IMG/VR virus record: IMGVR_UViG_3300029286_001043
Span: 1-28,227 of that record
From: a virus
Taxonomy: Duplodnaviria > Heunggongvirae > Uroviricota > Caudoviricetes
Direction: 5' to 3' (one strand)
DNA length: 28,227 nt
The notes under the pieces: generated by a model
What the model saw: the letters and a program-made list of their open reading frames with translations, nothing else
The model's database searches: none
Told to the model about the DNA's origin: nothing
Made by a program: the position numbers and the translations under genes
Shown here: one piece after another, positions 1-28,227 of the stretch
How positions within the stretch are numbered: position 1 is the stretch's first letter
How the letters are laid out: every line of letters begins with the position of its first letter

Positions 1-46
1 GATACGGAAACATTAAGATTGCTATTGCTAAAATAATTTTAATCAT
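1..46 (-). CDS. 5' part of a probable secreted or membrane protein, running off the left edge (MIKIILAIAILMFPY...)
   Basis: ATG at 46..44, 10 nt after the stop of 57..407. The 15 visible codons give a basic-then-hydrophobic, signal-peptide-like N-terminus. Confidence 0.5.
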   Translation of the reverse strand, partial: MIKIILAIAILMFPY

Positions 47-56
47 GTTATCTCAT

Positions 57-407
57 TTATGAACCTAATGGTATCCAATAAACAGACTTTGTTCCAATTG
101 CTCCTTCTATAATCGTATAAACATTACCATCGGCTGTCTTCATCTGACAGTCGTAATAGTACATACCGACTAAATCATTCATTTCAGAAGCTGGAATAGT
201 TAGTGTGTAAATACCCAATTCTGGGCTAGGAATACTTGTAATAGTTTTACTGATAACTGCATCACTATCCCCGTCACTCTTGTTCTTCTTTATAGTAAAG
301 AATAGAGTCCAACCGGTAATGTCAATTGCAACATTATCAGTATCCTCAAAAATAAACTGTTCACTGAATGTATCGCCCCTGTAAACTGTGAAATTGGTCT
401 CTTGCAT
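57..407 (-). CDS. BppU N-terminal-like (Ig-fold) phage structural protein
   Basis: Pattern FTVYRGDTF..F.F.D....IDITGWT..FTIK...G.YTLTIPASE...L.G.YYYD.Q is typical of BppU-like baseplate/fibre adaptor domains. A GAGGG RBS lies in the last codons of the upstream gene. Confidence 0.65.
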   Translation of the reverse strand: MQETNFTVYRGDTFSEQFIFEDTDNVAIDITGWTLFFTIKKNKSDGDSDAVISKTITSIPSPELGIYTLTIPASEMNDLVGMYYYDCQMKTADGNVYTIIEGAIGTKSVYWIPLGS

Positions 408-408
408 A

Positions 409-1575
409 TTATCCCTCTTTTTCTTTAGTACTTATTAATAATGATAGTTTTAAAACATCTTCCTGAATGGATGCTACCTCTTCAGTCAAATCAGCCAAAA
501 CATGAGATAGAGCATCGAACTTTCTATCCTGAATATCATTTAACTCTGTAGGTAGATACTCCAAAGCTAAATAATTCTCGGCTTTACAGATATTACAATA
601 CTTCTTGATAGGTTCGTAAAGACTTCCATTTACTAAGTAATGGGTAATAATACAAGAATGACAAGTCTTTGCTGCTGGGCAATTGCCATAACACTTCGTT
701 TGATCCTTATCAATCTGTAAGAACATACCCCGTATTATAGGTTCCCCAGTAAGTAAATTACCCAACTTAAATATTCTATTGCTCGCGGCTCTATGGCAAG
801 GGTAAATCTCACCGTTAGGTAACACAGCGATGTAATCCCGACCTGCTCCACAAAAGGCTAAATCAGGTTCTATCTCGCCATTTAGGGTCTTTAAACACTT
901 GTCTACAAAGGCAATATTAATCAGCCGACCTCTCTTTAAAAGAAATCTGCGATAGTTGTAAACTAACTTCAATTGATTGGCATATGTATTTACAGAAGCA
1001 TCGTCCCAATCTGCTTCCATAACTGCATGATGCATTATGTTCCTTACTCCTAATGATATTATAAATTTAATGTTCTCATATAGCCTAGCCACAGATTTAG
1101 GAGTATAGGTCATACGTATATTCGTATCAGGAAATAACTTAAGGATACCTATAGTATTCTGGATTATCACATCAAAGTTACTACCTAATCTATACTGAAG
1201 TGTTGTATCTCTATCTCCATCTATACTTACCTGCATACGAAAACCTAATTCTTTATATCTTTTAAACATCTCCTCATCAAAATAGGTACCGTTAGTAGAG
1301 ATGTAAAATTTAACTTTATCTGCCCATAATATTTTAGCATACTCAGCTAGTTCTAATACTAATTGAGGGTACAATAAAGGCTCACCGCCAAAGAATGTCA
1401 AAGAGAAGCCTTCCGGATTGATCTCATGTAGTTTATCTAGTATCAATTTGCCGTCGGCAGAGGTCAATGTCATTGGCGATTGCTTGTGAAAACAATACAA
1501 ACATTTAAGATTGCATTCTTCAGTGATAAAAATATCAGCGCTGTTTAACGAATAATCCTCAACTAGTAAATTCAT
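409..1575 (-). CDS. Radical SAM/SPASM domain protein (third of three), with canonical core motifs and a C-terminal coiled coil
   Basis: CNLKCLYC (CxxxCxxC), FGGEPLL, STNGT, VSIDG; SPASM Cys motifs FCGAG..IAVLPNGEIYPCH and CYGNC-x5-CHSC...CNIC. Confidence 0.93.
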   Translation of the reverse strand: MNLLVEDYSLNSADIFITEECNLKCLYCFHKQSPMTLTSADGKLILDKLHEINPEGFSLTFFGGEPLLYPQLVLELAEYAKILWADKVKFYISTNGTYFDEEMFKRYKELGFRMQVSIDGDRDTTLQYRLGSNFDVIIQNTIGILKLFPDTNIRMTYTPKSVARLYENIKFIISLGVRNIMHHAVMEADWDDASVNTYANQLKLVYNYRRFLLKRGRLINIAFVDKCLKTLNGEIEPDLAFCGAGRDYIAVLPNGEIYPCHRAASNRIFKLGNLLTGEPIIRGMFLQIDKDQTKCYGNCPAAKTCHSCIITHYLVNGSLYEPIKKYCNICKAENYLALEYLPTELNDIQDRKFDALSHVLADLTEEVASIQEDVLKLSLLISTKEKEG

Positions 1576-2584
1576 AGCTCTCCTTATATTTGTTGAACAT
1601 TCTTATTAATCCCTTATTCATACTACAAAAACCGGGGTATGGTTTGAAGTAACCACCAGTCTTTCGATAATTACCAGCTAAACATTTTGTATTTGGGCAA
1701 ATGTATCTAATATTACATCCTTTACAATACTTAAACATATACTCGTCTTTATTTGACTGTACCTGTTTCATTAAATCTAATTTATTCCAATCTATTCCTT
1801 TATAAATATCACCTAATTGATTATCTTTATTTGTATACCAACCATCACATTGCCAGATGCCGCCTTCTGGATCTATTGCTAATCGCTCTAATCCACATCC
1901 ACAAAACTTCCTTGTTTCATATGGACTACCACAACCACCGTTCCAAAAGGAACTCTGTAATACCTTGTAATCTAATCTAAACTCCTTTATTATCTCTAAA
2001 TATCCGGTAATGTATTTCTCTATCTCTTCAGGAGTAAAATCATAATGCTGTTTGTAGTAACAATTTATATTAATGAATCCTAAATTAGCCAGATATCTGT
2101 AATCCTCTACCATATTATCGTAGTTTGTTACTAGGAAATTTATGCTTCCTTGCTTCTCTAAAAATAACTTCTTGGTGAATGGTTGTGCTTCGACTTTATT
2201 ACATATGCTTCCGTACTTCTCATATGCATCCCCCATCGACCAAACTAAACGATAGTTGTTATTCTTAATCAAGTAGTTATATACATCTTCAGTTATCAAA
2301 GAACCATTTGTGTTCGAATGAAACATCACCTGTGGGTACTTTTCAATGGCATACTTAGTAACATCAAAATTTAAGAATGGCTCACCGCCCCACAAGAATA
2401 TGTAAAAATTAGGTGTTACTTTTAAATTACTATAGATGAACTTAATTGAATCTATAATAACTTCTTTAGACATACTCTGTTTGTTCCTGGAACCTTTACT
2501 GTAGCAGAAAGAACAATCTGAGTTACAATCATTAGTCAGGACTAAATAAACTGACTTGTACCTAGTTTGGCTTTGAGTATCCAT
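1559..2584 (-). CDS. Radical SAM/SPASM domain protein (second of three)
   Basis: CNSDCSFC, WGGEPFLN, NTNGSL; SPASM motifs FCGCG..LAIDPEGGIWQC and CKGC-x5-C-x4-C...C. Overlaps its neighbours by 17 and 23 nt. Confidence 0.92.
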   Translation of the reverse strand: MDTQSQTRYKSVYLVLTNDCNSDCSFCYSKGSRNKQSMSKEVIIDSIKFIYSNLKVTPNFYIFLWGGEPFLNFDVTKYAIEKYPQVMFHSNTNGSLITEDVYNYLIKNNNYRLVWSMGDAYEKYGSICNKVEAQPFTKKLFLEKQGSINFLVTNYDNMVEDYRYLANLGFININCYYKQHYDFTPEEIEKYITGYLEIIKEFRLDYKVLQSSFWNGGCGSPYETRKFCGCGLERLAIDPEGGIWQCDGWYTNKDNQLGDIYKGIDWNKLDLMKQVQSNKDEYMFKYCKGCNIRYICPNTKCLAGNYRKTGGYFKPYPGFCSMNKGLIRMFNKYKESYEFTS

Positions 2585-3659
2585 ACTTGTCCAATATATA
2601 CGTATAAGTGGCTGATTCTATTGCTCTTAAGTTACACACTTCTGGAGTCGGTTTAAACAAATTATGGTTAAATCTGTAATTCTCACCTAAACAAAGGGCA
2701 TTAGTACATAACTCTTTATTTCCTAAAGGACAATCTGTGCAATACTTAGTAAGTTCGGTATTCCAGTTCGGGATGTCTTTGAATATTCTATCCTTATCAA
2801 TATCGGTATAAATCGTTCCAATCTTAAACTCCGGGTAAACTATAAAGTAATCACATGGAAAGATATTACCTTCCCAATCAACCGCTAGATAATGAAACCC
2901 AGAACCACAAAACAACCCTAATGGAACTGTGGGCAATCCTTGTCGTTTCCTTGCTATGTTACTTCTAAAGGCAGTATCTAACGTACTAGTAACATGCTTA
3001 TAGGAATATACAATATCGACTATCTTCTGAAATAATTTGATGTACTCGTCCTTATGCTCCATGGCATATTTGCTCTGTTTGGGAGCATTGAACCTTAGAT
3101 TCCTTATTCCAGTCTTGCATAGATATTCAACATCTTTAAGTGTACTTTCATCTATAGTCTCAACAACATAATGTACATCACCTTTAGTATGCTTAACTAA
3201 ATCGAGTATTGGCTGTACCGTTTCTGCCAACTTATCTCCATACCTAGTTTTCAAAGAACCCATACTAAAACTTACAACTAAATTGTTCTTGTGCTTAAAA
3301 CACCACTCTCTAATTTCAGGGTTCTCAAGAAGTATCAATCCGTTAGTCACTAACATAAATCTGTGCATTGAATACTTCTCTACTGCATACTTAACTGCTT
3401 CAAAGTTTAAGAGTGGTTCTCCTCCAAACAATACAAATAGTAGTTTCTGATCCTTAATCTTTTTAGACATAAAAACAATTGTATCGTCTAAAACCTTAGT
3501 TGACATCATTGTGTCTTTTCTGAAACCTTCTGGCTGATAACAATAAGAACAACTCAAATTGCAACCTTGTGAAAGTATCAAATTAACATTCACAAAATCA
3601 CGATGTAGATTATCCGATGTCAAATCTTGTAACTCTAAGGCCATGTGTACGGGTTGCAT
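2562..3659 (-). CDS. Radical SAM/SPASM domain protein (first of three); alternative start ATG at 3644
   Basis: CNLSCSYC, FGGEPLLN, VTNGL; SPASM motifs FCGSG..LAVDWEGNIFPC and CTDC-x7-C-x4-C...C. The start overlaps the end of the Cys-rich gene. Confidence 0.92.
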   Translation of the reverse strand: MQPVHMALELQDLTSDNLHRDFVNVNLILSQGCNLSCSYCYQPEGFRKDTMMSTKVLDDTIVFMSKKIKDQKLLFVLFGGEPLLNFEAVKYAVEKYSMHRFMLVTNGLILLENPEIREWCFKHKNNLVVSFSMGSLKTRYGDKLAETVQPILDLVKHTKGDVHYVVETIDESTLKDVEYLCKTGIRNLRFNAPKQSKYAMEHKDEYIKLFQKIVDIVYSYKHVTSTLDTAFRSNIARKRQGLPTVPLGLFCGSGFHYLAVDWEGNIFPCDYFIVYPEFKIGTIYTDIDKDRIFKDIPNWNTELTKYCTDCPLGNKELCTNALCLGENYRFNHNLFKPTPEVCNLRAIESATYTYILDKYGYSKPN

Positions 3660-4432
3660 TTACAGTTCCATGCTGAATGGTCATGGGCTCCTTGATACTC
3701 ACAAGTTCCCCAATTGGAACCTGGAGGTGTATAATTACACATATTCCATGGTACAGTATTGTCTCCAGGTGTTATCGTACCACCGAAAGAACAATCATTA
3801 CAACCACTTGGATAATTACACGTTCCAGTATAGACCTTATAAGGATAAGTTGTTGCTGAACTTAAGTTAATACTTGCGCATCGATAAGCATGAACAAAAT
3901 AATTACAACCACATCCTTGGTCGTCGTCACAAGCAACACTAGGTGTGTAGTATGTAAAATCAAAACCACAGTCCTGGCAATACTGACATTGTTCTGCTTC
4001 ACAAATACAAGAAGCCATCAAGGCCTGTAACGTGGATCTTAATTCGGATATATGAGAACCTTTTTGTTTAGTGTCATGTTCAGTAATTGTAGGGTCTGTC
4101 CAACTAATCGCTGCTGTACTATCTTGAGGACAATAGTAGGAATCTGCCGCACAATCTCCTTCTTTAATACCATCATCTATGGCCGCTCTTAGTTCATCTA
4201 TATGTATCTTCCTAATTTTAGTTGAACGAGCAGTAATTGTCGAATCTGTGAATGTTACGTTTGTAATACCACGCCGTGTCAATTCCGCGTTTACCGCCGT
4301 CCTTAACTCATCTATATGAACTTTCCTATGTTTAGTACCATGGGCAGTTAATGTTGGGTCAGTAAAGGCTATAGTGTTAGCAGCACATTGCTTCGGCGCG
4401 TTAGTATGTGGATTTCCGTATGTTTTAGCCAT
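3635..4432 (-). CDS. Cys-rich protein with three N-terminal [FW]TDxTxT..TK....HIxELR repeats; candidate rSAM substrate and/or distal tail-associated protein
   Basis: Clean 265-aa ORF with AGGAG RBS. 19 Cys in total, 16 of them in residues 142-265. Repeats at aa 23-44, 61-82 and 111-132. The function is inferred from context. Confidence 0.8.
   Translation of the reverse strand: MAKTYGNPHTNAPKQCAANTIAFTDPTLTAHGTKHRKVHIDELRTAVNAELTRRGITNVTFTDSTITARSTKIRKIHIDELRAAIDDGIKEGDCAADSYYCPQDSTAAISWTDPTITEHDTKQKGSHISELRSTLQALMASCICEAEQCQYCQDCGFDFTYYTPSVACDDDQGCGCNYFVHAYRCASINLSSATTYPYKVYTGTCNYPSGCNDCSFGGTITPGDNTVPWNMCNYTPPGSNWGTCEYQGAHDHSAWNCKCNPYTWP
4037..4366 (-). repeat. Three protein-level repeats: FTDPTLTAHGTKHRKVHIDELR / FTDSTITARSTKIRKIHIDELR / WTDPTITEHDTKQKGSHISELR
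   Basis: Aligned by eye from the translation: 4301-4366, 4187-4252 and 4037-4102. Confidence 0.9.
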
Positions 4433-4446
4433 TCTATTCTCCTATA

Positions 4447-5286
4447 TTAAGCACCGTATGTAACATCATCCCAGCTAGCTGTTGTACCATTTGATACCAA
4501 AGCATACCCGGATTTACCTGATTGTGCAGGAAGTAATCCAGTTAAGGTTACACCGCTAGTAACAAAACTACGTACATCTTTAATACTTGAAGCTGTTATT
4601 GTTGTTTGACCTACAGTTAAAGTAATTTCTGCTAATGTAACTAACCCACCATAACTAGGAGGAGTAGTTGCATTTAAAGTAGCAATTACTGCACCAGCAG
4701 CATTAACTTGTATAGCATAAACATTTGTTCCGGCCACAGGCGCGGCCATTAACGGTGTTAATTGATCTACAATATCATAATTTGCAGTTCCATAGTTAAC
4801 TCTACCCGCTCTTACCCTACAATACATACTTGCTGCAACTGTAGGTTCTACTTTTAAAAATAAATCCATTATTTGAGGATTTGATCTTAAAGTATAAACA
4901 AATCCTTGAAGTGTAGATCCAGAATAAGAACACACACCAACAATTAAATCATTAGCTTGAAGACTTCCTGCCGCTATACCTAATATTTCCATGTAATCAA
5001 CCGCCGCACTTCCAGTATATGTCCAGCGTAATACAACATACGTTAAAGTAGAACTTACAGTAACAGTAGCTGCAGTAGTTGTCCTAATTCTTTCCTGATG
5101 AGTTCCATCTGTTATTTCACAAGATAATGCAGATAAACTTACACTTACATCAGATACTTTAGTTAGATAACCACCAGAATAAATCCCGGTTTTTCTAACA
5201 TCTTTTCCTATTCTATTTACTATCGAAGAATCTACTGGGTCGAAGTAAGCTACTGTACGTTCCTGAACACCTATATCATTAGGCAT
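4447..5286 (-). CDS. Short tail-fibre anchor/proximal fibre protein
   Basis: Follows the baseplate wedge genes. Has GIYSGG... and LAEITLTVGQTTITASSIKDVRSF motifs typical of fibre baseplate-binding domains, and ends in a fibre-type LPAQSGKSGYALVSNGTTASW motif. No recognisable receptor-binding domain. Confidence 0.6.
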   Translation of the reverse strand: MPNDIGVQERTVAYFDPVDSSIVNRIGKDVRKTGIYSGGYLTKVSDVSVSLSALSCEITDGTHQERIRTTTAATVTVSSTLTYVVLRWTYTGSAAVDYMEILGIAAGSLQANDLIVGVCSYSGSTLQGFVYTLRSNPQIMDLFLKVEPTVAASMYCRVRAGRVNYGTANYDIVDQLTPLMAAPVAGTNVYAIQVNAAGAVIATLNATTPPSYGGLVTLAEITLTVGQTTITASSIKDVRSFVTSGVTLTGLLPAQSGKSGYALVSNGTTASWDDVTYGA

Positions 5287-5291
5287 TTTGT

Positions 5292-5300
5292 ACCTCCTTA
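5292..5300 (-). promoter_or_regulatory. Strong Shine-Dalgarno site TAAGGAGGT (similar sites at 7089-7096 and 19598-19607)
   Basis: Perfect anti-SD complement 5 nt upstream of the ATG at 5286. Confidence 0.85.
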
Positions 5301-5306
5301 TTATTT

Positions 5307-6584
5307 TTATACATAAATTGTAAAAACTACTCTCAATGCGATTCCGGCTACTTTCGCTATACTCGGAAAAGTTGCTTCAGCTACCATTGTTGTTCCATCA
5401 TTTAAAAATAAACCTAATTCAGTAATACCAGCTTGAACCACAGTGGTATCAATATTTAATGTAAATTCTATTCGATCAGAATAAACAGTATATGTAACAC
5501 CACTACCTGATATTACTGGGGTTTCAAGTTGAATATCTGCCTCATTAGGAAGAGTATTAATTCGTCCGGTTCCTAATTGGTATTTAGTAATCCCATCCAA
5601 AAATGAAGTCTTAGTATAGTCAAAAAATGCGTGAGTAGGCTGAATTACCGCATTAGAATCAAAATATAAATCACTACTATCATCAAAGTATTTTCGAGTA
5701 AACTCCCAATCCCTATTTACACAAGCATTTACATTGCCCAGGCTGGTATAAACTTCGCCGCTTTCAGTAGTAATTGGATTTAAAAACATAGAATAATTAA
5801 CTACTACATTTACAGGACGAACCGACTCAACATATTCAGTTAAATCAGTCTTCATTCCGGCTATAAATAGATAATCATCAGAGGCGTCGCCGAATGACTT
5901 ATTAAGAACTATCTCTACACCGATATGTGGAGACTTATAATAAGAAGCAGACAACCCAACTGGATTTTCATTTTCATGTCCAGTAAACCATTCTTCTTGA
6001 GTAAAAGTAGCATAATCCGAAGTATACATATCCCAAATATTCAAATTAAATCCTAATACATACGCAATATGACTAAGAGAAGTATAAGTACCTTTCTCCT
6101 TATACCAATCTATAACTTGAATTAATTGTCTTCTCTTTTCATCTATAGTAGCAGTATCTGCTCTAATTATCTGATACCCGACCAGATCAGCTAGGTATTG
6201 AATATAATCCGTCCCAACATTATATTTATCTAATAACTTTTCTATATCATTTATATTTCCGATCCACGTCCCGGTTAAAATACCACATTCTTCTAAAAAC
6301 TCTTGAAGAACAGTGGAATCTCGGAACTTAAGTGGTACCAATTCCATTAAATCTACATATTTTGCATAGTTTTCACCCTCACTAAATACTGATGTGATAG
6401 TCAAATCTAAAACTTCAGCAGCAATATATTTTTCTTGAGCTAAAGTTATAGTAGCCGTACTAACAATCTGAATATTTCCTTCAGAATCAAAATTCAAATC
6501 GATAACATCGTCGAAATTTATCCCAGTACTTATGCCTTTACCTAATTCATCAAAATAAAGTTTATCAAATCTAAAAGTTGACAT
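5307..6584 (-). CDS. Baseplate wedge protein, P2 gpI / T4 gp7-like
   Basis: YIQYLADLVGY...KRRQLIQVIDWYKEKGTY.SL motif (Tail_P2_I-like), VRPVNVVV motif, and position after the baseplate J-like gene. Confidence 0.75.
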   Translation of the reverse strand: MSTFRFDKLYFDELGKGISTGINFDDVIDLNFDSEGNIQIVSTATITLAQEKYIAAEVLDLTITSVFSEGENYAKYVDLMELVPLKFRDSTVLQEFLEECGILTGTWIGNINDIEKLLDKYNVGTDYIQYLADLVGYQIIRADTATIDEKRRQLIQVIDWYKEKGTYTSLSHIAYVLGFNLNIWDMYTSDYATFTQEEWFTGHENENPVGLSASYYKSPHIGVEIVLNKSFGDASDDYLFIAGMKTDLTEYVESVRPVNVVVNYSMFLNPITTESGEVYTSLGNVNACVNRDWEFTRKYFDDSSDLYFDSNAVIQPTHAFFDYTKTSFLDGITKYQLGTGRINTLPNEADIQLETPVISGSGVTYTVYSDRIEFTLNIDTTVVQAGITELGLFLNDGTTMVAEATFPSIAKVAGIALRVVFTIYV

Positions 6585-6585
6585 C

Positions 6586-7083
6586 TTATTGTAGTTTTAT
6601 CCTCATTTGAACTACCATCGAATCCCCAGATAAAATTGTCCTAGTCATAGCTAAATCTACAAATGCAATCAATTTACCTGAATTATCAGAAGTCGTTGCC
6701 AAATAGGCGGTAGTTACTGGACCTATATTTCCAGCGACCGCCGTAAATGTCAACTCTTTACTGACTATTCGATAATCTGTCGCATCTAATTCTTTAGTCG
6801 GAAATCCAACAGTCGACCGCTCTAATGTTTGAGCTGAATACCCATTTCCACTCATTTCATTCTGTATCGTAATCAGAGTATCCGTTTCGACTAATGTATC
6901 ATTGCAAAGACGAACATAGAATCCGGCGGGAGTATACGCTGCCTCGCCTCTGAAAAAACTCTCCAAAATAGATTCTTCCCCTTGATCAACGAGTGAATTT
7001 TTTTTGTCCATACCCCAAATTTCTTTACCGTCTCTAATATGTCTTATTGTCCACCACGAATCATAAAATTTGTGTCTGCCCAT
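6586..7083 (-). CDS. Putative baseplate wedge structural protein
   Basis: NSLVDQGEESIL...YVRL...E..GNGYSAQ...G.L.AFVDL pattern; lies between the gp6-like and gp7-like genes. Confidence 0.55.
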   Translation of the reverse strand: MGRHKFYDSWWTIRHIRDGKEIWGMDKKNSLVDQGEESILESFFRGEAAYTPAGFYVRLCNDTLVETDTLITIQNEMSGNGYSAQTLERSTVGFPTKELDATDYRIVSKELTFTAVAGNIGPVTTAYLATTSDNSGKLIAFVDLAMTRTILSGDSMVVQMRIKLQ

Positions 7084-7097
7084 TAAATCCTCCTTAA

Positions 7098-8786
7098 CTA
7101 TGCTACATACCCTATTAGTGTAACATCAACCTCTAATAATTTAGCAATCTGATCTTGATTCAAAACTATATCACCATCTTCATTTTGTTTATACCTTACA
7201 TAAATTTCGTCACTAGGCCCTAAAGCCGGAGAAATATCTAATGATACTTCGCCATTTACATAATTAATTGTACCATTGGTAATAGTATAAGTAGAATCTA
7301 TATCTACAAACGCCCCTGCTCCATCATCAGTTGCTACAATCTCGTCATTAACATAGAGATTTACTGATCCTTCTAATATCGGAAGTACGGATAAATTCTC
7401 TCCCCAATCGTGCAACGAATTGTGGGTAGCATCGAGATCTTTTCTGATCTGAAATTCTGAATGACTATAAGATACCCCACTTACACTTTCAATAGTAGAT
7501 ACTAAATCTCCAATCCTCTTATCTGTCCCTAATTTAGTCGTAGTCCCTAATACAAATTCGTCGGCAATCGCAGTTTCAACAGCCGATTGCATATCAGATA
7601 ACGTTCGTCCTTTAATAACCTTCAAATCTAGAGTAGGTACAACATCAATTACTTCAGGATCAACATAAGAATATCGTACCGTCATTAATGATTTAGTATA
7701 TAAATATTCAGATAAATCAGCTTCAAAGGTGGCAGAAGGTAATTCCCAATTCTGAAGTATTACACATAATTTAACTTGGTTATACATATCATAATTAGGA
7801 GGAGTCTCTTCCGCTTCCCCCCAAACATTTGAATCTGCGACGCCAGCATAATTGTTTATTATCGAAACAAAATCAGCTTTAGTTACAGCTCTATCTCCAG
7901 TAGCAAAAACGCTTGGAGCTTCAGCCCTAATTTCCTCCAACGATTCTGCATCATCTCCGCCTAAGAATACGGTAGTATTAGTAACTGTACAAGCTTTAGA
8001 AGTTCCTAACGTATCATAAATAGCATCATTAAGAGTAGTAACTCGAGCTAATTCATAAACATTTCCGCTTAGTCCTTCAGATTTAACATATTTAATCTCA
8101 ATAACATCTCCTAAATCTGGAGCTTTACCGAAGACGTCATTGCCAAATAGAATTGTAACATTATCATCTAATTCGGGTCTTAGAACATAATGAAGCGAAG
8201 TTGTAGTAGAATCGATAAAAGAAGTTACTTTAGTCCATTCAACACCATTTACTGATACTGTCAAATTAGTATTTTCTATGGAGTCATCATCAATTAGATA
8301 TTCCTGATCAGTATTTCCAGTTGAAGTATAATCTAAAGTTATTAACTCGCCCTGTAACGCCTCTGCATCGACATACGTCTGCCCAACCATAATTGCTACA
8401 TCATCAGCCACTAAATATTTAATTCCACTGCTCGTTTGACATTCAGTATATTTAGGAATAAAAACAATTTGAGTATGTGCTCCGCCAGTTAAAGTAAATC
8501 TAAGAGTACCAGTAGCAGACACTTTTCGTTTTGGAATATAATTCAATAACCTAACTAAGTTAATAATACTAGATTTGTTCTTAGCTGTCATTATGTATGA
8601 TTCTTCGGCTCTTCTTTCAACATAATACAATACTAAGTTTGCAACTGCCGCAAACAATTCGATCAGCATAGACCCAGTTGAAGAACGATAAGTATCTTTC
8701 CACGCCCCACGCTCTTTAAGCCTATTGGTAAGCTGTGTTACCAGATCATCAAAATCATAATCTACAAAAGAAAGCTGATTGCTCAT
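7098..8786 (-). CDS. Baseplate wedge subunit, T4 gp6 / baseplate J-like
   Basis: DYDFDDL..QL...S.GSMLIELFAAV...TAKNKSSI, FGNDVFGKAP, GGDDAESLEEIR...RAVTKADF. Confidence 0.93.
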   Translation of the reverse strand: MSNQLSFVDYDFDDLVTQLTNRLKERGAWKDTYRSSTGSMLIELFAAVANLVLYYVERRAEESYIMTAKNKSSIINLVRLLNYIPKRKVSATGTLRFTLTGGAHTQIVFIPKYTECQTSSGIKYLVADDVAIMVGQTYVDAEALQGELITLDYTSTGNTDQEYLIDDDSIENTNLTVSVNGVEWTKVTSFIDSTTTSLHYVLRPELDDNVTILFGNDVFGKAPDLGDVIEIKYVKSEGLSGNVYELARVTTLNDAIYDTLGTSKACTVTNTTVFLGGDDAESLEEIRAEAPSVFATGDRAVTKADFVSIINNYAGVADSNVWGEAEETPPNYDMYNQVKLCVILQNWELPSATFEADLSEYLYTKSLMTVRYSYVDPEVIDVVPTLDLKVIKGRTLSDMQSAVETAIADEFVLGTTTKLGTDKRIGDLVSTIESVSGVSYSHSEFQIRKDLDATHNSLHDWGENLSVLPILEGSVNLYVNDEIVATDDGAGAFVDIDSTYTITNGTINYVNGEVSLDISPALGPSDEIYVRYKQNEDGDIVLNQDQIAKLLEVDVTLIGYVA

Positions 8787-8794
8787 ATTACCCC

Positions 8795-9184
8795 CTAAGA
8801 ATTCGTTACTACTGTATGATTAAAGGTCTCATAATATCCTCTAATCCGAAACGTTAAATTTACATATACTGTACTATAATCCGGATCGGACTTAAATTCA
8901 ACTGCATCTATTAAAACACGATCATCCCAGGCTTCAATAGAAGCCTTAACCGAATCAGAAAGTCTATTTAATAGCCTATCGTTAATTGGCTCAAATAAAA
9001 GATTGCGAAGCCCTAAAGCAAATGTGGGTAAAAATATACGTTCACCTGGACTAGTTCTCAATATATTATCGATAGAACCTTTTACTGCTTCAACATTCTC
9101 ATCTAACTTCAGTTTCCCCTGAGTATCAGTAACCAATTGAGGATTTAAATCCGACCATACAACTAATTTTTGTTTAACAGCCAT
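8795..9184 (-). CDS. Baseplate wedge subunit, T4 gp25 / GPW-gp25 family
   Basis: AVKGSIDNILRTSPGERIFLPTF..GL..LLFEP...IEAWDDRV. Confidence 0.93.
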   Translation of the reverse strand: MAVKQKLVVWSDLNPQLVTDTQGKLKLDENVEAVKGSIDNILRTSPGERIFLPTFALGLRNLLFEPINDRLLNRLSDSVKASIEAWDDRVLIDAVEFKSDPDYSTVYVNLTFRIRGYYETFNHTVVTNS

Positions 9185-9194
9185 ATTAACTCCT

Positions 9195-10334
9195 TTACCA
9201 TTCTATTAGAACAAACCCACCTGTTCCTGCCCCACCTATGTATGAACCAGTATTACCTTCACTAGAACCACTACCGCCACCACCATATCCAACCCCTGGA
9301 TTTCCATTACCCGCTGCACTAGTTCCAGCACCACCTGTACCAAAATTCGACCCTCCACCTGCCCCACTATAGTTGCCATTAGCATCAGCAGTAGCTCCAT
9401 TCCCACCACCAAATCCAGTTCCGGGTAAAGAAGGTATGCCTGCAAGTCCATCCTTACTTCCCGAGTACCTATCGCCTCCTAATCCACCTGCTTCACCATA
9501 TTCTTTAGAAATTGCAGTTCCACCACGACCACCACCAGTTACACTATCCCCATTAAAAGTAGTGTTTCCTCCAGCTGTGGGATTTTGAACTGACCATCTA
9601 CCACCCTGTCCTCCAGCTCCAACTACATAAGCATAGTTATTACCTGGAGTAGTAGTTAAAGGAATCATTACTTTAGCACCACCTCCACCACCGCCACCAC
9701 CACCGTTGGTATCTGCTCCGCCTGCTCCTCCACCACCACCCGCTTGAATAGTATAAAGAATCTGTGTAACCCCTGTAGGGCAAAGCCAATTTCCAGTTCC
9801 TGAAGTATATAACTGTTTACCACTTGAATTTATACCTGAATATCCTGAAGTACCGATTCCAGAATAACCACTTCGCCCAGAATAACCTGAAACCCCAATT
9901 TGTCCACTATACCCAGAATACCCAGCTGGAGTGGTATAAATTAATTTAGTACCATTATAAGAAACAACTTTTCCATTACCAATATCAGTTTCATCTATTT
10001 CTTTCGTTCCTACTATCGACAGATCAGCAGTAGAAACTCCTGCACTGTAAAATATTCCACATTTACTCCCAGTTAAATGTTCTACTGCTGTAGTACTTTC
10101 TTTAGCTCTTGCTATTGTATAAACATTAGGGGCAGAATAACTCACCTCTACGAATTCTTTATTTGGATCATTGGCTGGATTAGCATAAATAACGCTATCC
10201 CAAATTAATACTATAAAGGTACCTGCCGAAGTAGGAAAATTATGTCCAGCAGTTAAAGTCATTGATAAAGCAACATCGGTAACTGTTGAAGCTAAATATG
10301 CATATCCAAAATTTACTCTTAAATATTTACTCAT
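9195..10334 (-). CDS. Gly-rich tail fibre/minor tail protein with a short Gly-X-Y (GYS) repeat
   Basis: N-terminal structural domain (..ARAKESTTAVEH..), GYSGYSGQIGVSGYSGRSGYSG repeat, and a C-terminal Gly-rich domain (SGTGNW.CP.GVT...QAGGGGGAGG...GGAGTGGFVLIEW). Confidence 0.75.
   Translation of the reverse strand: MSKYLRVNFGYAYLASTVTDVALSMTLTAGHNFPTSAGTFIVLIWDSVIYANPANDPNKEFVEVSYSAPNVYTIARAKESTTAVEHLTGSKCGIFYSAGVSTADLSIVGTKEIDETDIGNGKVVSYNGTKLIYTTPAGYSGYSGQIGVSGYSGRSGYSGIGTSGYSGINSSGKQLYTSGTGNWLCPTGVTQILYTIQAGGGGGAGGADTNGGGGGGGGGAKVMIPLTTTPGNNYAYVVGAGGQGGRWSVQNPTAGGNTTFNGDSVTGGGRGGTAISKEYGEAGGLGGDRYSGSKDGLAGIPSLPGTGFGGGNGATADANGNYSGAGGGSNFGTGGAGTSAAGNGNPGVGYGGGGSGSSEGNTGSYIGGAGTGGFVLIEW
9834..9926 (-). 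repeat. Collagen-like Gly-X-Y repeat (GYS/SGYSG)
   Basis: Translation GYSGYSGQIGVSGYSGRSGYSGIGTSGYSG; coordinates are approximate. Confidence 0.75.
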
Positions 10335-10660
10335 TCTACATATACCTGTCTATCGATTGGAGTTATTACCGCACCACACCCTGCTTGGGCGCCTTCAGTT
10401 ATTATTAATTTACCATTAACATAACTTTTAATTATTATAGCAGTTACTTGTGTTACCCCATGAAGCGGAATAGGACAAGTATGATCACAACCTTCCGCAC
10501 ATACTTCTATTCCACCAACTAAAAATTTATTATCTTGATTAGTACTAGTCAAGGTTCCTCCGTGATTACTGCCATCACCTAAACATGCAATCTTTCTTCC
10601 TGTACCTATTGCTTCTAAACCTGATCCGCCAAATGGAAAACTACCGAATGTTTCACTCAT
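10331..10660 (-). CDS. PAAR-like spike tip protein (T4 gp5.4-like); likely start MSETF at 10660
   Basis: IACLGDGSNHGG, CPIPLHG, VNGK..ITEG...GCGAVI (His/Cys metal ligands); directly after the gp5-like gene. Confidence 0.85.
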   Translation of the reverse strand: MSETFGSFPFGGSGLEAIGTGRKIACLGDGSNHGGTLTSTNQDNKFLVGGIEVCAEGCDHTCPIPLHGVTQVTAIIIKSYVNGKLIITEGAQAGCGAVITPIDRQVYVE

Positions 10661-10661
10661 A

Positions 10662-11165
10662 TTAAACTGGATTAATTGATACTGTTGTACCATTAACTAT
10701 TACATTACCTAACGCATCTATAAATATCCTTGCGGTAACTGGGTGAACAACATCTATTGTCTTGGCCGTGTCATCTATAATTACTTTTATTCCGCTTGAA
10801 CTCTTAATTACTTTTCGATTCGGATAATTGGTAGTCCTATCACTCGGCAATCCTTTTACCGCATCAGGCGCTTCACCAATATAAACTGGCTGATAAATAT
10901 CTCCCATCTCAAACATTACAAATACATTCGTCCCAATATCCGGAACTGCAAAATATCCAATCCCAGTTCCGGCACCTTCCCATATCGGGTACATCGGAAC
11001 TGCCCAAGGAAGATTAGTGGTCTCTACATCCGCTAACATCGGATAAATCTTTACCTTAACACGGCCATACTGAAGCGGATCGACATTATCCATTACGGTT
11101 CCTCGGTATATACCTGGGAATTTGTCTGAATGAATCTTTAAATTTGTCTTTCCTATTTCAGCCAT
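10662..11165 (-). CDS. Central spike protein (gp5/GpV OB-fold), short, with no lysozyme domain
   Basis: YRGTV.DNVDPLQYGRVKVKI...LPWAVP...G.G.FAVP.IG..V.V.FE.GD...PVYIG. Confidence 0.9.
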   Translation of the reverse strand: MAEIGKTNLKIHSDKFPGIYRGTVMDNVDPLQYGRVKVKIYPMLADVETTNLPWAVPMYPIWEGAGTGIGYFAVPDIGTNVFVMFEMGDIYQPVYIGEAPDAVKGLPSDRTTNYPNRKVIKSSSGIKVIIDDTAKTIDVVHPVTARIFIDALGNVIVNGTTVSINPV

Positions 11166-12385
11166 TATGCCTTCTTCTTTTTAGTTGCTCTCATCAAGGT
11201 ATTTTTAACGTCCGTGTCTATCCCCGTACGTGTAAGCAGAAGTTTAGTCAGATAAGTATCTCCAACCATCTGAACTACGCGTTCAACCAACCAATAACCG
11301 GAATATTGATATGAATACATCTTGTCTCCAATAATTCCCTGAGGAAAAAATATCTCGGCAGTATCTCCCGGACAAATGTTCGGCAATCCTTTAGTTGTAA
11401 TCCAAAGTTTAACCAAATTATTTACTCTATTTTGAAAACTTCCTTTTACTTGTCCATTGAAATTGCTAGTAAAATCATTACTTCTTCCAGTTTCCCAAAT
11501 ATACCCGCTTTCGTCAGTATCATTCTGATCGATCAGAAAAAAATCAGTAGTTGAAATAAATTCGCTGGCATCGTGTGATCCAGTTACAAATGTACTGGTA
11601 TCATAATTAAAATAAGCGTAATGTTGATCTCTGGAAGCGAATGTATTATAGATTTTATAATTATCTATAATTGAATAATTGTATATCTGGTATCTATCTT
11701 CGTATGGGGTATCTTTCAATATAAATTTATACTTTACGGACGAACTTATTAATTCATCCAAGCTCTTAAATAAAAAATACTTATTCTGCTTATAACATTT
11801 TACAAACGTCTTATACCCGCTCTCACCATTACTGCCTTCTAAATTATCAGCAAGATGATTTAAGAATTGAATATTAGACCATCTAGGTTGTAATACATTT
11901 TTAATATAGTCTAATGATTTTCCAATTTCAGTATTTAATATCTTCAATTCATTTACCGAAATATCAGTCAGGGTAGTACTAATACTCTGATTAAAACCTC
12001 GACAATAATCTGGCGAATACACCCCTTCAACATCGAGTAAACCGTTTATAGTATAAATGCCGTATGGCTGAGATTGATCTGATACCGGTTTTCTCCTGTA
12101 CACCATAAAATCCCAAGAGTTACGTATTTCAGATACGTAGTCATCAGCTAACTCGATATAAACTTTACTCATATTTCGGTCAAATGGGATAGTATGAATA
12201 AGGTCGCCGGTACCATCCACTAAAGACAAAGTAAACATCGGCAGAAAATGTTCTAAATCCTGAACAATAGTCAATTCCTTTAAAGTAGTAGGATTAGTAA
12301 ACATATCACTATCACCAAACTTTAATCTAAGGTGGTATCTTCCACTAGCTTCTACTTCTTTTTTATTACCGGTCTGAATTGACAT
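11165..12385 (-). CDS. Baseplate hub protein (T4 gp27 / late control D-like)
   Basis: Position between the gp53-like and gp5-like genes; C-terminal G.PNICPGD......YSGYWLVERVVQ. Confidence 0.75.
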   Translation of the reverse strand: MSIQTGNKKEVEASGRYHLRLKFGDSDMFTNPTTLKELTIVQDLEHFLPMFTLSLVDGTGDLIHTIPFDRNMSKVYIELADDYVSEIRNSWDFMVYRRKPVSDQSQPYGIYTINGLLDVEGVYSPDYCRGFNQSISTTLTDISVNELKILNTEIGKSLDYIKNVLQPRWSNIQFLNHLADNLEGSNGESGYKTFVKCYKQNKYFLFKSLDELISSSVKYKFILKDTPYEDRYQIYNYSIIDNYKIYNTFASRDQHYAYFNYDTSTFVTGSHDASEFISTTDFFLIDQNDTDESGYIWETGRSNDFTSNFNGQVKGSFQNRVNNLVKLWITTKGLPNICPGDTAEIFFPQGIIGDKMYSYQYSGYWLVERVVQMVGDTYLTKLLLTRTGIDTDVKNTLMRATKKKKA

Positions 12386-12386
12386 A

Positions 12387-12695
12387 TTAAGTCCGAGCCG
12401 TCCACTTCTTCTTAAATGTATACATATCTAAAATATTAGGAATAACTAAAGTCAATCCTACTTCTAAATCGGTAAATATATCTTGTATACCATTTACCAT
12501 CATAATCAACCACCAGAAGCTTACACTTCCGTATAACTTATAGCTAATCATATCTGGCCGCATTAAATCGTCCTGTCTAACAACGTAATAGCCGGCAGGA
12601 TAGTCCATTTCAAATTTAGTCAAATTATTGTATAGATAATCAAGTTCCTCTACATCATCAATGGTATTTGTAAAATAAAATTTTGTTCTATCCAT
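12387..12695 (-). CDS. Baseplate protein, T4 gp53 / LysM-like
   Basis: YYVV..DD.MRPDMISYKLYGS..FWWLIMMVNGI.D...L..G..L.IP. Confidence 0.85.
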   Translation of the reverse strand: MDRTKFYFTNTIDDVEELDYLYNNLTKFEMDYPAGYYVVRQDDLMRPDMISYKLYGSVSFWWLIMMVNGIQDIFTDLEVGLTLVIPNILDMYTFKKKWTART

Positions 12696-13540
12696 TATTT
12701 TTCCTTTTGAAATCCTAAATTATTATAAACCTTACCTAATTTTTGCTTGGTTAATACTTCATATGATTGCAAATTAACAGTTACTTCAGCAGCAACTGGG
12801 CCCTTTTCTGTCATTTTGGAATCAAATTTAACGGTTACATCATTTATTACTACCATATCTAAATAAAATCCACCATTGAATAAATCTATACTGATAATAT
12901 CGCCACTGCGTCCAAAGGATTGAGCAGCCTGATCGCTATTACCGAATACTTTACCTAATCCTTTATCTGCTCCTTTAGCAATATACATCTCATTCGGACC
13001 TGGCGGAATTAAAAATCCAGGAACAGGGCCATTGTAAAGTTTACCTAAATTTAATTCCATTTCGGCTGGCAAACACATCGATTGCAGTGCTTGACAGGCT
13101 TGAAGCACCTCTTTATCCGCATTATCATATGTACGAAATTTAAGTTTTAAAGTTGCCTGCAATGGATCAGAACCTGTCCATTTTCTTCTAGTCATTGCTA
13201 CATTATGTAAAGTTGCGCCGGTAGCTGCCTTCACACCAGAATTTATTATCCCTTCTCCGACTTTTGCTAGTTCATTAAGTCCCGGAATACTTATCAGCGA
13301 ATCCCAATGAGAACCGACTTTAAATTCAAAATCATCTTGAAGCCAGGCGTTAACCCGCCAGTGAGTATTCTCTATTACTACTCGGTATTTTTGATCTACA
13401 TATTGAAAAGCTGTCTCATTAAACCCGACAACCTTTCTACCATTTTGTGTTGGAGAGGTAAAACTTTTCTTAAAACTTATTCCAGTTAATGTTTCCGCAA
13501 TATCTTTAGTTTCGCCTTTTACCGTATCTATGAATGACAT
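12695..13540 (-). CDS. Baseplate-tail tube junction protein (gp48-like)
   Basis: Follows the tape measure gene; W.GSDPLQ.TL.LKF and FL.PP motifs of tube-fold proteins. Confidence 0.6.
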   Translation of the reverse strand: MSFIDTVKGETKDIAETLTGISFKKSFTSPTQNGRKVVGFNETAFQYVDQKYRVVIENTHWRVNAWLQDDFEFKVGSHWDSLISIPGLNELAKVGEGIINSGVKAATGATLHNVAMTRRKWTGSDPLQATLKLKFRTYDNADKEVLQACQALQSMCLPAEMELNLGKLYNGPVPGFLIPPGPNEMYIAKGADKGLGKVFGNSDQAAQSFGRSGDIISIDLFNGGFYLDMVVINDVTVKFDSKMTEKGPVAAEVTVNLQSYEVLTKQKLGKVYNNLGFQKEK

Positions 13541-13542
13541 AA

Positions 13543-15249
13543 TTACTCCACGTCTAGAGTTCCCATGCTCAAGGATTCGATCATAGGATCTCCGATAGTA
13601 GTAGCTTGAAAATTGCCAGATGAAGTTCCATTGCCTGTTTTTGCTGATTGTCCCAATTTACCAGTTAATCGGTCGATTGCCTCGGTTAATTTATTACTAC
13701 CTTCAATATTTAAAGATGATAATTCCTCAGCTGATTTCCGAACATGAATAACATCTAAATTCTCAGGTCTAATAGGATTTAAAATTTCATCATCAGGTTT
13801 AGTTTTTGCTTTCTCTAATGTTCCAGTTACCGCTCTGGTTGCATTTTGCAATCCCTGAGCAATTCTCTTTCCGCCAATTAATCCACCAGATAACCCAACA
13901 CCTGCGCCTACCGCTGCACCAATAGGACCGCCGACCATAAATCCAATTGCTGCCCCTTTAATCGTTCCCCAAAGCGCGTTCTTTGCTACATCCCCAACTG
14001 AAACACCCTTTTCGCCAACACCTGGTCCTGTACCGCCTAAAACTCCTCCTACTCCAGCAGCAATCTTTTGCCCACCGTGTAATTCCTCACCAGGTTTACC
14101 TAACCATCCTTTATCTTTAGCTGTTTTTTGAGCTTTAAAAGCGTCCCATACTCCCATTCCTAATCCGGCAATTCCGGCTAAAATAGGAGCGGCATTAGCC
14201 AGCATCGGACCTAATTTAGTTAATAACCCGCCAATACCTCCAGCTAATAATGATGAACCAATACCGGCTGAAGCGGTAGTACCAACTTGCTCTTTACCCT
14301 TTGTACCGGCAATCTTATTCAAAACATCCATCAAATCTTTTGTCCACTTCGTTCTATACGCGTCGTTTTGAAAGAAAGAAAACAAAGCATTACCAAGTCC
14401 GACAGAAGTAGTCTTTACCATTCCGCCTTGATCTTTACTGATTTGAGGTAAAGCCTTTTGAGATCGTGCCAGTCCTTCAGTAATCGTCCGACTCTTTTCA
14501 GCAACAGTTTCAGGAATCGGGTCTTTGCCTCCTGCAAATAATCTATCATGTGTTTTTCTTAACGATTCACTAGATTGTTCACTCTCAAGAGATAAATCAG
14601 AAGCCGCTGCCATATTTCCGACTGTAATTTTCTTTTGCCTCTGTTTCCGATATAAATCAAAAGCTTTAGTAGCTATTCCACCTAACGGACCTAACATAGC
14701 GCCGGCTACTCCTGCTCCAATACCTCCCAATCCCTTCATAGTTTCAGCCATTAACGGATGCTGCTTCTGAAATTGTTCCTGTTTAGTTCGGCCGACTGTC
14801 CTAGTTTTAGCCATCATCAATTCGGCAGATTTACCTAGTCGATCTAAACTTATTCCTGTCTTGCTCTCGGCTTCCTCAATCCTCTTCTGCATTGCAAATG
14901 AAAGCTTCTCTATTCCTTGTCCACGAAAGAATTTTATATTCTCGTCCAATTCATTAGTCAAATTAAATAGAGAATCAACTTCTTTTGCCGACGGCGTAGT
15001 CTTAGCATCTAATAATTTGTCAATCTGACTAACAATATCTTCAACCAAAGCAATACTCTTACCAGCCTTCTCTTGTTCAGCAGTCATCCTCTGACCTTGA
15101 TAAAGCGAAGATAATTTATCAAAGAATGAATGAAAGTCAGTATATTTAATTTGCATTTGTCGGAAAAGTTTTACCGACTTCTCATTGAATATAGAGAAAC
15201 CTTCTTTAGCAAATTGTTCTGACCATCCGAATGTTTTATTGTCCGACAT
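13543..15249 (-). CDS. Tape measure protein
   Basis: 568 aa, helical Lys/Ala-rich, with Gly/Ala hydrophobic stretches (GAAIGFMVGGPIGAAVGAGVG); lies directly after the chaperone pair. Confidence 0.8.
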   Translation of the reverse strand: MSDNKTFGWSEQFAKEGFSIFNEKSVKLFRQMQIKYTDFHSFFDKLSSLYQGQRMTAEQEKAGKSIALVEDIVSQIDKLLDAKTTPSAKEVDSLFNLTNELDENIKFFRGQGIEKLSFAMQKRIEEAESKTGISLDRLGKSAELMMAKTRTVGRTKQEQFQKQHPLMAETMKGLGGIGAGVAGAMLGPLGGIATKAFDLYRKQRQKKITVGNMAAASDLSLESEQSSESLRKTHDRLFAGGKDPIPETVAEKSRTITEGLARSQKALPQISKDQGGMVKTTSVGLGNALFSFFQNDAYRTKWTKDLMDVLNKIAGTKGKEQVGTTASAGIGSSLLAGGIGGLLTKLGPMLANAAPILAGIAGLGMGVWDAFKAQKTAKDKGWLGKPGEELHGGQKIAAGVGGVLGGTGPGVGEKGVSVGDVAKNALWGTIKGAAIGFMVGGPIGAAVGAGVGLSGGLIGGKRIAQGLQNATRAVTGTLEKAKTKPDDEILNPIRPENLDVIHVRKSAEELSSLNIEGSNKLTEAIDRLTGKLGQSAKTGNGTSSGNFQATTIGDPMIESLSMGTLDVE

Positions 15250-15427
15250 TAGATTTTGCTTTCTTTTCGTCTTCTTTTTGTTTATTCAATCTAGAATACA
15301 TCCAATCTATATCTCTAATATCCATATTATCAAAATCTGAAACACTCATCTTTAAATAATACAATAATCTAAACTGAGTCTCCAAAATTTCTTGTAAGGG
15401 ACTCACCATATGGAAAAAGCATTTCAA
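15236..15427 (-). CDS. gp51-like / tail-assembly-chaperone C-terminal ORF, possibly expressed by frameshift from 15369..16103
   Basis: FF......EILETQF.LLYYLKMS.SDFDNM...D.DWMY.RL.KQKE pattern. Overlaps the upstream ORF by 59 nt, and no clear SD precedes the internal ATG at 15409. Confidence 0.7.
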   Translation of the reverse strand: MKCFFHMVSPLQEILETQFRLLYYLKMSVSDFDNMDIRDIDWMYSRLNKQKEDEKKAKSNVGQ

Positions 15428-16103
15428 TTCGAAAGGGAACTGGCATCACACCAGTACCTCCGCATTCTGGGCATTCATACTTATATTCCATTTTTGGCCC
15501 GTGGAAAAATTTATCATGGAATGCGCGAATTATCGCTAAATCACTTACCGACAAATTTTCTAAATATTCTACTTTCTGAAAGCTGTTCAATTCTGGATAA
15601 GTAAGAGCTAATGCGTATCTATATAACCAGACATTCTGACCTGATTTATCCATCTCATCTACTTTAATCATGTCATTTACTGTCAACAGTCTTACTTTTA
15701 CCACATCACCACACTTCGGCAATTTTATTTCATATGGTTGTTTAAAATTGTCAGGAAGTTCAGTAACATCTAACTTAGATAAATCAACCACAAATTCAGA
15801 AGTCTTCCAACAGTGTTCACATTCATGCTTTAAAGTAAAATTAGGAGAATAAGAGTTCATTGCTTCCCATATTGCAACAAACAATCGGTCTCCTAAAGTA
15901 AGCTTCTCAACATCAACACCTTGAATAACACTTCTCAATACTGCGAGAAATTTCTTCTCGAAGTTATCTCCACTAATTTCAGATATTAGTTTTTCGTCTT
16001 TACCTTTGAGAGGACGGATAAGAATCTTGGACTTGTCTACACCTTCATAGGTTAGACACTTCGAGGGTAAATTAACAGGCAACCATTTCTCTTCAATGCT
16101 CAT
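15369..16103 (-). CDS. Baseplate hub/tail assembly chaperone, T4 gp26-like
   Basis: VNLPSK...Y...IRPL..KDEK, L.LGDR.F.....S, CEHC and CPECG zinc knuckles. Confidence 0.82.
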   Translation of the reverse strand: MSIEEKWLPVNLPSKCLTYEGVDKSKILIRPLKGKDEKLISEISGDNFEKKFLAVLRSVIQGVDVEKLTLGDRLFVAIWEAMNSYSPNFTLKHECEHCWKTSEFVVDLSKLDVTELPDNFKQPYEIKLPKCGDVVKVRLLTVNDMIKVDEMDKSGQNVWLYRYALALTYPELNSFQKVEYLENLSVSDLAIIRAFHDKFFHGPKMEYKYECPECGGTGVMPVPFRIEMLFPYGESLTRNFGDSV

Positions 16104-16135
16104 TGTGCTCCTCCTTTGTTTTTATTCGGAGTAAC

Positions 16136-16702
16136 TTAATACACGGTTTCAACTACATCAACACTCATATCAACATCAACACTAATAATAGTATTTGTTG
16201 CATAGTCTAAATTATACTTCGGCATTCCTAATGGAAATACTCCAGAAAATTTATACCGATTTACAGGAACCCCAGTTGTATCAAGAAACAGTAAATATAT
16301 CATCTTCGCATATTTTGTCTTAGGAGCGTAAAGACCAGATGGACTGATCATTGCTTTTCTCCATTGCGTAAAATATGTAGTAACTAAATCAGGTACTGTC
16401 TTTAGAAAGGTTAGTTTCATTGTTTCAATCTTCATCCCACCTGGATATTTAGCTTCAAATGCGCCAAATCGTGTAGTATCACTCTCTATTGTATAATCAC
16501 CGAATGAAATCTTTTGGCACATCTTGGATAAAAGTATTCCCGGCATCGGAACAAACCCGGCCATAAAAGTAGGCAAGACGATCTCCCACATATAATTCCG
16601 CTGAAAATGTATACCATTGAAATCGGTGGTAAACAATCCAGAAGGATTAAGTGATTGAAGAGCTGACTTGCCTACTTTCGAATAATCGCCGAGTACACTC
16701 AT
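16136..16702 (-). CDS. Tail tube-like protein (gp54 / tube initiator)
   Basis: QRNYMWEI..., L.F.......YF..W...I...G.Y...Y...I......G....Y.F.GVFP motif; paralogous to the adjacent tube gene. Confidence 0.7.
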   Translation of the reverse strand: MSVLGDYSKVGKSALQSLNPSGLFTTDFNGIHFQRNYMWEIVLPTFMAGFVPMPGILLSKMCQKISFGDYTIESDTTRFGAFEAKYPGGMKIETMKLTFLKTVPDLVTTYFTQWRKAMISPSGLYAPKTKYAKMIYLLFLDTTGVPVNRYKFSGVFPLGMPKYNLDYATNTIISVDVDMSVDVVETVY

Positions 16703-16704
16703 TA

Positions 16705-17220
16705 TTAAGCGCTAACCTCAATATTGTCAACTGCAAATGTTATAGGATATTTAACAATCCCATTTGTCTCATAGCTTAAAGACACCTGTCCTAAAGATGA
16801 AGGATAGCATCCCTTAAGTTTAATTGTTCTTACTGTTGTTCCAGTAGTAGAAATTAAGGTCAACAGAATATCAGTCTTAATTGAAGAATCCCCTGCACCT
16901 AATCCTGTACCTAATGCTACAATCTCTTCCATCCAATCATTAACTGCATCATAAACTTTGTGATCCTCTCCCTCAATGAATGTACATTCGAAGGTATGAG
17001 CAATTGCAGCTTTACCTGGCACAACTATTCCAGGTGTTTGCTTATAAGGAATAGGAATTGACTCAAATGTCCTAGCAGGAATTTGGGCGGTCTGTGCTCT
17101 TAACTGATATGTTTCTACTTCCCCACCACCAATAGGCGTAGGGATTATTACTTCCCACAAATAATCTCGCTGTGGATTTGTGAGATTTGCTTTTAATGCA
17201 TCACTCGACATATTTGGCAT
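16705..17220 (-). CDS. Tail tube protein (T4 gp19-like)
   Basis: NPQRDYLWEV, AQIP, TF.CTF.E.ED......DW, LKGCYPSSLG.VSLSYE. Confidence 0.88.
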   Translation of the reverse strand: MPNMSSDALKANLTNPQRDYLWEVIIPTPIGGGEVETYQLRAQTAQIPARTFESIPIPYKQTPGIVVPGKAAIAHTFECTFIEGEDHKVYDAVNDWMEEIVALGTGLGAGDSSIKTDILLTLISTTGTTVRTIKLKGCYPSSLGQVSLSYETNGIVKYPITFAVDNIEVSA

Positions 17221-17239
17221 CTTAATTTTCTCCTTTTAT

Positions 17240-17989
17240 TTAATGCTTACTATTTTCAAATACCGATTCAACATTTTTTATTTTTCTTAAACAATGATCT
17301 TCCCAATCTTTCTGAAATAAATCAGTATCATCTAAAAATACTACTCTCCATCCAAAATTATTAAATAGCCGGCTCCTTTCAGCTATATAACCTTCTACCC
17401 CATTTTTATGATATAGTCGTTTAAAAACTTCAGAAAATACTTCTATCACAACTTTAGAGCCGTTTACATTTACAAAATCAGGATTCAGATGTTTACCTTC
17501 TGACGTTATCCAAAAACTACCATTACCAGTATATTGATAAGGAAGAGAATATTTAGTAATCATATCTAGTATTTTAGTTTCATAAGATGTAATTTTATTT
17601 CTTCGACATGATTTTTTACTACTATTGTGCCCCCAAATATATTTTTTACTGCTTTTACTTCGGCAAACAAATGTTTCACCACATCCACAAGCACAAGTTC
17701 GTGTTTCTCGTTCTTGATAATTATGTGGTCTCTTACCTTTAAGATGAGCAAAACAACTTTCTCTTAAACCTGGATTTTTAATGAAAGATATTTGCGTGCC
17801 TTTAGAAATATTCTTACTTATTTCTTTAGCCCGTTCTGATCCATATCTCTCAATAAGTGTAAGACCTTTGTTATGAGGAGCTTTTCCCCGTTTACTCTCC
17901 CCATAACAAAGTCTTGAACAGTATTTAGCATTTGATCGATTTGGAGTAACTTTAAATTTCTTTTTACAAATCAAACAAACTTTTAACAT
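17240..17989 (-). mobile_element. Free-standing putative homing endonuclease with Zn-binding N-terminus and Vsr/DUF559-like PD-(D/E)XK C-terminal domain
   Basis: CLICKKKF..KYCSRLC, CACGCGE, basic NUMOD-like segments; C-terminal NPDF....KVVIEVF...H....R...F...GWRVVFL. Inserted between sheath and tube. Confidence 0.7.
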
Positions 17990-19593
17990 CAGAGGTTCGC
18001 TCCACGACTAATTAATTCGGTAAAACTAGTACTTGTGTTTGTAATAATTACATTCAACTGAATAAACTCGGCCATTCTAATAGGCTTAATGAAAATATCA
18101 ACATGTAACTCATTCCTATCAATTGTAGCAGGAGTATTATTTGTAGTATCACAAACTACTTTATATCCTTTGTCTCCAGTTTCAGTTTGAAAAGCGCCTT
18201 TTGAACCTAATAAATCAAGGTACTCTTCGCACATCGCTGTAATTCTGAACCTAGTTAATTCACTATTCGGCTCAAATACAAAGAATCTTAAAGAAGCTGC
18301 AATAGCTTTTTCAAGAACAATCAGAAGTCTTCGAACATTCAATCGGTCCAAAGCCGATGGTTTAGTCTTCTCCATCTTCTGACCCCATATAACATTACCG
18401 TCACCCCTGAATGTCTGTAATGGGTTTAATTCTGCTTCATATAATGTATCTCTCTCGCCTTCAGTGAAGACCTGAGTTAATCCCAGTGCACTAGAAAGTA
18501 TACCCCTGTTGAGACCGGCCGGAGCAAACCATGGCTGGCCAACAAAATCGTTGTACGCGATCTGAGAACCGACAAATCCAGATGGAGGCAATTCAACAAT
18601 CTTATCATTATACTGGTCATACCATTTTATCCATGGAGTATATAATGCGCAATAGCTAGAGTTGAAATTCTGAGTACTGTCTCTCCAAGTAACCATTGAA
18701 GATACCGAAGTCAATTGAGTATAAGGCATATCAAGAATTGCAACACAATCTTTTCTTGATTCTGCTATTGTCTTCATTTTAGTTTGAACTGTTAACTGAT
18801 CACTATTACCTTCTCCACCACCACCTTGCAAAAGCATCCTTACATCTACATCATCAGGGTTGGCAAAGAAATCCCATCCAGTATCAATGTGAGTAGCAGT
18901 TACTGCTGAACCGTCCACTCCACCACCTAAGACTACAGCAACTGAATTGGTTTTAGGTAATACATCAGTACCTAATAAACTATCAGCGACATAAATATAA
19001 TCGCTATACCCATTGATTTTGTCTTCTAAATATTGCTGTCTGCCATATCCGTCAACCTGAGTTTTTCTAGACACTGTCCATGTCTCGGTTAACTGAGCAG
19101 TACCATCACTATCCAATACATATACCTGAATGTCAAATTCATAAGATGCTGCTACAACATTTGCAATCTTAATTGACACATTGGCATTCCATACTCCGGG
19201 ATCTTTTCCGAAAATCATGAATACATTGTCGCTATCGGAATCATCAACGAAAATCGGAGTTGATTTGCCGGTTCCTAAAGTAACATTAACTTCTGAACTA
19301 TCCGATTTCTTTACTTCCATGCCGCCATACAGCGCACCATTAACTACCCTCAAGCAATATAACCTATTACCGTTTTCAAGGAATGCTAATGCGGTATAGT
19401 GAAAATAATTGCCAGGAACTGGCTCACCATATTCATTAATGAAATCCTGAGTATTTGTAATTAATATTAACTGTGTAATATCTCCCTTAGCTGAATACCC
19501 TACTAAACCTGCAGTAGTAGTAGAAACGTTAGGAATTATATTGCTAAGATCGGTTTCTTTTGTATACACCCCGGGACTGATGGGAAAGCTCAT
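17989..19593 (-). CDS. Tail sheath protein (T4 gp18-like)
   Basis: SPGVYTKETDLS, PWFAPAGLNRG, RDTLYEAELNP, WGQK....SALDRLNVRRLLI, FVFEPNSELTR, VCDTTNNTP..IDRNEL. Confidence 0.97.
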   Translation of the reverse strand: MSFPISPGVYTKETDLSNIIPNVSTTTAGLVGYSAKGDITQLILITNTQDFINEYGEPVPGNYFHYTALAFLENGNRLYCLRVVNGALYGGMEVKKSDSSEVNVTLGTGKSTPIFVDDSDSDNVFMIFGKDPGVWNANVSIKIANVVAASYEFDIQVYVLDSDGTAQLTETWTVSRKTQVDGYGRQQYLEDKINGYSDYIYVADSLLGTDVLPKTNSVAVVLGGGVDGSAVTATHIDTGWDFFANPDDVDVRMLLQGGGGEGNSDQLTVQTKMKTIAESRKDCVAILDMPYTQLTSVSSMVTWRDSTQNFNSSYCALYTPWIKWYDQYNDKIVELPPSGFVGSQIAYNDFVGQPWFAPAGLNRGILSSALGLTQVFTEGERDTLYEAELNPLQTFRGDGNVIWGQKMEKTKPSALDRLNVRRLLIVLEKAIAASLRFFVFEPNSELTRFRITAMCEEYLDLLGSKGAFQTETGDKGYKVVCDTTNNTPATIDRNELHVDIFIKPIRMAEFIQLNVIITNTSTSFTELISRGANL

Positions 19594-19604
19594 ATTACTC
19601 CTCC

Positions 19605-20072
19605 TTATTTGTTATTAAAAAATTTTAACCATCCAAATAAACCTTTTTTCTGTACCTTATCTATTGCTTGCTGCAAATTACTTTTTAACTTTATCTCAAT
19701 ATCAAACTCCTCCTTACGATTTTTCCCTTCCATATCTTGATACCTTCTATAGAATATAAGACGATTTGTAGCTAACTGGTCTATATTCCAAAGCCCATAT
19801 AACTTATTTGCTTCAGCATTACCGACTTTATCCAAAAAGTAATCATTACTAACTACTCTTCCCTTTTGGCCGTTTTCTGGATCATTATGTTTTATCTCAA
19901 CGGTACCCCAAACGGTAAGTCTCAACAACCACGCTTCCAATGTTCCGTCAAAATCGCAAGGCCGCATATCTGGATGAGCTAGCATTTTACGCTCTTCTTC
20001 AGATTCTTCAGGAGTTAAGTTCTCCATTATTGATTCTTTTACCACACTTGATAATTCTTCAAATAATCCCAC
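19605..20072 (-). CDS. Hypothetical protein with C-terminal amphipathic tail (KKGLFGWLKFF)
   Basis: 155-aa ORF with a strong GGAGGAG RBS; no family recognised. Confidence 0.75.
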   Translation of the reverse strand: MGLFEELSSVVKESIMENLTPEESEEERKMLAHPDMRPCDFDGTLEAWLLRLTVWGTVEIKHNDPENGQKGRVVSNDYFLDKVGNAEANKLYGLWNIDQLATNRLIFYRRYQDMEGKNRKEEFDIEIKLKSNLQQAIDKVQKKGLFGWLKFFNNK

Positions 20073-20081
20073 AGCTCCTCC

Positions 20082-20963
20082 TTAACTCTCGTCACTTGTT
20101 ACTACTGTATACGATGCCAGTAAAATAGAATTAGCAGTGGTCGTATAAACCAACCCGCTTGCTGAAGTACTAAAGGCTAAATCAACAGTAAGAGAAGTAT
20201 TGTTAGTTATTGTAACAATAATCCTCTCTCCTTCACCACTAACATATATTTTATCCCCGACTGTACGTGAAAGAAAATCGGTTCCTACGCCAGTTAAAGT
20301 AATTGTACCATTAGTAGTAACGGTCCCGACTCCAGTATTTACACCTGCAGTAGTTATATCATCGCTATACCAAACATCCATATAAATCTTGAGTATAGTT
20401 TTAAAATCTACAAGCGTTACTATCCACGCTTCTAAATCGAATGAAACTTTATAAACAAATAATGCACCTTTATTATATTGGTCTTCTAAATAAGTACTCT
20501 CATCAGTAACGCCTTTAAACTTTATATCCATCTGCATAGGATATAAATTGTTAAAACTTATAGAAAGATTTGGGTTAATATGAACCCAATTTAAATATGT
20601 CTCAATTGCTGCCATTACTTTATCCAAAGAACGAGACCAAAACCAAACATCATAACTGATTGTAGCAGGAACAGCCTTAGCCGTAACTATACTTGTATGA
20701 GTTCCGTCACTGTATTCCATCATAATCCCGCGTCTAGCGACCGGAGATCTCTGCCTTGCCCAATCAAAATCTATTCCCGTTCTCCAAAGACTAATGAATT
20801 CAGCTTGATTTGCCCCACGTTTTTCAGCAATTGTTCGTTGTGCAATTGATTTAGGAAAGAAAACCAGGTCAGTATTCTGAGTTGTCAGCCCCATATCGGT
20901 CTGAAACTTTGTAAATACTAGGGTTTTCATCGCGTCGTCAACTGTCTTTATGAAACTACTCAT
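20082..20963 (-). CDS. Tail terminator/completion protein (gp15-like) with an added fibre-type beta domain
   Basis: Near the sheath gene; KAVPATISYDVWFWSRS and F...F.LEAW pattern; C-terminal GTVTTNGTITLTGVGTDF insert. Confidence 0.65.
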   Translation of the reverse strand: MSSFIKTVDDAMKTLVFTKFQTDMGLTTQNTDLVFFPKSIAQRTIAEKRGANQAEFISLWRTGIDFDWARQRSPVARRGIMMEYSDGTHTSIVTAKAVPATISYDVWFWSRSLDKVMAAIETYLNWVHINPNLSISFNNLYPMQMDIKFKGVTDESTYLEDQYNKGALFVYKVSFDLEAWIVTLVDFKTILKIYMDVWYSDDITTAGVNTGVGTVTTNGTITLTGVGTDFLSRTVGDKIYVSGEGERIIVTITNNTSLTVDLAFSTSASGLVYTTTANSILLASYTVVTSDES

Positions 20964-21220
20964 TAGCTTTTAGCTTTCTCTATTAATAAATACATGAACT
21001 CATTCCAAAATGAATGCTCTTCTGCTTTATGTAAAGTAATATTAAGATTCTTCTTTATCCAGTCTTCTACAAAATGTTCAGGTTCAGTACATGGAAAAAC
21101 ACTTTGAGTTAATTTAAAATCTACAAACGCTTTATGAGCGAGTAATCTAAACGCCGCAAGTTTAAAACAATTTGTTGCTCCTACCATTTTCTTAGGTTTT
21201 GAAGTTCCACGCTTAGCCAT
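20963..21220 (-). CDS. Hypothetical protein
   Basis: 85-aa ORF with TAATG coupling to the downstream gene. Confidence 0.65.
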   Translation of the reverse strand: MAKRGTSKPKKMVGATNCFKLAAFRLLAHKAFVDFKLTQSVFPCTEPEHFVEDWIKKNLNITLHKAEEHSFWNEFMYLLIEKAKS

Positions 21221-21222
21221 AG

Positions 21223-21435
21223 TTAGTCCTTTAAATACTCTAATCCTTCGTTTACAGGAAGAACCTCACTTAAATCTAATTCTACTTCGACCAATCCATA
21301 TAAGGCTGAAAGATTGCATACTTCTCTATTCTCTATAATATCCCCAGGCCCTAAATATATAGTAGTGAATGCATCAATCTTAACAGGTATTTGAGCATTC
21401 GAAATATTCTTCAATTTACGAACAACTTTATGCAT
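21223..21435 (-). CDS. Hypothetical protein
   Basis: 70-aa ORF abutting both neighbours. Confidence 0.65.
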   Translation of the reverse strand: MHKVVRKLKNISNAQIPVKIDAFTTIYLGPGDIIENREVCNLSALYGLVEVELDLSEVLPVNEGLEYLKD

Positions 21436-21873
21436 TTATTTCTTTCTGAGCGGTGCTAATTTAAACCATCTATAAGTTTCACTTGAATAAGTATTAGATA
21501 ACAAAATATCAACAATCTCGAAACAATCAGTATCATAAGTCCCGGGTATATATCTAACTGGAACTCTAATATAACTTCTGATCAATACTTCAGGAAAATT
21601 CTTGAAATAAGCAGTTATTGGTGCTTCACCTTCTGCAAATATTCCTAATTTCCTAAGTCTTTCTAAATCTTTTGCAAACCAGCGAATCCAAACCTTCTGT
21701 CCAGTATACTCTCTAAACGTTATATTAGAAGGATCAGTATACGCGTCATTAGGTTCCTGTGCAGTCAAATTTGTAGGAATATAAAGCGTACAATCAATAC
21801 CGTAAGTATCAACAGTAAGATCGTTGAAGGTCCGCAAGACGTCAATTGTACGATCTGGTATTATTCCACTCAT
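21436..21873 (-). CDS. Neck/head-tail adaptor protein (gp14/head-closure-like)
   Basis: YGIDCTLYIP...D.YT...LRKLGIFAE...P...F...SYIRV...FEIVDI pattern, and position in the neck region. Confidence 0.6.
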   Translation of the reverse strand: MSGIIPDRTIDVLRTFNDLTVDTYGIDCTLYIPTNLTAQEPNDAYTDPSNITFREYTGQKVWIRWFAKDLERLRKLGIFAEGEAPITAYFKNFPEVLIRSYIRVPVRYIPGTYDTDCFEIVDILLSNTYSSETYRWFKLAPLRKK

Positions 21874-22277
21874 TTGGTAATCGACATTCCTTCCTTCACC
21901 ATCTCTTCTACCAAAGCTTTAGTTTCTTTCTTCGAAAATTCCCGTGCATCTATAACTCTGGTTATTACAGTAACTACAGAAGTAACAATTATAATTGCTA
22001 TAGCTATCACACCTACAAAAGCCTTGATGTTTGCAATATTTACCTTATTACACCCGGTATCATCTTTAACTGCTTCCATTAATTTACGGCAATCAACACA
22101 TTGCTTGCTTACTTGTTCAACTATCTCTTTAGTAATACCATTATGAAGTCTAGTATTAATTTCTTTCATGGTCTCAGAAGCTGTTTCAAGAGAAGTAGTT
22201 ATCTTCTCTAAACTTACAGCCGTTTTACCCATTACTTCTACAAGCGTAAATACTTCTTCTTTTGAGAGTTCACTCAT
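21870..22277 (-). CDS. Coiled-coil membrane protein with one C-terminal TM helix (holin-like by architecture)
   Basis: N-terminal heptads, then IKAFVGVIAIAIIIVTSVVTVI. Confidence 0.6.
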   Translation of the reverse strand: MSELSKEEVFTLVEVMGKTAVSLEKITTSLETASETMKEINTRLHNGITKEIVEQVSKQCVDCRKLMEAVKDDTGCNKVNIANIKAFVGVIAIAIIIVTSVVTVITRVIDAREFSKKETKALVEEMVKEGMSITK

Positions 22278-22860
22278 TTTTACTCCTAGTAACTCCTAAA
22301 CTTATTAATTTTTTAGTATTTTCGGAATGTTTCCTACCGTACATAGGATTATCTTTTCCAAATCGGTGAATTCCAAACATAGGATTCTTCTCACCACTTC
22401 GATCTGCCCCATACATAGGATGATTTTCGCCAGAGGTTGCCTTGCTAATTTTTGCACGAGTTTCCAATGAATGCCTCTTTCCTAATCTTTTAATCCTTAT
22501 CTTCTGTTTAGTTTCTTCGGAATGTTTTCTCCCGTACATACCATTATTTTTACCATTAATATCTGCATAGTTTCCAGTATTACCGCCATCTCCGCCGTCA
22601 GATATATTATATAACCTGTTTTTATTAAATCTTTTTCTATACTCTGCTATGTATTGTTTTTCTAATGAATTAAGTTCAACTTTATTATTAGCATAGACTA
22701 CAACCTCAAGCCTAAATGAATCTTTACCGTGCTTATTTAATGCTCGTTGTAAAATTATACCACTTCCATAATAATCAGAATCGAAATTACCTTTGCGTTT
22801 TCCTATATAGATTCTATTATTGCGATTATTTATAGTTTTATATATGTAACCGTAATGCAT
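22270..22860 (-). mobile_element. Free-standing GIY-YIG homing endonuclease with NUMOD3 repeats
   Basis: YGYIYKT-x8-YIGKR, YYGSG..L.RAL.KHG...F...V....N...E..YI; GRKHSEETKQKI and G.KNPM.G repeats. Confidence 0.93.
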
Positions 22861-22873
22861 TTATTTTTTCCAC

Positions 22874-23308
22874 TTACTTTTTATTATAACTTTTCTCGGC
22901 CGGCACACAAATAGTTGCACATTTTGAATTATCTTCCAAGGCGGTAACCGAATGTTCATGGCCCGCGGGTATAGAAACGCATTGTCCGGGTTCTATAATT
23001 CTAACAATTGTTTTGAAGCTATATAATTCTACAGCGAAACTACCTTTGACACAGATTAAATATTGATGAGACAGTTCATGAATATGATTAGGATATTTAT
23101 CCCCAGCCTTCATACCATACGCCATTGTAAAATTTGTATCATCATCTTCATACACCGTCTTATTTTCTATATCTAGCCCGAGTATATTACCGGGCTTTTT
23201 ATATTTAAACATACCTAATTTCAATAGGTTATCTATTGTCTTCAGTTTTGAATCTACTCGTTCTGAAACTTCAGCGAACTTCAGAAACTGCTCCTGTAAA
23301 AAAGTCAT
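22874..23308 (-). CDS. Cupin-domain protein
   Basis: Motif 1 G.KYPNHIHELSHQYLICVKG and motif 2 IEPGQCVSIPAGHEHSV. Confidence 0.88.
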   Translation of the reverse strand: MTFLQEQFLKFAEVSERVDSKLKTIDNLLKLGMFKYKKPGNILGLDIENKTVYEDDDTNFTMAYGMKAGDKYPNHIHELSHQYLICVKGSFAVELYSFKTIVRIIEPGQCVSIPAGHEHSVTALEDNSKCATICVPAEKSYNKK

Positions 23309-23327
23309 TTATCAACCTCCACACCAT

Positions 23328-23825
23328 TTATCTCAAAATGATATTAGTTTCTATTCTAGCTAAAGGAATAAGAACTTTAGCCATATCGAGATCTTTAAGC
23401 TGAATGTCTGGAGATACCCCTAATTCTTTAGCAACGTATTCAGCTTGATAGTCTCCTTTTTTAGTTTTAAATACTCGCATGTATTCTCTTAGCGTTTCAT
23501 TAGGATTCTTTCTCTGATGATTTACTAAATTCTTCAAGCCCGCTCTAATCCCGTCCTCAAGAGATGCAAATATAGCATGACCGAACTTATCCTTACCTGT
23601 CATGCCTTTCCAATTGTCAAAGGCTTTTAAATTAATTGGATTGTTATTCTTCTGTCCTAAAGTCTGATGAATTGCAGCAGTAGGCTTTGCTTCAACTCCA
23701 CTTGGTGAACCGAAAGCAAGGGCAGCGGCAGTCAATCCAGTTGCAACTGCACCTTGCCAATTAAGTTCGCAGAGTTTCTGAACATCCTTATCTGCTACTA
23801 TATATTCATACAGCTTGTTATCCAT
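23328..23825 (-). CDS. Virion protein with NNNPxN lysozyme-fold-like domain (putative muralytic 'structural protein P5'-type family)
   Basis: KNNNPINL...W.G......A.F.....GIRA...NL.......TL.EY...Y....A.ELGV...L.D....L...ARIE. Confidence 0.7.
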   Translation of the reverse strand: MDNKLYEYIVADKDVQKLCELNWQGAVATGLTAAALAFGSPSGVEAKPTAAIHQTLGQKNNNPINLKAFDNWKGMTGKDKFGHAIFASLEDGIRAGLKNLVNHQRKNPNETLREYMRVFKTKKGDYQAEYVAKELGVSPDIQLKDLDMAKVLIPLARIETNIILR

Positions 23826-23826
23826 A

Positions 23827-24315
23827 TTATTTCTTTACTTCCTCGGTCTTCTCCATTAAATCCTTACGATCTTTCTCATCATACTTTGCAGGATCAGCAG
23901 GAATCTTACCTTCCTCGGTTTTAACTTCAACTTTGGCTTCAGCAGCAACAGGCTCGTCAACTACCGGAGCTTCAGCGGCAGGACCTTCTTCGGCAGCAAC
24001 TTCATCTTCCTTCGCTAGCTCTTCTTCCATCAGTGCTAATGCAGCATAATAATCTTTACCTGGAAATTCGTTGATATGATCTAAAACAATCTTTCCAATT
24101 ATTGACATATCATTGTCAACTGATTCGGCATGCTCGATCTCAACTGATAATCCAGCTTCGAAAGCTGCCTTCTGCTCTTCAGATACTCCTAACTCCTCAA
24201 CTAATTCAGCAACTAACTCCGGTGTAATTTCAGGAAGAGCAGAAGCTTCATCCGCCATCGGATTAAAATCTTCAGCTACCACCTGCTTTATTCTCGCATA
24301 TAACGTGTTATCCAT
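23827..24315 (-). CDS. DUF5661-like acidic virion protein
   Basis: AGLSVEIEH......IGKIVLDHINEFP..YY..L..ME motif. Confidence 0.8.
   Translation of the reverse strand: MDNTLYARIKQVVAEDFNPMADEASALPEITPELVAELVEELGVSEEQKAAFEAGLSVEIEHAESVDNDMSIIGKIVLDHINEFPGKDYYAALALMEEELAKEDEVAAEEGPAAEAPVVDEPVAAEAKVEVKTEEGKIPADPAKYDEKDRKDLMEKTEEVKK
23894..23913 (+). repeat. 20-nt near-identical direct repeat (second copy at 25468-25487), encoding EGKIPA[D/E] in two adjacent proteins
   Basis: tcagcaggaatcttaccttc vs tcagcaggaatcttgccttc (1 mismatch). Confidence 0.85.
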
Positions 24316-24341
24316 TTGTTTCCTCCCTTTAGTTAATAAAA

Positions 24342-25760
24342 TTATTCCTTCGATTCAAGTAATATATTTAAAAATTTCTTCAGCGTTTCAACGTCCTTAT
24401 TTTCCATTGCAGTTTTAAGAGCATCAAGTCCGATCCTATCCATTGATTTCAACTTGCCCGCTACCCGCTCTAATGTAACATCAGTACCTAATAACGTCTT
24501 CAGCGAAGCTTTAACTGATTCAGCATATCCCCAAGTAAAGTCATCGGCCGATTCTTTAATTATCTCTTTAGACTCAGTAACCCCGAGTTTCTTAGCTACT
24601 TCTATCGCCTTTTGTAAAGCTAAAATAAATTCTTCAGTTTTAGCAATACTAGAAGTTCCTATTCCAGGCCAGTTGATACCTTTAGAACGTCCAGTACCTT
24701 TCATATTATAAACTGTAATCATTCGACTGCCATTTACTATAATATCAGCATAATCCTCGCCTTCACGATGATCTACTTCTATATTCTCATCTACCTTCTC
24801 CTCTTTCTTTGCTTCGATCGGTAACTCCTCTTCCTTAGGCTCTTCGCCTGCAACGGGTTCTTCAACTACCGGAACTTCAGCAGCAATCGGCACTACTTCA
24901 GTATTTATAGACGGAGTATCGAGTGTAGTAATCTGCGTTCCACCTTCAGTAGATACTATATTTACTTCTTTATCTTCAGTCTTAATCGTAACATCTACAT
25001 CTTCTTTAACTTGAACTTCTTCTTTCTTTTCCTCTTCTATTTCCTCTTCTTCTTTTGCAGTAGGTTCTGTCTCAGGTGCCGTAGGATTTTTCTCTAATGC
25101 TTCCTTACGCCTGGCCAATGCAGCCTTCAATCTGGTTTCCTGCTCTCCACTGATCTTTCCACTTGTAGCAGTCTTCTCTATATTGTTCATTATATCTTCT
25201 AATGCTGCAATATCTGCGGCCTTGTGGATCTTTCTTAATAAAGATGTAGCCATCTTAGTTACTGCGGCAGCGGCTTCGTCTTCTTTCTTTGATTCCTTCA
25301 TCGAAGTAACTACCCACTTCTTCGTTTCAGGATCTTGACTAACTGCACCTTTATTCGAGGTAGCAAAATTCTTAGCAACTTGCTCATCGCTGAACTCACC
25401 TAAAACAATTTCTTGCTTGTCGTCTTCAGTAAGTGTCTGCTTAGTTGTATCATCGACCTTTGCCGGTTCAGCAGGAATCTTGCCTTCATTCTTCTTTTCA
25501 GCTGCAGCTTTATTGATCTCGTCTTCTTTGCTTTTGTTTGCCGCACGTGTAGCCGCCTCTAAATCTGTATCCTTAGGCTCTTTAACTTCCTTAACCTTCT
25601 GCTCCAATTCATTAACCCGATCCTCTAATGTCTTCGGAATAATTACAGTATCAGCAACTTTAGTCTCTACAACTTTTTGTATTCCGGCTTTCTCAATTTC
25701 AGATTCAGAAACATTTTCTCTTATGTATTTATAAAGCCCGTCCATAATATTCTTACTCAT
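24342..25760 (-). CDS. Acidic, low-complexity modular protein; candidate scaffold/internal head protein
   Basis: 472 aa rich in E/K/A; segments bounded by xxE|S/G/A/N motifs (MKESK, VTESK, IKESA, LLESK, KNEGK). Confidence 0.65.
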   Translation of the reverse strand: MSKNIMDGLYKYIRENVSESEIEKAGIQKVVETKVADTVIIPKTLEDRVNELEQKVKEVKEPKDTDLEAATRAANKSKEDEINKAAAEKKNEGKIPAEPAKVDDTTKQTLTEDDKQEIVLGEFSDEQVAKNFATSNKGAVSQDPETKKWVVTSMKESKKEDEAAAAVTKMATSLLRKIHKAADIAALEDIMNNIEKTATSGKISGEQETRLKAALARRKEALEKNPTAPETEPTAKEEEEIEEEKKEEVQVKEDVDVTIKTEDKEVNIVSTEGGTQITTLDTPSINTEVVPIAAEVPVVEEPVAGEEPKEEELPIEAKKEEKVDENIEVDHREGEDYADIIVNGSRMITVYNMKGTGRSKGINWPGIGTSSIAKTEEFILALQKAIEVAKKLGVTESKEIIKESADDFTWGYAESVKASLKTLLGTDVTLERVAGKLKSMDRIGLDALKTAMENKDVETLKKFLNILLESKE

Positions 25761-25775
25761 GCAATTCTCCTTTGC

Positions 25776-25791
25776 TTTGGTCCCCTAGACC
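25776..25791. repeat. Left copy of an imperfect inverted repeat (TTTGGTCCCCTAGACC); right copy at 26379-26395
   Basis: The reverse complement of 26379-26395 is TTTGGTCCCCCTAGACC (1-nt indel). Both copies are intergenic. Confidence 0.85.
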
Positions 25792-25803
25792 TTTAACTTG
25801 ATT

Positions 25804-26352
25804 TTAACGTAAGTTAACTATACTTCCATCTACTACATAAGTACCAATTGTTGAAAACTTGGCAACTGAACAATTAATTGGGACTGTCGTTAATGCACTA
25901 CATCCTAATGCTAATCCCGTGACATTTGAACCTGACCCACAATAGTGTATGTCATCTCCTGCGCCTTGAAACTGATTACCAAAAACTTTAGGCTGATATT
26001 CCTGCCAAGTTATAGCATATGGAAAATACCAAGGAGATCGATCTCTCTCAATTATTGTTTCCTTCTCCTTGATAATAATAACCACTGAGACCTTCTTTGC
26101 CTCTTCATCCTTTTCTTGTCTCTCGGCTATTCTGTCTAACCGTCCTTCTTTCATATCGTCTAGATCCATCCTTAAGATTTTTCGCTGATCCTCGAGCTCT
26201 TTAACTCGGTCTTTAGCTTTACTAATATCTTTTTCGACCTTATTAATTTTCTCTAGCGTCTTAAGAACGATCTGCTTTACTTCTTGTATCTGTTTTTCTT
26301 TTAAGGAATCCTCGGCTTCCTCAACGGCCTTTTTAACCATTTCACTTGTCAT
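25804..26352 (-). CDS. Hypothetical protein with N-terminal coiled coil, flanked by inverted repeats
   Basis: 182-aa ORF with AAGGAG RBS. Confidence 0.8.
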   Translation of the reverse strand: MTSEMVKKAVEEAEDSLKEKQIQEVKQIVLKTLEKINKVEKDISKAKDRVKELEDQRKILRMDLDDMKEGRLDRIAERQEKDEEAKKVSVVIIIKEKETIIERDRSPWYFPYAITWQEYQPKVFGNQFQGAGDDIHYCGSGSNVTGLALGCSALTTVPINCSVAKFSTIGTYVVDGSIVNLR

Positions 26353-26378
26353 TTTACTTCTCCTTTTCCCTTGTTATT

Positions 26379-26395
26379 GGTCTAGGGGGACCAAA
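26379..26395. repeat. Right copy of the inverted repeat (GGTCTAGGGGGACCAAA); part of a local TTGGTC-N6-GACCAA palindrome at 26377-26394
   Basis: Read directly from the sequence. Confidence 0.85.
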
Positions 26396-27103
26396 TTATT
26401 CTTCAATACGTAATTGTTGACCATCATATTTTAAACTCTTAATACTTCTAAGAAAAATCTTAGCGCTAGAAAAATCTAATTTACACACTGCTATATTCAA
26501 ATTCTTAGCTAATTCTTGCTCCTCAGTATCACACGGCTGTTTAGTCCACATATTTAACATCTTACTAAGCTTATCTGAATCTTCCTTCTGAGCTTTCTCT
26601 GGCGAATCGTCATAATGTAAAGTCTTAGCATCTAATGCCTGAAATAATCTTTCAAGCCTCTTAACCTTTTCCATTATGTAACCCATATCATTATATGACT
26701 TACTCAACTCTCTAAAAATATCGCCAGCACCTTCTAAATCATATCTAAAAGTAGACTTCCATTCTTTATGAACTAATACTTCTTGATTGGCTTCTTGATA
26801 GGATAATGGACTAGTAGATTCTTCTAATCCATACTCCTTGCGGATCTTGTTAACATGGTGCTTAACGAATGCTCCCATTGCCCAATCTCTTGTTACTTTA
26901 TATGCAGTCTTTACTTCCCCACTTCGCTTCAATATCTCTTGATAATATGCAGTAATCTTCTTAATTCTATCTGACCTTACTTCAGGCCCTAACGTCTCAA
27001 TCTCGTCTACAAATTCCTGAATCAACGGTTCGATCCCAGTCCCACGTTCTATACCTTCAATGATCTGCACACTTTTAATTATATAATCAATCATTTCAAT
27101 CAT
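26396..27103 (-). CDS. Hypothetical protein (possible head-internal protein)
   Basis: 235-aa ORF; N-terminal QIIE|G and internal GLEE|S motifs. Confidence 0.75.
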   Translation of the reverse strand: MIEMIDYIIKSVQIIEGIERGTGIEPLIQEFVDEIETLGPEVRSDRIKKITAYYQEILKRSGEVKTAYKVTRDWAMGAFVKHHVNKIRKEYGLEESTSPLSYQEANQEVLVHKEWKSTFRYDLEGAGDIFRELSKSYNDMGYIMEKVKRLERLFQALDAKTLHYDDSPEKAQKEDSDKLSKMLNMWTKQPCDTEEQELAKNLNIAVCKLDFSSAKIFLRSIKSLKYDGQQLRIEE

Positions 27104-27339
27104 AGTATTTTGCTATGTAATAATTCCTGAACCTTAGCCGGTACTGCCTTATCTGAATTTAAAATACCTTCTAAAACCTTCTGTACTTCGGTATCTTTAG
27201 ATATTACTTTCAATCCTTCGTTCATACATTTCTCTAGCAACGTGCTTACTGGAGTTCCTGGGAAATGCTGAACATAGTCATTCAATATAGGTAATAATAA
27301 CTTATATATATTTAAATCTCGCTGCTCATTAAGGTTCAT
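27100..27339 (-). CDS. Hypothetical protein
   Basis: 79-aa ORF overlapping both neighbours. Confidence 0.65.
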   Translation of the reverse strand: MNLNEQRDLNIYKLLLPILNDYVQHFPGTPVSTLLEKCMNEGLKVISKDTEVQKVLEGILNSDKAVPAKVQELLHSKIL

Positions 27340-27595
27340 TTATATTAGGATTAATATTGTCTTTAAAATGTTTTGACGCTTCACCATTAGTAATCTTTTT
27401 TGCACTAACTATATCCCCGTCATTCTTTTTCTTCCATTCTGCAAAACATTTATCACAAAACCAAGCATGCGCCATTCCTTCAGCCCATTTAACTTCAATA
27501 GACGGCGGATTACTACAATTCATACACTTACTTCTACTATGACTTTCGTTAATTACCAAACTAAGTATTCCGATTAAATCTCGATTTTCGTTCAT
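27329..27595 (-). CDS. Small CxxC...CxxC zinc-finger protein; likely start MNENRD at 27595
   Basis: CMNC-x19-CDKC; a G-rich RBS-like sequence precedes 27595. Confidence 0.7.
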   Translation of the reverse strand: MNENRDLIGILSLVINESHSRSKCMNCSNPPSIEVKWAEGMAHAWFCDKCFAEWKKKNDGDIVSAKKITNGEASKHFKDNINPNINEP

Positions 27596-27713
27596 ATCGC
27601 CCGTCCCCACTATGACTATTTAACCATTTTAATATTGGCAACATCCAAGTCGGCTGTCCACAATCTACCCATATTGCCCACCAGATATAATGAAATGGCT
27701 TAAGTATTTCCAT
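27561..27713 (-). CDS. Small Trp-rich ORF, 50 aa, not in the ORF track (MEILKPFHYIWWAIWVDCGQPTWMLPILKWLNSHSGDGRYERKSRFNRNT)
   Basis: Starts with a TAATG overlap on the upstream stop and fills the only ~100-nt gap in the region. Translated by hand. Confidence 0.45.
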   Translation of the reverse strand: MEILKPFHYIWWAIWVDCGQPTWMLPILKWLNSHSGDGRYERKSRFNRNT

Positions 27714-28227
27714 TACTTCTTTTTCTCTTCTTTCTTAACCTCGGGCGGCAGCGAGTCAATAGTATCTCGAATATTGCCGAAAAATCCATTGTTGAATATT
27801 CCTTGAATTGGATATACAACAGTACCAGCAATTCTGACTACTCGGGAATAATATCCCAATTCATTCAACAACTCGTCATCATCTACAATAATAAACTGAG
27901 TTACCCTAAAACTTAAATTTACGAAAGTATGAAGAGTCAATTCAATCCCTTCATATGTCGACTTCAATATATCCCCAACTATATATTCATATTGAGCTAA
28001 TGTTGGTACCATATTCAGTGAAGTCGTATTTTCAATTGCATCTACTAATAACTGCATATTACCTATTTCGCCAGACTCTTTCATCTGTTTTATTATCTTA
28101 TCTGAATCTCTTCTATAATTCAAAGAAGAGATTGCACATTTAGCATACTGCTCAGCAGTAGTACCTGGGAATTCTTGTCTCCATGCATTTACCGATCTCA
28201 ATATTACCTGTACTTGAGGAACCTTGA
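27713..28227 (-). CDS. Hypothetical protein, probably 5'-truncated by the window edge
   Basis: The frame stays open from the TTG at 28201 to the window end (KVPQVQVILRSVNAW...). Confidence 0.7.
   Translation of the reverse strand, partial: KVPQVQVILRSVNAWRQEFPGTTAEQYAKCAISSLNYRRDSDKIIKQMKESGEIGNMQLLVDAIENTTSLNMVPTLAQYEYIVGDILKSTYEGIELTLHTFVNLSFRVTQFIIVDDDELLNELGYYSRVVRIAGTVVYPIQGIFNNGFFGNIRDTIDSLPPEVKKEEKKK

What the first reader, a model, noticed from the sequence alone, without database searches (positions are those of the whole stretch)
409..4432. Candidate new system: three radical SAM/SPASM maturases coupled to a Cys-rich protein inside a phage tail module
Seen: a 265-aa gene with 16 Cys in its last 124 aa overlaps three consecutive, mutually overlapping rSAM/SPASM genes (CxxxCxxC, GGEP, two SPASM Cys clusters each). 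The cassette is flanked by structural genes, a fibre anchor upstream and a BppU-like gene downstream. Known: SPASM enzymes next to Cys-rich substrates install thioether (sacti/ranthi) or C-C crosslinks in RiPPs (AlbA, CteB, SCIFF-type). Inference: the phage post-translationally crosslinks or metallates a virion tail or receptor-binding protein. This could be an oxygen-independent substitute for disulfide stabilisation in an anaerobic host, or produce a RiPP-like effector. The substrate is much larger than typical RiPP precursors, and no peptidase or exporter is visible in the window. I know of no characterised system of this architecture.
Basis: partly seen in the sequence, partly recalled or inferred. 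Interest (0 to 1): 0.92.

Follow-up and report, generated by a model that had tools for sequence, protein, structure and literature searches.

The report
Radical-SAM-matured phage tail-fibre tip protein
An uncultivated T4-like lake phage encodes a small cysteine-packed protein that probably caps a tail fibre, followed by three dedicated radical-SAM enzymes that most likely cross-link it, a way of building a virus's host-contact part for which I found no published description.

Summary
Four overlapping minus-strand genes encode a 265-aa protein (19 Cys, 16 in the last 124 aa) and three intact rSAM/SPASM enzymes.

All three enzymes score best against the thioether maturases PapB (NCBIfam) and CteB (PDB 5WGG), not anSME or cofactor enzymes. 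They form three orthologous classes in a fixed order, A-(B)-C.

In every related locus with readable downstream gene calls or DNA (window, 4 ENA/JGI, 34 IMG/VR, 2 divergent Cys tails), the Cys-rich gene is followed by these enzymes. Three contexts (two proteins) with the same N-terminal domain but no Cys tail have no rSAM.

New here: the three HIxELR repeats are not leaders. They fold into one pseudo-threefold domain. The gene directly upstream comes from at least four BLAST-unrelated families, yet in 41 of 42 loci it ends in [TVI]-Y-[AGS]-x-COOH. No other of 574 ORFs has that end. A 3:1 complex model puts one fibre tail on each repeat (ipSAE 0.82, best control 0.01).

Best reading: a monomeric tip protein caps a trimeric baseplate fibre, and the three enzymes weld its hypervariable Cys knob, probably with thioethers. 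The chemistry and virion location are inferred.

This scan found the same kind before on other DNA (e1-881897, e1-1056898, e1-3405323). I found no phage paper. The closest biochemistry is CrpC/CrpA and QhpD/QhpC.

The parts
4447..5286 (-). 279-aa baseplate-attached fibre stem protein. Its last ~25 residues carry a BppL_N-like G..GK..L...G...W motif and the C-terminal docking tail.
   Evidence: 172 homologues. Longer ones carry Collar, Gp10_C or BppL_N heads after the shared ~240-aa stem. The AF2 model has pLDDT 81.5. Its best fold hits are weak and are tail fibres or RBPs: cyanophage A-1(L) fibre 8KEC at E 5e-3, HFTV1 fibre, lactophage p2 RBP.
4450..4467 (-). C-terminal docking tail of the fibre protein (residues 274-279, ...VTYGA-COOH).
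   Evidence: 41 of 42 loci have an upstream gene ending in Y-[AG]-x, across at least 4 BLAST-unrelated families. Among 611 distinct ORFs, all 37 with [TVI]-Y-[AGS]-x-COOH are this gene, and none of the other 574 has it. In the complex model, residues 259-261 and 273/274-279 of each copy form the interface.
3635..4432 (-). 265-aa tip protein: an N-terminal three-repeat adaptor domain plus a C-terminal Cys-rich knob.
   Evidence: About 48 full-length homologues at 40-59% identity. It matches no Pfam, NCBIfam or PHROG family and no GenBank phage.
4013..4375 (-). Adaptor domain (residues ~20-140): three T-D-P-T-I-T-A-x-x-T-K-x-R-K-x-H-I-D-E-L-R repeats forming a three-helix, pseudo-threefold fold.
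   Evidence: AF2 gives pLDDT 72-89 for most of residues 21-140, falling to 49-65 across 91-110, with helices 37-53, 75-89 and 125-140. The same fold occurs in many bacterial and phage proteins with FN3, Ig, LamG or Cxxx-repeat partner domains. Interface residues in the complex model are 28-37/40, 66-75/78 and 116-125/128.
3638..4012 (-). Cys-rich knob (residues 141-265), the presumed rSAM substrate. The conserved frame is C-I-C-E-x-E-x-C-x-Y-C-x-D-C-G ... W-N-C-K-C-N-P-Y-T-W.
   Evidence: Invariant in 49 homologues: C142, C144, E147, C149, C152, D154, C155, G156, C168, C176, C185, P197, W241, C257, C259, P261. The AF2 model has low confidence here and no fold match was found.
3758..3841 (-). 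Hypervariable, indel-rich loop of the knob (residues 198-225). In this phage it holds three extra Cys.
   Evidence: Mean top-residue frequency is 0.29-0.37 and 39-50% of cells are gaps, against 0.73-0.78 in the flanking frame.
2562..3659 (-). rSAM/SPASM maturase class A (365 aa).
   Evidence: PF04055 41.4 bits; TIGR04085 36.5 bits; best NCBIfam PapB NF047865 at 126.8 bits (cut-off 340); best PDB CteB 5WGG at 1.4e-22. Class A is present in every locus.
1559..2584 (-). rSAM/SPASM maturase class B (341 aa). It is the optional class and is closer to A than to C.
   Evidence: PF04055 37.7 bits; TIGR04085 34.2 bits; PapB 97.2 bits; CteB 9.2e-14. It is absent from L001 and L002 and present elsewhere.
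409..1575 (-). rSAM/SPASM maturase class C (388 aa).
   Evidence: PF04055 64.2 bits; PF13186 21.9 bits; PapB 176.1 bits over model positions 2-330 of 330; CteB 1.6e-20. It is present wherever enough downstream DNA is held.
57..407 (-). 116-aa gene starting 1 nt after rSAM-C. It is a small Ig-like or BppU_N-like protein of unknown role.
   Evidence: phrog_1084 at 6.5e-24; phrog_3304 'L-shaped tail fiber protein assembly' at 1e-7; BppU_N below cut-off. A homologue follows the cassette in L001 only. Other clades have unrelated small genes there.
5307..9184 (-). Baseplate context: P2-gpI-like (425 aa), Gp80-like (165 aa), baseplate J (562 aa) and gp25/W (129 aa).
   Evidence: Pfam hits. The same order occurs in L001.

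Best explanation
The 265-aa protein is a monomeric tail-fibre tip protein. Its N-terminal domain is built from the three HIxELR repeats. It has internal threefold pseudo-symmetry and grips the three C-terminal tails (...T/V-Y-A/G-x-COOH) of the trimeric 279-aa baseplate fibre encoded just upstream, one tail per repeat. Its C-terminal 125 residues form a Cys-framed knob with a hypervariable loop, probably the host-contact surface. Before assembly, in the host cytoplasm, the three translationally coupled rSAM/SPASM enzymes (classes A, B, C) abstract hydrogen atoms and install covalent intramolecular cross-links. These are most likely Cys-S-to-carbon thioethers onto Asp, Glu, Asn or other acceptors. 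The links would lock the knob into a protease- and redox-resistant shape. Shown here: gene structure, enzyme family and intact motifs, strict co-occurrence, the conserved fibre tail motif, and a complex model that passes its controls. Inferred: virion location, that the knob is the substrate, the thioether chemistry, and the division of labour among the three enzymes.
For: (1) Enzymes. All three score best against PapB ranthipeptide maturase over the full model (176, 97 and 127 bits), then SCIFF, nif11, CXXX and QhpD. anSME scores 57 bits or less. The best solved relative is CteB 5WGG for all three. CxxxCxxC and 7 SPASM Cys are invariant at 31-51% identity.

(2) Linkage. There are three orthologous classes in the fixed order A-(B)-C. 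In IMG/VR, 34 of 34 loci with downstream DNA have class A, and 21 of 21 with at least 3.2 kb have A-B-C. The same holds in L001-L004. Two homologues with quite different Cys tails, P0058 and P0054, also have rSAMs. The same N-domain without a Cys tail has none in 3 contexts.

(3) Virion role. The cassette sits after baseplate or fibre genes in at least three different phage backgrounds. The upstream gene always ends in the Y-A/G-x tail and no other ORF does. Even the non-rSAM homologue P0072 follows a 1453-aa fibre-like protein ending in ...NAVYN. The 3:1 complex scored ipSAE 0.82 against a best control of 0.01. In calibration, that mark was reached by 51 of 78 solved complexes and 2 of 108 mismatches. 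The three runs share at least 96% of contacts and the partner's pLDDT is 81. One tail lies on each repeat. No solved structure resembles the domain, so the pass is unlikely to come from memory.

(4) The knob has a conserved Cys, Glu and Asp frame plus an indel-rich loop.

(5) Precedent. rSAM/SPASM thioethers occur on whole proteins: CrpC on 29-kDa CrpA, and QhpD on QhpC (PMC13692751).
Against: There is no experimental datum: no mass spectrometry and no virion proteomics. The AF2 model of the knob has low confidence (pLDDT about 40-72), so no cross-link geometry can be read. None of the enzymes reaches the PapB equivalog cut-off, so the linkage type is not predictable. They have no RRE, so how they recognise the substrate is unknown. 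The C149-x2-C152-x2-C155 motif could bind metal. The adaptor domain also occurs at the C-terminus of secreted bacterial proteins, so it is not exclusively a phage fibre adaptor. The complex test was calibrated on pairs of single chains, not on 3:1 assemblies. The fibre protein's trimeric state is assumed by analogy.
Confidence: 0.65

Rival explanations
1. Same substrate and same virion role, but the enzymes install other radical chemistry, alone or alongside thioethers. Candidates are aromatic C-C or C-O cyclophane links on the many Tyr and Trp residues, epimerisation, or Cys-to-formylglycine conversion.
For: The knob has 12 Tyr, 4 Trp and 10 Asn besides 16 Cys, and W241 and W255 are invariant or nearly so. 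Three anciently diverged enzyme classes suggest more than one reaction type. All scores are below the PapB equivalog cut-off.
Against: The best matches for all three are thioether formers (PapB, SCIFF/CteB, QhpD). Cyclophane (YhhB 45.7 bits), dynobactin (54.4 bits) and anSME (57 bits) models score far lower. The feature that tracks with the enzymes across divergent tails is cysteine density.
Confidence: 0.15
2. The Cys-rich domain is a metal-binding (Fe-S or Zn) module, for example an electron donor or scaffold for the rSAMs, which then act on some other target such as another fibre protein.
For: An invariant CxxCxxC lies within C-x-C-x4-C-x2-C-x2-C. The fold is low-confidence and unmatched. 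Nothing here excludes metal binding.
Against: Relatives keep the rSAMs while the Cys pattern changes completely (P0058, P0054). That is typical of substrates, not cofactor sites. The loop is hypervariable and indel-rich. No other conserved candidate substrate travels with the enzymes across the different phage backgrounds.
Confidence: 0.1
3. The product is a released RiPP-like protein toxin or effector, for example one liberated at lysis, and not a virion part.
For: The gene layout of a Cys-rich C-terminal 'core' followed by rSAM/SPASM genes is that of RiPP clusters. Virion presence is not shown.
Against: No peptidase or exporter lies in the window or in related loci. The N-terminal part is a folded domain, not a leader. 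The upstream fibre tail motif is specific and conserved, and the docking model passes. The cassette always sits in a tail-fibre module.
Confidence: 0.07

Closest known systems
PapB/PapA (freyrasin) and CteB/SCIFF ranthipeptide and sactipeptide systems
   Same: These are rSAM/SPASM enzymes with three [4Fe-4S] sites encoded next to a Cys-rich substrate. They are the best HMM and PDB matches for all three phage enzymes.
   Different: The substrate here is a 265-aa two-domain structural protein, not a short leader-plus-core peptide. There is no RRE, peptidase or exporter. Three paralogous enzymes serve one substrate. The scores are below the equivalog cut-offs. The setting is a phage tail-fibre module.
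CrpC/CrpA of Methanococcus voltae (PMC13692751, 2026) and QhpD/QhpC of quinohemoprotein amine dehydrogenase
   Same: A SPASM rSAM installs thioether (ranthionine) links in a whole protein rather than a peptide. CrpA's N-terminal domain also contributes to enzyme binding. QhpD is among the hits (79, 66 and 57 bits).
   Different: CrpC and QhpD have an RRE and act alone. CrpA has regular 17-residue repeats and its function is unknown. QhpC is an enzyme subunit. Neither is viral or part of a particle.
gp38-type adhesins of T2/T6/S16-like Straboviridae (PMC3157838, PMC12032242)
   Same: It is a small monomeric protein with an N-terminal attachment module and a C-terminal receptor-binding module. 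That module has conserved frame segments and hypervariable loops and sits on the tip of a trimeric fibre in a T4-like phage.
   Different: No sequence or fold similarity was found. gp38's frame is made of glycine-rich motifs and needs no modifying enzymes. Here the frame is cysteine-based with three rSAMs, and attachment is modelled through a three-repeat pseudo-threefold domain.
CXXX-repeat rSAM target/maturase systems (TIGR04114/TIGR04115; Pfam PF27846) in phages
   Same: An Atlas cluster of viral proteins combines the same adaptor fold with a Cxxx-repeat rSAM target domain. TIGR04115 is among the enzyme hits (100, 48 and 68 bits).
   Different: The tail here is not a CXXX repeat but a non-repetitive knob of about 125 residues with a fixed Cys, Glu and Asp frame.

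Membership tests
Radical SAM / SPASM subfamily | [quoted passage not shown] | tested here: met
   One motif occurs in each enzyme, at residues 33, 20 and 21. PF04055 scores 41.4, 37.7 and 64.2 bits against a cut-off of 29.5. The motif is invariant in orthologues.
Radical SAM / SPASM subfamily | C-terminal SPASM domain with 7-8 Cys for two auxiliary clusters | tested here: met
   Seven Cys are invariant in each class. TIGR04085 scores 36.5 (A) and 34.2 (B) against a cut-off of 27. PF13186 scores 21.9 (C) against 21.5.
PapB-family ranthipeptide maturase (NCBIfam NF047865, equivalog) | Score above the curated equivalog cut-off (340 bits) | tested here: not met
   The scores are 176.1 (C), 126.8 (A) and 97.2 (B) bits. 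PapB is the best family for all three with full-length alignment, but all fall far below the cut-off. They are relatives, not members.
RiPP (sacti-/ranthipeptide) biosynthetic cluster | Short precursor peptide with an unstructured leader and a core | tested here: not met
   The substrate has 265 aa. Its N-terminal 140 residues form a folded domain found in many unrelated proteins.
RiPP (sacti-/ranthipeptide) biosynthetic cluster | RRE (PqqD-like) domain fused to the enzyme or encoded separately | tested here: not met
   CxxxCxxC starts at residues 20-33, and the alignment to CteB begins after CteB's N-terminal ~100 residues. There is no PqqD hit in the window genes. The extra 126-aa gene seen in some clades has no Pfam or PHROG hit and is absent from this genome.
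RiPP (sacti-/ranthipeptide) biosynthetic cluster | Leader peptidase and/or exporter in the cluster | tested here: not met
   The window and loci L001-L004 hold only structural genes around the cassette.
Protein-substrate thioether rSAM systems (CrpC TIGR04463; QhpD TIGR03906) | Enzyme scores above the family cut-off | tested here: not met
   QhpD TIGR03906 scores 79.4, 65.7 and 57.3 bits against a cut-off of 453. TIGR04463 was not among the 25 families shown per protein, so that part is untested.
Protein-substrate thioether rSAM systems (CrpC TIGR04463; QhpD TIGR03906) | Thioether cross-links demonstrated in the protein product | not testable with these tools
   This needs co-expression and mass spectrometry.
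gp38-type tail-fibre tip adhesin | Sequence or fold homology to gp38 (glycine-rich-motif sandwich) | tested here: not met
   There is no Pfam or PHROG hit and no PDB fold match at E<=1e-3. The resemblance is functional only.
gp38-type tail-fibre tip adhesin | A monomer bound to the distal end of a trimeric fibre | tested here: inconclusive
   The 3:1 model passes with ipSAE 0.82 against a best control of 0.01. That mark was reached by 51 of 78 solved complexes and 2 of 108 mismatched pairs. The runs agree in at least 96% of contacts and the partner's pLDDT is 81. The tail motif is specific. These are a model and a correlation, not a measurement.

The most novel reading that the evidence does not exclude
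Phages have a previously undescribed class of enzymatically matured virion proteins. A monomeric receptor-binding knob is welded by up to three dedicated radical-SAM enzymes. It is mounted on a trimeric fibre through a pseudo-threefold three-repeat adaptor that captures the three C-terminal tails of the fibre. The adaptor would be a general plug-and-socket for swapping fibre tips, since Ig, FN3, Cxxx-repeat and Cys-knob heads all use it. The radical cross-linking would be a cytoplasmic, disulfide-independent way to harden the tip.
Probability: 0.55. Interest if true: 0.88.

Novelty: new variant of a known kind. Interest (0 to 1): 0.8.

Why it matters
Covalent stabilisation of phage particles is known from self-catalysed links such as the HK97 capsid isopeptides (my own knowledge). 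I found no report of dedicated radical enzymes tailoring a virion or receptor-binding protein.

If true, this extends RiPP-type radical chemistry to virus structural biology. It offers a family of compact, enzyme-stapled binding scaffolds with a natural hypervariable loop. It also identifies a modular socket (three-repeat domain) and plug (Y-A-x-COOH tail) that could explain how fibre tips are exchanged between phages.

It gives RiPP enzymologists a tractable system: three enzymes, one protein, no RRE. The cassette is widespread. There are about 48 full-length homologues of the tip protein, 39 IMG/VR loci, and 368 viral stretches encoding relatives of the class-C enzyme.

Tried and rejected
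- **GenBank phage search.** tblastn with the Cys-rich protein found no match. Hits for rSAM-C were only distant jumbo-phage and gut-phage rSAMs at 22-28% identity.
- **Family libraries.** Pfam, NCBIfam and PHROGs gave nothing for the Cys-rich protein or either half of it, even at E<=1.
- **Fold searches of the tip-protein model.** PDB gave nothing. AFDB clusters and the Atlas matched only the N-domain. The knob had no meaningful match, with TM 0.41 or less.
- **'Three repeats are three leaders for three enzymes'.** Rejected. The repeats form one domain that occurs widely without rSAMs. Loci with only two enzymes (L001, L002) keep three repeats.
- **The extra 126-aa gene as a discrete RRE.** In IMG/VR clades this gene lies between the substrate gene and rSAM-A. 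It has no Pfam or PHROG hit and no homologue in this genome. The question is unresolved.
- **Presence or absence of class B versus substrate features.** No obvious pattern appears in alignment A1.
- **Contig ends.** There is no terminal repeat, and the other end carries replication genes. What follows the 116-aa gene is therefore unknown.
- **Single-sequence scan of viral contigs with rSAM-C.** It found only one locus, so I repeated it with an alignment.
- **Sequencing runs.** No RNA holder is listed. The holders are lake-water or freshwater metagenomes that may be the source. This is not used as evidence on expression or host physiology.
- **Literature.** Four searches for phage plus rSAM plus fibre, virion or RiPP found no description of this system. 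One cyanophage paper merely lists an rSAM maturase as an 'antibiotic synthesis gene'.

Full report
**Observation.** The window is the tail and baseplate end of a 92-kb contig of an uncultivated T4-like myovirus. It carries sheath, gp15-like, T4 baseplate, hub OB-fold, gp25, baseplate J, Gp80-like and P2-gpI-like genes. At 409-4432 on the minus strand lie four overlapping genes. The first encodes a 265-aa protein with 19 Cys, 16 of them in the last 124 residues. It has three repeats ending in HIDELR, HIDELR and HISELR. The other three encode rSAM/SPASM enzymes of 365, 341 and 388 aa. Each has one CxxxCxxC, one GGEP and seven SPASM cysteines.

**What the enzymes are.** The best NCBIfam model for all three is the PapB ranthipeptide maturase, aligned over its full length (176, 127 and 97 bits). 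Next come the SCIFF maturase, nif11, CXXX-repeat, CcpM and QhpD. All are far below the equivalog cut-offs. anSME, mycofactocin, haem and MoaA-type models score much lower. The only strong solved relative is CteB (5WGG), and the alignment starts after CteB's N-terminal recognition domain. So these are peptide- or protein-cross-linking SPASM enzymes of unassigned specificity, and they lack an RRE.

BLAST between loci shows three orthologous classes in the fixed order A-(B)-C. A and B are closer to each other than to C. B is missing in two loci. The cluster-binding cysteines are invariant at 31-51% identity, so all three classes are under selection as active enzymes.

**Linkage to the Cys-rich protein.** The large protein database holds about 48 full-length homologues at 40-59% identity. 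About 35 further proteins share only the three-repeat part.

- Four long ENA/JGI contigs all have the Cys-rich gene directly followed by two or three rSAM genes.
- In IMG/VR, 39 loci encode a relative. All 34 with downstream DNA have class A next. All 21 with at least 3.2 kb downstream have A-B-C.
- Two divergent homologues with quite different Cys tails (P0058, P0054) are also followed by rSAMs.
- Proteins with the three-repeat domain but no Cys tail (P0072 in two contexts, P0057) have no rSAM nearby.

The enzymes therefore track the cysteine tail, not the repeats. This is the pattern expected of a substrate.

**The substrate's anatomy.** AF2 with 49 homologues models most of residues ~20-140 at moderate confidence (pLDDT 72-89, falling to 49-65 across residues 91-110). 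Each HIxELR motif forms a helix preceded by an extended segment, T-x-T-K-x-R-K. The same fold occurs in many uncharacterised bacterial and phage proteins, next to FN3, Ig, LamG, P-domain or Cxxx-repeat rSAM-target domains. It is a general module and not a leader peptide.

The C-terminal 125 residues are modelled poorly and match no known fold. Their alignment shows a rigid frame. C142, C144, E147, C149, C152, D154, C155, G156, C168, C176, C185, P197, W241, C257, C259 and P261 are invariant. This frame surrounds an indel-rich hypervariable loop at residues 198-225. A fixed scaffold with a variable loop is the usual layout of a receptor-binding tip.

**New evidence for a fibre-tip role.** I compared the genes immediately upstream of the Cys-rich gene. 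They belong to at least four families with no BLAST similarity to one another: 254-296 aa, 148 aa, 165-195 aa and 346-361 aa. Yet 41 of 42 end in Y-[AG]-x-COOH, usually ...N-A-[TV]-Y-A-x. The motif is preceded by a fibre-type G..GK..L...G...W/F motif.

Among 611 distinct ORFs of at least 100 aa in all loci and in the whole 92-kb genome, the 37 that end in [TVI]-Y-[AGS]-x are all this upstream gene. None of the other 574 has that end. Even the non-rSAM homologue P0072 follows a 1453-aa fibre-like protein ending in ...NAVYN.

The window's upstream protein (279 aa) has 172 homologues. The longer ones replace the short tail with Collar, Gp10_C or BppL_N-type heads. Its model (pLDDT 81.5) has only weak fold hits, and they are tail fibres and RBPs.

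I therefore tested a specific idea: three fibre tails dock on the three repeats. I folded three copies of residues 190-279 of the fibre protein with residues 1-140 of the tip protein.

- The score was ipSAE 0.82, against 0.01 for the best of three controls.
- In the tool's calibration that mark was reached by 51 of 78 solved complexes and 2 of 108 mismatched pairs. The calibration used single-chain pairs, so the counts hold only roughly here.
- The three runs share at least 96% of contacts, and the partner's pLDDT is 81.
- Residues 259-261 and 273/274-279 of each fibre copy touch residues 28-37/40, 66-75/78 and 116-125/128 of the tip protein. That is one tail per repeat.

No solved structure resembles the domain, so the pass is unlikely to be recall. 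This supports binding but does not prove it.

**Mechanism proposed.** The fibre protein trimerises on the baseplate. One tip protein caps it through the pseudo-threefold adaptor. Before or during assembly in the cytoplasm, classes A, B and C cross-link the knob. Thioethers from Cys to Asp, Glu, Asn or other carbons are the most likely links. The reasons are the enzymes' nearest relatives, the invariant acidic residues inside the Cys frame, and the fact that cysteine density is what co-varies with the enzymes. The chemistry, the order of action and the means of substrate recognition without an RRE are inferred or unknown. The rivals are other radical chemistry, a metal-binding domain, and a released effector. 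They are listed with their evidence.

**Comparison with what is known.** By mechanism this resembles ranthipeptide/SCIFF maturation. More closely, it resembles the two cases of rSAM thioethers on whole proteins. One is QhpD/QhpC. The other is CrpC/CrpA of Methanococcus voltae, published in September 2026 (PMC13692751). That paper does not mention phages.

It is not a member of the PapB, QhpD or classical RiPP families. The cut-offs are not met, there is no RRE, leader, peptidase or exporter, and the substrate is a two-domain protein.

By function the tip protein resembles gp38-type monomeric adhesins on T-even long fibres (PMC3157838, PMC12032242), without any homology. Four literature searches found no description of rSAM maturation of a phage fibre or virion protein.

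**Earlier scan findings.** Earlier agents of this scan reached the same general reading on other DNA: e1-881897, e1-1056898, e1-3405323 and others. These are unchecked AI notes, not independent evidence. I re-tested the shared claims here: co-occurrence, and the repeats forming one domain. I added the fibre-tail motif and the 3:1 docking model.

**Breadth.** Of those, 31 carry a strongly Cys-rich non-rSAM ORF on the same strand, some with 80-96 Cys. The window's cassette is thus one well-defined family within a larger, apparently unstudied set of phage rSAM-plus-Cys-rich-protein modules.

**Verdict.** The 'three repeats as leaders' idea and the anaerobe speculation are not supported or not testable. 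This is a new variant of a known kind of system (rSAM/SPASM maturation) in a new biological role. Interest is high, but the finding rests on inference until the mass spectrometry and binding experiments are done.

Noticed in passing
L028:7721-8101, L035:7724-8104, L016:~7725-8120: In the IMG/VR clades an extra ~126-131-aa gene sits between the Cys-rich gene and rSAM-A. It has no Pfam or PHROG hit and no homologue in this phage's genome. It could be a discrete recognition or chaperone protein.
   Followed up: partly
P0015 (421 aa): One homologue fuses a ~180-aa Cys- and Tyr-rich N-terminal domain, with no Pfam hit, in front of the complete adaptor-plus-knob protein.
   Followed up: partly
P0058 (151 aa) and P0054 (226 aa): These have the same three-repeat adaptor with quite different Cys tails. 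P0058 ends in a run of C-x-C units. Both are still followed by rSAM genes (three after P0058; two, plus an unassigned 226-aa gene, after P0054).
   Followed up: partly
L072:4035-5933, L087:1723-5550, L118:584-4898, L124:4749-5846: Distant viral relatives of rSAM-C lie next to extremely Cys-rich proteins, for example 632 aa with 96 Cys and 276 aa with 81 Cys. These are other substrate types of the same general phenomenon.
   Followed up: no
L099-L123 (IMG/VR sample 3300045988 clade): This is a clade of about 15 loci, each with two rSAM genes related to class C. None has an ORF reaching 8 Cys per 40 aa on the same strand, so their substrate may not be Cys-rich.
   Followed up: no
L005:7579-8663, L006:3628-8663: In a Rep3-plasmid-like or mobile-element context, a signal-peptide protein with the adaptor domain at its C-terminus (P0072) follows a 1453-aa fibre-like protein ending in ...NAVYN. 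The plug-and-socket pairing therefore seems to exist outside rSAM cassettes, and perhaps outside tailed phages.
   Followed up: partly
window 57-407 (-): A 116-aa gene starts 1 nt after rSAM-C. It matches phrog_1084 strongly and 'L-shaped tail fiber protein assembly' phrog_3304 weakly. It is conserved only in the L001 lineage. Other clades have unrelated ~97-125-aa genes in that position.
   Followed up: partly
L028:11821-12384: In one clade the cassette is followed by a 187-aa Lcl_C (C-type-lectin-like) domain protein (PF07603, 3e-32) and then by small, apparently hydrophobic (membrane-like) proteins. This would place the cassette at the very end of the tail module.
   Followed up: no
window 9195-10334 (-); window 9001-10000 and 13001-15000: A 379-aa baseplate-region protein carries a Gly_rich_2 domain. 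These stretches have raised GC (0.40-0.43 against about 0.35 elsewhere).
   Followed up: no
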